The notes beneath the pieces are model-generated. The model searched no databases. It was not told where the DNA came from and saw only the letters and a program-made list of their open reading frames with translations. A stretch of 64,000 bases of DNA from a virus: the IMG/VR virus record IMGVR_UViG_3300005805_000042; one strand, given 5' to 3'. The position numbers and the translations under genes were made by a program. Shown piece after piece: positions 1 through 64,000 of the stretch. The stretch's first letter is position 1. Each line of letters opens with the position of its first letter.

Positions 1-2
1 TC

Positions 3-242
3 AAATTGACTTTTGTATATGAGTTCTTACTTAGACTTACATACAATTCTACATCAATTATGACAATTCCAAAACTTGGATACAAACACACCAATATGAG
101 AGAGGGTTCTCTATTTTGGAATTACAAATTCGGTCAAGAAAAAATGTTGGATGAAGAAGTTAAGTTTTGGGTTCAATCGGCAAAAAAAGAGTACTTCTTC
201 AAAGAAGATAGAACAATAAATTTCCAAGCAAGTAATGATTGA
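3..242 (+). CDS. C-terminal part of a gene entering the window, possibly a glycosyltransferase
   Basis: The frame is open from the window edge and its stop overlaps the next ATG. The family guess is weak and rests on the YEFLLR..TIPKLGYKH segment. Confidence 0.45.
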   Translation, partial: KLTFVYEFLLRLTYNSTSIMTIPKLGYKHTNMREGSLFWNYKFGQEKMLDEEVKFWVQSAKKEYFFKEDRTINFQASND

Positions 243-988
243 TGTTAGAAACATTAACGGCAAATACCGAAGATGTTTCATCAAAAAAAAGGGGTAGAAA
301 AGCAACTACTACCAACTATTTTGATGTTCGAGAGGAAGATGCGGTAAAAGCCTTCCTTTTAGAGGAAGACTATGAGGAAAGAAATAAGATTTATAATGAA
401 TTTTTAAAAGACCCTTTGGATAAAATGATTTCATCAATTATCCGAAGGTATAAATTATATCGTAAAGATATGGATTTCAGAGAAATTCATGTGGATACTC
501 ATTCATTTTTAATAACTAAAGTTGATAAGTTTCAACCAGCAAAAAACAAAAAGGCATATTCCTATTTTGGTACCATTTGTAAAAATTATTTGATGGGTCA
601 AATCATCAAAGACCAAAAAGATATGAATCGAAAAGTTTCGTATGAAGATATTTCACTTTCATTGGAACAAAGACCTGATATGATTTATACTATTGATTCC
701 GACCAACTTGATATGGAGGTTGTAATCAAGAAATATTTGAATGATTTAAGAGAATTCATTAATTCAGAATCTTTGTCCGACAACGAAGTTAAATTGGGAT
801 ATGCCTTAATAGACCTATTCGAAAACTACGAAAGTATTTTTTCAAGTACTGACAATAACAAATTCAACAAAAATATTATTCTTCTGTCTCTGAGAGAAAT
901 GACAAATTTATCAACAAAGGAGATAAGAAATTCGATGAAAAAGTTCAAAAAGTTGTATACTGTTCTACAAACAAAGATGAAATATTAA
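239..988 (+). CDS. Phage sigma factor, T4 gp55-like late sigma
   Basis: KVDKFQPAKNKKAYSYFGTICKNYLMGQIIKDQK resembles sigma region 2 of gp55-like proteins (KF.P.K..AFAYFT.I...). Confidence 0.7.
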   Translation: MMLETLTANTEDVSSKKRGRKATTTNYFDVREEDAVKAFLLEEDYEERNKIYNEFLKDPLDKMISSIIRRYKLYRKDMDFREIHVDTHSFLITKVDKFQPAKNKKAYSYFGTICKNYLMGQIIKDQKDMNRKVSYEDISLSLEQRPDMIYTIDSDQLDMEVVIKKYLNDLREFINSESLSDNEVKLGYALIDLFENYESIFSSTDNNKFNKNIILLSLREMTNLSTKEIRNSMKKFKKLYTVLQTKMKY

Positions 989-1034
989 CTTTTCGTTTTT
1001 TTAAGTGATATTATAGTTAATACTATTTATAAGT

Positions 1035-1400
1035 ATGCCAAGACCGCAACGAAAAGAAATTAAATTTTCCAAGGACTCAATTTTGTCTTTGATGCAAGAG
1101 ATTTACAATGAACTTGTAGAACAAAGAAACACTGCCATAAGGATTCAAAACAAAATGATATCTATGATGAAAGACGCCGATGATATGAAAGAAATTGGAA
1201 CTGTGTTAGAAAAACAACAAAAAATTGTTAATGATTGTGTAGAGAAAAAAATTAGTCTATCTCGACTACAAAGCTCGATTTGGGAAAAAACTACCAATCA
1301 AGAAGAGTCTTTCTCACTTTCAGATATGGATGATGATTTATTTGAAAAACTTTTAGAAAAGGATTCCGATGTTTCGGATGAACCAAAATATCGAATGTAA
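1035..1400 (+). CDS. Hypothetical coiled-coil protein, late
   Basis: 121-aa ORF; TATTTATA at 1024-1031. Confidence 0.7.
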   Translation: MPRPQRKEIKFSKDSILSLMQEIYNELVEQRNTAIRIQNKMISMMKDADDMKEIGTVLEKQQKIVNDCVEKKISLSRLQSSIWEKTTNQEESFSLSDMDDDLFEKLLEKDSDVSDEPKYRM

Positions 1401-1405
1401 TATCC

Positions 1406-3562
1406 ATGCCAATATTCAACAATCAATCTATAGACATCTCAAGTGGGTTTGAAAGTATCTCATCAAGGATATCAGCGCTTCAAGCCTACAATGAAGCTCG
1501 TCAAGGTCAAATAGAGAGTGATAAAACTCGAGGAGACAGTTTAGCCCGTTCGTTAGAAATATTGGCAGGACAAAAGTCATCGGTTGAGGCAAATCAGTCA
1601 AGAAATAAAAGAAATCAAGAATCGAGTTTCGATAAATTAATTTCTTTGATTAATCAAAGTACTTCAGGTTCAACATTCTCAAGTACTAATGCACTTATTA
1701 GAAAAGAACTTTTAGGATTGGTTTTTAAAATGAAAGACGAGATAAAAAAAATTATTTCCGAGGAAGCTTTTAAAGTACTCAACTGTGCACAACAAGAAAC
1801 TTATCAAGGATTTCCAACCTCACTTCTTGCTACTGGTTCAACATTTTCACTTTTACCACAACAAGATGGAATTTATGTAAAGGTAAGTGAGGTTGATTTC
1901 AATAGTTCGTTAAAGATAAAACCACAAACTCAAATAGGTAAATTATACTACGAAACCACTGGTATAACATCCTTGGCGGTTTACAATAACTATGCGGGCA
2001 GACAACCTTTTCCAATGAACTTTGAACTCAATCAAAGGATACAGCAACAAAATACTACCTTTCGTGATGAATTTTCAGTTCCTTATAATGGTAGAAGTAG
2101 ACAAGGTGTTTTTGATATTGAGTACACCACTCAAGATAGTTTTGGTGCAACAGGTGACTATTTTCGAGTTTTTTTGTTAGATAGAGAAGGTACAACCCCA
2201 CCCCCCACAGGAGGCACCGTTAGTCAGTTACTATATTCTGCAAATACAATTGCAGATTCGTTGGGTGATTATTACCAATCAATTGAAATATACAACTCCA
2301 AAATATTTTTGGGTAATTTATTAAATTTGGTTTCGGGTACTCTTTCACAATCCCTTTCAATTCAACAAATTGAAAATCAAAATAGATTTGTGACGATTCT
2401 CAATAGAATTATAGGTCGTTGTGAACCAGGTCAAAGTGAAATTGATGTTTCAGGTGTTGCTAAACTTTCGGAGTTGGACTTAGATGATGATGAATTTTTC
2501 ACATTTACAGAAACAGAATTAAACGATATTAATACAGAATCAGTAAATCAAAAACAAGGGGTAATTGAATTTATAGATTGTGATACGGTAAAACTCCCAA
2601 TAAATAATAGTATTTTACTTCAAGAGGCACAAAATCTTGCAGATAACATAGACAACCTTAGTGTCGAACAACAGGTTGTTGAGATTGATAGAATTTTAGA
2701 TTCAATAACCCAAGAGTTTTCACAAACTGGTTTTGGTGGTGTTTCGTTCAATGCTACCAACCCGTTTAACGAAAGTCTGTTAAAAAAAATTCTGTTGGCT
2801 TTATTATCATCACTTTTCACTCCTAAGGTCTTACTACCAATTTTTGTTTTCAAACAATATCTTAACAACCAAGTTGTAGGATTTGCAAACACACTTATTA
2901 CATCCGCCAACACGATAATCACCTCAGCAAATACCTTAATTAATTCCGCAAACACAATTAATAATATAATTGCCACCCAAATTAATAATGGTGTCGATTT
3001 TGCTCGCCAATACAAAAAGTTTATATTCAATGTTGTGGGGAGAATCGTAAATAGATTTTTGGAACTTCTTTTCAATATGTTAAAAAAGAATCTGTTAAAA
3101 CTTTTAAGAGAGATTTTAAGGGATATTGCTAGAACAAGCAAGAATGCAAAACTTAAAGCTATTAATGCAATATTGGACTATGCCCAACCCCTAATACAAG
3201 GGTTTTTAAACTATAGAGAATGTAAGTCTTTAATACAACAAATTCAAAGAATCATTTCCCTACTTAGAGGTACACCAAGAACTCCACCATCAGGGGTTAA
3301 TTTGGCACTTTTAGCTTTGTCAGATTTTCTTCCAGGTATAAGTCCCGAAAGGGGTGTCTTGAATTCCATTGAATATATGGAGGCGTACGGACTTAAAGTA
3401 GGCCCGTTACCTGATGGTTCACCAAACAGAATAATAAGATTTACAACGGCAATACAAAAAGGTGGTTACGACGAATTTATTCAAAATGGGAAAATAAACG
3501 GTGGTGTGATTGTACCACCAGTAACTGGCGGTATTGTTAAAATATTTGGTAAAGCATTTTGA
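1406..3562 (+). CDS. Large hypothetical protein, probable virion/baseplate component
   Basis: 718-aa ORF in the operon with the gp5-like gene; internal ANT(L/I)I(T/N)S heptad repeats. Confidence 0.7.
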   Translation: MPIFNNQSIDISSGFESISSRISALQAYNEARQGQIESDKTRGDSLARSLEILAGQKSSVEANQSRNKRNQESSFDKLISLINQSTSGSTFSSTNALIRKELLGLVFKMKDEIKKIISEEAFKVLNCAQQETYQGFPTSLLATGSTFSLLPQQDGIYVKVSEVDFNSSLKIKPQTQIGKLYYETTGITSLAVYNNYAGRQPFPMNFELNQRIQQQNTTFRDEFSVPYNGRSRQGVFDIEYTTQDSFGATGDYFRVFLLDREGTTPPPTGGTVSQLLYSANTIADSLGDYYQSIEIYNSKIFLGNLLNLVSGTLSQSLSIQQIENQNRFVTILNRIIGRCEPGQSEIDVSGVAKLSELDLDDDEFFTFTETELNDINTESVNQKQGVIEFIDCDTVKLPINNSILLQEAQNLADNIDNLSVEQQVVEIDRILDSITQEFSQTGFGGVSFNATNPFNESLLKKILLALLSSLFTPKVLLPIFVFKQYLNNQVVGFANTLITSANTIITSANTLINSANTINNIIATQINNGVDFARQYKKFIFNVVGRIVNRFLELLFNMLKKNLLKLLREILRDIARTSKNAKLKAINAILDYAQPLIQGFLNYRECKSLIQQIQRIISLLRGTPRTPPSGVNLALLALSDFLPGISPERGVLNSIEYMEAYGLKVGPLPDGSPNRIIRFTTAIQKGGYDEFIQNGKINGGVIVPPVTGGIVKIFGKAF

Positions 3563-3563
3563 T

Positions 3564-3773
3564 ATGACACAAGAAGAATTTAAAATATTAGTGGAGGTTG
3601 CAAAAGACGCAAAGAATGTTCCCAATATGAGGTTAGAACAGACTATGGACCAATTATCAAAGGAATTTGAAACAACAAAACAGAGTATTTTGGGGTTAAG
3701 TTTTTATTTGGACAAAATTGAGGAACTGTATAACACAATGTTAAAAGAGTACCAAGAAAGAAATGGCGAGTAG
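3564..3773 (+). CDS. Small hypothetical protein
   Basis: ATG 1 nt after the upstream stop; stop overlaps the next gene. Confidence 0.6.
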   Translation: MTQEEFKILVEVAKDAKNVPNMRLEQTMDQLSKEFETTKQSILGLSFYLDKIEELYNTMLKEYQERNGE

Positions 3774-5262
3774 AATTTGGTTTTATGCCGTAGTAATTGA
3801 TAACCAAGACCCCCTTAACTTGGGTAGAGTCCGAGCAAATCTGCTTACTGATGATGTCAGTGCTATCAAAAAAAGTTATGATGGTTTTGGTCCTCAAGAC
3901 TATTGGACAGCAAAAGACCCTTTTGTATTTAATTCACTCTTACCACTTTATGTTTGGACCGTACCGAAAGTTGATGAGTTAATTCAAATTTATTATCACG
4001 AGCCAGAAACAACTCAGTTTCTCAACGCATACTACATCCAAGGACCTTTCAACAGGATACAGAATATAGTACAAGAAAACTTTAATGAATCTCAAAAGTA
4101 CACCGATATCTCAGGGGTTCAAATCATTGGAGCTCAGAATTTAAGAAATCCTGATGGCACCTACAAAAATCCTGACCCTGATGGGGTATTTCCTGACCCA
4201 GGTGATGTAGCCGTATTAGGTAGAGGAAGTACCGATATTATTTTTAAAGAACATACAACCCTTATAAGGGCTGGAAAATATTCAGGTGAGTTAGTATCAA
4301 ACCGAGACCCCAAAGGAAACAAGAACAGAGCATTTATTCAACTGAGCAAATTTCAGAACAAAACATCAATTGGGGATACTGTAAGACAAGCCGACATTGG
4401 TATTCAAAACTTACAGGTAAATTACCTTATAGAGTACGATATCAACAACCCTGAGAATACATTTAACCTTTTCAACGGAACAATCCGTCTTTATAGACTC
4501 ACACCCAACACAGCAACCACATCTCAGAATCTAAAGGTAGATTCCGATGTTGAACAATATAAGTTTATCAAAGCTTCTCAGAGTTTTAGTTTTTTAAATT
4601 TAGACAACACCATTAAATTTATTAATCAATTCATTAGTGATTGTAACAGTAAATTAAAAACCGAAACAGGTGTTGTATTGTTCAATGTATTGGATGAGAA
4701 ATTCCCGATGTATTTTAGACCATCAATAAATTTCTACAACCAAATGAAAACCACATCACAGAATGTGATTAGACAAAACCTTACAACAATATTTTCAAAG
4801 GTTAAACTCATCCCCACCGATAAAGTGGGGGGTTATGGTTTGATATTTCAACAAGGAAGAGTCGGAGACCCGATTAAAATTACACCCAAGAGTTTCAGAA
4901 AAATCGAAACAAATGCGTTACCTGAAACTTATGGTTCATTTGGTGCCCAACATGTTTACCTCCTTTCCCAACTTTCTCAAATACCGGGAAAAGGAAAAAT
5001 TAATTTTGACAATAGTCTCTACGGAATCGACGAACAAAAATTTTCATTAGAAATTGAACCTAACACCTCAAGTATGGTAAGGGGTGAAGAACTACTTCAA
5101 CTACTTAATGTAATTGTAAGGTTCTTAGTTTCACACACCCACGGATTTCCTGGTGAACCCCCAATTTCAATTACCGAGGACGGTTCAACTGTTGACAACC
5201 TTATCAGAGAACTCAATGACGCATATAATAAAGTATTGAATCAATATATTCGTTTGAATTGA
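3763..5262 (+). CDS. Baseplate hub/spike protein with a gp5/VgrG-like N-terminal OB fold
   Basis: N-terminal AVVIDNQDPLNLGRVRA motif; C-terminal HTH.FPG..P spike-tip-like motif. Confidence 0.7.
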   Translation: MASRIWFYAVVIDNQDPLNLGRVRANLLTDDVSAIKKSYDGFGPQDYWTAKDPFVFNSLLPLYVWTVPKVDELIQIYYHEPETTQFLNAYYIQGPFNRIQNIVQENFNESQKYTDISGVQIIGAQNLRNPDGTYKNPDPDGVFPDPGDVAVLGRGSTDIIFKEHTTLIRAGKYSGELVSNRDPKGNKNRAFIQLSKFQNKTSIGDTVRQADIGIQNLQVNYLIEYDINNPENTFNLFNGTIRLYRLTPNTATTSQNLKVDSDVEQYKFIKASQSFSFLNLDNTIKFINQFISDCNSKLKTETGVVLFNVLDEKFPMYFRPSINFYNQMKTTSQNVIRQNLTTIFSKVKLIPTDKVGGYGLIFQQGRVGDPIKITPKSFRKIETNALPETYGSFGAQHVYLLSQLSQIPGKGKINFDNSLYGIDEQKFSLEIEPNTSSMVRGEELLQLLNVIVRFLVSHTHGFPGEPPISITEDGSTVDNLIRELNDAYNKVLNQYIRLN

Positions 5263-5283
5263 TATTTATAAAGAAAAAGTATA

Positions 5284-6798
5284 ATGTCAATTTATCGGTC
5301 GTATTTCAATAGAAATAATACTTTATTATCGAATCTCTACACCAACACCGCGAGAAACCCCGTGGTACAACTCAATTTTGGTAGTAGTGACCTTGTTGTA
5401 CCCAATTTTGGATTCACCCGTTTTATATTTGATTTGGACTTAGAGGGTCTAGAGGAAATGATTGCCGATAAGGTTATCTCCACAGGTTGTACCACAGGGA
5501 TGACACACACACTTATGATGACAAACACATCATCATTTGACGATGAACTCCTTAACACCAACATGACTGACGGAAGAAAAAGAGCAACATCATTTGATTT
5601 AATACTCTTTAGAATACCAAAATTCTCAGGAACCACAGGTTCACCACAAATATGGGATGAAGGTGTTGGATACGACTATAATGATTTTGGGACAACCCAA
5701 AATGGTCTTGCAGGGATGCAATCATCATTGGAACAACTTAACAATAAAAGTTTTTCTTTAAGACCATCAAACTGGTACCAAACAACTACCGTAACAAATT
5801 GGTCTGAACCGGGAATCTACAACAATACAAACTCCCTTACAGGACTTACAGGTCTTAACTACTCATCAATTACAATTGTAGATGAACAAAGATTTGAATT
5901 GGGTAACGAAGATATCCAATTTGATATGACCAATGAAATCAACGGAATCTTAAACGGGTCAATAACAGGAGTTACAGGATGGGGTATCGCCTATAAACCC
6001 GATATCGAAAACATCACAGGTCTAACAGAATCATATTCTGTTGGATTTTTTGGAAAATATACACAGACATTCTATCAACCATATCTTCTTACCGATTACG
6101 ATGATTTGATTAAAGACGACAGAAACCTGTTCCTTAAAAACCAAACAAACAGACTCTACCTTTATGTTTACCAAAATGGTGATTTTGCCAATTTAGATAA
6201 TCTACCGGGTGTAAACATAGAAAACCAAAATGGGGACATCGTGCAGGGGGGGTCAGGGCTTACAACTTGTCAGGTCACAAAAGGTGTGTATGAGGTTACT
6301 GTTCCAAATATTTTTACCAATCAACCTGTACCATGTTTGTTTTATGATATATGGACAGGTCTTACAATCAACGGACAATCCTTACCTAATGTAACAAACC
6401 AATTTGTTCTTCAAGCCTACAGTGCGGGAATTCAAATAGGTAGTAACTCCCAAGAACCGAGTAAATACGGATTCAGTTTCTACGGTATTTTACAAAATGA
6501 AAAAGTACTCAATACAGAAATTAGAAAGATTGGAGTTGTTGCTAAGAAACAATGGACTTCCCAACATCAGTTGGAAAACATTGACATTTACTATAGAGTT
6601 TATGTGAGAGAGGGAACTACTGAAGTTCAGGTACAAAATTGGACCCCTGTAAATCGTACTCCTAATGAATATTATTTCATCTTTGATATGAAAGACAAGA
6701 TTCCGAATGAATATTTTGTTGACATCCGAGTGAATACTAGTGGTGAAAAAGATATTTATAAAGACACAATTCAATTCCAAATTGTTAACAAAAAATGA
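5284..6798 (+). CDS. Probable virion structural protein (baseplate region)
   Basis: 504 aa, beta-rich and T/N/G-rich; TATTTATA at 5263-5270. Confidence 0.65.
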   Translation: MSIYRSYFNRNNTLLSNLYTNTARNPVVQLNFGSSDLVVPNFGFTRFIFDLDLEGLEEMIADKVISTGCTTGMTHTLMMTNTSSFDDELLNTNMTDGRKRATSFDLILFRIPKFSGTTGSPQIWDEGVGYDYNDFGTTQNGLAGMQSSLEQLNNKSFSLRPSNWYQTTTVTNWSEPGIYNNTNSLTGLTGLNYSSITIVDEQRFELGNEDIQFDMTNEINGILNGSITGVTGWGIAYKPDIENITGLTESYSVGFFGKYTQTFYQPYLLTDYDDLIKDDRNLFLKNQTNRLYLYVYQNGDFANLDNLPGVNIENQNGDIVQGGSGLTTCQVTKGVYEVTVPNIFTNQPVPCLFYDIWTGLTINGQSLPNVTNQFVLQAYSAGIQIGSNSQEPSKYGFSFYGILQNEKVLNTEIRKIGVVAKKQWTSQHQLENIDIYYRVYVREGTTEVQVQNWTPVNRTPNEYYFIFDMKDKIPNEYFVDIRVNTSGEKDIYKDTIQFQIVNKK

Positions 6799-7274
6799 GA
6801 AAAGTTATCAGACTAACCGAAACAGATATTAAAAATATAGTTCTAAGAGCTTTAAAAGAGGCGGAACATGAACATAACCGTTACATGTTTTTTAGTAACT
6901 TAGAACAACTAAAAAGACAGGCTGAGAGGTTATTAGAACTTGACTCAGACGAAATTCATTCTATTTTGGAGGATGGACACGATTGGGCAGATGACCATAT
7001 CACCGTTGCTAAAGAAAATCTTGACCAAGTATTTGATTTCATGATGAATGAAATTCACGGGGAAGGGGACGAAGACATGATGATTGATGATATTGCTGTT
7101 ATGGAAGGTAGGAAAAAAACGGGTACAAAATTATGTGCACGTGGTAAAGCAGCGGCTAAAGCTAAGTACGATGTCTACCCCTCAGCTTATGCAAATGGTT
7201 ACGCAGTACAAGTCTGTAAAGGAAAACAACCTGGTCTTGACGGTAAGAAAAGATGTTCAGGAGCCTATTGTTAA
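6795..7274 (+). CDS. Hypothetical late protein with a KVIRLTE leader and a Cys/Lys-rich C-terminus
   Basis: MRKVIRLTETDIKNIV leader shared with 27157, 28094 and 28398. Confidence 0.75.
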   Translation: MRKVIRLTETDIKNIVLRALKEAEHEHNRYMFFSNLEQLKRQAERLLELDSDEIHSILEDGHDWADDHITVAKENLDQVFDFMMNEIHGEGDEDMMIDDIAVMEGRKKTGTKLCARGKAAAKAKYDVYPSAYANGYAVQVCKGKQPGLDGKKRCSGAYC

Positions 7275-7310
7275 TTTGAAAAGTTTTATTTACCTTTGTT
7301 GTCAAATACA

Positions 7311-7718
7311 ATGGTAATGAAAAATCTTAACCACACATTTCGTCGTTTTATTCAAAAACAGGCTTTGAAGTTATTTCGGTATCTGAATACTGAACAAGAA
7401 AGGTCAATCTATGAACGGGATTGTATTGCCGTTTGTAAAAAGTTTATTTATGAACCCGATTCAATAATGTTATTGACTCCGATTACTGGTAAAAGATACA
7501 TTAGAAGTGAAAACAATCAAATTTTTATTATTTTAGAATCACATCGTGTAAAAATTATCAACCATGTATATGCTTATGATGTCCTTATGAATGACAGGTC
7601 ATGGAATCAATTAATCAAACTTTTTGATAACGAAGTCGAAAAACGAAGGGAAGACTTCGAAAAACAAATCACGAAAAATATTAAAACTTCACTCCAAAAA
7701 ATTATTGCCGAAAAATGA
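7311..7718 (+). CDS. Hypothetical protein
   Basis: Start moved to ATG 7311 because a TACCTTTG promoter lies at 7291-7298. Confidence 0.7.
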   Translation: MVMKNLNHTFRRFIQKQALKLFRYLNTEQERSIYERDCIAVCKKFIYEPDSIMLLTPITGKRYIRSENNQIFIILESHRVKIINHVYAYDVLMNDRSWNQLIKLFDNEVEKRREDFEKQITKNIKTSLQKIIAEK

Positions 7719-8083
7719 AACATCCATTTCACACCCTATACTATACAGGTCTCTCCGTTCTAATTTCACTATTAATTTTTGGTGGATTATTAATTTATAA
7801 TCTTTCAAATATTGTACACCTTATACCAAAAGAAAAAATATCTAAAAAACATTCTGATTTAGTAATGAACCCTGTTGTGTTAGAAACATCAATACCTAAA
7901 CCATTTGTTGAGTTGAATAATTCCAAAGTAGGAAAAAAAGGGATTACTAATGCTGAAATAATAAAATCAAATACTGAGGATACTAATAATACTCACAATA
8001 ACATGAATAGTGAAACATCGAATACATTAAACAACCAAGATACAAGTCAAGGTACTAAAGATACTATCTCAGAGATTCCTTAA
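7715..8083 (+). CDS. Hypothetical protein with an N-terminal TM helix
   Basis: Hydrophobic LSVLISLLIFGGLLIY; ATGA overlap with the upstream gene. Confidence 0.6.
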   Translation: MKHPFHTLYYTGLSVLISLLIFGGLLIYNLSNIVHLIPKEKISKKHSDLVMNPVVLETSIPKPFVELNNSKVGKKGITNAEIIKSNTEDTNNTHNNMNSETSNTLNNQDTSQGTKDTISEIP

Positions 8084-8687
8084 GAACTTTTTGAATTAAG
8101 TCTCTCAATCCCTCATTTTTTTTCTTTGGGTTGTAAGAGGTCATAGTTGGTTTGTTTCCCTTACCAACTTTAGGGTCCTTTTTTTCTGCGGCTCTTTTTT
8201 GTGCACATGCAGCTTTCTTTTGTGCATCAGTCATCTTGGAAGCAACTCCCGCAGCTCGACATTTGGGATAACCCTTTGATTCACCCTCAGGTCTTCCACA
8301 AGGAGGATGTCCACCCCCTTCTTTTTTTCTACAAATATTAACCCAAGGACCTGAAGGTTGTTTACTTCCTTTAGGTTTTTTTTTGGTACCAAACCAAACT
8401 GCTAAATCCTCTTTCAAAATATCTTCTTTAAAAATTTTCTTTCTCATTTTTTCAACTTTTTTAACATTTGATTTAGTTTGTTTTTCATCTTTGGCAATTT
8501 CTTGTTTTGTTTTTTTTATCTCACCATCATACGAATCAAAGGCGGTTCCATTATTGATATAACCCGAAACTTTTTCGGTGTAAGGTATGAGTTGTTCATT
8601 CTTCCAAACCCGTGGTGTGATATTTAATTTGCCCTTAAACACACCATCACTTGATGAGGTGGTACTCTCGTTGATTTTTTCTTCCAT
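8064..8687 (-). CDS. Hypothetical late basic protein with a Cys-containing domain
   Basis: 207 aa; EDLAVWF..WVNICR..PCGR..YPKCR motif; minus-strand TATTTAT at 8702-8708. Confidence 0.75.
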   Translation of the reverse strand: MEEKINESTTSSSDGVFKGKLNITPRVWKNEQLIPYTEKVSGYINNGTAFDSYDGEIKKTKQEIAKDEKQTKSNVKKVEKMRKKIFKEDILKEDLAVWFGTKKKPKGSKQPSGPWVNICRKKEGGGHPPCGRPEGESKGYPKCRAAGVASKMTDAQKKAACAQKRAAEKKDPKVGKGNKPTMTSYNPKKKNEGLRDLIQKVLKESLR

Positions 8688-8719
8688 AACCCTATATTTT
8701 AATAAATATTTACATTTTT

Positions 8720-8956
8720 ATGCAAGACTTAAATTCTTTCCCTTTATTCGATAGAATTCAAATTCAAAATTCAGAAGATTTTGATAATTTAATAGACACT
8801 CTGACAAAGGAACAGGGAGATTATATTATTAAAATTGCTCTTGAGAAGGCGTTCAATTCAGGTATCTATAGTTTAAGCGAAAGTGAAATACTTTCAAAAT
8901 CTCTCAGATTAAAAAATAAAAATACTGAAACAATTTCAGAAAATGACACTGAATGA
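8720..8956 (+). CDS. Hypothetical protein
   Basis: 78-aa ORF divergent from 8064. Confidence 0.6.
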   Translation: MQDLNSFPLFDRIQIQNSEDFDNLIDTLTKEQGDYIIKIALEKAFNSGIYSLSESEILSKSLRLKNKNTETISENDTE

Positions 8957-9128
8957 GATAAGTAAAAGAATAATAGATGGGGAATACATTTTAACCGAAG
9001 TTGTCAGAAATGGACACAAACCTTTTTTTGGTGATGAATATGAAAAAATAAGAACTGAAGTTGGTGTATTAAGGTGTCTATATTTTGGTGAAGATTCACC
9101 ATATTGTAATTCAAGATATAAAAAATAA
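8943..9128 (+). CDS. Hypothetical protein
   Basis: 61-aa ORF followed by a terminator. Confidence 0.5.
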   Translation: MTLNEISKRIIDGEYILTEVVRNGHKPFFGDEYEKIRTEVGVLRCLYFGEDSPYCNSRYKK

Positions 9129-9158
9129 AAAAAGGGGACCGAAGTCCCCTTTCCTTTT
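9127..9158. terminator. Bidirectional intrinsic terminator
   Basis: GGGGAC-CGAA-GTCCCC flanked by A and T runs, between converging genes. Confidence 0.8.
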
Positions 9159-9171
9159 GTATATTGAGATA

Positions 9172-11007
9172 TTATCTCAATTCTCTCAAGTCGAATGTTC
9201 TAACACCATCAACTGTGATTCTACCATAGAACCTGTTATTTACAACCTTCTTAGCGTATCTGGTCATGATACCCTTGATAGGTGTAAAGTTGAATGGGTT
9301 GTACATTGTTGGAGTGAGTTGTAAAGGTACATATGGAGCGTAGATGTATCCAGTATCCAATAATGAAGTACCTTTGTGTCCTAACAACACCTGGTTTGCA
9401 GGGAAGTAAGGGTCACGGTAAACTTGGTATCTACCAGCTAATGTTCCAACTCTCTCAATACCCATGTTATATTGGTCTTGCTCAGGAGCCGCGTTTGATA
9501 CGTGGAAGTACTCCAAGTCATCAAAGATTGCAGAAACCTCAGAAGATACAACAATCCAGTTTGCGCCACCTCTAAGAGTTGACTTGTGGATTTGAGCTGA
9601 AATTTGGTTGATTGCAGTGATAAGAGTTTGGTTCCAGTCCTTTTGAGTGTAAGGAGTTGTACCAGCGTTAAATCTCTTCCATCCGTTGTAGTCCCAACGC
9701 AGGTTCCAAGATGCAGCCTTTCTCAAGTCTCTTAAGATTTCACGGTCAATTTCCGCAGCAACTTGCTCCGACAACAAAGCTGTAAGCTCAGCTTCAGCGT
9801 CGATGTTGTGGAATGCAGCTACGTCTTGAGCCATTTCAGGAGACCATTGTGCTCTAAGTTTTCTTTCAGTAACCGAAACAGTCACAGACTGAAGGTCAAA
9901 TGAAACTTCACCAATTTTATCTTCGAATTCAAGACTCTTATAGATTCTATAAGTCGCCAAGAATGCGTTGTTGTTAGCAGTTGAAGAAGAGAATGTAGAA
10001 CCGGTATATCCGTCAAGTGAAGAATCTCCACAAGTAATACATACAGGAACCTGTAAATCAACTTCAAGGTAAATTTTACCATCTGCAGTACAAGTATCGT
10101 AATATCCACCACCACCAGTCCTACTTTGAGGAAAAGCTAAAGTTTCATTCGAACCATATTGTACAATACCCTTACCGTATTTTTGAGTGACAACTCTGAA
10201 CAAGTAGTTATTTGAAGTGTTTGCAGAAGTTGTAGTGTTTCCTGAAAAACCACGAATTTGAAGGTCAGTTAAGAATTCTTCAGTATCCATTGGTTGACCA
10301 TTTGGACCAATCAATTGACCAGCGCCAGCAGATGCGAAACCATTCAATTCAATTAGAACTTTTCTGTAGTCACTCAAACCGTATCCAGAAACTGCTAATT
10401 GGTCACCAACCCAAACTACTGTTTTAACACCACCAGCAATTGGGGTAGAACCGTCTTCGCTAATTGTGACACCTGGAGTTAAAGCTGAAAATGAACCCTT
10501 AGAGTAGTCGTAAAGACCTGGAGGGTCTAAAGCAGGTTCGTTACCTTCGTAGAATCTATCGTAAAGGTCTTTTTGTGTGTTATAGTCATAACCACTGCTT
10601 GGAGTTTGGTCCGAATTTGCGTTAGGTGCCCCAAAAGGTGCGAAGTGCTCATTCAAAGCTCCTGTTTGATAAGACTGAATGTTTGGTACAAAGTAGAACA
10701 ACTTACCGATAGGAAGATTCATTGCTTGTACTGAAACGATGTCGTTAGCCAAAAGCTTAGAGAATACTCTCCTTACAATTGGGAATACAACAGTTTCGAA
10801 TGAACCGGTATCAGCAGTCGAAGCTGCTTCGTTAATCAAATATGACGCTTGGTTTTCATACAACTGTGCGATATTTTCTTTTAGGTGTCCGTTAAGCCCG
10901 TCAAGGAAACCTAACTTGTCCCATTTGTTAATTGTATCTTCTTTGATAACTTTAAGGTGCTTAAGACCGATGTTACCAACAAGACCACTTTCTAATAATG
11001 CTCCCAT
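9172..11007 (-). CDS. Major capsid protein (T4 gp23-like)
   Basis: Motifs FPIVRRVF, VSVQAMNLPIGKLFY, RKLRAQWSPE.AQD, AEAELTALLSEQVAAEIDREI, YAPYVPL, GIMTRYA. Confidence 0.97.
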   Translation of the reverse strand: MGALLESGLVGNIGLKHLKVIKEDTINKWDKLGFLDGLNGHLKENIAQLYENQASYLINEAASTADTGSFETVVFPIVRRVFSKLLANDIVSVQAMNLPIGKLFYFVPNIQSYQTGALNEHFAPFGAPNANSDQTPSSGYDYNTQKDLYDRFYEGNEPALDPPGLYDYSKGSFSALTPGVTISEDGSTPIAGGVKTVVWVGDQLAVSGYGLSDYRKVLIELNGFASAGAGQLIGPNGQPMDTEEFLTDLQIRGFSGNTTTSANTSNNYLFRVVTQKYGKGIVQYGSNETLAFPQSRTGGGGYYDTCTADGKIYLEVDLQVPVCITCGDSSLDGYTGSTFSSSTANNNAFLATYRIYKSLEFEDKIGEVSFDLQSVTVSVTERKLRAQWSPEMAQDVAAFHNIDAEAELTALLSEQVAAEIDREILRDLRKAASWNLRWDYNGWKRFNAGTTPYTQKDWNQTLITAINQISAQIHKSTLRGGANWIVVSSEVSAIFDDLEYFHVSNAAPEQDQYNMGIERVGTLAGRYQVYRDPYFPANQVLLGHKGTSLLDTGYIYAPYVPLQLTPTMYNPFNFTPIKGIMTRYAKKVVNNRFYGRITVDGVRTFDLRELR

Positions 11008-11037
11008 TTTAATTTTTGTTTTTAGGAATTTATATTT

Positions 11038-12561
11038 TTAGAGTTTATTCATTAAATCCTTAATTCTTAAGAATTGTGGATTTTCATATGTTTTAGACTC
11101 AATCAAGGTTGTAGATGAACCAGAAGTTTTTGCTGTGTTCAACTGCCTTTCAACACTTTCAGAAATATTTTTCGTTTCAGTGTTGGAAAGTTCATCCTTG
11201 ACAGTTTTGTAGAGTTGTTTTGATTCTTTAAGTGATTCTACAGAATCAAATCTTCTCAGGATATTTATTTTTTCTTTTTTGGTAGTGGAATGCTCAGTAA
11301 ACAATCTTGTAGCATATGCCAAGTTCGAGTTAAAAACAGCAACTTCGTTGAGTTTTTCTCTAAAGACATTAAGAGCCTTTCTGTACTCTTCATTCTTTTC
11401 TCTTAACAAATTTAATTCTACTTCAACAGCTTCTACTTTTACACCATTATCACCATAAACATAATTTCTGTTATTTGTGATACCTTTTCTTAACCCTCTA
11501 CCTTCTTTCGACCCCATACCATAAGTTCTAGCAGCCTCTTTTGTTTCCTCCTTGGTTTCATAGTCTTTCTTGCCATGATTCGTTTCAGATTTGTCACCTT
11601 TGTTACCACCAAACTTTCCTTCGTAGTCTTTGTAGTGTCCATCTTTACCCTCACCAGCTTTCTTTTCAACACCGTCTACTTTCTTACGTCTGTATTCGCG
11701 TTTCTTAGAATCTTCTCCTATTTCACCCTCTTTGAATTCAAATTTTGCTTTACCAGTACCCATAGCTTTAGGTCCAGCCTTTTTGTGGTCATCAAATCCT
11801 TTTTTTGGTAAAGTACTATCGTACTTAAATTTAGGATGACCCATACCTACGCCTTTTGGTTTTACAGTCATTTTAGCTTCTTCAAGGTTATATTCCTCAT
11901 GTGAGGATTCTCCCATCTCTTCCATAGATTCTTCATCCATGTATTCAGAGAGGTCCAATTCTTCCTCATCCATTTCTATCTCATACATGACTTCGTCTTC
12001 TTCCATAGTTTCAGACGACGAATAAAGAGCATCCAAAACAGCATCCAAGTCAGGGTCTTCTTCAACATCAAGTTCGTCGAATTCCATTTCTTGTTCTTCT
12101 ATTTCCATCTCTTCCATCATATCCTCTTCATCATCCATTTCAGACTCGTCGAGTTTTACAATGTATTCAACATCTTCATTATCGTCGGTAATGTGAACCA
12201 TACCTTCGTCTTTTACAACTACGATTCCATCTTCAGGTCCCATAGCTTTAAAAGCCTTAATAACTTCATCATCAGACATATCTGTCATATCGATAGTTTC
12301 TTCATCCGAATCAAAATCCATATTGAATTCATTATCAGAATCTTCCATATTATCAACATCGCTATCCATATCAAAATCCATGTCTAGCTCAGTATCAACT
12401 TCAACCTCATCTTCTTGTTCGGAAAGAGATTCCTTTACTAACTGACTGATTTCTTCCTTCATTGTAGAAGCAAGTATTCCTTTTGCGTTTTCGGCAATGA
12501 CTTCTTCAACATTTCTCATTTGAATAAGTGCCTCTTCAACTAAATTTTTAGTTTCTTGCAT
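11038..12561 (-). CDS. Prohead core/scaffold protein
   Basis: Acidic coiled-coil protein between the protease and capsid genes; many LxE sites. Confidence 0.85.
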   Translation of the reverse strand: MQETKNLVEEALIQMRNVEEVIAENAKGILASTMKEEISQLVKESLSEQEDEVEVDTELDMDFDMDSDVDNMEDSDNEFNMDFDSDEETIDMTDMSDDEVIKAFKAMGPEDGIVVVKDEGMVHITDDNEDVEYIVKLDESEMDDEEDMMEEMEIEEQEMEFDELDVEEDPDLDAVLDALYSSSETMEEDEVMYEIEMDEEELDLSEYMDEESMEEMGESSHEEYNLEEAKMTVKPKGVGMGHPKFKYDSTLPKKGFDDHKKAGPKAMGTGKAKFEFKEGEIGEDSKKREYRRKKVDGVEKKAGEGKDGHYKDYEGKFGGNKGDKSETNHGKKDYETKEETKEAARTYGMGSKEGRGLRKGITNNRNYVYGDNGVKVEAVEVELNLLREKNEEYRKALNVFREKLNEVAVFNSNLAYATRLFTEHSTTKKEKINILRRFDSVESLKESKQLYKTVKDELSNTETKNISESVERQLNTAKTSGSSTTLIESKTYENPQFLRIKDLMNKL

Positions 12562-12683
12562 AAAAATTGTTTTTAATTTACCTTATAAATAGTTCTGTAA
12601 ATAAAAAAATCCGTTTATAAACCCCCTTCTTTACGAAAAAGATTTAAAACGGACAAAAAAAAGGTGGAAAACCACCTTTTAAG

Positions 12684-12893
12684 TTATTCGATTACTTCGT
12701 CAATTTTGCTTTCCACAACTGAAACGATACGCCATTCGTGTTGGAACCCCGTATATTTCTTTGTTACTTTAGCTTCGACATCGGTAACTGAGAAACCATT
12801 AACAAGTTTCTCTTCTCTGATTTTTTTAATTCGTCCTGAATTTTCATCAGGTAAATCATAAACCACTTTAGCTACAAAAAATTTCTCATCCAT
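12684..12893 (-). CDS. Small conserved hypothetical protein
   Basis: 69 aa in the head operon; followed by a GGTGG-AAAA-CCACC terminator-like hairpin. Confidence 0.7.
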   Translation of the reverse strand: MDEKFFVAKVVYDLPDENSGRIKKIREEKLVNGFSVTDVEAKVTKKYTGFQHEWRIVSVVESKIDEVIE

Positions 12894-12912
12894 AATTATT
12901 AATTCATTTTAG

Positions 12913-13629
12913 TTAACGATTTAAATAATCGGTTAATTTTTTCATTAAATCAACTGACTTGCTCATTCCTGAGTCAGAAATTTTTTGATTTTTTTCTTCA
13001 TCGAGGTTTTCCTCGTACATTGACCTCTCTTCGGGGGAGTTAAATAGGTAAGCACCAGGGGTTGACGGGGAAGAGACCAAGTCAAAACAAATTAACTCAA
13101 AATCGTCTTGAACTTCATTTTGTTCTCCTTTTTTTGCCAATGACCCTACACCACGAGATGAAACACCCATTGTCACACCTTGTCTAATGAGGTTTGCGGC
13201 GATATCTCCCTTAGTTGATACAATACCACTCTCGTGAAACCCAGGAGATGTTAGAAGTTTTAATTTACCCATAAGAATGTGACCATCCCACCATATGTCT
13301 GTAATAAGGTGCGATACTCTATCCAAATCAATCAATGATGATTCTGGATGATTTAACTCAGAGGTTGATAAACCTTTTTTGATTGCGGTTTTGTATCTAT
13401 CGGATTCTCTTTTTAAAATTCTTTCAGGGTATACTCTTCCATTTCTATTTGGGACACCGTATTTTTGAAGAACAGCATAAAATTCAAATGGGTTTCTATA
13501 ATCCATTTGTTTTTGTTCCTTCAAAAAAGATTCGTTAAGTGGGTCAGATGGTGAAATGTAACCTGCGTCCATTTCAATTAAAATTCCCTTACCTGTTTCT
13601 CTTGGCCCAAGAATGTGTAAATCTTTCAT
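12913..13629 (-). CDS. Prohead protease (T4 gp21-like)
   Basis: Motifs NRNGRVYP, ELNHPES, GVSSRGVGS, FDLVSSPSTPGAY. Confidence 0.95.
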   Translation of the reverse strand: MKDLHILGPRETGKGILIEMDAGYISPSDPLNESFLKEQKQMDYRNPFEFYAVLQKYGVPNRNGRVYPERILKRESDRYKTAIKKGLSTSELNHPESSLIDLDRVSHLITDIWWDGHILMGKLKLLTSPGFHESGIVSTKGDIAANLIRQGVTMGVSSRGVGSLAKKGEQNEVQDDFELICFDLVSSPSTPGAYLFNSPEERSMYEENLDEEKNQKISDSGMSKSVDLMKKLTDYLNR

Positions 13630-13655
13630 TATATTGTTTTAAAATAAATATAATG

Positions 13656-14108
13656 TTAGTTCATAGTTTTTATTTTTATCTTTTCTTTACTCGAAGTAAA
13701 TGTGAAGTAATCATTTTTAATAACACAATCTTTATAAATTTCTCTTATAATTTTTTTTATTGCATCTTTAAGAATTGAACCTTTGAAATCTATTTCTGTT
13801 TTTGTAAAAAGATTTATCTCAAGATTCATAAAAGATTTTTTACCTAATTGAATCCCACTAGTTCTAAGGTCTAAATCAACAATAAATTTTTCTGCGAAAA
13901 GTTCTCTATTAATACTCTCATAAACACTGTGTTTAACATTTCTTGAAAGACCACCCACTATACGGTCCCAATTTTCCATTTCGACTTTTGGGGCTACCCA
14001 TGTTTGCATGTTTATGTAAAGTGATTTTAGCTGTTTTGAATCTACTGTTCCGTATTGAGTTTTAATTGATTCATATTGGTTAATCTTAACCGTTTTTCCT
14101 TTTTTCAT
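13656..14108 (-). CDS. Hypothetical protein
   Basis: 150-aa ORF. Confidence 0.7.
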   Translation of the reverse strand: MKKGKTVKINQYESIKTQYGTVDSKQLKSLYINMQTWVAPKVEMENWDRIVGGLSRNVKHSVYESINRELFAEKFIVDLDLRTSGIQLGKKSFMNLEINLFTKTEIDFKGSILKDAIKKIIREIYKDCVIKNDYFTFTSSKEKIKIKTMN

Positions 14109-14186
14109 TCATATTCAGATTGGAATCTGTTTATTTTTTTATAAATCATAACAAACTTTTACCCCAAATCCAAATATTTCTATTAT

Positions 14187-14372
14187 ATGTTAATAGTACA
14201 GGTAGACAAAAATATTGAAAAAGCACTCAAGATGCTCAAGTCTAAAGTAATTAAAACCAAACAGAATCAGAAACTAAATTCTTTAAAAGAATACCAAAAA
14301 AAATCTGTTAAAATAAGAGCCGAAAAAATCAAAGCTTCTTATCTTCAAAAGTTTAAGAATCAAGAAGAATAG
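14187..14372 (+). CDS. rpsU: Ribosomal protein bS21 (phage-encoded)
   Basis: MLIVQV..NIEKALK.LK.K......L...KEYQKKSVK.R....KA.Y.Q matches the Bacteroidota bS21 pattern. Confidence 0.85.
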   Translation: MLIVQVDKNIEKALKMLKSKVIKTKQNQKLNSLKEYQKKSVKIRAEKIKASYLQKFKNQEE

Positions 14373-15060
14373 ACTCTTCTAATCTCTTTAACTTTACATA
14401 ATTAACTTGGTCAAATTTTTCAATTTCAATCCTTTCAATCGTTTCGTTAATTTTGGATTTAATATCCGATTCCTCTTGTTTGGTAAGTAATACTTTCAAT
14501 TTGTTAATTGTCGATTCTTTAAGTGTTGTGTACTCAATTTCTAAGTCTTCATTCTTTGATGCCAAAATATAGAATACCTCTTTTTTTGTTGCCTCATCTA
14601 AACTCTCAATATATTTTCCAATAGTTTGATTGGCAATCGAAACCATTGATTTTAAAGGAATTTTAGGACTTTCATTTAAACCTTTTGTGGTTAACATAAG
14701 ATTATCGATTAACATTTTCTTTGACGACAACCTTTCGTGAATATTCACATTTTCAAAATATACCAAATTATCAATATTTTGGTAAATATTTGGGGATTTT
14801 TCCCCATTTTTTGGTAATGAAGTATTTTCTAATAAATGTCTAATTACATTTACAGACTCTTCTAAGAATTCTTTAGCATCGTTTTCAGATAAACCTTGTG
14901 GTATATTAAGGTCATCATAAATGGAATAAACCTTTGAAAATGATTTATTGTTCAAAACATTATGTTTGAATTCTTTTAATGTTTGCTTGAAAGTAGAGGA
15001 ATCTTTGTAAGACTCTACCAAGTTTTTTTCGATAATAGATTTAATTTGTCCGAAAGTCAT
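14353..15060 (-). CDS. Hypothetical late protein (head module)
   Basis: 235 aa; minus-strand TATTTAT at 15081-15087. Confidence 0.75.
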   Translation of the reverse strand: MTFGQIKSIIEKNLVESYKDSSTFKQTLKEFKHNVLNNKSFSKVYSIYDDLNIPQGLSENDAKEFLEESVNVIRHLLENTSLPKNGEKSPNIYQNIDNLVYFENVNIHERLSSKKMLIDNLMLTTKGLNESPKIPLKSMVSIANQTIGKYIESLDEATKKEVFYILASKNEDLEIEYTTLKESTINKLKVLLTKQEESDIKSKINETIERIEIEKFDQVNYVKLKRLEESILLDS

Positions 15061-15087
15061 GAGGTCGTATTTATTCTCTAATAAATA

Positions 15088-16953
15088 TTAGGAATTTAAC
15101 AACTTATCTAACTCGTCTTCTATTTTACCTAAACTTTGTTGTGCAATACCTAAATTTAGAAACTGATTACCATACAAACCAGTTTCTATCAAAATATTCA
15201 TATCTTTATTTTGTGTTGATTCTGGCGTAATTTCACCTTCTTCAGGGGTTGTTGCACCCAAGTCTGGTGTTTCACCAGTTAAGTCACCACCAAGGTCCGC
15301 ACCAAGGTCCGCACCAGCATCAAAACCACCACCACCAAACGCTGCTGCGGCTGGTTCAGAGGTTTCTCCAGGAGGTGCTTGTGGCGCCCCTTCACCAGGT
15401 TTATTTCCATACAACTTATCAAGTTGGTCAAACAATCCTGTTTTAGAGATTACTGTCGGAGTGTTTTTTAATTCCTCACCAATGGCTCTTTCCATTCTCT
15501 GTTGTAGAAGGTCAGTTCTTATTTCATCATCTGACCAATTGAAAATGTGTTTCTTAGCCCATGTAGATGAAGCTGGTTGAATACCATTTCCGGGGTCTGA
15601 AACTAAATCACGATACAAAAGAACTTTTTCTTTCCATATATCAACCTTCAGTAAGTCAGCTTGTGTTGATGGATTTGTAAGACCTAAAGTAAAATTAGAA
15701 ATTTCTTCTTCAAAACCAAGTAGAAATAAATGGATAATTGCAACCTTATTAAGTTCTTGCAACATCGACTTTTGAATTCTATTAATGGTTCTCGCAAATC
15801 GGATATCCATCAATGCTAAAGTTTTACCGTCACCAACAACTTCTTCAAAACCTAAAAAGGCCTTGGGAATTCTAAGTGCGGTAACAAGTTTTTTCTGAAT
15901 GTATTCAATGTCAGCAATCTCTGAAAGATTCTGTGCTCCAGGCAAAGTTTCAATTGGAGATGGTTGTGCTGGGTCTCTAACAGGAATGAAAAAATCTTGG
16001 TCTACAGCCATTTGGTTAAACCTCATATCAACATTGCCTGTTTTGGAATCAACAATTTGTTCCCTTTTGAACTTGTTAGCAACCCGTTGTACATAAGCCT
16101 CGACATCATCATCGTTCATGTTTCCAACATAAACTTTGAAAATTCTTCTTTCAGGGGCTCGTGAGGTACGATAAATCAACATCGCATCTTCAGATAACAA
16201 AAGTTGTTTCCAAATGCGACGAGATTTTTCCAACATTGAGGTACCATATGGGAGTTTTCTGTCGTCCCCTAATAATCTGAAGTGAGCAATTTCCCAAGTT
16301 TGAAATTCCATATTTTGGGTTTTCCAAGTAAACCTTAACCCTTTGTCTTCAGTATCATTTTTTGTGACACCAACCGATGCATTTCTTGTTGACAAACCTT
16401 GTTCAAATCTCTCAATTTCGATGTTAGGTAGTTGTTGACATCCAACAACACCTTTTTCAGGGTCTAATCTCATATAAACGAAATTATCACCGTACTTACA
16501 GGTGTTTCTTGTCCACATGGGTAGATTAGTGTTGATGTCTAAAGAATTATTAAATAAATCTGATAAAACGGATTTGATTCTTTTTGATTCAGAATAAATT
16601 TGAAGAATTTGACCATCTTCGTTTGGTGTGGTAGATTCTTCAGCGTAGATATCTAAGGCCGCAGAAATTTCCGGAGTGTACTCCATAGATTCGTAATCGT
16701 AATACGAAGCCAAACGATTTGGTTCATAATATACGGCTTGAGTGTAGAGGTTATTTTCAACTTTAGCAAATTGATTTGCTAAATAAAATGATTGTTTGGC
16801 TTGAAGTTTTTCCCTTTCGTATTCAGTTTTATCAGTAGTTCTGAGTAATTCCTTTTTATCTAACTTGTAAACAGGAAAATCTTGATTCATCAAGGCATTA
16901 GGACCCAAAGCCCTTGTTAACCTCTGCCAAACCGTTAAATTTCTATTTTCCAT
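15088..16953 (-). CDS. Portal protein (T4 gp20-like)
   Basis: Motifs PEISAALDIYAEE, LPYGTSMLE, EDAMLIYRTSRAPERRIF, LPGAQNL..I.DIEY. Confidence 0.95.
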   Translation of the reverse strand: MENRNLTVWQRLTRALGPNALMNQDFPVYKLDKKELLRTTDKTEYEREKLQAKQSFYLANQFAKVENNLYTQAVYYEPNRLASYYDYESMEYTPEISAALDIYAEESTTPNEDGQILQIYSESKRIKSVLSDLFNNSLDINTNLPMWTRNTCKYGDNFVYMRLDPEKGVVGCQQLPNIEIERFEQGLSTRNASVGVTKNDTEDKGLRFTWKTQNMEFQTWEIAHFRLLGDDRKLPYGTSMLEKSRRIWKQLLLSEDAMLIYRTSRAPERRIFKVYVGNMNDDDVEAYVQRVANKFKREQIVDSKTGNVDMRFNQMAVDQDFFIPVRDPAQPSPIETLPGAQNLSEIADIEYIQKKLVTALRIPKAFLGFEEVVGDGKTLALMDIRFARTINRIQKSMLQELNKVAIIHLFLLGFEEEISNFTLGLTNPSTQADLLKVDIWKEKVLLYRDLVSDPGNGIQPASSTWAKKHIFNWSDDEIRTDLLQQRMERAIGEELKNTPTVISKTGLFDQLDKLYGNKPGEGAPQAPPGETSEPAAAAFGGGGFDAGADLGADLGGDLTGETPDLGATTPEEGEITPESTQNKDMNILIETGLYGNQFLNLGIAQQSLGKIEDELDKLLNS

Positions 16954-16995
16954 TCTTACTCAAACTTAATCCCTTATGGATTATTATAAATACTT

Positions 16996-18756
16996 TTACC
17001 TTCCAAATAACCAACCATACTTTTGATAATCATTTCGGGTAGCCTGATAATTTTTAGAGTGATTCATCCCCGAATGATTAAATTGTGGTAAAGAAGGATT
17101 AAAATATTCGGATTTTTCTTTATTTTCGGTAACAATAGTAGACCAAGAATCCAACATTGCTTTTGTATGGTTTACAACCTTAACCAATGAGGGGAATGCC
17201 GCTTCCGCAACATAAGTCGCCATTGCAATTGACATAATACAATCATCATGGTGACCTTTTTGGTGGTCAGGTCGACCATTGATATAAATAAAAGTCCCCA
17301 TTTCATTTACCAACCTACTCGACCTTACTTTAAATTCATGACGGAGGGATTCTTCAAAGGAAGCGATGATTTGAACCCTTTTATTGTTAAAATTAATTCC
17401 AGGTATTTTTTCCTTGACTCTTGGGTCATATTTCCATTTATTTGACATGTCAACCCCATCATAGAAAAAATTTTCATAACCCATTTCTTGGAGTTTTCTT
17501 GCCGTTGCGACCCCCATACCACCAGTCAAATCTATAACACACAATGCACTATACATAATACCCCACTTGTATGCAATTTCGGCTAATGTATCGGGCGGTA
17601 ATTTTCCAACAAATTCTAATACTTGTTCTTTTTCATCAAAATCAATAATTACAAAACAAGAAAAGTCTTCAGAGTCTCCCCGAGAAACATCTATACCCAT
17701 AACATATTTGTGACCATTTACAGGTTCTTTCCAAATCCATAACTGTCCACCTATCAATTTGGCACTTGGTTCCTTAATATCATTTTTTTGGATATTCTGT
17801 AAAAGTTCGGAATCAAACACATTGTCACCTGAACCCAAAAAGTTACATTCTAATTCTTGTGCAACTTTTCTTCTATCATATTTTAGTTTTTTAACCATAC
17901 TTTCTAACCAAGATGAGCATGGTTTATAACCGTCTTCAATATATTTGTGTAAAGTATCTAAATTTCTTTCTTTTCTATTTTCAAGTGATAAATCAATAAT
18001 ACTATCTAATGGGTATTCATGTTTGTTAAGAAGGTAATGAACTAAGTCTTTAGTTTTAACCATATACAAATCTTTTGTATATCGAGGGTCACGATACCAA
18101 TACATTTCAGTGATTTTGAAATCATTCATACCACGAAGAGCTTGGTCATAAATTTCATAGTAAATTGCGTCAAAACCATTAGGTGTTGAAATTACAACAA
18201 CTTTACCACCTGTAGAAAGAGATGCCATACAAGCCGCCCAAAAATCACTATCAGCCTCAATAAACGCGGCTTCGTCAAAAATTAATGTTGTGGGGGTGTA
18301 ACCACGAAGTGCATCTTTTGAAGTTGCAACAGCTTTTACTTCACATCCGTTTGATAGTTTAAAGTGACGAGCGGAATTTTTTTCAGGTGCAAACCCAATT
18401 CCGACCCAACTTGGCCATTGTTCGGTGAATCCACGAATTTTGTTCGCAAATTCTACCGAAGTATCTAATTTATTTGCAATTATAAGAACTTTTTCAGGTT
18501 TTTCTTTTCTCGCAAATGCTAGTCGTTTACTTGCCCAAGCGGCGGTAACTGTCGATACCCCTGCTTGACGATACTTCAGGGCAATATTTTCATTGTACTC
18601 CTCATAATCTTCGACAAGCTGAACTTGGTCTTGAAACAATTCCAAAGGTACATACCGAGAGACCGTATTATCGTAAGTTTGTAAATAAGTCTTCAGCGCA
18701 TACGGAGTGCTTTTCATGCACTTTTTATACTCAATAATAACTTGTTCTTTTGTCAT
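16996..18756 (-). CDS. Terminase large subunit (gp17-like)
   Basis: Walker A region KYRQAGVS, Walker B IFDEAAFI, STPNG, nuclease GIDVSRG and HDDCIMS. Confidence 0.96.
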   Translation of the reverse strand: MTKEQVIIEYKKCMKSTPYALKTYLQTYDNTVSRYVPLELFQDQVQLVEDYEEYNENIALKYRQAGVSTVTAAWASKRLAFARKEKPEKVLIIANKLDTSVEFANKIRGFTEQWPSWVGIGFAPEKNSARHFKLSNGCEVKAVATSKDALRGYTPTTLIFDEAAFIEADSDFWAACMASLSTGGKVVVISTPNGFDAIYYEIYDQALRGMNDFKITEMYWYRDPRYTKDLYMVKTKDLVHYLLNKHEYPLDSIIDLSLENRKERNLDTLHKYIEDGYKPCSSWLESMVKKLKYDRRKVAQELECNFLGSGDNVFDSELLQNIQKNDIKEPSAKLIGGQLWIWKEPVNGHKYVMGIDVSRGDSEDFSCFVIIDFDEKEQVLEFVGKLPPDTLAEIAYKWGIMYSALCVIDLTGGMGVATARKLQEMGYENFFYDGVDMSNKWKYDPRVKEKIPGINFNNKRVQIIASFEESLRHEFKVRSSRLVNEMGTFIYINGRPDHQKGHHDDCIMSIAMATYVAEAAFPSLVKVVNHTKAMLDSWSTIVTENKEKSEYFNPSLPQFNHSGMNHSKNYQATRNDYQKYGWLFGR

Positions 18757-18762
18757 AATTTC

Positions 18763-20052
18763 TTAGTCAGGACGGGAAATTCCCAAACCTGATAAGAAAT
18801 CTAAACCATCATCTTCGGAATCTTCGTCCGTGTCAAAACTTTCGTATTCCTCCTTATTTTGTTTTGCAATTGTAATCAACTCACGAAAAGAGTCGGTAGC
18901 CTTTGCAATTTTTTTGGTGTCTTCGGAAATTGCATTTCCAACAATTTCTAAAAATTCCTCAGCAGGGAGTTTATAAAGTTCCATTTGGAACCAATTAATC
19001 AAACCTTTGTTTTGTTCATCATAAACTTCATCAGGTAACGCAAAACGAATTTTTTCAACAATTTGCGGTCCAATTCTAAGGGACCATGCTTCCATAGGTA
19101 AAGTATCGGTTTGACCCATAACTTTTTCACGAGTTGTGGGGTCTTCAGGTAAACCATAACGACCTTTAGCCTCTTCCAATCCTTTGATTATTTCATGACA
19201 CACAATGGGAAACAACATCCCGTAAGCTTTAATTACGGTATCGGGAGAACTATCACCATCCTCGTCTTCAAAACCATCATCTCCGGCGTCCTCAAGTTCA
19301 ACCTTGCCAGCAACTCCTTGACCTGTAGCACCCATCATCTCAATCATTTGTTCCATGGTAAAGTACATAAAATCATTCAAGGACATTATCTCCAAATATG
19401 CGGGATAAAGTCTTGGGTCTATTTCATCGAGTTTTTTTCTAATTTCAGGTTTTTGAAAAAGATAGTGACCTTTTTTTGCTGACCCTTGGATAATTGCGTT
19501 AATAATATTTCTCTTATGCTTTTCTAATTCTAAAACTTCTTCAGGGGTTACCTCATCGATGTCAAAACCTGAATCAATCATAATCTTTTGAGCGTCCTCT
19601 TCGTTTTTTTCCTCTAACTCCTCGGCTTCGTATCTAAAGTTACTAACATCGATTGTTTCACGATTCAAATTTGCCTCAACAATAAACCAATCAGAGGGTA
19701 CTTGGGTATCTTCCAAACAAGCCTCGATTGCCAAGTTTTCCAAATCATCCCTGTGTCTTGATTCAATTTGCATAACTTGGGGTACTTTCTGATACATTTC
19801 AGAAATTAACATCCTTCCCAACATTTGAGAATTAATTGTTTCTCTTCCTGTAACCTCTCGAACTTTGTCCACAACTTGTTTAAATCGGTTTGTAACCAAT
19901 CTTTGTACATCTTCAGAACCTTTTCCCATTGCAGGATTTTTTGCGTAAGGACTCTCAGGGTCTCGGAGTTTTCTTTCGAGACTTGGGTCCATACGCTCGG
20001 GATAATCCCCGTAATCGATTTGTTCTTGAATTTTTCTATTTTTTGCCATCAC
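18763..20052 (-). CDS. Hypothetical protein, probable head-associated
   Basis: 429 aa in the structural operon; N-terminal KIQEQ. Confidence 0.75.
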   Translation of the reverse strand: MMAKNRKIQEQIDYGDYPERMDPSLERKLRDPESPYAKNPAMGKGSEDVQRLVTNRFKQVVDKVREVTGRETINSQMLGRMLISEMYQKVPQVMQIESRHRDDLENLAIEACLEDTQVPSDWFIVEANLNRETIDVSNFRYEAEELEEKNEEDAQKIMIDSGFDIDEVTPEEVLELEKHKRNIINAIIQGSAKKGHYLFQKPEIRKKLDEIDPRLYPAYLEIMSLNDFMYFTMEQMIEMMGATGQGVAGKVELEDAGDDGFEDEDGDSSPDTVIKAYGMLFPIVCHEIIKGLEEAKGRYGLPEDPTTREKVMGQTDTLPMEAWSLRIGPQIVEKIRFALPDEVYDEQNKGLINWFQMELYKLPAEEFLEIVGNAISEDTKKIAKATDSFRELITIAKQNKEEYESFDTDEDSEDDGLDFLSGLGISRPD

Positions 20053-20929
20053 GAAGAATACTTTGAATTAGTTGTAATACATCTTTTTTAGCACCTTCCA
20101 TTTCTTTATTAGAGGCCTTTGGTTTGGGATTTGGTCCTTCGAATGGTTTTTTACCAGGATGTGCAGGACGAATAGAGGGTCTCGTACCAGGTTTGGTAGT
20201 TGGTTTAACAGGTGCAGTTTCAGTTTCTGCCTCACCCATAGATTGTAACATCCCTAAATCCCCAATAGGACGACTCATACGAACGCTCTTTCCTCTTTTA
20301 GATTTTGGTTTGTAAACCGAGCGACGAATGACACCTTGTTCGGCAATCATATTCAATATTTCTGTTTTTGTCATTTTTGGTTCTAAATAATTTTCAACCA
20401 AAGATACAATTTCTTCTTCAATAAAAAAATCCATCGGAGATTTTCCTTCCTTTAAACTTTTTTTAACTTGTTTAACACATCTTTCAAACTTGGCGTTTTT
20501 CTTAGGACCTAATTGTGCGTGGCATATAGCCCAAGGATTGTTTTCATCTTTTTCTTCTTCTGACATATCCTCCTTTTTATCAATCTCAGTATCACCTAAA
20601 TCACCCATACCATCAGGAGCTTGAACTTGGTGTGGTGCTTGAGTGGTGGCACCACCTTGAGCACTACCCATATAGTCCACATCATCTTCAGTCATCTCAG
20701 TTTCGATACGAACATTAATACCTCTTGAAGTTAAATCTTTAAGTTTCTGTGGTTCCGCTTTTTCAGCGGAAATCATAACAGCGCCTTGTTCTAAGATTGC
20801 AAGTTTTTCTAAGAGCACATCGATTTGAGTTTCATTCAATTTTACAACGGTTGTTGGTGATAATCCCATTTCTACCAATTTAACAATTTTTTCCTTAGTT
20901 TTCATATACAACTTTTTTTTCGAACTCAA
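20036..20929 (-). CDS. Hypothetical protein, probable internal head protein
   Basis: Multiple (L/I/M)xE sites; Pro/Lys-rich tail. Confidence 0.7.
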   Translation of the reverse strand: MSSKKKLYMKTKEKIVKLVEMGLSPTTVVKLNETQIDVLLEKLAILEQGAVMISAEKAEPQKLKDLTSRGINVRIETEMTEDDVDYMGSAQGGATTQAPHQVQAPDGMGDLGDTEIDKKEDMSEEEKDENNPWAICHAQLGPKKNAKFERCVKQVKKSLKEGKSPMDFFIEEEIVSLVENYLEPKMTKTEILNMIAEQGVIRRSVYKPKSKRGKSVRMSRPIGDLGMLQSMGEAETETAPVKPTTKPGTRPSIRPAHPGKKPFEGPNPKPKASNKEMEGAKKDVLQLIQSILRDGKK

Positions 20930-21290
20930 GAATTAGGTCTTTTTCGTAAAGTTTATTTTTTACCGATTCTTCTTCTTCACCAAATTTAAACACCAATCGA
21001 TTGTTTTCATCGTACTCTTCAATTTCCCAACCTAAAGCAATAACACCGTCCATGGCATCGGACATATTGAAATAATCTGAGTTTTGAACAAGTTCCAATT
21101 TGACATCTGAGTTTCTAAGTACTCCGACTTTATTGATATGTTCCAATTTAGGTGGTGTGGGATATCCACCAGAAGGTGACGACTCCCATGAATCACCCCA
21201 CACATCTAAGTTTTCAGAAAATATAAATTCGTAGAGATTGTTTCCCTTATAATCAGGACCTAGTCCATTGATATAAGTTAGATATCTCAT
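20895..21290 (-). CDS. Hypothetical protein
   Basis: 131 aa, overlapping both neighbours. Confidence 0.7.
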   Translation of the reverse strand: MRYLTYINGLGPDYKGNNLYEFIFSENLDVWGDSWESSPSGGYPTPPKLEHINKVGVLRNSDVKLELVQNSDYFNMSDAMDGVIALGWEIEEYDENNRLVFKFGEEEESVKNKLYEKDLILEFEKKVVYEN

Positions 21291-22453
21291 AAAACTATTC
21301 CTTCGACAGAGATTTTAATTTGTTTATTTTTATTTTCAAATACCAAATTCTTTTTATTTGTTCTACCAACAAATTCAAAATTTGAGTTTTCTTCTAAAAA
21401 CTTCTTACTTGCCAACTCTTGTTCGATGGTCTCTGATAAAGTTTCAATTTTTGAAATAAACGAATTAACTTTTTTCTTGTTTTCACTTTTTCTTTCCTCA
21501 AACAACTTTTTTGAAAGTTCTACTTCTGAATCCGTGACCTCAAAATACTTACTGAGGACTTTGTCGATATTGCTTTCCCTAACCGAGTTGTAGTCATAGT
21601 CTTCAGAACCCATACCTTCCATAGGTTCTTCCATAGAAACTTCATCCTCAAAATCTAAATCCATTTCAGTTTCTCCACCCATATCTGAATCCATTTCAAC
21701 ATCAGCTTCCACATCTTCAAACTTAGACATAATGTCCTCCATGTCCTCAGGGTCTAATTTAGTCAAATCAAGAGCTGAAAGAACCATGTTAATAACATAT
21801 TTAATATCCTCAGAGGACATTCCTTCTTGGTCTTCGAGGGCTCTCATTTTTTGGGTCAATTTACCAGTAAGTTTTTGAATTACTTTAAAAGAAACTCTTT
21901 CTTCCATATCTTCACCACCTGTCATAGGTTCTTCAGCGGGAACATCCAAATTAAGTTCTGTGTCCATACCTAAATCGAGTTCATCGTCACCACCCATGTC
22001 GTCCATAGGTAGTTCAGGCGCCGGAAGTGCCATTGGTTCTGCGGGAACCGCAGGTGTAACAACTTCAGGTGTTGGTGGGGTTGGTGTTTTTAAAACAAAT
22101 TTCTTTTGTTCACCAAACAATTTAACTTCTTCGTTTTGTCCGTTAAGCTCATTGTTTTCTTTAATTATTAAATTTAACTTTCTAAGAGCTTGTGAGTATG
22201 AGGAGTGATACTTTCTATTTTTCATTGGTTCCATGTAATCTAAAGTGGATTCGTTAATCCCCTTTTTGATAATGTAACCTTGTTTCTCTTTTACAATGTG
22301 GTAATCCATTCCATCAGGTAAATTAATGGAATATTCTGTTGCACCTTCTTTAATGCCTGTTGATGACGTACGGTAGGTGGCAATCTCCATAATTCTTTTT
22401 AATTTATCGGCTCCTTCGAGTTTTTCGCTACCGATTGCTTTTAATTTTGCCAT
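21287..22453 (-). CDS. Hypothetical acidic protein, probable head core component
   Basis: D/E/M-rich low-complexity segments like the scaffold; many IxE sites. Confidence 0.75.
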   Translation of the reverse strand: MAKLKAIGSEKLEGADKLKRIMEIATYRTSSTGIKEGATEYSINLPDGMDYHIVKEKQGYIIKKGINESTLDYMEPMKNRKYHSSYSQALRKLNLIIKENNELNGQNEEVKLFGEQKKFVLKTPTPPTPEVVTPAVPAEPMALPAPELPMDDMGGDDELDLGMDTELNLDVPAEEPMTGGEDMEERVSFKVIQKLTGKLTQKMRALEDQEGMSSEDIKYVINMVLSALDLTKLDPEDMEDIMSKFEDVEADVEMDSDMGGETEMDLDFEDEVSMEEPMEGMGSEDYDYNSVRESNIDKVLSKYFEVTDSEVELSKKLFEERKSENKKKVNSFISKIETLSETIEQELASKKFLEENSNFEFVGRTNKKNLVFENKNKQIKISVEGIVL

Positions 22454-22472
22454 GGTTTTTTTTTATTAATTT

Positions 22473-23282
22473 TTAGTTGTTAAGGCCGTGCATACCCCCT
22501 AGTTGTACCGCACTTAAATCGATTACTGTCCCTTGTTTTTCTCCATCGGGACCAACAGGAACCCAATCGGCTGGATGTGGGTATGGAGCAGTGGTTGGTG
22601 CAGCATCTCCACAAGTTACACAAGCCTCGGCTTCATACTGAACATTTACATCAAATACACCAAAAGGTGTTGGTGTAGGTGTTGGAGTTGAAGTTGTTGT
22701 TGCCGTAGGACTAGCGGTAATACTCGGAGTCGGTGTATTTGTGAGTGTTGTTGTGGGTGTTGGAGTTTTAGTTGCGGTGTTAGTTGGTGTATTAGTTACA
22801 GTTGCAGTATTTGTAGGTGTTTGAGTAACTGTTGGTGTTGGGGTACTTGTGGTCGTACTACTTGGTGTTTGTGTTTGAGTATTTGTTGGAGTGGTGGTTG
22901 GTGTACTAGTATTTGTGGGCGTTGCAGTGGCGGATGATGTTATACTTGGTGTTGGTGTACGGGAAGCTGTTATACTTGGTGTTGGAGTCACCGTGTTCGT
23001 AGGGGTGTTTGTTGGTGTTTGTGTGGGTGTAGATGTTGGTGATTCCGTTGGTGTTGGTGTTAAGTCTCCCAAACAATCAACACAATTTTCCCATGGACCA
23101 TTGAATACTGTTACAATTTGTGCAAGTGGAGTTTCATCAAAAGTAGTAAGGGTCCAACAACCAATGTTTGTTGCCCCTGCTAATAATTCATAAATTCTAC
23201 CCGAAACAATTGTAGATTCAGTAGCTAAATATCTGAAGGGTTGCCCCGTACAAGAAATTCCAATAAAATAATTCAACGCCAT
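22473..23282 (-). CDS. Thr/Pro-rich (mucin-like) late virion protein
   Basis: Long TPT repeats between Cys-containing ends; TATAAATA at 23295-23302. Confidence 0.75.
22660..23060 (-). repeat. Thr-Pro low-complexity coding repeat
   Basis: Recurrent GTTGGTGT units. Confidence 0.8.
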
Positions 23283-23347
23283 GGACTTTTTTTCTATAAA
23301 TATTGTCGGTTAATAATAACTTTAATAAATAAATATCTAAAATGGTA

Positions 23348-24100
23348 TTAATCTACCAATTTTACTTCAACTGATAATTCTTTGTCTGTTTGACGACTAA
23401 CAGTATTATAGAGTTTTTCCAGCAATCCTGACCTACGAAGGTACTTAAACACTAAATTTTCATAGGAATATTCCCCCTCTTTTTCGAGTCCCGACTTACG
23501 ATAATCTTTTAATTTTTTTTTCAGTTTCTCAACTTTTTCTTCGTTGGCTTTGAGTCCTTCTTTTTTGATGTTGGTAATAAGATTCTCTATTTTGTCTTTC
23601 CAACCATCGATTTTGGTGGTTAGAACACCTCTTTCGAGTTGTGGTTTTTCTTTCGAGGGTTTAGAAATCCACTCATCATTTAACACCGAATATACTCCCG
23701 AGGCAAAATGCATCTCCTCAGAATCTTGTGGGTATAGTTCAACTTCGTATCCAAAAATTTTGATGTCGTGTTTGTCGTTAAATATCTGTTTTTTAAGACC
23801 AAATAAATCTCTGTAAAGTTGAGATTGTTTTCCGAATTGTTTGTAATCGATAATAAGATGTAGGTCAAAGTCTGAATATTCTGACCAGTTGTAGTTTGAT
23901 AGACTACCTGTTAGGACTACATCTTCAACTTCCAAGTCATCTATTAATGTATCCCCAAATGCTTCGGCAATTTTCATAAGAGCTTCTCTTACTTTTGGTT
24001 TAATCACCGCTTCTGAGGCATCGTCATAGTTTTCCCATACCTTTGGGTTAAGGGTGTCTCTAACTGTGAAGCTCTGAAGTATGGTTGATAGTTGGGCCAT
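23348..24100 (-). CDS. Pol-beta superfamily nucleotidyltransferase
   Basis: LTGSLSNYNWSEYSDFDLHL (GS...DxD motif). Confidence 0.8.
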   Translation of the reverse strand: MAQLSTILQSFTVRDTLNPKVWENYDDASEAVIKPKVREALMKIAEAFGDTLIDDLEVEDVVLTGSLSNYNWSEYSDFDLHLIIDYKQFGKQSQLYRDLFGLKKQIFNDKHDIKIFGYEVELYPQDSEEMHFASGVYSVLNDEWISKPSKEKPQLERGVLTTKIDGWKDKIENLITNIKKEGLKANEEKVEKLKKKLKDYRKSGLEKEGEYSYENLVFKYLRRSGLLEKLYNTVSRQTDKELSVEVKLVD

Positions 24101-24120
24101 CTGAGATAAATACCTACTTA

Positions 24121-24363
24121 TTAGAGTTTGGTGTATTTAAATTTTTTGGCAATATCACTTGAGAAGTATTTCCCTTGAGATTCTGCCATTCTAAACTTTG
24201 TGTAGGTTTGATGTGGAACTTCATTATATTGGTATTTTGTTCCATTTTTAAATTCTACGACCATTTCTTTAGACTCGGTATCATAGACACTTTTAATGAT
24301 TGTTGTTGAATCAATCTCATTGATGATTTTTGTTCCGTCTATAGTTTCTTTTTTTACTCCCAT
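24121..24363 (-). CDS. KTSC domain protein
   Basis: STTIIKSVYD....EMVVEFKNGTKYQYNEVP......A.SQGKYF. Confidence 0.9.
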   Translation of the reverse strand: MGVKKETIDGTKIINEIDSTTIIKSVYDTESKEMVVEFKNGTKYQYNEVPHQTYTKFRMAESQGKYFSSDIAKKFKYTKL

Positions 24364-24465
24364 TGTAAAGATGTTTTTATAAGTTAATTTACTAGTGTAT
24401 TGTTAATTGATAAATACAAAAAACCCTCAACTTACGCTGAGGGTCAAAAACAGGGTCTTTGATTA

Positions 24466-24891
24466 TTAGGAAAGTTTCTTTATTTCATCTCTTAGTTCAA
24501 TTGCTTTTTCATAGTCTTGTTGGTCAACTGCTTTTGTTAGTTGTAAGTTAAGGTTTTCGAGTTTAACTTTATTGTCTTCCAAGTTTTTAATCTTGTCACG
24601 AAGCTCCACCGCTTTTTCAAACTCTTGAAGGTTCACCGCATTTTGGAGTTCTTTTCTAAGACGCTCCAAGGTATTTTGTTCTGCGGGTTGTGGAGAGTTC
24701 CCGTAGGTTGACCTAAAAATCGTTGTAAATTGAATCATACCATCTTCAGAGGTAAAGGTTTCTTTTGACCAATCACCATTCTCATCCTTACCATTCTCTT
24801 TTTGTGTTTTACCTTTAAAGATAAATGGGTCTTGGTTTAACAGTGAGTTAAAAAGGTTGTCAAATTCATTAAATAATTTTCTTCTAAACAT
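24466..24891 (-). CDS. Tandem UVR (UvrB/C) motif protein, McsA-like
   Basis: LRKELQNAVNLQEFEKAVELRDKIK and LQLTKAVDQQDYEKAIELRDEIK. Confidence 0.85.
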   Translation of the reverse strand: MFRRKLFNEFDNLFNSLLNQDPFIFKGKTQKENGKDENGDWSKETFTSEDGMIQFTTIFRSTYGNSPQPAEQNTLERLRKELQNAVNLQEFEKAVELRDKIKNLEDNKVKLENLNLQLTKAVDQQDYEKAIELRDEIKKLS

Positions 24892-24957
24892 TTTTTATAT
24901 TTTTTAATTTTTTTATTTGACCCTAATAAGTCAATCCCCGTACCAAATCAAAGTAAC

Positions 24958-25011
24958 TGACAAAATGTCTGAATTAGTTTTATTTAGAAATATTTTTATG
25001 ACATCTTGTCA
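24958..25011. promoter_or_regulatory. Two TGACA-N3-TGTC(A/T) inverted-repeat boxes in a divergent promoter
   Basis: TGACAAAATGTCT at 24958-24970 and TGACATCTTGTCA at 24999-25011. Confidence 0.5.
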
Positions 25012-25089
25012 ATTACTAACAAAATTCTGACAGGGGTTTGGAATTGTCCTTTTTTTGATTAACCTTTGTACAAATCAATTCTATAAATT

Positions 25090-27090
25090 ATGAACGACAC
25101 ATTAGGCGACGACGATAAGACACTCTCAAGGAAGAAACCTACCTCTGAATCGGGTACTCCCGTATTGGATAACTTTTCTCGTGACTTGAACAAATTGGCA
25201 GAACAAGGAAAACTTGACCCAGTAATAGGTCGGGAGAAAGAGATTATTCGTATTGCTCAAATCCTTTCCCGTAGAAAGAAGAACAACCCTATTATCTTGG
25301 GGGAGCCAGGCTCAGGTAAAACCGCTTTGATTGAGGGATTAGCGTCTCTTATTATCAATGGAGAATGTCCCAAAAATCTTCTTGACAAGCGTATTGTCAA
25401 TTTAGACCTTACCGCTGTGGTGGCAGGGACAAAGTATCGTGGTCAGTTCGAGGAGCGTCTAAAGGTTATCCTTGAGGAACTCTCCAACAATCCCAACATC
25501 ATTGTCTTTATCGATGAGATACACACATTGATTGGTTCAGGTAACTCAACAGGTAGTTTAGACGGTTCAAACATCTTTAAACCCGCACTTGCTCGTGGAG
25601 AAATTCAATGTATCGGTGCCACTACCTTGGATGAGTATCGTAAGTCATTTGAAAAAGACGGGGCTTTGGAGCGTAGATTCCAAAAGGTCATTGTAGACCC
25701 CTCATCAGTTGAGGAAACCATTCAAATTCTCACTCACATCAAAGACCGATACGAATCGTTCCACAAAGTGTCCTACTCTCAAGAAGTAATCGAACTTTGC
25801 GTGAAGCTCGCAGACCGATATATCACCGACCGTGAGTTCCCCGACAAAGCCTTTGACATCTTGGATGAAGTCGGTGCTCGTAGTCAAACCGAGCAAAAAA
25901 TTCCTGAAGTAATTGAAGAACTAAAACTCAAGGCTTCGGAAATCAAACAACAAAAAATGGATGTTGTAAAGAAACAGAACTACGAAGAAGCGGCAGCACT
26001 AAGGGATAAGGAGCGTAAAATCCTTGCTAAACTCGAAGAGGAAAAGCGGAAATACGCTGAAGAATCCTCAACAACTCGTATCCCAATTTCGGTGGAACAA
26101 GTCTACGATGTTGTTTCCAACATGACCAAAATCCCTGTGAGTAAAATGTCAGTTGACGATATTAACGCTCTTATTAATATGGACAAAACCCTTATGGAAA
26201 AGGTAATTGGTCAAGACGATGCGGTGTCTAAAATTGTCAAATCAATCCGTCGTAACCGAATCGGAATCAAAGACCCTAACCGTCCTATTGGTTCATTTAT
26301 CTTCTTAGGTTCAACAGGTGTGGGTAAGACCCACTTGGCAAAACAGATTGCTAAGGAGATGTTCGGGTCAGAGGATGCGTTGATTCGAGTCGACATGAGT
26401 GAATATCAAGAGAAACACACACTGTCTCGTTTGGTGGGAGCACCTCCAGGATATGTCGGTTACGAAGAAGGTGGACAGCTTACCGAGCAGGTGAAAAACA
26501 AACCATATGCGGTTATCCTATTCGATGAGGTTGAGAAAGCCCACAAGGACATTTTCTCAATTCTCCTTCAGATTCTTGACGATGGTCACGCCACCGATTC
26601 CCTCGGTCGAAAAATCAACTTTAAGAACACCCTTATCATCATGACCACCAACCTCGGAGTCAAGAAACTTCAAGACTTTGGAGCTGGTATCGGGTTCTCC
26701 TCTAACAAGTACTCAAACGAGGAGGCTAAGAAGCAAATCTTGATGAAGGAAATGAAGAACTTCTTTTCCCCCGAGTTCCTAAACCGTATCGATGACACCA
26801 TTGTGTTCCAAACACTCACAAAGGAGAATATCGATAAGATTGTAGGACTAGAACTTAGTAAACTCTCCAAGCGACTAGGTCACATGAAGTACAAAGTGGT
26901 GATGGACCCTACCCTCACTGAGTACATCGCAAAAGTCGGTTTCGATGATGAATACGGAGCTCGTCCAGTAAAACGAGCCATCCAAGACAAAATCGAAGAT
27001 TACCTATCGGAACTTATCCTAATAGGTAAACTTAAAGAAAATCGAAAATACACCCTAAAGGTGGTAAATGAAGAGGTAAAAATCTCTTAA
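25090..27090 (+). CDS. clpC: ClpC-type AAA+ unfoldase lacking the N-terminal domain
   Basis: Two Walker A motifs (GEPGSGKT, GSTGVGKT), a UVR-type middle domain and an IGF ClpP-docking loop (GAGIGF). Confidence 0.9.
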   Translation: MNDTLGDDDKTLSRKKPTSESGTPVLDNFSRDLNKLAEQGKLDPVIGREKEIIRIAQILSRRKKNNPIILGEPGSGKTALIEGLASLIINGECPKNLLDKRIVNLDLTAVVAGTKYRGQFEERLKVILEELSNNPNIIVFIDEIHTLIGSGNSTGSLDGSNIFKPALARGEIQCIGATTLDEYRKSFEKDGALERRFQKVIVDPSSVEETIQILTHIKDRYESFHKVSYSQEVIELCVKLADRYITDREFPDKAFDILDEVGARSQTEQKIPEVIEELKLKASEIKQQKMDVVKKQNYEEAAALRDKERKILAKLEEEKRKYAEESSTTRIPISVEQVYDVVSNMTKIPVSKMSVDDINALINMDKTLMEKVIGQDDAVSKIVKSIRRNRIGIKDPNRPIGSFIFLGSTGVGKTHLAKQIAKEMFGSEDALIRVDMSEYQEKHTLSRLVGAPPGYVGYEEGGQLTEQVKNKPYAVILFDEVEKAHKDIFSILLQILDDGHATDSLGRKINFKNTLIIMTTNLGVKKLQDFGAGIGFSSNKYSNEEAKKQILMKEMKNFFSPEFLNRIDDTIVFQTLTKENIDKIVGLELSKLSKRLGHMKYKVVMDPTLTEYIAKVGFDDEYGARPVKRAIQDKIEDYLSELILIGKLKENRKYTLKVVNEEVKIS

Positions 27091-27093
27091 CAT

Positions 27094-27122
27094 AAAAGGG
27101 GGGACGAAAGTCTCCCTTTTTT
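27094..27122 (+). terminator. Intrinsic terminator
   Basis: GGGGGAC-GAAA-GTCTCCC followed by a T run. Confidence 0.75.
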
Positions 27123-27156
27123 ATTTCTACGAGGTATTTATTACAAAAATACTTTA

Positions 27157-27498
27157 ATGAAAAAAATCGTTAAATTGACCGAAAGTGACCTTACAAGAAT
27201 TATTGAGAGAGTCATTTCAGAACAAGAAAAGATAGAACTACCTGCAAAGGAGTTAAAATCGGTTATCGAACCAGCCAAAGTTGCTCAAATTAAATCTCAA
27301 GCAGATGTATTGGCTCAAGACACAGAGTTAATCAAAAATACATTGGATTTAATTAGAAGAATTGACCCTGAGGCGTATCGTATGATTACCAAGGGACAAA
27401 CAACAAGCCCTAAAAGAACCGTTTTGGGGGATGCAATTATCGGTGGAACTTTATTGTCATTAATTTACACCATAATGGCTGAACTAAAAGGTCAATAA
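27157..27498 (+). CDS. LTESDL-leader family protein with a C-terminal hydrophobic helix
   Basis: MKKIVKLTESDLTRIIERVISEQ; TATTTAT at 27135-27141. Confidence 0.8.
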   Translation: MKKIVKLTESDLTRIIERVISEQEKIELPAKELKSVIEPAKVAQIKSQADVLAQDTELIKNTLDLIRRIDPEAYRMITKGQTTSPKRTVLGDAIIGGTLLSLIYTIMAELKGQ

Positions 27499-27499
27499 T

Positions 27500-28072
27500 A
27501 TGAAAATTTTAATTTCAGAATCACAATATAAAGTTCTTGTTGAACAAGAAAGTGATGATGTGTGTGTACAAGATGAACTTGACACATTAAACGATTTCTT
27601 AGGTGGCATTGTCACGGTTGAACCCGAAGACATCGGTGGAGAACTCAGTCACGAAGATTTACTTTCCACAGTTACCGACCCCAAAGAAAAAAACATGTTG
27701 ACCAAGGTTTTAAATAACCTTTCACAAATGAACATGGAACAACTCAGAGACCAACTTAAAAAGGTTATGTCCATGAAAAATCTCAAAGAACAAGAAACTC
27801 CTTATATGGATAGAACAACCGAAATCGGTGGAGTTCAAGTTCCAACAGCGGTAGTTCATGGGTCATTAGGTTTATTGGCAATTGCAATTCTCACCAAAAT
27901 GATTAAAGGTCTCTCAGGTATGGGTACTGGTGGTAGAAGAGGTGGAAGACGAGGTCGTCTTGCATCAAGAGCTACAGGATGTCAAGGAGGAGCCGCAAGA
28001 GCAAAACTCGTTAGAATGAGAAGAAGAAGAGAATCATGGAGACGATTCCTTAAAAAAATCGGATTAAGATAA
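27500..28072 (+). CDS. Leader-family protein with a TM helix and an Arg/Gly-rich tail
   Basis: MKILISESQYKVLVEQ; internal LKEQ. Confidence 0.8.
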   Translation: MKILISESQYKVLVEQESDDVCVQDELDTLNDFLGGIVTVEPEDIGGELSHEDLLSTVTDPKEKNMLTKVLNNLSQMNMEQLRDQLKKVMSMKNLKEQETPYMDRTTEIGGVQVPTAVVHGSLGLLAIAILTKMIKGLSGMGTGGRRGGRRGRLASRATGCQGGAARAKLVRMRRRRESWRRFLKKIGLR

Positions 28073-28093
28073 AAAAATAAAAAAAAAACAAAA

Positions 28094-28393
28094 ATGAACA
28101 AAGTTATCAGACTTACAGAATCAGATTTGGCTAACATCGTTAAACGAGTTATTAGTGAATCTAAAAAGAAACCAAGTAAATCTGAGATATTAAATATGTC
28201 AAAAGATGAACTAAAAGATGTTTATGGTGAATTGGAAGTAAAAGGTGAATATCACGGAAAAAAAGGAACATTCCACCACTTCAAAAGAACTGCAATCGGA
28301 GATGTTGTTTGTAGTTTTAGAACTGACGACACAACACCATCAGGATTAAAAAGAAATACTCAAGGAATTAAAGTAAAAAATTTAGATTTTTAA
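28094..28393 (+). CDS. LTESDL-leader family protein
   Basis: MNKVIRLTESDLANIVKRVISES. Confidence 0.8.
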   Translation: MNKVIRLTESDLANIVKRVISESKKKPSKSEILNMSKDELKDVYGELEVKGEYHGKKGTFHHFKRTAIGDVVCSFRTDDTTPSGLKRNTQGIKVKNLDF

Positions 28394-28397
28394 TATT

Positions 28398-28871
28398 ATG
28401 AAAAAAATAATAAGACTTACAGAATCAGATTTGACAAGAATCATCAAAAGAGTTATTGAAGAACAACAAGAAAACTCTGAAAAATGTCAAAATTTTGCGA
28501 AAAAACGCAAATCCTATAAAGCAAAAGGAGACCGTATTATCAGACTTGCTCCCAAAAAAGCTCAAAATATGCTTAGCTCAATTTTCAATACAGGTTTGGA
28601 AAAAGGTCCCGAAGCGTTTAAAAACGCAGTTCCACAAAATATTAAAGCAGAGTTTCAAAAGAAAATTGCAACACTTAAAAAACCGAAATCTGATATGGAG
28701 GTAGAATCAATGATATCAGATGTTGAAAATGAAGTTAAAAACATTCAAGAACAATTTTACGCCCCAGCTTGGTTTATGCCAGCAGTCATGATTCTCTCAG
28801 TCTTGTTAATCTTAGTTGTGTTGATTTGGGGTATGGAGGATGCTCCACTCTGTGCGGCGTACAGATATTAA
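28398..28871 (+). CDS. LTESDL-leader family protein with a C-terminal TM helix
   Basis: MKKIIRLTESDLTRIIKRVIEEQ; IQEQ followed by FYAPAWFMPAVMILSVLLILVVLIWG. Confidence 0.8.
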   Translation: MKKIIRLTESDLTRIIKRVIEEQQENSEKCQNFAKKRKSYKAKGDRIIRLAPKKAQNMLSSIFNTGLEKGPEAFKNAVPQNIKAEFQKKIATLKKPKSDMEVESMISDVENEVKNIQEQFYAPAWFMPAVMILSVLLILVVLIWGMEDAPLCAAYRY

Positions 28872-28891
28872 AATTTTATCATTACAAACTT

Positions 28892-28928
28892 AAACCCTCC
28901 CTCAAAAAAAGGGGGGGTTTATTTTTTT
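28892..28928 (+). terminator. Intrinsic terminator
   Basis: AAACCCTCCCT..GGGGGGGTTT followed by a T run. Confidence 0.65.
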
Positions 28929-28949
28929 ATGCCTCTATATTTATCAAAG

Positions 28950-29639
28950 ATGAAAGACCTTATTCTCAAAGTTCTTCGTGAGGAGGTAAGCAACGGAAAA
29001 GTAACGTGCGACAATTGTGGTTGGTCTTGGAGTTTGAAAGATGGTGGTCATGACCCATATATTTGTCATCAGTGTAACCACAACAACGAACCCAAAAATT
29101 TAAAAGAATCTTACAAACACCCCAATCAAGAAAGTTTTGACAAATACTTTCTTATAGTAAAAAAATATTGGGATAAAGTTGGTCTTTCTCGGAAATCGGA
29201 AAAAATGGCTGGTAAATATATTTTAGATTCTTCACTAACATTTCCTTTTGCCATAGAGTATCTTGGTGGTACCAAAAAATTTATAAAAGAAATATCAGAT
29301 AAAATTCAAAATCAAGTTTTTGATTGTAAAGAATGTGGGGGATATAATTTCAAGTATTATGTTGATGAGTTTGATGTGGAAAGAAACTACAATTTTCACG
29401 AAATTAATGTTTCGGTAGTCGTTGACACCTCAATATCAGGTAGAACTTACAGCTCCGAAAATTTCAGTTTTACAAATGTAGATTACCAAATATTGTCAAA
29501 CTTGGAAGGTTCTGAATTTTATAGTGAGGTAATCCAAGAACTCAAGGCAATAATTAGTGAAGAATTAGAAAAAAAAATAGATGCACCGTTTGAACTTTGG
29601 GCGGACATTGTACGATTAGATTTTAAAACTTTTGATTAG
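28950..29639 (+). CDS. Late hypothetical protein with a zinc-ribbon (CxxC..CxxC)
   Basis: Start moved to ATG 28950, after TATTTAT at 28938-28944; MKDLILKVLREE leader. Confidence 0.7.
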   Translation: MKDLILKVLREEVSNGKVTCDNCGWSWSLKDGGHDPYICHQCNHNNEPKNLKESYKHPNQESFDKYFLIVKKYWDKVGLSRKSEKMAGKYILDSSLTFPFAIEYLGGTKKFIKEISDKIQNQVFDCKECGGYNFKYYVDEFDVERNYNFHEINVSVVVDTSISGRTYSSENFSFTNVDYQILSNLEGSEFYSEVIQELKAIISEELEKKIDAPFELWADIVRLDFKTFD

Positions 29640-30463
29640 AACACCCAAGAATTGATTTGGGGTTTCAAATCTTTTTGATGTTTACGATATCCCAATTTCT
29701 CAATCATCTTTTTACCCATCTCAATTCCATTGAAAACATCTTCGATTACGACATATTCGTTGGGTGTGTGGTAGTCGTAGTACCCAATAGAGAAATTAAT
29801 ACAGGAGATGTCAAATTTACCCCGTAAAGCCCATACATCTGTATAGGGGTGAACCATATACTCTAAGTCTTCACCAATACCCTCAGTTAAAATGTTATTA
29901 CAAACATCAAAGAATTCAGAATCACGGTTGAACAATTGCTGACCCCAACAATATTCAGTCACCATCCAATTTTCGGGAGCATCGAACTGAATACCATATC
30001 CAACATTTTCAAAGAACTCGGGACTAGCTTTTTTTGAACCATGACAACCCGTTTCTTCAGAAACAAAAAATGTCGCTTTCAGATTCGGTAGTTCCTCCAA
30101 TAATTCCAAACAAGCAAAAACACCCGCCTTATCATCACCACCAATTCCTGTGGGTTCTCCATGGTCGTTATATGCTTTGAGTGAAGGTCGTTGTTCTCCT
30201 TGAGCGTTAACCAAAAATTCTTCACGAATATTAATTGGACCCAGTCCATGTACGGTGTCGGTGTGGGAAATTACACAAGGGAAATACTCGATATTCTCAT
30301 CAGTTTGTTTAGTTGCATAAACATTTAGATGTTCATCCACGAAATATGGGATTTGTTTTTCCTTTAGCCACTCACAAATAAACTCGACCATCATACCCTC
30401 TCGGTATGTTGCGGTTGGAACGGATAAGACTTTCTTTAAGAATTCAATTTTACTGTGAGTCAT
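29636..30463 (-). CDS. M28/M20-family Zn peptidase
   Basis: Motifs SHTDTVH, GIGGDDKAG, FVSEETGCHGS, YHTPNEY. Confidence 0.85.
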   Translation of the reverse strand: MTHSKIEFLKKVLSVPTATYREGMMVEFICEWLKEKQIPYFVDEHLNVYATKQTDENIEYFPCVISHTDTVHGLGPINIREEFLVNAQGEQRPSLKAYNDHGEPTGIGGDDKAGVFACLELLEELPNLKATFFVSEETGCHGSKKASPEFFENVGYGIQFDAPENWMVTEYCWGQQLFNRDSEFFDVCNNILTEGIGEDLEYMVHPYTDVWALRGKFDISCINFSIGYYDYHTPNEYVVIEDVFNGIEMGKKMIEKLGYRKHQKDLKPQINSWVF

Positions 30464-31598
30464 GAGATAATATTTTACGCAAAGATAGTAAAATATTCTT
30501 TGATTCCAAAGTCAGCTCATAATTGTGGTACCAGTTGTAAAAATTCTGAGGGGATATTTTTAGTTCATCACTACTCCATCTACGAATCGGTAAATCAGAA
30601 TAACTACCGTCTGTTACCTTATTAACAAAAAGAATGAGTTTATTAGAACCTGCGTCATAGTGACTTATCGCGAATTTGATATTCTTCTGTGGTACATTGA
30701 TGGGTTTACCCGTTCCGAATTGTTTTAATATTTTTGTCAAAATTTCTGTTCTCTGAGGTGAAACTTCCTCGTTTACTTTCTCAAGCAAGTCCGTAATCAT
30801 TTGGTTAGTTTCCGAAACATACCTCGGATTTTTCTGAAATTCATTAACATCAATGTTCCATCTTTCTTCTTCCCAACCCCCAATTTTTTTTCCTCGAGTC
30901 AATCCATTCATTGCTGAATAGATACTTACCGAATCTGATTGTCCCTCTTCTTTGTTCGGATAAATTTTCATCAAATAGTATAAATTTCCAGCTGGTATAG
31001 ATACATTGAAATAATTACTATATCTCCCAACGGTTTCTATATTCACACCATAAGGTCCTAATACCTCACTCAATTGATTTGATATCAGTTTCCCCATTTT
31101 TTCGGTAAACTCCTCATTTTGATATTCATAAATGACATCTAAAATTTGATTAATTTCTCTTGGATATGATTTTAAGATTGTTTCGTTGATAGGCCTTGTA
31201 TCCGTATTTGCGGTAAAATCTTCGTTGAACTTCCGATACAACTTCAAAATCATCTGATATTCCTCACCGTTTCTATCGAAATAATCTCCAAGGAAAAAAT
31301 CATTCTCCGCCATCCTATCATCGATGATATCAGGACCTTCATACTCCATATTACCTCCATCCAAAAACCTAGATAACCACCAATAATCAAACTCGTCAAA
31401 ATTAAAAAAATCTACCAACTCGTTACCATCCATTTTGAATTTAAAAATAGATTTTACCCTATTGGAATCTACTATGATTTTGTCTACCATACTTTGAGCT
31501 AAAACATCCTCGGAAGATACTCTACCCTTAATGTAGTCGTAAACCAACTGAGGAAAATCCTTAGTACTTTCTGAAATTATTGTTCGGGACTTGGTCAT
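30450..31598 (-). CDS. Late hypothetical protein
   Basis: 382 aa; TATAAATA at 31604-31611. Confidence 0.7.
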   Translation of the reverse strand: MTKSRTIISESTKDFPQLVYDYIKGRVSSEDVLAQSMVDKIIVDSNRVKSIFKFKMDGNELVDFFNFDEFDYWWLSRFLDGGNMEYEGPDIIDDRMAENDFFLGDYFDRNGEEYQMILKLYRKFNEDFTANTDTRPINETILKSYPREINQILDVIYEYQNEEFTEKMGKLISNQLSEVLGPYGVNIETVGRYSNYFNVSIPAGNLYYLMKIYPNKEEGQSDSVSIYSAMNGLTRGKKIGGWEEERWNIDVNEFQKNPRYVSETNQMITDLLEKVNEEVSPQRTEILTKILKQFGTGKPINVPQKNIKFAISHYDAGSNKLILFVNKVTDGSYSDLPIRRWSSDELKISPQNFYNWYHNYELTLESKNILLSLRKILSHDSQ

Positions 31599-31613
31599 AT
31601 CAATATAAATACT

Positions 31614-31621
31614 TATATTTG
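31614..31621 (+). promoter_or_regulatory. Bacteroidota sigma70 -7 element upstream of tmRNA
   Basis: TATATTTG matches TAnnTTTG. Confidence 0.7.
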
Positions 31622-31639
31622 TAGAGTTCTTTGAAATAT

Positions 31640-32243
31640 GGGGGTGAACGGTATTGATTGGCAGGGTTAATCATACGGGGCATGCAGTGAGATGTTTCCT
31701 ATCACTTTAATCTATGGGAGTGCTTTTTAAGTGGCAACACTTTTGAAAAGCTTCAGGCTGTAGGTCTTCTTACAACTGAAGCAGTTACTGTAGCTTAGGC
31801 TATAATAACCGTGGGTCGATGGGGACATATACCTTGAAACAGAAGTCCTTATGGTGTGGTTTCTACCTTAAAAGGAATGGAGGTAATGTTTGGTGTTCTA
31901 CCGATTTGAGTGAACACCCCACAGTTTCTGATGACGATGGCAAAATAGGAATCAGATATTTCGGAGGGTTAAACAAACCCTGACCTAAGCATGTAGTCCT
32001 TTATGGGTAAACTGAGCAAGACGTGGGTTAAAAATCGAGCCCCTTCATATCGTGAGATATGTCGAAAATCGGATGAATTCAGGGGAAGTCTTTCGGGATT
32101 ATCCTGAGCCAAGCCTGGTAGGAACAGGAAGGTGCAGAGACTAGTGGGTGGTACACGCTTCTACCGTAATACCACATTAGCGTCCGACATCTTGAAAAAG
32201 ATGATGATATAGTCCACTTGTGTCGAATCCCACCACCTCCACC
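31640..32243 (+). ncRNA. ssrA: tmRNA, intron-containing
   Basis: Acceptor GGGGGTG/CACCTCC with G3.U70; GCATGC/AAGCATGTAG helix; tag ORF 31733-31798 GNTFEKLQAVGLLTTEAVTVA*; split T-arm GTGGGT|TCGAATCCCAC. Confidence 0.93.
32029..32222 (+). mobile_element. Group I intron (IC3-like) in the tmRNA T-loop, no ORF
   Basis: P AATTCAGGGGAA, Q ATCCTGAGCC, R GTGCAGAGACTAG, S GATATAGTCC; terminal G; IGS TCGAGCCC. Confidence 0.92.
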
Positions 32244-32397
32244 GTGGACAAATTTGAAAGGGTCTTTAATTAGACCTTTTCATTTGTTCATAAATTAGAT
32301 TTATAATTTATGTAAAATTTGATGTTAAGTTTTATTATTTTTTACTACTTGACAGATAATTATTGTCGATTATAATATTCAATATAATTTATACAAA

Positions 32398-32568
32398 ATG
32401 AAAAACATCATCGCATCTATTTTTGCTGCTGTCGTTTTAACTTCTTGTGGCGGTGAATCAACAGTTGAAGAAACTGTTATTGACACCACAACTGTTGTTA
32501 CCGAGGAGGATACCCTTGTAACTGAAGAAGTTGTTGAAACTTTAGGAGAAGAAGCTACCGCAGAGTAA
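32398..32568 (+). CDS. Small acidic lipoprotein (56 aa)
   Basis: MKNIIASIFAAVVLTSC lipobox, then an E/T/V-rich tail; not in the ORF track. Confidence 0.8.
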   Translation: MKNIIASIFAAVVLTSCGGESTVEETVIDTTTVVTEEDTLVTEEVVETLGEEATAE

Positions 32569-32590
32569 TTTACATTTCTCTTTGACGCAG

Positions 32591-32614
32591 AGGGGTCTTC
32601 GGACCCCTTTTTTT
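32591..32614 (+). terminator. Intrinsic terminator
   Basis: AGGGGTC-TTCG-GACCCCT followed by a T run. Confidence 0.85.
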
Positions 32615-32642
32615 ATCACTAATAATTTTCTATATTTTAACT

Positions 32643-33044
32643 ATGAGTAAACACGCAAATATTTGTAGTCACAATTGTTTTGGTAGGAAAGACTATGATG
32701 GTAGTTGTTGTCACATAGAAGACAGAGATTACATAATTGGACCTCACACGGACCCCGAAGAGTTTCTTGAAAGATTGTCTGATAGATTCAATAGAAAAGT
32801 AAAATTTGAAGAAATATTTTATTCATTCGAGGAAGGTTCAAGATTATTTCCTGAAAGAAGTTCTTGGCAAAATCCTAATTCGTATCCCTCGTTGAAAATC
32901 GATATGGAAAAAGAACGGAAACCATGTATATTTTATAATTCTACATTGCGTTCTTGTTCTATTTACGATATCCGACCACAGATTTGTAGAAAATATTATT
33001 GTCAGTTTTTGCACGATGTTTTACATCCTGTTGACAAAAAGTAA
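32643..33044 (+). CDS. YkgJ-like Cys-cluster (Zn/Fe-chelating) protein
   Basis: C...C.....G.CC and PCIFY....CSIYDIRPQICRKYYC. Confidence 0.8.
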   Translation: MSKHANICSHNCFGRKDYDGSCCHIEDRDYIIGPHTDPEEFLERLSDRFNRKVKFEEIFYSFEEGSRLFPERSSWQNPNSYPSLKIDMEKERKPCIFYNSTLRSCSIYDIRPQICRKYYCQFLHDVLHPVDKK

Positions 33045-33066
33045 TTTATTTATTATGGTTTCTCAC

Positions 33067-33154
33067 GGAAAAGTAGCCAAGTGGTTGTACGGCACCTGAC
33101 TTGAAATCAGACATATGGGAAACCGTATCGGGGATTCGAATCCCAGCTTTTCCG
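33067..33154 (+). tRNA. tRNA-Ser(TGA), irregular T-stem
   Basis: GGAAAAG/CTTTTCC acceptor, CT-TGA-AA loop, long variable arm. Confidence 0.75.
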
Positions 33155-33206
33155 CAGAAAAATATTTGAAAGTTTATAAATTATTTATTATATTTGTACA
33201 GACAAA

Positions 33207-33278
33207 GGGCCCATAGGTAAAGGGATATACCCTCTCACTTCTAATGAGATATTCCAGGTTCGAATCCTGGTGGGCCTA
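33207..33278 (+). tRNA. tRNA-Arg(TCT)
   Basis: Cloverleaf, TCTCA-CTTCTAA-TGAGA; TATATTTG at 33189-33196. Confidence 0.92.
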
Positions 33279-33286
33279 CAAAAGTT

Positions 33287-33463
33287 ATGAAACCAAGTCG
33301 AGAAGACATCAAAAAAACCCGATACAATGGTGTGGCCCCTGAGGGCTATACTTTGCTTCGAAATGAAGTTTTAGCAGAACTAAAAGATTTTGATAATTGG
33401 AAAGCTTGGAAAAACAACGAAATTTCCCTCTACGACCTCGATAAAAGGGATATTTCCGAGTAA
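33287..33463 (+). CDS. Small hypothetical protein (58 aa)
   Basis: MKPSREDIKK... fills the gap between tRNAs. Confidence 0.5.
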   Translation: MKPSREDIKKTRYNGVAPEGYTLLRNEVLAELKDFDNWKAWKNNEISLYDLDKRDISE

Positions 33464-33481
33464 TATCATATTTAATTAAAA

Positions 33482-33554
33482 GCCCCCATAACTCAGTTGG
33501 TAGAGTAGCGGTTTTGTAAACCGCCTGTCGTTGGTTCGAGTCCGACTGGAGGCT
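33482..33554 (+). tRNA. tRNA-Thr(TGT)
   Basis: Cloverleaf, GCGGT-TTTGTAA-ACCGC. Confidence 0.93.
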
Positions 33555-33571
33555 CTAAAACCTACCTTTCT

Positions 33572-33700
33572 ATGAATCCTGAAATTCTCAACACTACCGA
33601 TATCCTCTTCCAAAGCGGTCAAATTATTGACAAAGCTCAATGTGAGATTTATCTTTGTGAATGGGATAATATCCATGGTGATATTGTCTTGTTTGTTTAA
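33572..33700 (+). CDS. Small hypothetical protein (42 aa)
   Basis: MNPEILNTTD... lies between tRNAs. Confidence 0.4.
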   Translation: MNPEILNTTDILFQSGQIIDKAQCEIYLCEWDNIHGDIVLFV

Positions 33701-33706
33701 ATAAAA

Positions 33707-33779
33707 GCGGTAATAGCTCAGTTGGTAGAGCACGTTCCTTCCAAGTACGGGGTCGCAGGTTCGAATCCTGTTTACCGCT
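33707..33779 (+). tRNA. tRNA-Gly(TCC)
   Basis: GCGGTAA/TTACCGC acceptor, CT-TCC-AA loop. Confidence 0.92.
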
Positions 33780-33780
33780 C

Positions 33781-33983
33781 AAAGTAGACCTTCAAAAGGG
33801 CCCTTCCGTATTTATACGGCTTGTTGGGCCCGGGTCTATTTTAAAATAAACAGTACCTCGAGGCTTCCCGTAAGAACAGCTCTAAATTCTGAGGTCTTAT
33901 AGTGATACAAGTGAATAGCCCAAGGCATAAGCTACAATCACACCCCCAACCTCTCCTTAGAGGACGCTTCAAGGATGTTGGGG
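33781..33983 (+). ncRNA. Candidate structured RNA
   Basis: Nested stems AAAGTAGACC/GGTCTATTTT, GGGCCC/GGGCCC and CCCCAAC/GTTGGGG; no ORF. Confidence 0.4.
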
Positions 33984-33988
33984 TTTTA

Positions 33989-34064
33989 GCCGAAGTAGCT
34001 CAGTGGTAGAGCAGCTTTCGTAAAAGATGGTGTGACGCGATAGGTTCGATTCCTGCCTTCGGCT
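33989..34064 (+). tRNA. Atypical tRNA-Thr(CGT)-like
   Basis: Thr-type acceptor, D and T arms; distorted anticodon arm and enlarged variable region. Confidence 0.55.
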
Positions 34065-34094
34065 CTTAATTACTCAATAAACTATTTATTGATT

Positions 34095-34727
34095 ATGAAC
34101 AGTAGATTATTGAAAGAAATTTCTGAGATTAAAAAACAAATCTCTTTATTGGAAGACTATGTAAGAGTGGATGAAACAGGATTTTCATTCATTACTACCG
34201 ATGATGATGCAACCAAAACTGACAAAATCTCAAGGGCTTTGTTACAAGATATCAACACCGCCGCTAAAAGAGCTGGTGTTAAAGCGGTTATAACTACCGC
34301 CAGCTCGGGACACTCTGAAAAAACTATTAGTGGAACTCGTAGTAGACATCCCGATAATAACGCGGTTGATATTTCAAATATCAATGGAGAAGCCGCTCAG
34401 GGTGCGAGTTCCAACAATCCAGGTAACCCAAAATTCAAAAAACTTGGTGATGCTTTGGTGAATGAATTGGTTGATATGGGTTATTCTTTAAATGTCGAGA
34501 GTGGAAAAGATAAAGCCGTTTTTTGGCAAACAAATAAAGGTGGTAACCACTACAATCACATTCATGTCTCAAATATTACTGATACACCGAGTGAGGAATC
34601 AGAAACTGAAGATACCGAAACTACGACTGCCGGTGTCAGAGATGGGCAGTTTCAACAGGAAAAACCATCCTTTGATATCTCACAAACTTTAAAATCATTC
34701 CAAAAGTTTAAAGATATTTTCAAGTGA
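34095..34727 (+). CDS. Peptidase M15-like (LAS) cell-wall hydrolase, late
   Basis: SRH....AVDI and HYNHIHVS Zn motifs; TATTTAT at 34083-34089. Confidence 0.75.
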   Translation: MNSRLLKEISEIKKQISLLEDYVRVDETGFSFITTDDDATKTDKISRALLQDINTAAKRAGVKAVITTASSGHSEKTISGTRSRHPDNNAVDISNINGEAAQGASSNNPGNPKFKKLGDALVNELVDMGYSLNVESGKDKAVFWQTNKGGNHYNHIHVSNITDTPSEESETEDTETTTAGVRDGQFQQEKPSFDISQTLKSFQKFKDIFK

Positions 34728-34774
34728 TTTGTGAAAAGTGAGGGATTTGCCCTATCAAGTAAGTTTTCTGTGAC

Positions 34775-34939
34775 TTAAATCATATCAGGATTATCACCAT
34801 CATTATCCTTTATTGAATTCAATATACTTGGTAATGCAAGTGCCATCAAAGACCACCAAGGATTCTCAAAGTGGTAAACAATATATCCAATTAATAGAAT
34901 GAATGCGAGTCCCAAAACAATTATCGCTAATTCTTTCAT
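34775..34939 (-). CDS. Small membrane protein
   Basis: MKELAIIVLGLAFILLIGY..WWSLMALAL. Confidence 0.55.
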   Translation of the reverse strand: MKELAIIVLGLAFILLIGYIVYHFENPWWSLMALALPSILNSIKDNDGDNPDMI

Positions 34940-35226
34940 TGTTTCCAATCTGAAAATTTTAAACCCCACATCAAACTAATCATTGCCATTTCCCTTTCCG
35001 CAAGGTGTTTGTTGATTCTAAGATTTTTTCTTATAAATTCAGTACCCCACAACTGCCATTCATCATTTTGAGCTTTGGTCATTTCCCATTCCTGATACCA
35101 AGAATCTTTTCTGTCTTTAATATCCTCGTAAGAAATATTATGACCTGCAATATAAAACATTTTGTTGATTAGTTCTTCAACAACTTTCTGATTTTTTTCC
35201 TGTTTTGATAATCGCTTCTTTGTCAT
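34936..35226 (-). CDS. Hypothetical protein
   Basis: 96 aa, translationally coupled to its neighbour. Confidence 0.7.
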   Translation of the reverse strand: MTKKRLSKQEKNQKVVEELINKMFYIAGHNISYEDIKDRKDSWYQEWEMTKAQNDEWQLWGTEFIRKNLRINKHLAEREMAMISLMWGLKFSDWKQ

Positions 35227-35816
35227 TACATTAAAAATTTTATAATTTTATCCTTTATACCTGATTGCTTTATACCTTCCCAAGACCTGGGTGTTTGAAC
35301 AAAATTACTTAGTCCTGGTTTGTTATCTGAACCATCTTTGTCAGAAAATTGAGCACCCAAAAAATCTATAGACATATCCAAATCATCAACCGCAACCCAA
35401 TGAGTAATCTCAGGATGAGATTCCAACCAATGTTGAATTTCCATGAATCTCTCTAATTCCAAATCAGCCCTGAATCTTAGTTTAGCCCATTCAGATGGAA
35501 ATAAATCTTTAAACATTCCTGTGGTATCTATTGGTCTTTTAATAACACCCTGTGATAAGTAATAATCTCCAAGTTCCTCAATCGTTGCGTGAAACCTCCA
35601 ATCTGAACTCACCACATATTCTGCGCCTGTTTTCTCAAGAATTTTGTTGAAAACCTTAATCGCTTTTGGGTCGAAGTTATCAAATCGAACATATACAGGT
35701 AAGTCATTTGCTGATGTACCCATAGTTCTACCCTCTTTGATTTGTTTCTTCCTACGAGAACCCCAGTTCTCTGCCAAACAGATTACACCATCATTATCTA
35801 AGAATATTACTTTCAT
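35226..35816 (-). CDS. HAD-family protein (RNA-repair-associated HAD type)
   Basis: MKVIFLDNDGV, VVSSDWR, WVAVDDLD. Confidence 0.85.
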   Translation of the reverse strand: MKVIFLDNDGVICLAENWGSRRKKQIKEGRTMGTSANDLPVYVRFDNFDPKAIKVFNKILEKTGAEYVVSSDWRFHATIEELGDYYLSQGVIKRPIDTTGMFKDLFPSEWAKLRFRADLELERFMEIQHWLESHPEITHWVAVDDLDMSIDFLGAQFSDKDGSDNKPGLSNFVQTPRSWEGIKQSGIKDKIIKFLM

Positions 35817-35976
35817 CTTGAATTGATTTGTAGTGAGATTCGTAATATGTGAGTGGCATCAAATGTCCCTTTTGACCTGATATTGCTTCTTTGAGCGTTG
35901 GATAATTGAACACTTGGTCATTGGAAACAACGACCCAATTTTTTTGGTTGGCTAAGCTTGGTCTAGTTAAATACAT
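35794..35976 (-). CDS. Hypothetical protein
   Basis: 60-aa ORF; TATCTTTG-type element just upstream. Confidence 0.5.
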   Translation of the reverse strand: MYLTRPSLANQKNWVVVSNDQVFNYPTLKEAISGQKGHLMPLTYYESHYKSIQDESNILR

Positions 35977-36118
35977 AATACATCAAAGATACAACAAAAA
36001 TTACTACCATACTAATAAAGGCGATTTTATATCCTCCTTGAATTTTATGTTTTGACCTACCTTGCCAATCCTCGGGGTTCCAAGATTCTTTCCAATTGTC
36101 AGAATATTTGTTTCTCAT
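35963..36118 (-). CDS. Small membrane protein (51 aa)
   Basis: MRNKYSDNWKESWNPEDWQGR.. followed by a hydrophobic C-terminus. Confidence 0.5.
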   Translation of the reverse strand: MRNKYSDNWKESWNPEDWQGRSKHKIQGGYKIAFISMVVIFVVSLMYYVFN

Positions 36119-36146
36119 ATTTTTTTTTTGTTATTACAGAATGACT

Positions 36147-36214
36147 TGTTACCCGACGGGGAATCGAACCCCTGAGTGAAAACCAGGTGCTCTATCCATT
36201 TGAGCTAATATCCC
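36147..36214 (-). pseudogene. Chimeric/deleted tRNA (TTC anticodon arm)
   Basis: D arm, CCTGG-TTTTCAC-TCAGG and T loop present; no variable region and non-pairing acceptor strands. Confidence 0.6.
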
Positions 36215-36257
36215 TATTTCTTATTACAAATATAGAATAATAACATAAAAAACCAAA

Positions 36258-37040
36258 TTATTTTTCGATTCTTTTATTGAATGTGAAAACAGGATTTTGA
36301 CAAAATCTTTGGTCGGTGACATAACATCGGTCTAAACCCATGATAATGTTGACATCATTTTCTAATGAAATTAATGGATGTAAGTCTTTTATCATTCCAT
36401 GGAGTGAAACATGTTCCATCCAAAAATAAGCCAAAAAAGTTTTGATATATTTTTTTGGGACAACATTAAAAACATTTCCAGTTACCCTATTGTATGTATT
36501 CCAAAACCAAAACTCGCTTCCCAATGATTCAACCATACTTTCTTTTTCATCCGTGTAAAAACGAAAATCAGTCTCCGCCCACAAAAAGTTCATTTTGTTT
36601 TCGTTAATATTCAATTTTGAGATTGGGAGTTTGAATTGAGTGTCCGCCCTAACAAATACATACAAATCATATTCGGGAATTTCATCGTGTAATTTAAGAA
36701 ATCTTCCACCACTTCTGAAATTTCCAGGACCCCATTGCATGGGTACTTTTAGTTGGTATAATTTACCAAGAAACTTTAAATCTTGATTAGAGATTTCATC
36801 GTAATCCAAATCAATTGCATAATATTCCTCTTTAAATTGTTGAAAATATTTGTGTTTGTTTGTTACCAAAGCGGTGTCAATCTTATAACCTAAGCTCCTA
36901 AGAGGTTTGTAAATCATTTTCTGATGATTCGGACGATTGTCCCTCATGTCAACAGAATAGGTATAAGAACCACTATAATCCAAAACCTTTTCGGAATATC
37001 CATTTCCGATATAGATTACTAAACAAGTTTTATTGAACAT
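36258..37040 (-). CDS. Hypothetical protein, possibly glycosyltransferase-like
   Basis: 260 aa; YDLYVFVRADTQF segment. Confidence 0.6.
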   Translation of the reverse strand: MFNKTCLVIYIGNGYSEKVLDYSGSYTYSVDMRDNRPNHQKMIYKPLRSLGYKIDTALVTNKHKYFQQFKEEYYAIDLDYDEISNQDLKFLGKLYQLKVPMQWGPGNFRSGGRFLKLHDEIPEYDLYVFVRADTQFKLPISKLNINENKMNFLWAETDFRFYTDEKESMVESLGSEFWFWNTYNRVTGNVFNVVPKKYIKTFLAYFWMEHVSLHGMIKDLHPLISLENDVNIIMGLDRCYVTDQRFCQNPVFTFNKRIEK

Positions 37041-37079
37041 ACTTGCAGTAAAATAGTTATTTCTGCGGTAAAGTAATTA

Positions 37080-38024
37080 TTATCCCGCATCATTAACCAT
37101 ATCATCTTCGCTTATCGGAAATTCTACTTCCATCGGAAATCCCCGCCCTTCAAGTCCTACCGCTCGGGCAATTGAAGCTTCTTCTTCAAAAGATTCTACC
37201 TTTTTACGGTTTTTATAAAGGGAATGAGAAGTTAACCACGCTTGTTCATTAAGTTGCCGATTCGTGAAAAAATCTTTTTCAAACAAGATATTTTTAACCA
37301 CATCCAAAATTGAGTTAGGTAATTCAGACATCATGGAATCGATTCTATCGTCATTCATATTCCAAAAACTTAGCTCTGTTCCTATTTCTTGGTTAATTCT
37401 ATAGTAAACCGCAACTTTTTTTCCATCAATCTTATTGATACAATATACAAGTTTTCCATCCTCTGTGTAACTGAAGAAATGACTATGATAGTTTTCAGAG
37501 GCGGTACACCATTTGGTACCGTATCCGTATTTTTGAGAAGCCTCGGCGGTGAATGGTCGAACAATTAGCCATTCATTATCTTCATAATCTTTGAGAACTT
37601 GCTTTTGAAGTTTTTTTGAAATGTTCTTAAGTTTAATCAAACTTATTAACTGATGGATTTCCGAAATGTCATTGACTTGTGTGACATCCACACCAGGTAA
37701 TTGCTTGTTTTCGGTAGCCTCGATGAAATTTAACATCGTTTTAATCAAGTCAGAATCAAAACACCCTAAAAAGTGATAAATCAAAGGGATTTGTTCGTCA
37801 GAAAGATTGTTCAAAGGAACATTATAGCCTTCACGCAACTCAATATGAAGTTCATTCATATGATTGGTTTTCAAATTTCTCTTGCTGTAATTTTTGGTGA
37901 ATAATTTGACCATCAAAGGGGTGTACTTGTTGGTTTTACTCGGGTCAAGTAACATAATTAAATCCAACAAGTTCATTTTCATAAAATCTGGTGCTTGTTC
38001 CGCAATGTCAGCTCGTTTTGCCAT
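37080..38024 (-). CDS. Conserved phage hypothetical protein
   Basis: WLIVRP.T.EAS.KYG.GTKWCTAS motif. Confidence 0.75.
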   Translation of the reverse strand: MAKRADIAEQAPDFMKMNLLDLIMLLDPSKTNKYTPLMVKLFTKNYSKRNLKTNHMNELHIELREGYNVPLNNLSDEQIPLIYHFLGCFDSDLIKTMLNFIEATENKQLPGVDVTQVNDISEIHQLISLIKLKNISKKLQKQVLKDYEDNEWLIVRPFTAEASQKYGYGTKWCTASENYHSHFFSYTEDGKLVYCINKIDGKKVAVYYRINQEIGTELSFWNMNDDRIDSMMSELPNSILDVVKNILFEKDFFTNRQLNEQAWLTSHSLYKNRKKVESFEEEASIARAVGLEGRGFPMEVEFPISEDDMVNDAG

Positions 38025-38097
38025 AATCAAATAATTTATTTAAAAATAAGAAAGAAACAACTTACAATCAAAGAGTATTTATAAAAATAACACAATT

Positions 38098-45957: not shown

Positions 45958-46446
45958 CTATGAGAATTCAGTTGATGTAGAAACCCGAAGACCATCAAGG
46001 TATTCCTCGTGTTTACGATTCAAAATAAAACCACCACGGTCAGGATTTTCCTTATGGTAAGTTTCAATGTCCCATCCGTTTTCCTGACCCCATTGAAGAG
46101 CCATTTGGATAAATTCTTCTTGACCCATAAGTTCTCCGTATTCATCAACCACACGACCATTTCGGATAAACTCAAAGAGTTCTTCTTTGGTCTTATAGTG
46201 TTTTGAATCATTCCAATTCCACAGGAACTTCCAACCCGAACTTCGTTTACCCAAATGAATATTGGTTCCATCCAAAAATTCTTCCCAAGGTGACATGTAA
46301 TCCCACTCACCAACTGATATTGAACGAAATCCTCGTTCGATTTGAGACGGATTGATTGAATCCATCTCATTGATACGCCGTCTCAGTTTTTGCTCTCGCT
46401 TTATCATTTCATCACCTTTCGGTACTCTGTAATAGTTAGTTCCCAT
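45958..46446 (-). CDS. Hypothetical protein (MGTNYY..IHLGKRSSGWKF motif)
   Basis: 162 aa. Confidence 0.75.
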   Translation of the reverse strand: MGTNYYRVPKGDEMIKREQKLRRRINEMDSINPSQIERGFRSISVGEWDYMSPWEEFLDGTNIHLGKRSSGWKFLWNWNDSKHYKTKEELFEFIRNGRVVDEYGELMGQEEFIQMALQWGQENGWDIETYHKENPDRGGFILNRKHEEYLDGLRVSTSTEFS

Positions 46447-46474
46447 AGTTTATTTTTTTTACAAAGTTAACAAA

Positions 46475-47119
46475 TTATTCTTCTTCGTCCTCATCCCAAT
46501 CATCGTCGTTGTCAAGGTCATCCATTGTAAAGAGTTCTACAGTCAGACTCTTACCCCTAAAGTATTCTTCATCAAAACTTCGCTCGAGTTCAATTCCCTT
46601 GAAAAATACTTTTGAAACAAGTTCTTCTTCGTATTCGGGTGTTTCCATAGATTGAACGGTCACCGCAAAATCTGTTGGTTTTGGTTCTTCTTCGGACTCA
46701 ATTTCAAGATTAAACATTGTTCCTTTAACTGTCTCATAAACCAAAAGAATGTTTTCTTTACCTTCATGAGGATATGCATCGATTTCTTTAGCGTGGTCAT
46801 CGGCGTTTTCAGGATATTCAAAATTTTCCATTGTTCGGTCTAAATCTGCGAACTTAACATCCCAAATCACCTCGTCCTTTTCGTTCACCAAAACAAAATG
46901 ACAACTGTCATTAGCAAGAGCAGTTGTGGTAACCCAATAATTGGTCATGTAATGGTCGTAGTCTTCCAAAATTTCAGGAAGGTCCATATACATTTCATCC
47001 AAAGTTTTATGTCCTTCTTTTTCTTTGAAAGACAGAATTGCTTGGACTTCTTCGTCTGTTAGAGTGTGGGCGGAGCCGTCCATTCCGTATCCGTTCACTA
47101 ATAATTTGTATTTTGCCAT
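46475..47119 (-). CDS. Hypothetical acidic protein
   Basis: 214 aa; TATCTTTG at 47143-47150. Confidence 0.7.
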   Translation of the reverse strand: MAKYKLLVNGYGMDGSAHTLTDEEVQAILSFKEKEGHKTLDEMYMDLPEILEDYDHYMTNYWVTTTALANDSCHFVLVNEKDEVIWDVKFADLDRTMENFEYPENADDHAKEIDAYPHEGKENILLVYETVKGTMFNLEIESEEEPKPTDFAVTVQSMETPEYEEELVSKVFFKGIELERSFDEEYFRGKSLTVELFTMDDLDNDDDWDEDEEE

Positions 47120-47175
47120 AATTTAAAATTTTATCTTAACCACAAAGATACTAAAAATTTTTTTAAAGACAAAAT

Positions 47176-48639
47176 TTATTCTTCATTGTACAAATAATAA
47201 TCTCCATAACCTCTGTATCCATCGGGTAATTTGTATAAAAATTTTTGTTCCCAAAGGGTTTCGACATCTTTTTCAAAGTAAGGATACATTATAAATGAAG
47301 GTAACTTAGGTTCTTTAGATAAGATTACCTCTAAATTTAAATGTTGTACATTACCCCACTTTAAGAAAAGAATCTGACTGCTTACGACATGATAATCATA
47401 AGAGGCAAAATGATTTTCGTCCAATCTTTGATATCCTGTCAATGTTTCTTTTATGGGATTATCATTTTTATCGATTGCATTATGTAAAAAATTGTGCCAA
47501 TAATCATTAATTGAAACTTTTTCTGTGTGGTATTTCACCGCCCTAAAAAAATAATCCCTTTCCTGATATCCAATCCCACAAAATCTTTCATCCCATAGAC
47601 CAATCCTACGGATGGCATTTGGAGTGTAACTAACAAAATTATCGCCAGAACCACAAGTTACTAAATCGTATTGTTCGTGTAATTTGATTGTTTTATTTAT
47701 AAAATGATTTGAAAAAATTGTATCATCTTGACAAGTAATTAAAATATCACAATGAGGGTCATTTAAATCTGTAAATCCATTGAGGATTGCTTGATTCCAA
47801 TTCCGAGATAAATGTCCCGTTGAAAAATCAGGTCTGAGTTCGTTATTTAAAATGGTGACTTTATCGACGTAGTTTTCATTAAGAACAAAATTTGAGTGAT
47901 TGTTGATTATAAAAATTTGTAAATTAGATAATTCTTGTTGATTAACATTAAAAAAAATAGAGTCTAAACATTCGTTTAACAATACAGGGTTGTTATAGGT
48001 TACAATAAAAATTTTGATTTTTTTCTCCCTAACAAAATGAATATTAACTTCATTACCTAAGTGGTCGTTGTTAGTGACAGCAACTATTTTGAATCCATTA
48101 TCAATTAAAAATTGTTGTGTCTCTTCTAATGTATTTTGACCATAGTAAAGAATATTTGGTTTTGCTGCGGCTTCAACCATTCCTTCTTTGACAATAGAAA
48201 GAAAATTCCCCATTCCCTTCAAGACTTTCAAATCAAAACCTTGAGTATCGACATGTAAAAAATCGATTTTGGGTATTTTATTTTTTTCAATGTAATTATC
48301 TAATCTTATCACCTTAACTTCCTCTTGGTTTGTAACCACAAAATCTTCACGGCCATCCCAATCAGTTTGAGATTTATCGGAAAATTGTAAAATTGAACTA
48401 CAACCCCAATCCGCTTGACCTGCAACATTTAAAAGCGTGAATTTTTCTTCATCACCAACAGCAAAAGGGGTGTAGTGAAAATTTTTAAGGTGTGAATATG
48501 TTTTTCTTATATGTTCGAAAAAACGAGAGGTAGGTTCAAACGCATGTAAATGAGTAGTCGAGTTGTCTTTGACTTCTTGGATGAAATTTGAACAATCGTT
48601 GGCGCCGACATCAAAAATAATTTTTTTTGGTGGTAACAT
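47176..48639 (-). CDS. FkbM-family methyltransferase fused to a GT2-like glycosyltransferase
   Basis: IIFDVGAN, AFEP, IDFLHVDTQGFDLKVL; then IFIVTYNN, ITCQDD, IGLWDERF. Confidence 0.85.
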   Translation of the reverse strand: MLPPKKIIFDVGANDCSNFIQEVKDNSTTHLHAFEPTSRFFEHIRKTYSHLKNFHYTPFAVGDEEKFTLLNVAGQADWGCSSILQFSDKSQTDWDGREDFVVTNQEEVKVIRLDNYIEKNKIPKIDFLHVDTQGFDLKVLKGMGNFLSIVKEGMVEAAAKPNILYYGQNTLEETQQFLIDNGFKIVAVTNNDHLGNEVNIHFVREKKIKIFIVTYNNPVLLNECLDSIFFNVNQQELSNLQIFIINNHSNFVLNENYVDKVTILNNELRPDFSTGHLSRNWNQAILNGFTDLNDPHCDILITCQDDTIFSNHFINKTIKLHEQYDLVTCGSGDNFVSYTPNAIRRIGLWDERFCGIGYQERDYFFRAVKYHTEKVSINDYWHNFLHNAIDKNDNPIKETLTGYQRLDENHFASYDYHVVSSQILFLKWGNVQHLNLEVILSKEPKLPSFIMYPYFEKDVETLWEQKFLYKLPDGYRGYGDYYLYNEE

Positions 48640-48646
48640 TTTTTAT

Positions 48647-48916
48647 TTAAAATATAGATGCCGCGTCGTCAGATTCAAGTAAAACTTTGATTCCCAAATA
48701 TTTTTCACAAACCTCATAAAAGTCTTCCACCTTTGTTTTTGTCAAATCATGAGGGTTATCAATTGTTAGGTAGAAACCTGATTTGCTTTCAAAGATAGAT
48801 TTTTCTTCGTTGTACTCAAAATATGCCATTTTTCTGTATCCACGATACTTGGCTTCAGGTAGAAATTTATCAAACATTGTTTGAAATGGTGGTTTAAAAA
48901 ATGAACCTTTTGTCAT
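48647..48916 (-). CDS. Hypothetical protein
   Basis: Start moved to MTKGSFF, downstream of tRNA-Ile. Confidence 0.55.
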   Translation of the reverse strand: MTKGSFFKPPFQTMFDKFLPEAKYRGYRKMAYFEYNEEKSIFESKSGFYLTIDNPHDLTKTKVEDFYEVCEKYLGIKVLLESDDAASIF

Positions 48917-48918
48917 AG

Positions 48919-48991
48919 TTGTGTGAATGGGATTCGAACCCATGACCTGAATGGTATAAGCATTCTACTCTCACCACTGAGCTACCACACA
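48919..48991 (-). tRNA. tRNA-Ile(TAT)
   Basis: Cloverleaf, GAATG-CTTATAC-CATTC. Confidence 0.88.
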
Positions 48992-48997
48992 AATTTG

Positions 48998-49083
48998 TAC
49001 CTCGGGCGGGAATCGAACCCGCACAGACATTACTGTCCGAGGGATTTTAAGTCCCTTGCGTCTACCTGTTTCGCCACCGAGGC
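48998..49083 (-). tRNA. tRNA-Leu(TAA), no intron
   Basis: AGGGA-CTTAAAA-TCCCT, long variable arm. Confidence 0.95.
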
Positions 49084-49114
49084 TAATAATACCACAAATA
49101 TAAGGAAGAAATTT

Positions 49115-49819
49115 TTAGAAATCAAACTCCAGAATCGTATCTGAAGCACTTTCATAAATATTTTCAACATGATTGATTGTTACAGACTTGTCTCCCAAAT
49201 CAAAAACAACAAAACCCTGTGCACCTTCGTTATTTTCCCAACCACCAGGAAGATTTTGGTCAATTAATCTTTCAACTATGGGTGGTGTATCAAAATATTG
49301 ACCTTCAACCATAAAAGTATCCGAAACTGCGCCACTATCACCACTACCTTCATATGAAACCTCGATTTGTTGAATTTTTTTATCACCCATAACACCAATC
49401 AAAGATTCATAAGCCTCATCAGGGAGCTCTAACTCGAATATTTGTTCATCACTCTGAGTCCAATAGTCTAATTGCGTATTTACTGAAATTTTTCGTTGCC
49501 GTAGGTCCATTATAATAGATAATTCATAATTTGATGCCTCATCAGAATCAATGGTATTTAGTATTTTATTAAAACTTACTAAAACTTCAGGTTCAATTTT
49601 TTCTTCATAGAATTTAAAAAGAAAATCTCTGATTTTTGTTGGAATAGTCAAACTTTCCCCCATAAAATTCATATCAGTGTCAAAATCTTCTTCAGAAATA
49701 TTCAGCTCGTCCCAAGGGTTATCATCAAAGTTAAAGTCCCATCTTAAATATTTTCTTCCCACAGATTTTCCATATTTCCACAGAAAGTTTAACATTCTTT
49801 GTTCTTCAGTTGTCCACAT
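49115..49819 (-). CDS. Hypothetical protein (DUF6878-like C-terminus)
   Basis: VSYEGSGDSG..GWENNEGAQG motif; TATAAATA at 49824-49831. Confidence 0.7.
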   Translation of the reverse strand: MWTTEEQRMLNFLWKYGKSVGRKYLRWDFNFDDNPWDELNISEEDFDTDMNFMGESLTIPTKIRDFLFKFYEEKIEPEVLVSFNKILNTIDSDEASNYELSIIMDLRQRKISVNTQLDYWTQSDEQIFELELPDEAYESLIGVMGDKKIQQIEVSYEGSGDSGAVSDTFMVEGQYFDTPPIVERLIDQNLPGGWENNEGAQGFVVFDLGDKSVTINHVENIYESASDTILEFDF

Positions 49820-49831
49820 AAATTATAAATA

Positions 49832-50185
49832 TCAATCAGCCGACTCAATTTTTAATGTCCGTGTCATCCAAATTGGTTTAGGATTAGTCTGCAACCCAAT
49901 AATCCATTCCTTTGCTGTTGGAATATAGTTGTTACAGTCTTCCTTGACATGTTGTTCACCAACATATCGAGTGTACACGGTACGACTATCAGAGTTGACA
50001 AAAGATACTCCAAATACTCTTTCCATCTCAAAAATACCTTCACTATGGTGACGAAAGATTCTATGTAAAGAATCTCCGAACCAACCTTTAGTTTCATCCA
50101 TCCACTGATGTAGATGATGATAATCCTCGGGTTTACCACCAAATTTTCTCGCAGATGATTTTGAATGTTCAAATGGGTGAGCCAT
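49832..50185 (-). CDS. Hypothetical protein (DUF6915-like)
   Basis: MAHPFEHSKSSARKFGG..HR..RHHSEGIF..GEQHVKED. Confidence 0.75.
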   Translation of the reverse strand: MAHPFEHSKSSARKFGGKPEDYHHLHQWMDETKGWFGDSLHRIFRHHSEGIFEMERVFGVSFVNSDSRTVYTRYVGEQHVKEDCNNYIPTAKEWIIGLQTNPKPIWMTRTLKIESAD

Positions 50186-50331
50186 TAAGATAATTGTTTC
50201 ACGGTGTATTTGTTTCCACTCAAAGAGTTGGACTCAAACAATTTTGCAATTTTATCCGCAGACTCGAAAGTCTCGAATTCAATGGGTATACCCTCACTGT
50301 CGTTTACCAAAATTGTTATTTTTTGGCTCAT
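50185..50331 (-). CDS. Small hypothetical protein (48 aa)
   Basis: MSQKITILVNDSEGIPIEF..; TAATG overlap with the next gene. Confidence 0.6.
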   Translation of the reverse strand: MSQKITILVNDSEGIPIEFETFESADKIAKLFESNSLSGNKYTVKQLS

Positions 50332-50477
50332 AACCGAAGTTTCTTTCAGAATAATATAAGACATAAATTTAGATGCTTGTTACGGTGTTACAATGAATCA
50401 TAATCTCAACTTTTAAATCTTGACTGAAGGCAAAAAACAATTCGTTGATAAATTTTTTCATAGTTTTAAAAATTTTG

Positions 50478-50537
50478 TAGGGGTGACAGGTCTCAAACCT
50501 ACGAATCCACGCGGTCCTAAACCTGAGATACACCCCT
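50478..50537 (-). pseudogene. Degenerate tRNA, Trp-like acceptor
   Basis: AGGGGTG/CACCCCT acceptor; own TATATTTG promoter at 50547-50554. Confidence 0.5.
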
Positions 50538-50564
50538 AATTACCCACAAATATAGAAAGAAAAA

Positions 50565-50765
50565 CTAAAGAGACAACTTTTGTTGTGCCTTTCTTTCAGC
50601 AACTTTCTGTTCGTGAAGTCGTTCATATGCCTTACTTGCGGCATCGGCACGATTCATTTTGGGGTCTTTCTGTATAATAGAAGAAGTCTCCATTCTCCAT
50701 TCCTCAAAAAAACCTTTTTGGTAGGCATCAAAACCATAAGATTCGTACATTTTCTCAGTTGTCAT
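50565..50765 (-). CDS. Hypothetical protein
   Basis: 66 aa. Confidence 0.6.
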   Translation of the reverse strand: MTTEKMYESYGFDAYQKGFFEEWRMETSSIIQKDPKMNRADAASKAYERLHEQKVAERKAQQKLSL

Positions 50766-50840
50766 TTCAATTACCCTGTTTATATTAAATATAATAAAAT
50801 TTTAAAAATTAATACACTAAATTATGAATATTTATGGTGT

Positions 50841-50945
50841 ATGTACAGTTTTTGGAACACATTATCATCTAAATTATTTAATAAACTCGCTCGTTTTCAA
50901 ATTAAATTTAAACGATGTGTCTTACGGGACCTGAAACAATATTGA
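50841..50945 (+). CDS. Small basic late protein (34 aa)
   Basis: TATTTAT at 50829-50835, ORF MYSFWNTLSSKLF.., then a terminator. Confidence 0.55.
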   Translation: MYSFWNTLSSKLFNKLARFQIKFKRCVLRDLKQY

Positions 50946-50951
50946 AATATC

Positions 50952-50976
50952 AAAGGGGTCTTCGGGCCCCTTTTTT
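50952..50976 (+). terminator. Intrinsic terminator
   Basis: AAGGGGTC-TTCG-GGCCCCTT followed by a T run. Confidence 0.85.
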
Positions 50977-51005
50977 ATTCTTGTTTTTTTTAATATATTT
51001 GTCAC

Positions 51006-51494
51006 ATGCAAAAAGTACTTGTTTTGAACTTTGACTACTCACCACTGAATGTCACATCAGTTCAGAGGGGGTTTATTTTGGTCGTAAATGGAAAAGCTGA
51101 AATTATCAAATCAGCCGAAAATCCTATTACCACTTTTACCCACACATATGTACGACCTTTAATAATTCGTCTTTTAAAATACATAAACTACAGAGGTTCA
51201 GGAATCAGAGTAAATCGACACCGAGTTTTTAGAAGAGATAATAATGAATGTGTTTATTGTGGCTCCAAAAAAGAATTGACAATTGACCATGTTATACCAC
51301 GCTCAAAAGGTGGAAAAAATACATGGGACAATTTAGTCACTTGTTGCCAAAATTGTAATTTAAAAAAGGGAAATAAGACTCCTGATGAGGCACGAATGCC
51401 ATTAAGACGGAAACCATATCAACCTAATTTTGTGGACGAAGAAACAACTTTGAATGATGTTTGGGACAGTTTCAAAGAAACCTTTTTTTCTTAA
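51006..51494 (+). CDS. HNH endonuclease
   Basis: RDNNECVYCG...LTIDHVIPRSKGG..WDNLVTCCQNCNLKKG. Confidence 0.93.
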   Translation: MQKVLVLNFDYSPLNVTSVQRGFILVVNGKAEIIKSAENPITTFTHTYVRPLIIRLLKYINYRGSGIRVNRHRVFRRDNNECVYCGSKKELTIDHVIPRSKGGKNTWDNLVTCCQNCNLKKGNKTPDEARMPLRRKPYQPNFVDEETTLNDVWDSFKETFFS

Positions 51495-51527
51495 AGATTT
51501 TTTCTAATATTAAAGAAAAAAATATAC

Positions 51528-51788
51528 ATGAATACAAATAACCCACTCAGTCATCAAGATTTGATGAACGCCTCACTTTTGTTTTCCAAAGCACTCTCCT
51601 TAATTTTAGATGACAAACAAGGTATTGTTGTTGATATTGTCCCCGATTCGGGTGTTGACATGGGAGAAAACACAACCAAAGTTGTTATTTACCGTTTGGA
51701 AAATCAAATTCACGTGCAAAATTTAGAAATGGATATTGTTGAAGGAACTATAGTAGCTCTTAGTGATAAAGATAAAACTGAAAATTAA
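51528..51788 (+). CDS. Hypothetical protein
   Basis: 86 aa. Confidence 0.65.
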   Translation: MNTNNPLSHQDLMNASLLFSKALSLILDDKQGIVVDIVPDSGVDMGENTTKVVIYRLENQIHVQNLEMDIVEGTIVALSDKDKTEN

Positions 51789-51795
51789 TAAAAAT

Positions 51796-53463
51796 ATGAC
51801 AGTCTTAGGTTTCTCCGTTGGGCACGATAAAGGTGCTGTAATAATCAAAAATGGTCAAGTAATTGTTGGAATAACACAAGAAAGACTCACAAGAAGAAAA
51901 CATGATGGAGCATTCACAGGTGGTGCAATTCCTGTGGAGTCTATTATGTATTGTCTTTCCGTATTGGATATTACCGTAGATGATTTAGACCTCATTGTTT
52001 ACAGTTCAACTGAATTGGTCGATAACACATACGAACTTTTCAATAAAATCTTCCAAGTACCAAAAAAGAAACTTGTGTTCATGCCTCATCATTTGGCTCA
52101 CGCATATTCTTCTTTCTTTTCTTCAGGTTTCGATGAAGCTGCAGTTATTGTCGCAGATGCATCGGGTTCAATTTTAAATCATAAAACTAAACTTGGTGAA
52201 TGGTATCCCGAAAAATCACATGAAGGACTCAATGAGGGTGAAGATTGGACTGAAGGTATTTCTTTGTATCATTTTACCAGAAGTGGTCATAGTGAAGTTT
52301 ATAAGAAATGGATAAAATATCCCGTACCCCTTGAAAGTAATGATGGAGTGTCGTTAGGCACTATGTATTCACAGGGATGTTTACAATTGATATATGAACC
52401 CAACAGTAATGTTTGGCCGGCAGGTAAACTTATGGGATTGGCTTCATATGCAAATTCAGAATTTGTAAAGAATTTCCCTGAATACATAAAATATGAAAAC
52501 GATGACATTCATATACCAAACGGTGGGATTCTTCCACATATTACTTGGAGAAATGATTTTCAAACTAAAGCTAATGTTGCAGGGGTTTATCAAAGAGAAC
52601 AAGAAAAGGCATCCCTGATATTGGCAGATATGATTAAAAAACGCACAAACTCAAATAATGTTTGTACTGCAGGGGGTTCTTTTTTGAATTGTAATTCTAA
52701 TGAAATTATCATAAATTCAGGACTATTCGAAAATACATTTTTTGTTCCTCCAGCTGATGACAGTGGTATCCCCCTTGGATGTGCGTGGTACGCATATCAA
52801 CAAGTTGCTGAAATTCAACAAACATTTCCATTGTGGCCCTACTTTGGTAAAAAGTATTCAAATAGAGATGTTGAAGAAGCTACGAGTAAATTTCCAAACC
52901 TCCGAGTAGAATATTGGGATAATTTTGATGATATTGTTGAAACCATAACTGACAGACTTGTTGAAAATAAAGTTATCGGATGGTTTCAAGGAGGTTCTGA
53001 AATTGGACCTAGAGCTTTGGGAAATCGTTCAATTATTGCGTCACCCACATCAAAATGGATGAAAGACAGAGTTAACCATGACCATAAACATAGAGAATGG
53101 TATCGTCCCTTTGCACCTGCAGTAATTTTTGATTTACAAAAAGAAATATTTCAAACTGACTACTTTTCTCCATTTATGTTGGTTACTGCAACTGTGTCAG
53201 ATGAATGGAAAGAAAGAATTCCTGCGGTAGTCCATATCGATGGGTCCGCAAGATTTCAATCTGTCACACCAAAAAGTAATGAAAAGTTTTTTAAACTTAT
53301 AAATAAATTTTACGAAAAAACTGGAATCCCTGTTTTGTTGAACACTAGCTACAATGGTGGTCACGAACCAATGATTGAAACACCCTTTGATGCTATTAAA
53401 TCTTTTTTAGATTGTAATTTAGATTTTCTAATAGCTGAAAATTATATTATTAGTAAAAATTAA
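51796..53463 (+). CDS. Carbamoyltransferase (NodU/CmcH family) 1
   Basis: HD.GA..., QERLTRRKH, HHLAHAYS, GKLMGLASY, GPRALGNRS, RPFAP, LLNTSYN. Confidence 0.93.
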   Translation: MTVLGFSVGHDKGAVIIKNGQVIVGITQERLTRRKHDGAFTGGAIPVESIMYCLSVLDITVDDLDLIVYSSTELVDNTYELFNKIFQVPKKKLVFMPHHLAHAYSSFFSSGFDEAAVIVADASGSILNHKTKLGEWYPEKSHEGLNEGEDWTEGISLYHFTRSGHSEVYKKWIKYPVPLESNDGVSLGTMYSQGCLQLIYEPNSNVWPAGKLMGLASYANSEFVKNFPEYIKYENDDIHIPNGGILPHITWRNDFQTKANVAGVYQREQEKASLILADMIKKRTNSNNVCTAGGSFLNCNSNEIIINSGLFENTFFVPPADDSGIPLGCAWYAYQQVAEIQQTFPLWPYFGKKYSNRDVEEATSKFPNLRVEYWDNFDDIVETITDRLVENKVIGWFQGGSEIGPRALGNRSIIASPTSKWMKDRVNHDHKHREWYRPFAPAVIFDLQKEIFQTDYFSPFMLVTATVSDEWKERIPAVVHIDGSARFQSVTPKSNEKFFKLINKFYEKTGIPVLLNTSYNGGHEPMIETPFDAIKSFLDCNLDFLIAENYIISKN

Positions 53464-53470
53464 TTTTATT

Positions 53471-55063
53471 ATGAGTGTAATCTATGGACTTTACGCAGCA
53501 GGACATAGTCCATCAACAACTTTGATTGTTGACGGTGAAATAATACATGCTGTAGAAGAAGAGAGAATCAAACGAATTAAATCGGGAGAAGACTATGGTG
53601 CGTACCCCGATTTATCACTAAAGGCTGTCGAAGATAGAACTAATATAAAACTCAAAGATGCTGATTATGTAGTTTTTGCTGAGCCCGCACCACCGGTATA
53701 TGCTAGGAGACTAACTAATGATAATTATTCTAAAGTGTCTCACCACCGTGCACATAATACCGCAGCTTATTTTACAAGTGGAATGGAAGGAAAAGTACTT
53801 TCAATTTCATACGATGGTGGTGGAGAATCTTCTTTTATGAGAGTATATGCATGTGAGGACGGTAAGATGAATGAAGTTCACCGATTATCGGGAACTAACT
53901 CTGGAAGTCTTTCACAACTTTGGGGATTTATAACAAATTGGATGATGGGTCGTAATTCAAATTGTAGGTTTCAATGGATAATGTGTAAGGATGAAGGTAA
54001 GGTCATGGGAATGGCACCTGATGGTTATTACGATGAAAGAATTCAAAAAATTCTACATAGTATCCTATCATATAATGATTTAAAATTTTATCCTTCGGGA
54101 ACTGACCAAAAAACTAAGTTTGTTATGGAACGATTACTCGAAGAAGGTTTTTTTGACACTCTTAAAAAACGAGAAGTTTTCAGTTTCAATTTACAATACT
54201 TTACTGAGGAATTGATGTTGAGATTTATCGACGACCTACACAAGAAAATGCCCGACTACAAGAAACTTTGTTTTTCAGGTGGTCTTTTTGCGAATGTTAA
54301 ACTGAATCAAAAAATAAATGAATTACCGTGGGTTGAAGAAATATACATTCTTCCTCCAATGGGTGATGAAGGACTTTCTTTAGGTGCTGCAATTCATAAA
54401 GCAGTTGAATTAGGTGAAATTACAAAACCAATAAAACTTAAAAATGTTTATTTTGGTTTCGATTATTCAGATGAAGAAGTTATAAATTTGGCAACAAAAC
54501 ATGACTTTTTAGTAAAAAAATATATTGTTGATGAAATTGCGACGGATTTAAATAAAGGTTTGATTATTGGATGGTTTCAAGGTAAAATGGAACTTGGACC
54601 ACGTTCCTTGGGTGCGAGGAGTATTTTGGTAAGACCTACAGATTACAATACCCACGCAGAGTTAAATCGAAGATTGAAAAGATATGATACAATGCCTTTT
54701 GCACCAATGATAATGGGTGAGTTTTTTGAAACGGTTTTCCCGACCGCAAAATCCAAGTATGCCGCTCAGTTTATGACTTTAACATTTCCAACCCATGAAC
54801 CATGGATTTATAAAATTCCCGCAGTAATTCAGAAATCGGATAAAACTGCCAGACCTCAGGTAGTGGAAAAAGAAAATCTTCCCAAAGTTTGGGAACTTAT
54901 GAATTCGTACTATGAACTCTCAGGTATCCCATTACTACTTAACACCTCATTCAATGCTCATAACGAACCCATTATTGAGCACCCCGAAAATGCTTTTGTT
55001 CACCTTAAAAATAAAGTGATTGATAAATTAGTTATTGGAGATTATGTATACGAAAATAAATAA
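53471..55063 (+). CDS. Carbamoyltransferase (NodU/CmcH family) 2
   Basis: EEERIKRIK, HH.AH, EGKVMGMAP, GGLFANV, GPRSLGARS, LLNTSFN. Confidence 0.93.
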   Translation: MSVIYGLYAAGHSPSTTLIVDGEIIHAVEEERIKRIKSGEDYGAYPDLSLKAVEDRTNIKLKDADYVVFAEPAPPVYARRLTNDNYSKVSHHRAHNTAAYFTSGMEGKVLSISYDGGGESSFMRVYACEDGKMNEVHRLSGTNSGSLSQLWGFITNWMMGRNSNCRFQWIMCKDEGKVMGMAPDGYYDERIQKILHSILSYNDLKFYPSGTDQKTKFVMERLLEEGFFDTLKKREVFSFNLQYFTEELMLRFIDDLHKKMPDYKKLCFSGGLFANVKLNQKINELPWVEEIYILPPMGDEGLSLGAAIHKAVELGEITKPIKLKNVYFGFDYSDEEVINLATKHDFLVKKYIVDEIATDLNKGLIIGWFQGKMELGPRSLGARSILVRPTDYNTHAELNRRLKRYDTMPFAPMIMGEFFETVFPTAKSKYAAQFMTLTFPTHEPWIYKIPAVIQKSDKTARPQVVEKENLPKVWELMNSYYELSGIPLLLNTSFNAHNEPIIEHPENAFVHLKNKVIDKLVIGDYVYENK

Positions 55064-55694
55064 CATTGGAATTCATTATTTTTTAGAAAATGGAGTTAGG
55101 GTTCGAGTAGAAGGTCCTGATAATTATTACTATGTAGAAATAAGAGAGTATCCCAAAAATTCTACTGAATCATATTATTTAGAGGGATATCATCTAATTA
55201 AAGAACCTTCTTCTTGTTATGGAGTTCAAGTATTTCAGTATGATGTGAAATTTTATTATGACTTCGAACTTTTAGTTTATAAGTTAGATGTAAACCACGG
55301 ATTAGTACAAATCTTTCACCATAGATTCGATGATAGAGAAAAATTAGTTTTATTCAACATCGATAGTCATGATTTAAAAGAGGCTACTTTGTGGTATGAA
55401 AAATGTTTGTTGTACACCGATTTACACGGTTGCAAGCCTGTAATAAGAACTCATTTCGATGAATTGAACCATCGTAATAAAAATTATTTCTCTACAGATG
55501 TTTTCGAATTTTACAAAGTCTATAGTATAGGGCGTTATCCAAAAACTAGTCAGGATTTCCGTAGTATTGGAGACCAAAGAGTTGAAAACACAACTTGGTT
55601 TGGTTTATGGAAAAAATTCTGGTCTTACGAACATCCTCGTGAATGGAAATTGCTAACCTCCGAGGAAATAGTTGATGATATCCTCGGATTTTAG
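55044..55694 (+). CDS. Hypothetical protein, possibly related to the N-terminal part of Aah/TibC-type heptosyltransferases
   Basis: Weak resemblance only; co-transcribed with the carbamoyltransferases. Confidence 0.5.
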   Translation: MYTKINNIGIHYFLENGVRVRVEGPDNYYYVEIREYPKNSTESYYLEGYHLIKEPSSCYGVQVFQYDVKFYYDFELLVYKLDVNHGLVQIFHHRFDDREKLVLFNIDSHDLKEATLWYEKCLLYTDLHGCKPVIRTHFDELNHRNKNYFSTDVFEFYKVYSIGRYPKTSQDFRSIGDQRVENTTWFGLWKKFWSYEHPREWKLLTSEEIVDDILGF

Positions 55695-55860
55695 TATTTT
55701 TTGAGAATTAACTCTCAAATATGAATATTAAGAAATACTTCGAATTCACAAAAACTATAAACGGGACAAATTATTTCTTACAACAACTTTTAACAATTGG
55801 TTTGGCAGTTATAAACTTATACCTTATCTTTGTTAACTCAAATAATTTAAATTACAACGG

Positions 55861-56538
55861 ATGAACATTTCCCAAGAATTCAAAAAGTACGCAATGAGTG
55901 ATTACAATGTGTCTTCACTTACAATGTATAACTTCGAGAAACAAATCGAAAACTCACTAACCCCTTATATTTTGGAAGAGCGTGAACTTCGAGCAACTCA
56001 AATAGATATTTTTTCTCGATTGATGAGAGATAGACTTTTGTGGGTTGCAGGACCAGTCAATGATAATATGTCCACAATTGTTCAGGCACAACTAATGTTC
56101 TTGGATTCTGCCGATAAAACAGATATTACAATGCACATAGATTCTCCAGGTGGAAGTGTGAAATCAGGACTTTCTATTGTAGATGTCATGGATTATATCT
56201 CATGTGATATCCGTACTGTTAATACTGGTCTTGCCGCTTCTATGGGTTCGATATTGTTGGGAGCGGGAACCAAAGGAAAACGAAGTTCACTTCGATTCTC
56301 CCGTACAATGCTACACCAATCATCTGGTGGCGCTGGCGGAAATATTCAGGATGCTGAGATTACATTTAAAGAATGGAAGAAAATCAACGACACTCTATTT
56401 ATTCTTCTTGGTGACTATTGTGGAAAAGACTCTGAACAGGTCAAACAAGACGCACAACGCGATTTATGGCTCGATTCACAGGAAGCCTTAGATTATGGTA
56501 TTATCGATGAAATAGTGACAAAAAAAGGGGGTCAGTGA
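55861..56538 (+). CDS. clpP: ClpP protease subunit
   Basis: DIFSRLMRDR, IDSPGGSV, GLAASMGS (Ser), TMLHQ (His), RDLWLD (Asp). Confidence 0.97.
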   Translation: MNISQEFKKYAMSDYNVSSLTMYNFEKQIENSLTPYILEERELRATQIDIFSRLMRDRLLWVAGPVNDNMSTIVQAQLMFLDSADKTDITMHIDSPGGSVKSGLSIVDVMDYISCDIRTVNTGLAASMGSILLGAGTKGKRSSLRFSRTMLHQSSGGAGGNIQDAEITFKEWKKINDTLFILLGDYCGKDSEQVKQDAQRDLWLDSQEALDYGIIDEIVTKKGGQ

Positions 56539-56548
56539 CCCCCTTTAA
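56521..56548. terminator. Bidirectional terminator
   Basis: AAAGGGGGTCA-G-TGACCCCCTTT. Confidence 0.7.
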
Positions 56549-56611
56549 TAGATAAACACACCCCTTTCTTTTAACGTGTTTATATCAACACGAGTTTCCT
56601 CGGAAGATGCT

Positions 56612-57796
56612 TTAACGATTCAATCTGAAATCGAATTGGTATTCAACTTCACCTGTTGGTGTAGTTTGTTGTCTAACAACTGGTCGGTTAACATCACGAC
56701 CTGACTTTGGTAAAGTTGGGAACTTGGGGTCTCCTGTATACTTCTCACGGAGAGCCAAAATTGCCTTCTCAACATTTTTACCACCAATTCCCATGGTACC
56801 GAATTTGTGGTCTTGTCTCAGACAAGCATTAACTTCTTTCTTCATACCCTCTAAAGTACCGAAGTCATATTCTTCACCACTCCCCCCTCGTCTCCAAGCG
56901 TCGTAGTATGCCATAATAACTTTTCCACAATATTTTTCATTATATCTTTTTTGAACTTCTTTCTGTTGGTCACGAGTAATCTTAAGTAATTGTTTTCTAT
57001 CAATTTTACTTGGATTAAGATAAATTACAATATTTTTAGTGAGGCCAGCACTTTTAGGAATCATAACTTTTCCACTCCACCAAGTTTGTCTTTCTTGCTC
57101 GGTCATTTCATTTTCATACTTCCAAGGACCTCTTCCCTCTTCAGATTTTTCAATTCCGAATGAATTTAAATAAGAATCAATGATTTCAGTTTCTTTCGAA
57201 GTCGTCGCACCAGGTTGCATTGTAGCCGCTTTAGGTCTATAAAGTTTGGTTGTTCCTACTTGGATGATTTCAAGAACTGTTTGGTCTCCTTGGTTTGCAG
57301 GTACTTCGTATCCTGCTGGTAAATTATCATAAGTGAAGTATCCGTAACCACCTTGCTTGATATCCTTTGTAAGGGTTGCAATTAGATTATTTAATCTGTC
57401 TTCTTTAACATTCAATCCTTTACAGGACCATTTGTCAGCGCTTCTTACACCTGTTTTTCCTCCTTGACTAACTGTTACTAAGAAAGTTCCATCTCCAAAG
57501 AAATATACCTCATCACCTCTATCCCAAATAACTCTGTCACCTGACATTTTTTGTTCTGTTGGACGGTATAACAATGCGTTTTTACCATCTTTGGTTGCTG
57601 GTTTGGCTTGTCTGATAGCTTCATTGGTACACTTTTGTTGTGCTAATGCTAAAAATTGTTTCGGGTCGGTAACATCTTCAATTTGCTCGGAAACCAAAGA
57701 TTTGTCAAAAAGATGACCCATTAGAACATCTCTATACTTGTTGTGATTCTCAAGTATCGAGTTTCTCTCTTCTGTAGTAATTTTAATTCGTTTCAT
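56612..57796 (-). CDS. Late hypothetical protein with a leader (KITTEE..VSEQ)
   Basis: 394 aa; ATAAATA at 57807-57813. Confidence 0.75.
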   Translation of the reverse strand: MKRIKITTEERNSILENHNKYRDVLMGHLFDKSLVSEQIEDVTDPKQFLALAQQKCTNEAIRQAKPATKDGKNALLYRPTEQKMSGDRVIWDRGDEVYFFGDGTFLVTVSQGGKTGVRSADKWSCKGLNVKEDRLNNLIATLTKDIKQGGYGYFTYDNLPAGYEVPANQGDQTVLEIIQVGTTKLYRPKAATMQPGATTSKETEIIDSYLNSFGIEKSEEGRGPWKYENEMTEQERQTWWSGKVMIPKSAGLTKNIVIYLNPSKIDRKQLLKITRDQQKEVQKRYNEKYCGKVIMAYYDAWRRGGSGEEYDFGTLEGMKKEVNACLRQDHKFGTMGIGGKNVEKAILALREKYTGDPKFPTLPKSGRDVNRPVVRQQTTPTGEVEYQFDFRLNR

Positions 57797-57816
57797 ATCT
57801 TATATGATAAATACAC

Positions 57817-60309
57817 TTATGATAGGTCTAAAATCTCAGAACCCCTTGATGTTTTAGGAAATTTGCGATAGAAATCTTCAGCTTCTTTCTTTTCTTTCTG
57901 AATTTGGATATTTGTCTCTAAAGTTCTTTTTATTAAATCACAAATTCTATTAACATCTGAGTCGTTGAACCCATTCTGCCATCCATAACTACCCAATTCG
58001 TTGTAAAGTTGTTTGTCAAAGTTTCCTGTATTGGGTAAATTTAAACATTGTTGAATTTGTTTGATAGACTCTGAGTTACAACCTAATTGATTGAAACCTG
58101 TGCATGGGGTAAATTGATTTGTAAGATTATCCCGAACTTTTTGAGGGTCACTTGTGGGTTTTTTTTCTTCTAATTTTTTTCTAAGTAACCATAATTCATA
58201 TTGAACTTTCGCCTTTTCAGCTAAATCTACAGAGGTGTTTTTAACATTTTCTGCAAATTTATTAAGTTCTTCTAATGCCTTTCTGAAAGTTTCGCTGTTT
58301 TTTACACTTTGAACTTCTTTTTTAAGTTCTTCAACTTTTTTGTCTAATTCCTCTCCAGCAGAATTTTCTTCCTCTTCTTTAGGTGGGATGATAAGCTGTT
58401 CTATTATTTTATTTTTTCTAATAGACTCAGTAACAGGAGGTGTGAAATAATTTTTGAGATATTCACGAACTCTTGGGTTAGTTATTGGACTTGATGTTGT
58501 TTCTGTCATACTTGAGTCTGTGAAATGTACAGCTTCCCAAACCCCTTTTGGATTAACTAATTGTACATCTTTATTAGACTCTCTTCCCTTTTCAAATGCT
58601 ATTGCAAGTGTGTCATTGTCCTGCATATAAACACGGTCTTGTAAAAACTGTAAATCACCAGACAGAGTTAATTTTAAATCCTCAGGAATAGAAAATTGAC
58701 CTTTTTCTATTTTTTTAGCATCTTTTTCAATTTTTTCAATATCTTCTTCGGGTATATTAGCAGCTTTTGCAACTTTTTTCCATAACCATTCTGCCCACAC
58801 ATCTGGACCTCCCCATAAAGATGGGCTTTGAGTTAATAAAACACCTAACATTACATTCAAAGGGGCTCTGGCCATGCTATTCCAATAAGGAACGGCAAAC
58901 GATATTCCTTGAGCGTTACCTAAGAAATCAACCACAAACGCATCCAATGCCTTAAGAATGCCAAAACCGTCTCTTTGACGCGTTTCATCATATTTTTTTG
59001 TATCAAATGGGGTGGAAAATCCAAATTTTTCTGAATATTTGTTGACAAGGTCTTTAAATCCAGTGGTATACGCAACTGCTGAGGCCGCCGATAATATAGC
59101 ATTAGCTATTATGGCCCCCATACCCGATTTTAGAAGTAAAACAAAAAGATACTGTGCTGCTCTTTTTCGGTCTTTGATACCTTGCATTTGGATAGCTTTC
59201 CTGTAGATATCCGATTTTGTAGCCCACTGACCTGTAACCAAAAAAGCTTTTAAATTTTCACCCAATCTTATTTTTGCTAAATTAGATATTTTGTCTGGTA
59301 ATATTTTGTTTAACCATTTACTCTCTTCACCAGAAAAATCTATAAATTTAAAATCCTCGGGTATACTTTCGAATGCTGCTTTGATACCTGGGTCGCTATT
59401 TCTTAATTGTCTAAAAATTTTAAAAATATCTTGGTCGCCGGATTTAATCAAATTGTTTAACTCGTCAGGCAAACTTAATTTTCTGAATTCATCTTTACCA
59501 ATATCATCACCTTTCATGAAAATTTGATTCAACTTACGAGATATTGCTAAGGCATAGGCTTCTTGAAGTTGTTGTCTTTGTTCATTTCCCTCAGATAAAA
59601 TCAATTTTTCAACAAATTCCTCAGACAAATCCTCAATGTCTTTTATAAGACTTTTTGTTTCAGTGTACATTACCTCAAAAACATCTCTTACAAAGCTTTT
59701 ACCACCTTTTGAATTTACTGCATTAGCTAAAGATTTAATTTGTGATTTACCCAATATTTCTTTACGTAAAGGTCGATATTCTCTTGTTAAATAATATCTT
59801 ACAGCGTCTTGAAATTCTATTTCTAATTTATCAATCTCGCTTATTTCGAAAAATTCATCAATATTTTCTTGTAACTTTCTGTTAGGGTTGCTATTCAAAA
59901 TAGATTCGAAAATAGTCCTAAAATCTTGAAAGTTAGGGGTGAGTTTGCTACTTATAACTTCGGTTACAAACTGGTTTACGTCAGGAATGTTTTGACTTAT
60001 TAATGATTTAACTGCCGCAGTTAATTGGGCATCATTTAATGAACTAAAAGTTCGTCTCAAAGAACCAACACTATCTGGTCTATTTTGAAACTGTTTCAAA
60101 TCATCTAAAACTTTTTCTAAATTTGCCGTAGGCAAATCTCTAACAACATTTCTAAGTTTTTTTCCAATATCATCAACCCAACTAATTTGGATATTAGGAG
60201 CTTCATTTAACAAAAATTTTTTTACAGACGAACGGTTACTAAACCATTCATTATAAATTTTAATTTTGGCAATTTCTTTAATTAAATTTTTATTTTCTTG
60301 GCTTTTCAT
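57817..60309 (-). CDS. Large late protein with TM segments and a C-terminal peptidoglycan-binding-like domain
   Basis: LLNEA leader site; hydrophobic region around aa 390-500; GCNSESIKQIQQCLNLPNTGNFD. Confidence 0.75.
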   Translation of the reverse strand: MKSQENKNLIKEIAKIKIYNEWFSNRSSVKKFLLNEAPNIQISWVDDIGKKLRNVVRDLPTANLEKVLDDLKQFQNRPDSVGSLRRTFSSLNDAQLTAAVKSLISQNIPDVNQFVTEVISSKLTPNFQDFRTIFESILNSNPNRKLQENIDEFFEISEIDKLEIEFQDAVRYYLTREYRPLRKEILGKSQIKSLANAVNSKGGKSFVRDVFEVMYTETKSLIKDIEDLSEEFVEKLILSEGNEQRQQLQEAYALAISRKLNQIFMKGDDIGKDEFRKLSLPDELNNLIKSGDQDIFKIFRQLRNSDPGIKAAFESIPEDFKFIDFSGEESKWLNKILPDKISNLAKIRLGENLKAFLVTGQWATKSDIYRKAIQMQGIKDRKRAAQYLFVLLLKSGMGAIIANAILSAASAVAYTTGFKDLVNKYSEKFGFSTPFDTKKYDETRQRDGFGILKALDAFVVDFLGNAQGISFAVPYWNSMARAPLNVMLGVLLTQSPSLWGGPDVWAEWLWKKVAKAANIPEEDIEKIEKDAKKIEKGQFSIPEDLKLTLSGDLQFLQDRVYMQDNDTLAIAFEKGRESNKDVQLVNPKGVWEAVHFTDSSMTETTSSPITNPRVREYLKNYFTPPVTESIRKNKIIEQLIIPPKEEEENSAGEELDKKVEELKKEVQSVKNSETFRKALEELNKFAENVKNTSVDLAEKAKVQYELWLLRKKLEEKKPTSDPQKVRDNLTNQFTPCTGFNQLGCNSESIKQIQQCLNLPNTGNFDKQLYNELGSYGWQNGFNDSDVNRICDLIKRTLETNIQIQKEKKEAEDFYRKFPKTSRGSEILDLS

Positions 60310-60350
60310 GATGCTTAAATATTTTATAAATACCCTTTTTTTTTAAATTG

Positions 60351-61748
60351 TTATTGTTTTTTTCCTCTTAGTGCTTCAGCTCTTTTTTGCATTGCAGCCA
60401 CAATCTCAGGTCTGAAAGATATTCGACTTTCAATATTTTCCTTGAAACGTTTAGATTCGGCATCAAATTCTTGAGAACTATCGGTCTTACCCATGTTAAT
60501 TAAGGATTTTGCATATTCTTCATTATCAATTAACTCCAAGTTATGTTGTTTGATTTCATCATCAGTCATTTGACTTTCAATATCCTTCAAAAAAGACATC
60601 ATTCTTTGTTTTTCTTGTTCACTAAATGAATCAGGACCAAAAAATGCCACACCTAAAACTAATAATATCGCTGAACTTAATTGAACTCCAGCACCTTTCC
60701 ACCATTTTTGGTCTATAAGTGCAATTTTCTTCAAAATTGATTTATCTGTAAGTCCTTGAGTTAATAGTTTATTCAAACCTTCTTCCATGATTTTTTTAAA
60801 CTCGGTAGGGTCAGTTTTCATAACTTGTGAAAAAAGATACTTTTCAGGCTCATCTAAAACATCCTCATAGAATTTAGTAACATCATCGGCATTTTTTAAT
60901 TCAGCTTTTGAGGCTTTTTCAGCGATAGATTCTGCAACTTCTTTATTAGCCCCTTTGATGACTCGCATGAATGGGAAAAAGTCTGTTAAAGGTAAAAGTG
61001 AGAATACAAGTGCCAATCCCATGGAAGTTGTTATATCTTCTCCTTGTTTAATTTCATAAATGGAAAAAGGAATATTAACGGCTAATTCACCTAATACTTG
61101 TGCTAATATCCTCATGGCTAATGGTGCACCTAATCCCAAAGTGAACTTTTCAATTATAATAGAAATTGCTATTGAACCTACAATTTGAAATACCACACCC
61201 CATTTATCCATAAATTTTTCTCCCCAAGATTTGAAATCTTCGGGATTGGGTGTTTTGTAAAATTCTCCATTAGCATTGACGTATCCTTTGAAATATAAAC
61301 CTTTCGAATCATCGTAAGTTAATATTCCACCAAAGCTATCACCATCTATTTTAAACTTTCTAACAGTTCCTGGTACAAGAATTTTTTTCAAATCTTCTTC
61401 AGTCAGGTTGTATTTTTTAGAAATTTCAGAACCATTTTTAAACCACATCCAAGAAACAAAAGGTGTGTATTTTACAATTGAACTTTCGCTTTCTGAAGGA
61501 ATGTATATGTAATCAACTCCTCCCTGAGGGTCACCAAATGCTGGTGTTAGAAATGCTTTGTACCCTTCGATTGGGTAAACCTTGAATTGTTCAAAGTCTT
61601 GAGCCTCTTTAGATATTGGAGTTTTTTCAGTTGATTTTAAATCAAGGGCACCAGTAAGAGGTACTGTCTGTTCAGACAAAGTTTTTTTTGGGTCATAAAA
61701 CATCTTGACCTTTATTTCATTTAATATGTCTAATTGAACTTGATTCAT
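60351..61748 (-). CDS. Late protein with several hydrophobic helices
   Basis: TLSEQ site; helices WGVVFQIVGSIAISIII, MGLALVFSLL and SSAILLVLGVAFF. Confidence 0.75.
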   Translation of the reverse strand: MNQVQLDILNEIKVKMFYDPKKTLSEQTVPLTGALDLKSTEKTPISKEAQDFEQFKVYPIEGYKAFLTPAFGDPQGGVDYIYIPSESESSIVKYTPFVSWMWFKNGSEISKKYNLTEEDLKKILVPGTVRKFKIDGDSFGGILTYDDSKGLYFKGYVNANGEFYKTPNPEDFKSWGEKFMDKWGVVFQIVGSIAISIIIEKFTLGLGAPLAMRILAQVLGELAVNIPFSIYEIKQGEDITTSMGLALVFSLLPLTDFFPFMRVIKGANKEVAESIAEKASKAELKNADDVTKFYEDVLDEPEKYLFSQVMKTDPTEFKKIMEEGLNKLLTQGLTDKSILKKIALIDQKWWKGAGVQLSSAILLVLGVAFFGPDSFSEQEKQRMMSFLKDIESQMTDDEIKQHNLELIDNEEYAKSLINMGKTDSSQEFDAESKRFKENIESRISFRPEIVAAMQKRAEALRGKKQ

Positions 61749-62023
61749 GTGAGGGGATTGGCTTTACCTCTTGAAACACCTGAGTCCCACTTATATTTGG
61801 GGTCACCCATATAAGTTTTACCCATAGACCTGTCACTTTTCCACACATATCCATGTCCACCATAAGTTTTACCCATCTTTCTTCCCGACTCCCATGATTT
61901 GGCACTTGATGTTGAACCAGCAGAACCCCCCGTTTCAGCAGAGTCCTCTTGTTCTACCATCTCATTTTTGGATGATAAAACCTTAGATATGGTCTTTATT
62001 ATATTATCAACATTCAAATCCAT
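61745..62023 (-). CDS. Small late protein with W-x-S-G-R..GK repeats
   Basis: Three imperfect repeats; ATAAATA at 62028-62034. Confidence 0.7.
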   Translation of the reverse strand: MDLNVDNIIKTISKVLSSKNEMVEQEDSAETGGSAGSTSSAKSWESGRKMGKTYGGHGYVWKSDRSMGKTYMGDPKYKWDSGVSRGKANPLT

Positions 62024-62071
62024 AAAGATAAATATTTTGATTATCCATAAAATAGTGTTATATTTTGTTTT

Positions 62072-62596
62072 ATGAAGAAACTATGGGTATTTATTGTCTT
62101 TTTTGTTGTAGGTTGTGAGGTTTACACCACTGAAACCAAAACACCCACCTTAAGTGGTAAGTATGTGATTAACCTCATTCAGATGTATCCTACAGACCAA
62201 GATGTATCCCCAAATAAAACTTACTATCCTGCAGATACTTTTATCTCTGAGCTCCCTTATCCTTTTGATACCTTAGTCATCGGCAATTTTTTCCTACACT
62301 TTGACTATTCGATGGTAATGATGAAAAGAATGGGTGTGGACTTTGGTGGTCGGGATATATGGGAGATTGGACCCACACCATATTATATTAGAAATGGGAC
62401 ACCCTTTTACACTGGTGACTTACAGTTCACATATGAATATAAAAAGGGGGGTAACACACATTGGATTACCTCAACATTCACCATTATTGATGATGGGTAC
62501 GAACATTTGATTATTCAGACCAAAGGATATTGGCCCAATGTTGAGATGGGTGAAAATTTACACACCACATTTACTCTAACAAGAGTCGGACCTTAA
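62072..62596 (+). CDS. Lipoprotein
   Basis: MKKLWVFIVFFVVGC lipobox. Confidence 0.75.
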   Translation: MKKLWVFIVFFVVGCEVYTTETKTPTLSGKYVINLIQMYPTDQDVSPNKTYYPADTFISELPYPFDTLVIGNFFLHFDYSMVMMKRMGVDFGGRDIWEIGPTPYYIRNGTPFYTGDLQFTYEYKKGGNTHWITSTFTIIDDGYEHLIIQTKGYWPNVEMGENLHTTFTLTRVGP

Positions 62597-62913
62597 TAGA
62601 TTGTTGGTTTTGGTAGATTTTCAGGGTTAACAAGGTAATACTCGTTCAGAAAAGATATGAGTTCCTCTTCATCAACGGTAATGTCCTCTTCAAAATCATA
62701 ATCACTTTCATCTTCATAATCGTCGTCATCATCAATGTCCTCGAAAAAGTCAAAATCTTCGATGGTGATGTCATAACCATATTCTTCAACTAAAGAATAA
62801 TCTATTTTATCGGTTCTTTGTTCATCCTCAGCATCTTCTATGGTCCTGAATGAAACATCAAGAATATTAGATTTTAAGTTGATGTTGTAATTTAGTATCT
62901 CTAAAATTTCCAT
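62593..62913 (-). CDS. Acidic hypothetical protein
   Basis: 106 aa; TATATTTG at 62931-62938. Confidence 0.7.
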   Translation of the reverse strand: MEILEILNYNINLKSNILDVSFRTIEDAEDEQRTDKIDYSLVEEYGYDITIEDFDFFEDIDDDDDYEDESDYDFEEDITVDEEELISFLNEYYLVNPENLPKPTIY

Positions 62914-63001
62914 AATAAAACTTTATTAAACAAATATATTAAATCCATAGAAAATACTTTTCTTATTTAAACAAAATGATTATTTTTCTAAAAAAAATTA
63001 T

Positions 63002-63580
63002 ATGAGAATCAACTCTTTAGTAATCGATGATTTTTATTCTAACCCTACCGAAGTTAGAGAATTTGCATTAAAACAAGAATTTAAAGTCAGAGGAAACTAC
63101 CCAGGGCAAAGAACCGAATCATTTTTAAATGATGCAATAAAAGCCAAAATTCAAGAAATTTTATACCCCATTGCTGGCACTGTCACCTTTTGGGGTGGTG
63201 AATACACTGGTTCCTTTCAGTATACAGTAGCCAAAGACCGTTCATGGATACATTCCGACTCAACCACCGATTGGGCTTGTTTGGTTTATTTAACCCCTGA
63301 CGCACCCATAACCGCTGGTACAGGTATTTTCAAACACAAAGAGACTGATTTGATGACTTGGGATTATAGAAACAAAAGTCCTGAATATCTTAAATCCGCA
63401 CCTCCAGGAGACGATTTTCAGGATATGACAAAGTGGGACATGGTTGATAGATTTGGTAATCTTTTCAATAGAATGATAATGTACCGAGCAGACAATTACC
63501 ATATGTCTTTAGACTACTTTGGTAATAGCAAAGAAAATGGTAGATTATTTCAAGTTTTCTTTTTGAATACTGAACGATAG
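63002..63580 (+). CDS. 2OG-Fe(II) oxygenase-like protein (DUF6445-like)
   Basis: VIDDFY.NP..VR, WIHSD..WACLVYL, AGTG, FNRMIMY..YH, RLFQVFF. Confidence 0.8.
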   Translation: MRINSLVIDDFYSNPTEVREFALKQEFKVRGNYPGQRTESFLNDAIKAKIQEILYPIAGTVTFWGGEYTGSFQYTVAKDRSWIHSDSTTDWACLVYLTPDAPITAGTGIFKHKETDLMTWDYRNKSPEYLKSAPPGDDFQDMTKWDMVDRFGNLFNRMIMYRADNYHMSLDYFGNSKENGRLFQVFFLNTER

Positions 63581-63582
63581 TA

Positions 63583-64000
63583 TTATTCGAAAATTGTGGG
63601 GTCAGTTAAATAAATTACCTCAGTGAGTCCTTCTAAACAATAACATTTTACTTCTTGGCTGGTGCCAGCAATTTTTTGACCGTTTTTAAAACCGATAAAT
63701 TTGGGTCCATAACAACCACAAGTAGGATTAAAAAGTTGCGTACCTACATATCTAAATCTGTATAAAAATGGTAGTGAATCTTCAATAATAGACTCGTAAA
63801 CTTTTATACCCAATTCTTCAACTAAGATATCAAGGGGTGATGTACATTTTTCCCCATTAATTGGGGACAAGGGTCTAATAGCCAAACCCTTTGTACAACC
63901 CCCATCATTCACATTTCGGTTAACAAAATGCCAAAAAAAAACTTCTTCTTCTTTAGCAATTTTATTAAACTCTGAAATGTCAATTATTTGAAATTTGGTC
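63583..64000 (-). CDS. Gene entering from beyond the window, Cys-rich, possibly thioredoxin-like
   Basis: The frame of ORF 63583..63912 stays open to the window end (TKFQIIDISEFNK..). Confidence 0.55.
   Translation of the reverse strand, partial: TKFQIIDISEFNKIAKEEEVFFWHFVNRNVNDGGCTKGLAIRPLSPINGEKCTSPLDILVEELGIKVYESIIEDSLPFLYRFRYVGTQLFNPTCGCYGPKFIGFKNGQKIAGTSQEVKCYCLEGLTEVIYLTDPTIFE

What the first reader, a model, noticed from the sequence alone, without database searches (positions are those of the whole stretch)
32029..32222. Self-splicing group I intron inside the tmRNA T-loop
Seen: removing 32029-32222 joins GTGGGT to TCGAATCCCAC and restores a perfect T-arm. The 5' exon ends in U, which pairs with the G of IGS GCCC (P1). 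The intron ends in G, TCGA can form P10 with the 3' exon, and the P/Q/R/S cores resemble IC3 tRNA introns. There is no homing ORF. Known: a T-loop group I intron is described for Clostridium botulinum tmRNA, so the site has precedent but is rare. Inference: splicing gates production of functional phage tmRNA, and the intron may shield ssrA from insertion or cleavage.
Basis: partly seen in the sequence, partly recalled or inferred. Interest (0 to 1): 0.75.

Follow-up and report, generated by a model that had tools for sequence, protein, structure and literature searches.

The report
Intron-split tmRNA gene in lake phage
A large freshwater phage carries its own ribosome-rescue RNA (tmRNA) gene, interrupted in the T-loop by a very small, ORF-less group I intron; the layout is well known in bacteria, so it is a new member of a known kind, though its relatives show how such introns shift site, shrink and travel with DNA-cutting enzymes.

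Summary
Rfam calls a group I intron at 32019-32235 (72.9 bits, cut-off 50). ARAGORN finds a 410-nt tmRNA only after 32029-32222 is removed. The exons are 31640-32028 and 32223-32243.

Related phage contigs give 35 intron-less, 15 same-site and 6 shifted-site unique alleles. The T-stem halves co-vary across the intron, so the spliced RNA is under selection.

- The intron is IA-like, not IC3-like, because it has a co-varying P7.1 hairpin.
- The site is T-loop subsite 2, not the Clostridium botulinum subsite 7.
- T-loop introns are no longer rare: 883 tmRNA sequences are catalogued.

New here:
- Sister alleles carry the same intron one nucleotide downstream, with a matching AG/GA swap in the guide sequence.
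- The window's 194-nt form has lost both the P9 GAAA hairpin and its receptor in P5.
- In relatives, free-standing endonuclease genes sit beside intron-bearing or T-arm-altered alleles. None sits beside the commonest intact allele, and none is in this window.

This scan has already found intron-split phage tmRNA genes on other DNA.

The parts
31640..32028 (+). tmRNA 5' exon: acceptor 5' strand GGGGGUG (G3 pairs with U70), tag reading frame, pseudoknot region, T-stem 5' strand GUGGG and T-loop nucleotide U54
   Evidence: ARAGORN on the in-silico spliced sequence; about 100 homologous loci
31733..31798 (+). Tag reading frame GNTFEKLQAVGLLTTEAVTVA plus TAG stop, with resume codon GGC (Gly)
   Evidence: ARAGORN; the frame and the C-terminal ...GLLxxE(E/A)VTVA are conserved in intron-bearing and intron-less relatives; the one difference from record G001 inside the tag is synonymous
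32029..32222 (+). 194-nt ORF-less group I intron between T-loop nucleotides 1 and 2 (subsite 2 of PMC11915505)
   Evidence: Rfam RF00028, 72.9 bits; intron-less allele L022; helix counts
32025..32042 (+). P1 stem-loop. 5' exon GGGU (32025-28) plus U32029 pair with AGCCC (32038-42), with the wobble U32028:G32039. The internal guide sequence is UCGAGCCC (32035-42); its UCGA also forms P10 with 32223-26.
   Evidence: Sequence. The guide is invariant in 10 subsite-2 alleles and reads UCGGACCC in 5 subsite-3 alleles.
32046..32061 (+). P2 hairpin CAUAUC/GAUAUG with a GUGA (GNRA) loop
   Evidence: Two compensatory pair changes within type A; type B has a different 6-bp stem with the same GUGA loop
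32069..32075 (+). P3 5' strand, pairing with 32181-32187 (7 bp)
   Evidence: 100% paired in 15 alleles
32079..32107 (+). P4 (32079-83 with 32103-07) and a short P5 (32088-91 with 32096-99, UUCG loop). The 11-nt tetraloop-receptor motif that type B and the wider family carry here is missing.
   Evidence: P5 closing pair C-G / A-U / U-G
32108..32133 (+). P6 (32108-10 with 32131-33) and P6a (32114-17 with 32125-28)
32137..32143 (+). P7 5' strand: G32137, bulged A32138, then GACUA. It pairs with 32210-32215 (pseudoknot) and is the likely guanosine-binding site.
   Evidence: Invariant in 15 alleles; lies in the 17-nt core word shared with more than 120 viral contigs
32144..32175 (+). P7.1 two-tier hairpin: outer GUGG/CCAC, internal loop with GUAAUA, inner GGUACA/UCUACC. 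The window alone has a C32154:C32161 mismatch.
   Evidence: covariation in the wider family
32188..32203 (+). P8 hairpin with a GAAA loop
   Evidence: Two pairs with compensatory changes
32210..32222 (+). P7 3' strand UAGUCC followed by a 7-nt tail ACUUGUG that ends in the terminal G32222. There is no P9 hairpin.
   Evidence: Type B and nearly all family members have a P9 hairpin with a GAAA loop here.
32223..32243 (+). tmRNA 3' exon: T-loop nucleotides 2-7 (UCGAAU), T-stem 3' strand CCCAC, acceptor 3' strand CACCUCC, then ACC. The last A of CCA is not encoded.
   Evidence: ARAGORN; T-stem and acceptor co-vary with the 5' exon across the intron
32255..32282 (+). Terminator-like hairpin plus T run, 12 nt after the tmRNA 3' end

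Best explanation
Positions 31640-32243 are a phage-encoded tmRNA (ssrA) gene. Its T-loop is interrupted between U54 and U55 by a 194-nt group I intron with no ORF. The primary transcript cannot form the T-arm until the intron is removed. Removal follows the standard two-step group I pathway. First, guanosine attacks after U32028, which is held in a U:G wobble by the guide sequence. Then P10 aligns the 3' exon and the terminal G32222 is released. Exon ligation gives GUGGG-UUCGAAU-CCCAC and a 410-nt tmRNA. The intron belongs to a large family of phage introns with an IA-type P7.1 extension. It is a reduced derivative that has lost both the P9/L9 GAAA hairpin and the matching 11-nt receptor in P5. 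It behaves as a selfish, mobile passenger rather than as a needed part of the gene. Closely related phages carry the gene without it, or with the same intron one nucleotide downstream, retargeted by an AG-to-GA swap in the guide sequence. In relatives the intron often travels with a free-standing endonuclease gene next to the tmRNA gene (collaborative homing). The window's copy has no such neighbour and is probably an orphan. Shown here: the intron and exon identities, the junction, conservation and covariation, the patchy distribution, and the endonuclease association. Inferred: actual splicing, the direction of the reduction, and the endonuclease target.
For: Rfam scores the intron at 72.9 bits against a cut-off of 50. 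ARAGORN calls a tmRNA only after deleting 32029-32222, and also for sister alleles spliced at subsite 2 or subsite 3. The intron-less allele L022 matches the predicted junction. Among intron-bearing alleles the split T-stem co-varies as GUGGG/CCCAC, GCGGG/CCCGC and AUGGG/CCCAU, and the acceptor as GGGGAUG/CAUCUCC. The tag frame is conserved. The tmRNA plus intron is 99.2% identical to record G001, against 96% in the flanks. For the intron helices, 96.5% of cells are paired, against 31-40% when partners are slid. Five pairs show two-sided changes, and 0 of 500 shuffles reach the covariation score. The guide sequence co-varies with the splice subsite: UCGAGCCC at subsite 2 and UCGGACCC at subsite 3. 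One allele (L026) lacks the intron's first U yet keeps a 7-nt loop only if it is spliced after GGGU. The window's core is 91-95% identical to type B and 91-99% identical to other type A copies. Presence or absence needs at least 14 changes on a 56-tip exon tree, against a shuffle mean of 17. Endonuclease genes adjoin 6 of 7 type B, 2 of 8 type A and 5 of 5 AGCGG-type alleles, but 0 of 20 of the common intact allele. The precedent for collaborative homing is F-CphI and the psbA intron (PMC6083498).
Against: There is no RNA evidence of splicing. The intron lacks P9 and the L9-P5 clamp, and the window alone has a C:C mismatch in P7.1 (32154:32161), so autonomous splicing could be weak. The minimum-free-energy z-score is only -1.2. 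No endonuclease gene lies beside the tmRNA gene in this window. The endonuclease association is a correlation among related sequences, and the cleavage site is unknown. No SmpB gene was found in five partial relative records, so the activity of the phage tmRNA is itself inferred from conservation.
Confidence: 0.85

Rival explanations
1. The intron is real but no longer splices by itself. After losing P9/L9 and the P5 receptor it depends on a host or phage protein (an RNA chaperone or maturase-like factor) to fold and splice.
For: P9 and the tetraloop receptor are missing compared with type B and the wider family. There is a C:C mismatch in P7.1. Tetraloop-receptor clamps are known to stabilise group I cores (established knowledge). 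Many phage introns are helped by proteins such as StpA (mentioned in PMC2729099).
Against: Ten distinct subsite-2 alleles keep the same minimal architecture, with compensatory changes and intact exons. Minimal forms also occur in an unrelated tmRNA lineage (L237). All catalytic-core helices are intact.
Confidence: 0.25
2. The copy in this window is a dead relic. The intron cannot be removed, so this phage's tmRNA gene is a pseudogene.
For: The P7.1 mismatch is unique to the window. There is no P9. No SmpB or endonuclease gene was seen nearby.
Against: The tmRNA plus intron differs from record G001 at only 5 of 604 positions, against 4% in the flanks. Of those five, one is synonymous in the tag and one is G-C to G-U in P6a. 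The promoter-like box, leader motif and terminator are intact. P7.1 is peripheral.
Confidence: 0.07
3. The intron is kept because it is useful to the phage: it acts as a timing gate on tmRNA production, or as a general shield of ssrA against integrating elements.
For: tmRNA genes are common integration sites (PMC11915505). Splicing must precede function.
Against: 35 of 56 unique alleles lack the intron, and presence is scattered almost at random on the gene tree. No regulatory element was found in the intron. Integration into a lytic-type jumbo phage genome is not an obvious threat. The only shielding with any support is against neighbouring homing endonucleases, which is selfish-element logic.
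Confidence: 0.1

Closest known systems
Intron-form tmRNA genes of bacteria (group I intron in the T-psi-C loop; Williams 2002; tmRNA database 2025, PMC11915505)
   Same: A group I intron sits in the tmRNA T-loop, with U at -1 in a U:G wobble and a terminal G, and the exons rebuild the T-arm. Most such introns lack a homing endonuclease gene (4.1% carry one). Subsite 2 is one of the four catalogued subsites.
   Different: This one is encoded by a phage, and I found no published report of that. In the catalogue, subsite 2 comes only from Anaerolineae plus one Myxococcota, and subsite 3 only from Bacteroidia. At 194 nt with no P9, this copy is far below the 293-nt average of the founding set. A direct comparison with the catalogued sequences was not possible: my one scan of bacterial genomes found only chance hits.
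Clostridium botulinum tmRNA intron (287 nt; shown to self-splice; PMC2729099)
   Same: A T-loop group I intron in tmRNA with a short 3' exon. From memory, it was reported as subgroup IA3, which would fit the P7.1 extension seen here.
   Different: It sits at subsite 7 (after loop nucleotide 6), not subsite 2. It is 93 nt longer and is bacterial. Sequence similarity was not tested.
Cyanophage psbA group I intron with the free-standing endonuclease F-CphI (collaborative homing; PMC6083498, citing Zeng et al. 2009)
   Same: The nearest GenBank phage match of the window's intron is the psbA intron of Synechococcus phage S-SRM01 (74% over 153 nt), which has endonuclease genes on both sides. Relatives of the window carry an Endo VII/HNH-like gene 15-34 nt after the tmRNA gene.
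   Different: The host gene is an RNA gene, not a protein gene. The window itself has no endonuclease neighbour. Cleavage specificity is untested.
IC3 tRNA introns (tRNA-Leu of cyanobacteria, Azoarcus tRNA-Ile)
   Same: Small size, a tRNA-like exon context, a P2 with a GNRA loop, and no ORF.
   Different: Those introns sit in the anticodon loop, have no P7.1/P7.2, and keep P9 with an L9 tetraloop. This one sits in the T-loop, has P7.1 and lacks P9.

Membership tests
Group I intron (Rfam RF00028) | Covariance-model score at or above the curated gathering score | tested here: met
   72.9 bits against 50, E 1e-16, full model 1-253
Group I intron (Rfam RF00028) | Core helices P3-P8 with the P3/P7 pseudoknot and a bulged-A G-C site in P7 | tested here: met
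   All helices placed by coordinate; 96.5% of cells paired in 15 alleles against 31-40% when slid
Group I intron (Rfam RF00028) | U at -1 in a U:G wobble in P1, and G as the last intron nucleotide | tested here: met
   U32028:G32039 and G32222; conserved in all alleles, and the wobble G moves with the splice subsite
Group I intron (Rfam RF00028) | Guanosine-dependent self-splicing | not testable with these tools
   No RNA data or assay available; supported only indirectly by exon covariation across the intron
Intron-form tmRNA gene (PMC11915505) | The ligated exons give a tmRNA with a 7-bp acceptor stem, a G3:U70 pair, a T-arm and a tag frame | tested here: met
   ARAGORN calls a 410-nt tmRNA after intron removal; G31642:U32238 by sequence
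Intron-form tmRNA gene (PMC11915505) | The intron lies at one of the T-loop subsites (2, 3, 7 or 8) | tested here: met
   It lies between loop nucleotides 1 and 2, which is subsite 2
   A 32-nt two-tier hairpin lies at 32144-32175, with covariation in the family; there is no P9
Subgroup IA (IA3 was reported for the C. botulinum tmRNA intron; from memory) | A P7.1/P7.2-type extension between P7 and P3' | tested here: met
   50 of 57 family sequences pair fully, with 10 outer-stem and 19 inner-stem pair types
Subgroup IA (IA3 was reported for the C. botulinum tmRNA intron; from memory) | The remaining subgroup-specific junction and peripheral signatures | not tested
   No subgroup-specific models were available; Williams 2002 is not held
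Collaborative homing pair (ORF-less intron plus free-standing endonuclease) | A free-standing endonuclease gene next to the intron-bearing gene | tested here: not met
   The window's neighbours give no endonuclease match. The feature is met in relatives: 6 of 7 type B and 2 of 8 type A loci.
Collaborative homing pair (ORF-less intron plus free-standing endonuclease) | The endonuclease cuts the intron-less allele, and the intron blocks cutting | not testable with these tools
   Association only: 0 of 20 loci with the common intact allele have such a neighbour

The most novel reading that the evidence does not exclude
One intron lineage has moved by a single nucleotide within the tmRNA T-loop, from subsite 3 to subsite 2 or the reverse. 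The move came through an AG/GA swap in its guide sequence plus a matching change at its 3' end. On the subsite-2 branch it then shed the L9 tetraloop and its P5 receptor together. If so, the four T-loop subsites catalogued in bacterial tmRNA genes need not be independent invasions. Phages, with tmRNA-adjacent homing endonucleases as the driving force, may be the reservoir from which the bacterial subsite-2 and subsite-3 introns come.
Probability: 0.45. Interest if true: 0.6.

Novelty: new member of a known kind. Interest (0 to 1): 0.4.

Why it matters
Standard tools miss these genes. ARAGORN and the Rfam tmRNA models are silent on the unspliced gene, so phage tmRNA genes are under-counted. The family also offers a natural comparison for ribozyme work: near-identical introns with and without the L9-P5 clamp, and with guide sequences aimed one nucleotide apart. 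It links tmRNA T-loop introns to free-standing homing endonucleases, which would explain why an ORF-less intron is so patchily spread. None of this changes the basic picture: T-loop group I introns in tmRNA genes are an established gene form.

Tried and rejected
- Rfam tmRNA models on the unspliced region gave only a 9-bit alpha_tmRNA hit. The tool cannot take a spliced sequence, so tmRNA identity rests on ARAGORN and on homologues.
- My one scan of bacterial genome contigs used the P7 3' strand, then up to 35 nt, then a T-loop and acceptor pattern. It gave three chance hits inside coding sequence and no intron. I therefore could not compare with the catalogued Anaerolineae and Bacteroidia introns, and I had no handle for a Bacteroidia genome.
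- The search for SmpB (PF01668) in five partial relative records found no match. This is uninformative, because those records are 21-57% complete.
- Williams 2002 (PMC99078) is not held.
- Neighbouring ORFs 30450-31598, 32398-32568, 32643-33044 and 34089-34727 were tested as possible homing endonucleases, with no support.
- An alternative P7.1 pairing (GUGGUA/UACCAC) was rejected in favour of the two-tier stem, which co-varies in the wider family.
- Splice boundaries one nucleotide downstream for the window were rejected. The intron would then end in U, and allele L026 would lose a loop nucleotide.
- The minimum-free-energy z-score (-1.2) is not informative for a pseudoknotted ribozyme.

Full report
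**What is there**

The sequence shows a tmRNA-like 5' end at 31640 (GGGGGUGAAC...). A T-stem 5' strand GUGGG ends at 32027, and 194 nt further on comes UCGAAUCCCAC-CACCUCC-ACC. Rfam's group I intron model matches 32019-32235 on the + strand at 72.9 bits (gathering score 50, E 1e-16, whole model). ARAGORN reports no tmRNA in the window as it stands or in 31500-32400. When 32029-32222 is deleted it reports a 410-nt tmRNA with tag GNTFEKLQAVGLLTTEAVTVA*. The acceptor stem has the G3:U70 pair (G31642 with U32238).

**Is it a phage?**

The window encodes a major head protein (9172-11007, minus strand) and a portal protein (15088-16953, minus strand), plus a dozen tRNA genes. Its own assembly is not held. 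The nearest record is an 84.6-kb IMG/VR fragment (G001), which is 99% identical here.

The head protein is closest to:
- an uncultured 484-kb phage;
- Microcystis phage Mel-JY01;
- Flavobacterium phage immuto;
- Rhodothermus phage RM378.

A TAnnTTTG box at 31614-31621 and a glycine resume codon resemble what I recall of Bacteroidota promoters and tmRNA tags. The host is probably a Bacteroidota bacterium, but that is inferred and not shown.

**Anatomy of the intron (coordinates checked; pair counts)**

- **P1:** GGGU|U (32025-29) pairs with AGCCC (32038-42), with the wobble U32028:G32039.
- **P10:** the UCGA just 5' of the guide (32035-38) can pair with the first four exon bases (32223-26).
- **P2:** 32046-51 with 32056-61, GUGA loop.
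- **P3:** 32069-75 with 32181-87.
- **P4:** 32079-83 with 32103-07.
- **P5:** 32088-91 with 32096-99, UUCG loop.
- **P6 and P6a:** 32108-10 with 32131-33, and 32114-17 with 32125-28.
- **P7:** G32137, bulged A32138, then 32139-43, pairing with 32210-15.
- **P7.1:** a two-tier hairpin at 32144-32175.
- **P8:** 32188-93 with 32198-203, GAAA loop.
- **3' tail:** only 7 nt (ACUUGUG), ending in G32222. There is no P9.

No ORF of 50 aa or more lies in the intron.

**Relatives**

A 3'-exon word, an intron core word, a neighbouring protein and a conserved tmRNA word together retrieved about 100 loci from viral and metagenome contigs. Classified, they comprise 65 intron-less loci, 37 intron-bearing loci and 5 truncated ones. 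As unique 5' exons they give 35 without intron, 15 of type A (same site as the window) and 6 of type B.

The intron-less allele L022 reads GCGGGU|UCGAUUCCCGC, which is exactly the predicted ligation product. Among intron-bearing alleles the two halves of the T-stem, 190-220 nt apart in the DNA, change together: GUGGG/CCCAC, GCGGG/CCCGC and AUGGG/CCCAU. The acceptor stem does the same (GGGGAUG/CAUCUCC). The tag frame is kept, with conservative changes. Against record G001 the tmRNA plus intron is 99.2% identical while the flanks are 96% identical. The five differences include a synonymous tag change and a G-C to G-U change in P6a. This is the best available evidence that the spliced RNA is made and used.

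**Intron conservation**

On 15 distinct intron alleles, 96.5% of cells in my structure are standard pairs, against 31-40% when partners are slid. Five pairs (in P2, P5 and P8) show changes on both sides. No shuffle out of 500 reaches the observed covariation score. P3, P4, P6, P7 and P7.1 do not vary within this set, so they neither support nor contradict the structure there.

The 17-nt core word around P6/P7 occurs in more than 120 viral contigs. In that wider family the P7.1 hairpin co-varies strongly. Of 57 unique sequences with the GUAAnA-type internal loop, 50 pair fully, with 10 outer-stem and 19 inner-stem pair types. A hairpin between P7 and P3' is the hallmark of subgroup IA and is absent from IC3.

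The family sits in tRNA anticodon loops, in protein genes and in other phage tmRNA lineages. The nearest GenBank phage match is the psbA intron of Synechococcus phage S-SRM01.

**Two sites, one intron**

Type B alleles read GCGGGUU|CAAAUCGGACCC... at the 5' junction and ...UUCGAG|CGAGUCCCGCC at the 3' junction. The splice site there lies after U55 (subsite 3). The guide is UCGGACCC, so the wobble G has moved by one base relative to the window's UCGAGCCC. ARAGORN accepts tmRNAs spliced in silico at subsite 3 for type B and at subsite 2 for type A. Allele L026 lacks the intron's first U and keeps a 7-nt loop only if it is spliced after GGGU. This fixes subsite 2 for type A.

The window's core (J2/3 to P7') is 91-95% identical to type B and 91-99% identical to other type A copies. 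On the exon tree the window's nearest non-identical neighbour is a type B allele, L030. The same lineage therefore occupies two adjacent subsites. The 2025 catalogue read the four subsites in bacteria as separate invasions (PMC11915505). Here a one-nucleotide retargeting looks at least as likely.

**Miniaturisation**

Type B (222-223 nt) has a P9 hairpin with a GAAA loop. It also has a CUAAG...UAUG insert in P5 that matches the 11-nt tetraloop receptor. The wider family has the same pair, in one case the canonical CCUAAG...UAUGG. Type A (192-195 nt) lacks both. So does a similar minimal intron in an unrelated tmRNA lineage (L237). Joint loss of the two partners of a known tertiary contact is coherent. 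The direction (loss rather than gain) is inferred from the family norm. In addition, the window alone has C32154 where all 14 other alleles have G, which gives a C:C mismatch in P7.1.

**Mobility**

On a 56-tip tree of the 5' exon, presence or absence needs at least 14 changes. The shuffle mean is 17.0, and 6.8% of shuffles are as low. Well-supported branches alone force at least 6 changes. The A/B type needs only 2 changes, and no shuffle out of 500 is as low. The intron is therefore gained, lost or recombined often, although it has no ORF.

I clustered the genes flanking the tmRNA gene and scanned representatives. The clusters included:
- an Endo VII/HNH-like endonuclease, encoded 15-34 nt after the tmRNA gene on the opposite strand;
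- a GIY-YIG SegE-like endonuclease, 38 nt after it;
- a further HNH-type gene.

In 58 non-redundant loci, an endonuclease gene adjoins these shares of each allele class:

| Allele class | Loci with an endonuclease neighbour |
|---|---|
| Type B (intron at subsite 3) | 6 of 7 |
| Type A (intron at subsite 2) | 2 of 8 |
| Intron-less, AGCGG-UUCGACU-CCGCU | 5 of 5 |
| Intron-less, AGGGG-UUCGACU-CCCCU | 3 of 16 |
| Intron-less, GCGGG-UUCGAUU-CCCGC (commonest) | 0 of 20 |

This is the pattern expected if these enzymes cut the intact T-arm DNA, and if carriers are protected either by the intron or by T-arm substitutions. That is the arrangement shown for F-CphI and the cyanophage psbA intron (PMC6083498). 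Here it remains a correlation among related sequences.

In the window itself the neighbours are an unknown 382-aa protein, a 56-aa lipoprotein-like ORF and a CxxCxxCC protein. None is an endonuclease by Pfam or PHROGs.

**Comparison with what is known**

Group I introns in the tmRNA T-loop have been known since 2002. The C. botulinum intron (287 nt) has been shown to self-splice (PMC2729099). The 2025 database has 883 unique intron-form sequences in 21 phyla. It records 1,658 instances at subsite 7, 22 at subsite 2 (Chloroflexota, plus one Myxococcota), 9 at subsite 3 (Bacteroidota) and 14 at subsite 8. RefSeq viruses were screened for that work, but the text mentions no phage intron form. My literature searches found none either.

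Earlier reports of this scan describe intron-split phage tmRNA genes on other DNA. One of them proposes endonucleases beside tmRNA genes. I used that note as a lead and tested it on this family as described above.

**Verdict**

This is a real group I intron in a phage tmRNA gene and a new member of a known kind. The points of wider interest come from its relatives: the one-nucleotide site shift with a compensating guide change, the joint loss of tetraloop and receptor, and the link to neighbouring endonucleases.

Noticed in passing
window 25090-27090 (+), 29636-30463 (-), tag at 31733-31798: A ClpB/ClpC-like double AAA+ ATPase (PHROG name 'ATP-dependent protease', E 3e-238) and an M20-like peptidase lie 1.2-6.5 kb upstream of the tmRNA gene. 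The tag is unusually long (21 aa) and ends in VTVA rather than the usual LAA. A phage-specific tagging and degradation route is conceivable but untested.
   Followed up: no
window 31614-31639: A TAnnTTTG box (31614-21) and the motif GTTCTTTGAAATAT (31626-39) lie directly before the tmRNA 5' end. GTTCTTTGAA is kept in essentially all 42 distinct upstream sequences of relatives, even where the rest of the upstream region differs. It may be a leader or boxA-like processing or antitermination signal.
   Followed up: partly
L126:9890-10648, L090:1440-2102, L080:288-1163 and sister loci: Free-standing Endo VII/HNH-like, GIY-YIG SegE-like and HNH-type endonuclease genes sit immediately after the tmRNA gene in relatives. 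They are associated with intron-bearing or T-arm-altered alleles.
   Followed up: partly
L204, L210, L223, L228, L130 (subsite 3); L207, L237 (subsite 2): Other, unrelated phage tmRNA lineages carry introns of the same family in the T-loop. L237 has another P9-less minimal form. L155, L183 and L194 carry family members in tRNA anticodon loops.
   Followed up: partly
L022:3341-3959 and 12 of 25 in-silico spliced relatives: ARAGORN fails to call this tmRNA family even when no intron is present. These phage tmRNA genes are therefore under-annotated for two separate reasons.
   Followed up: no
window 41957-42084, 42297-42394, 33989-34065, 43458-43530: Over-long Rfam tRNA matches (128 and 98 nt) and two ARAGORN 'tRNA-???' calls with two-base anticodons lie in the tRNA arrays. 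A freshwater-1 RNA lies at 42130-42191. Earlier reports of this scan cover this island.
   Followed up: no
window 35226-35816 (-): A HAD domain of the 'Swiss Army Knife' RNA-repair type (PF18143, E 6e-20) lies between the two tRNA arrays.
   Followed up: no
window 51763-55063 (+): Two tandem Nol/NodU-like carbamoyltransferase genes (PHROG 1601, E 1e-101 and 1e-82).
   Followed up: no
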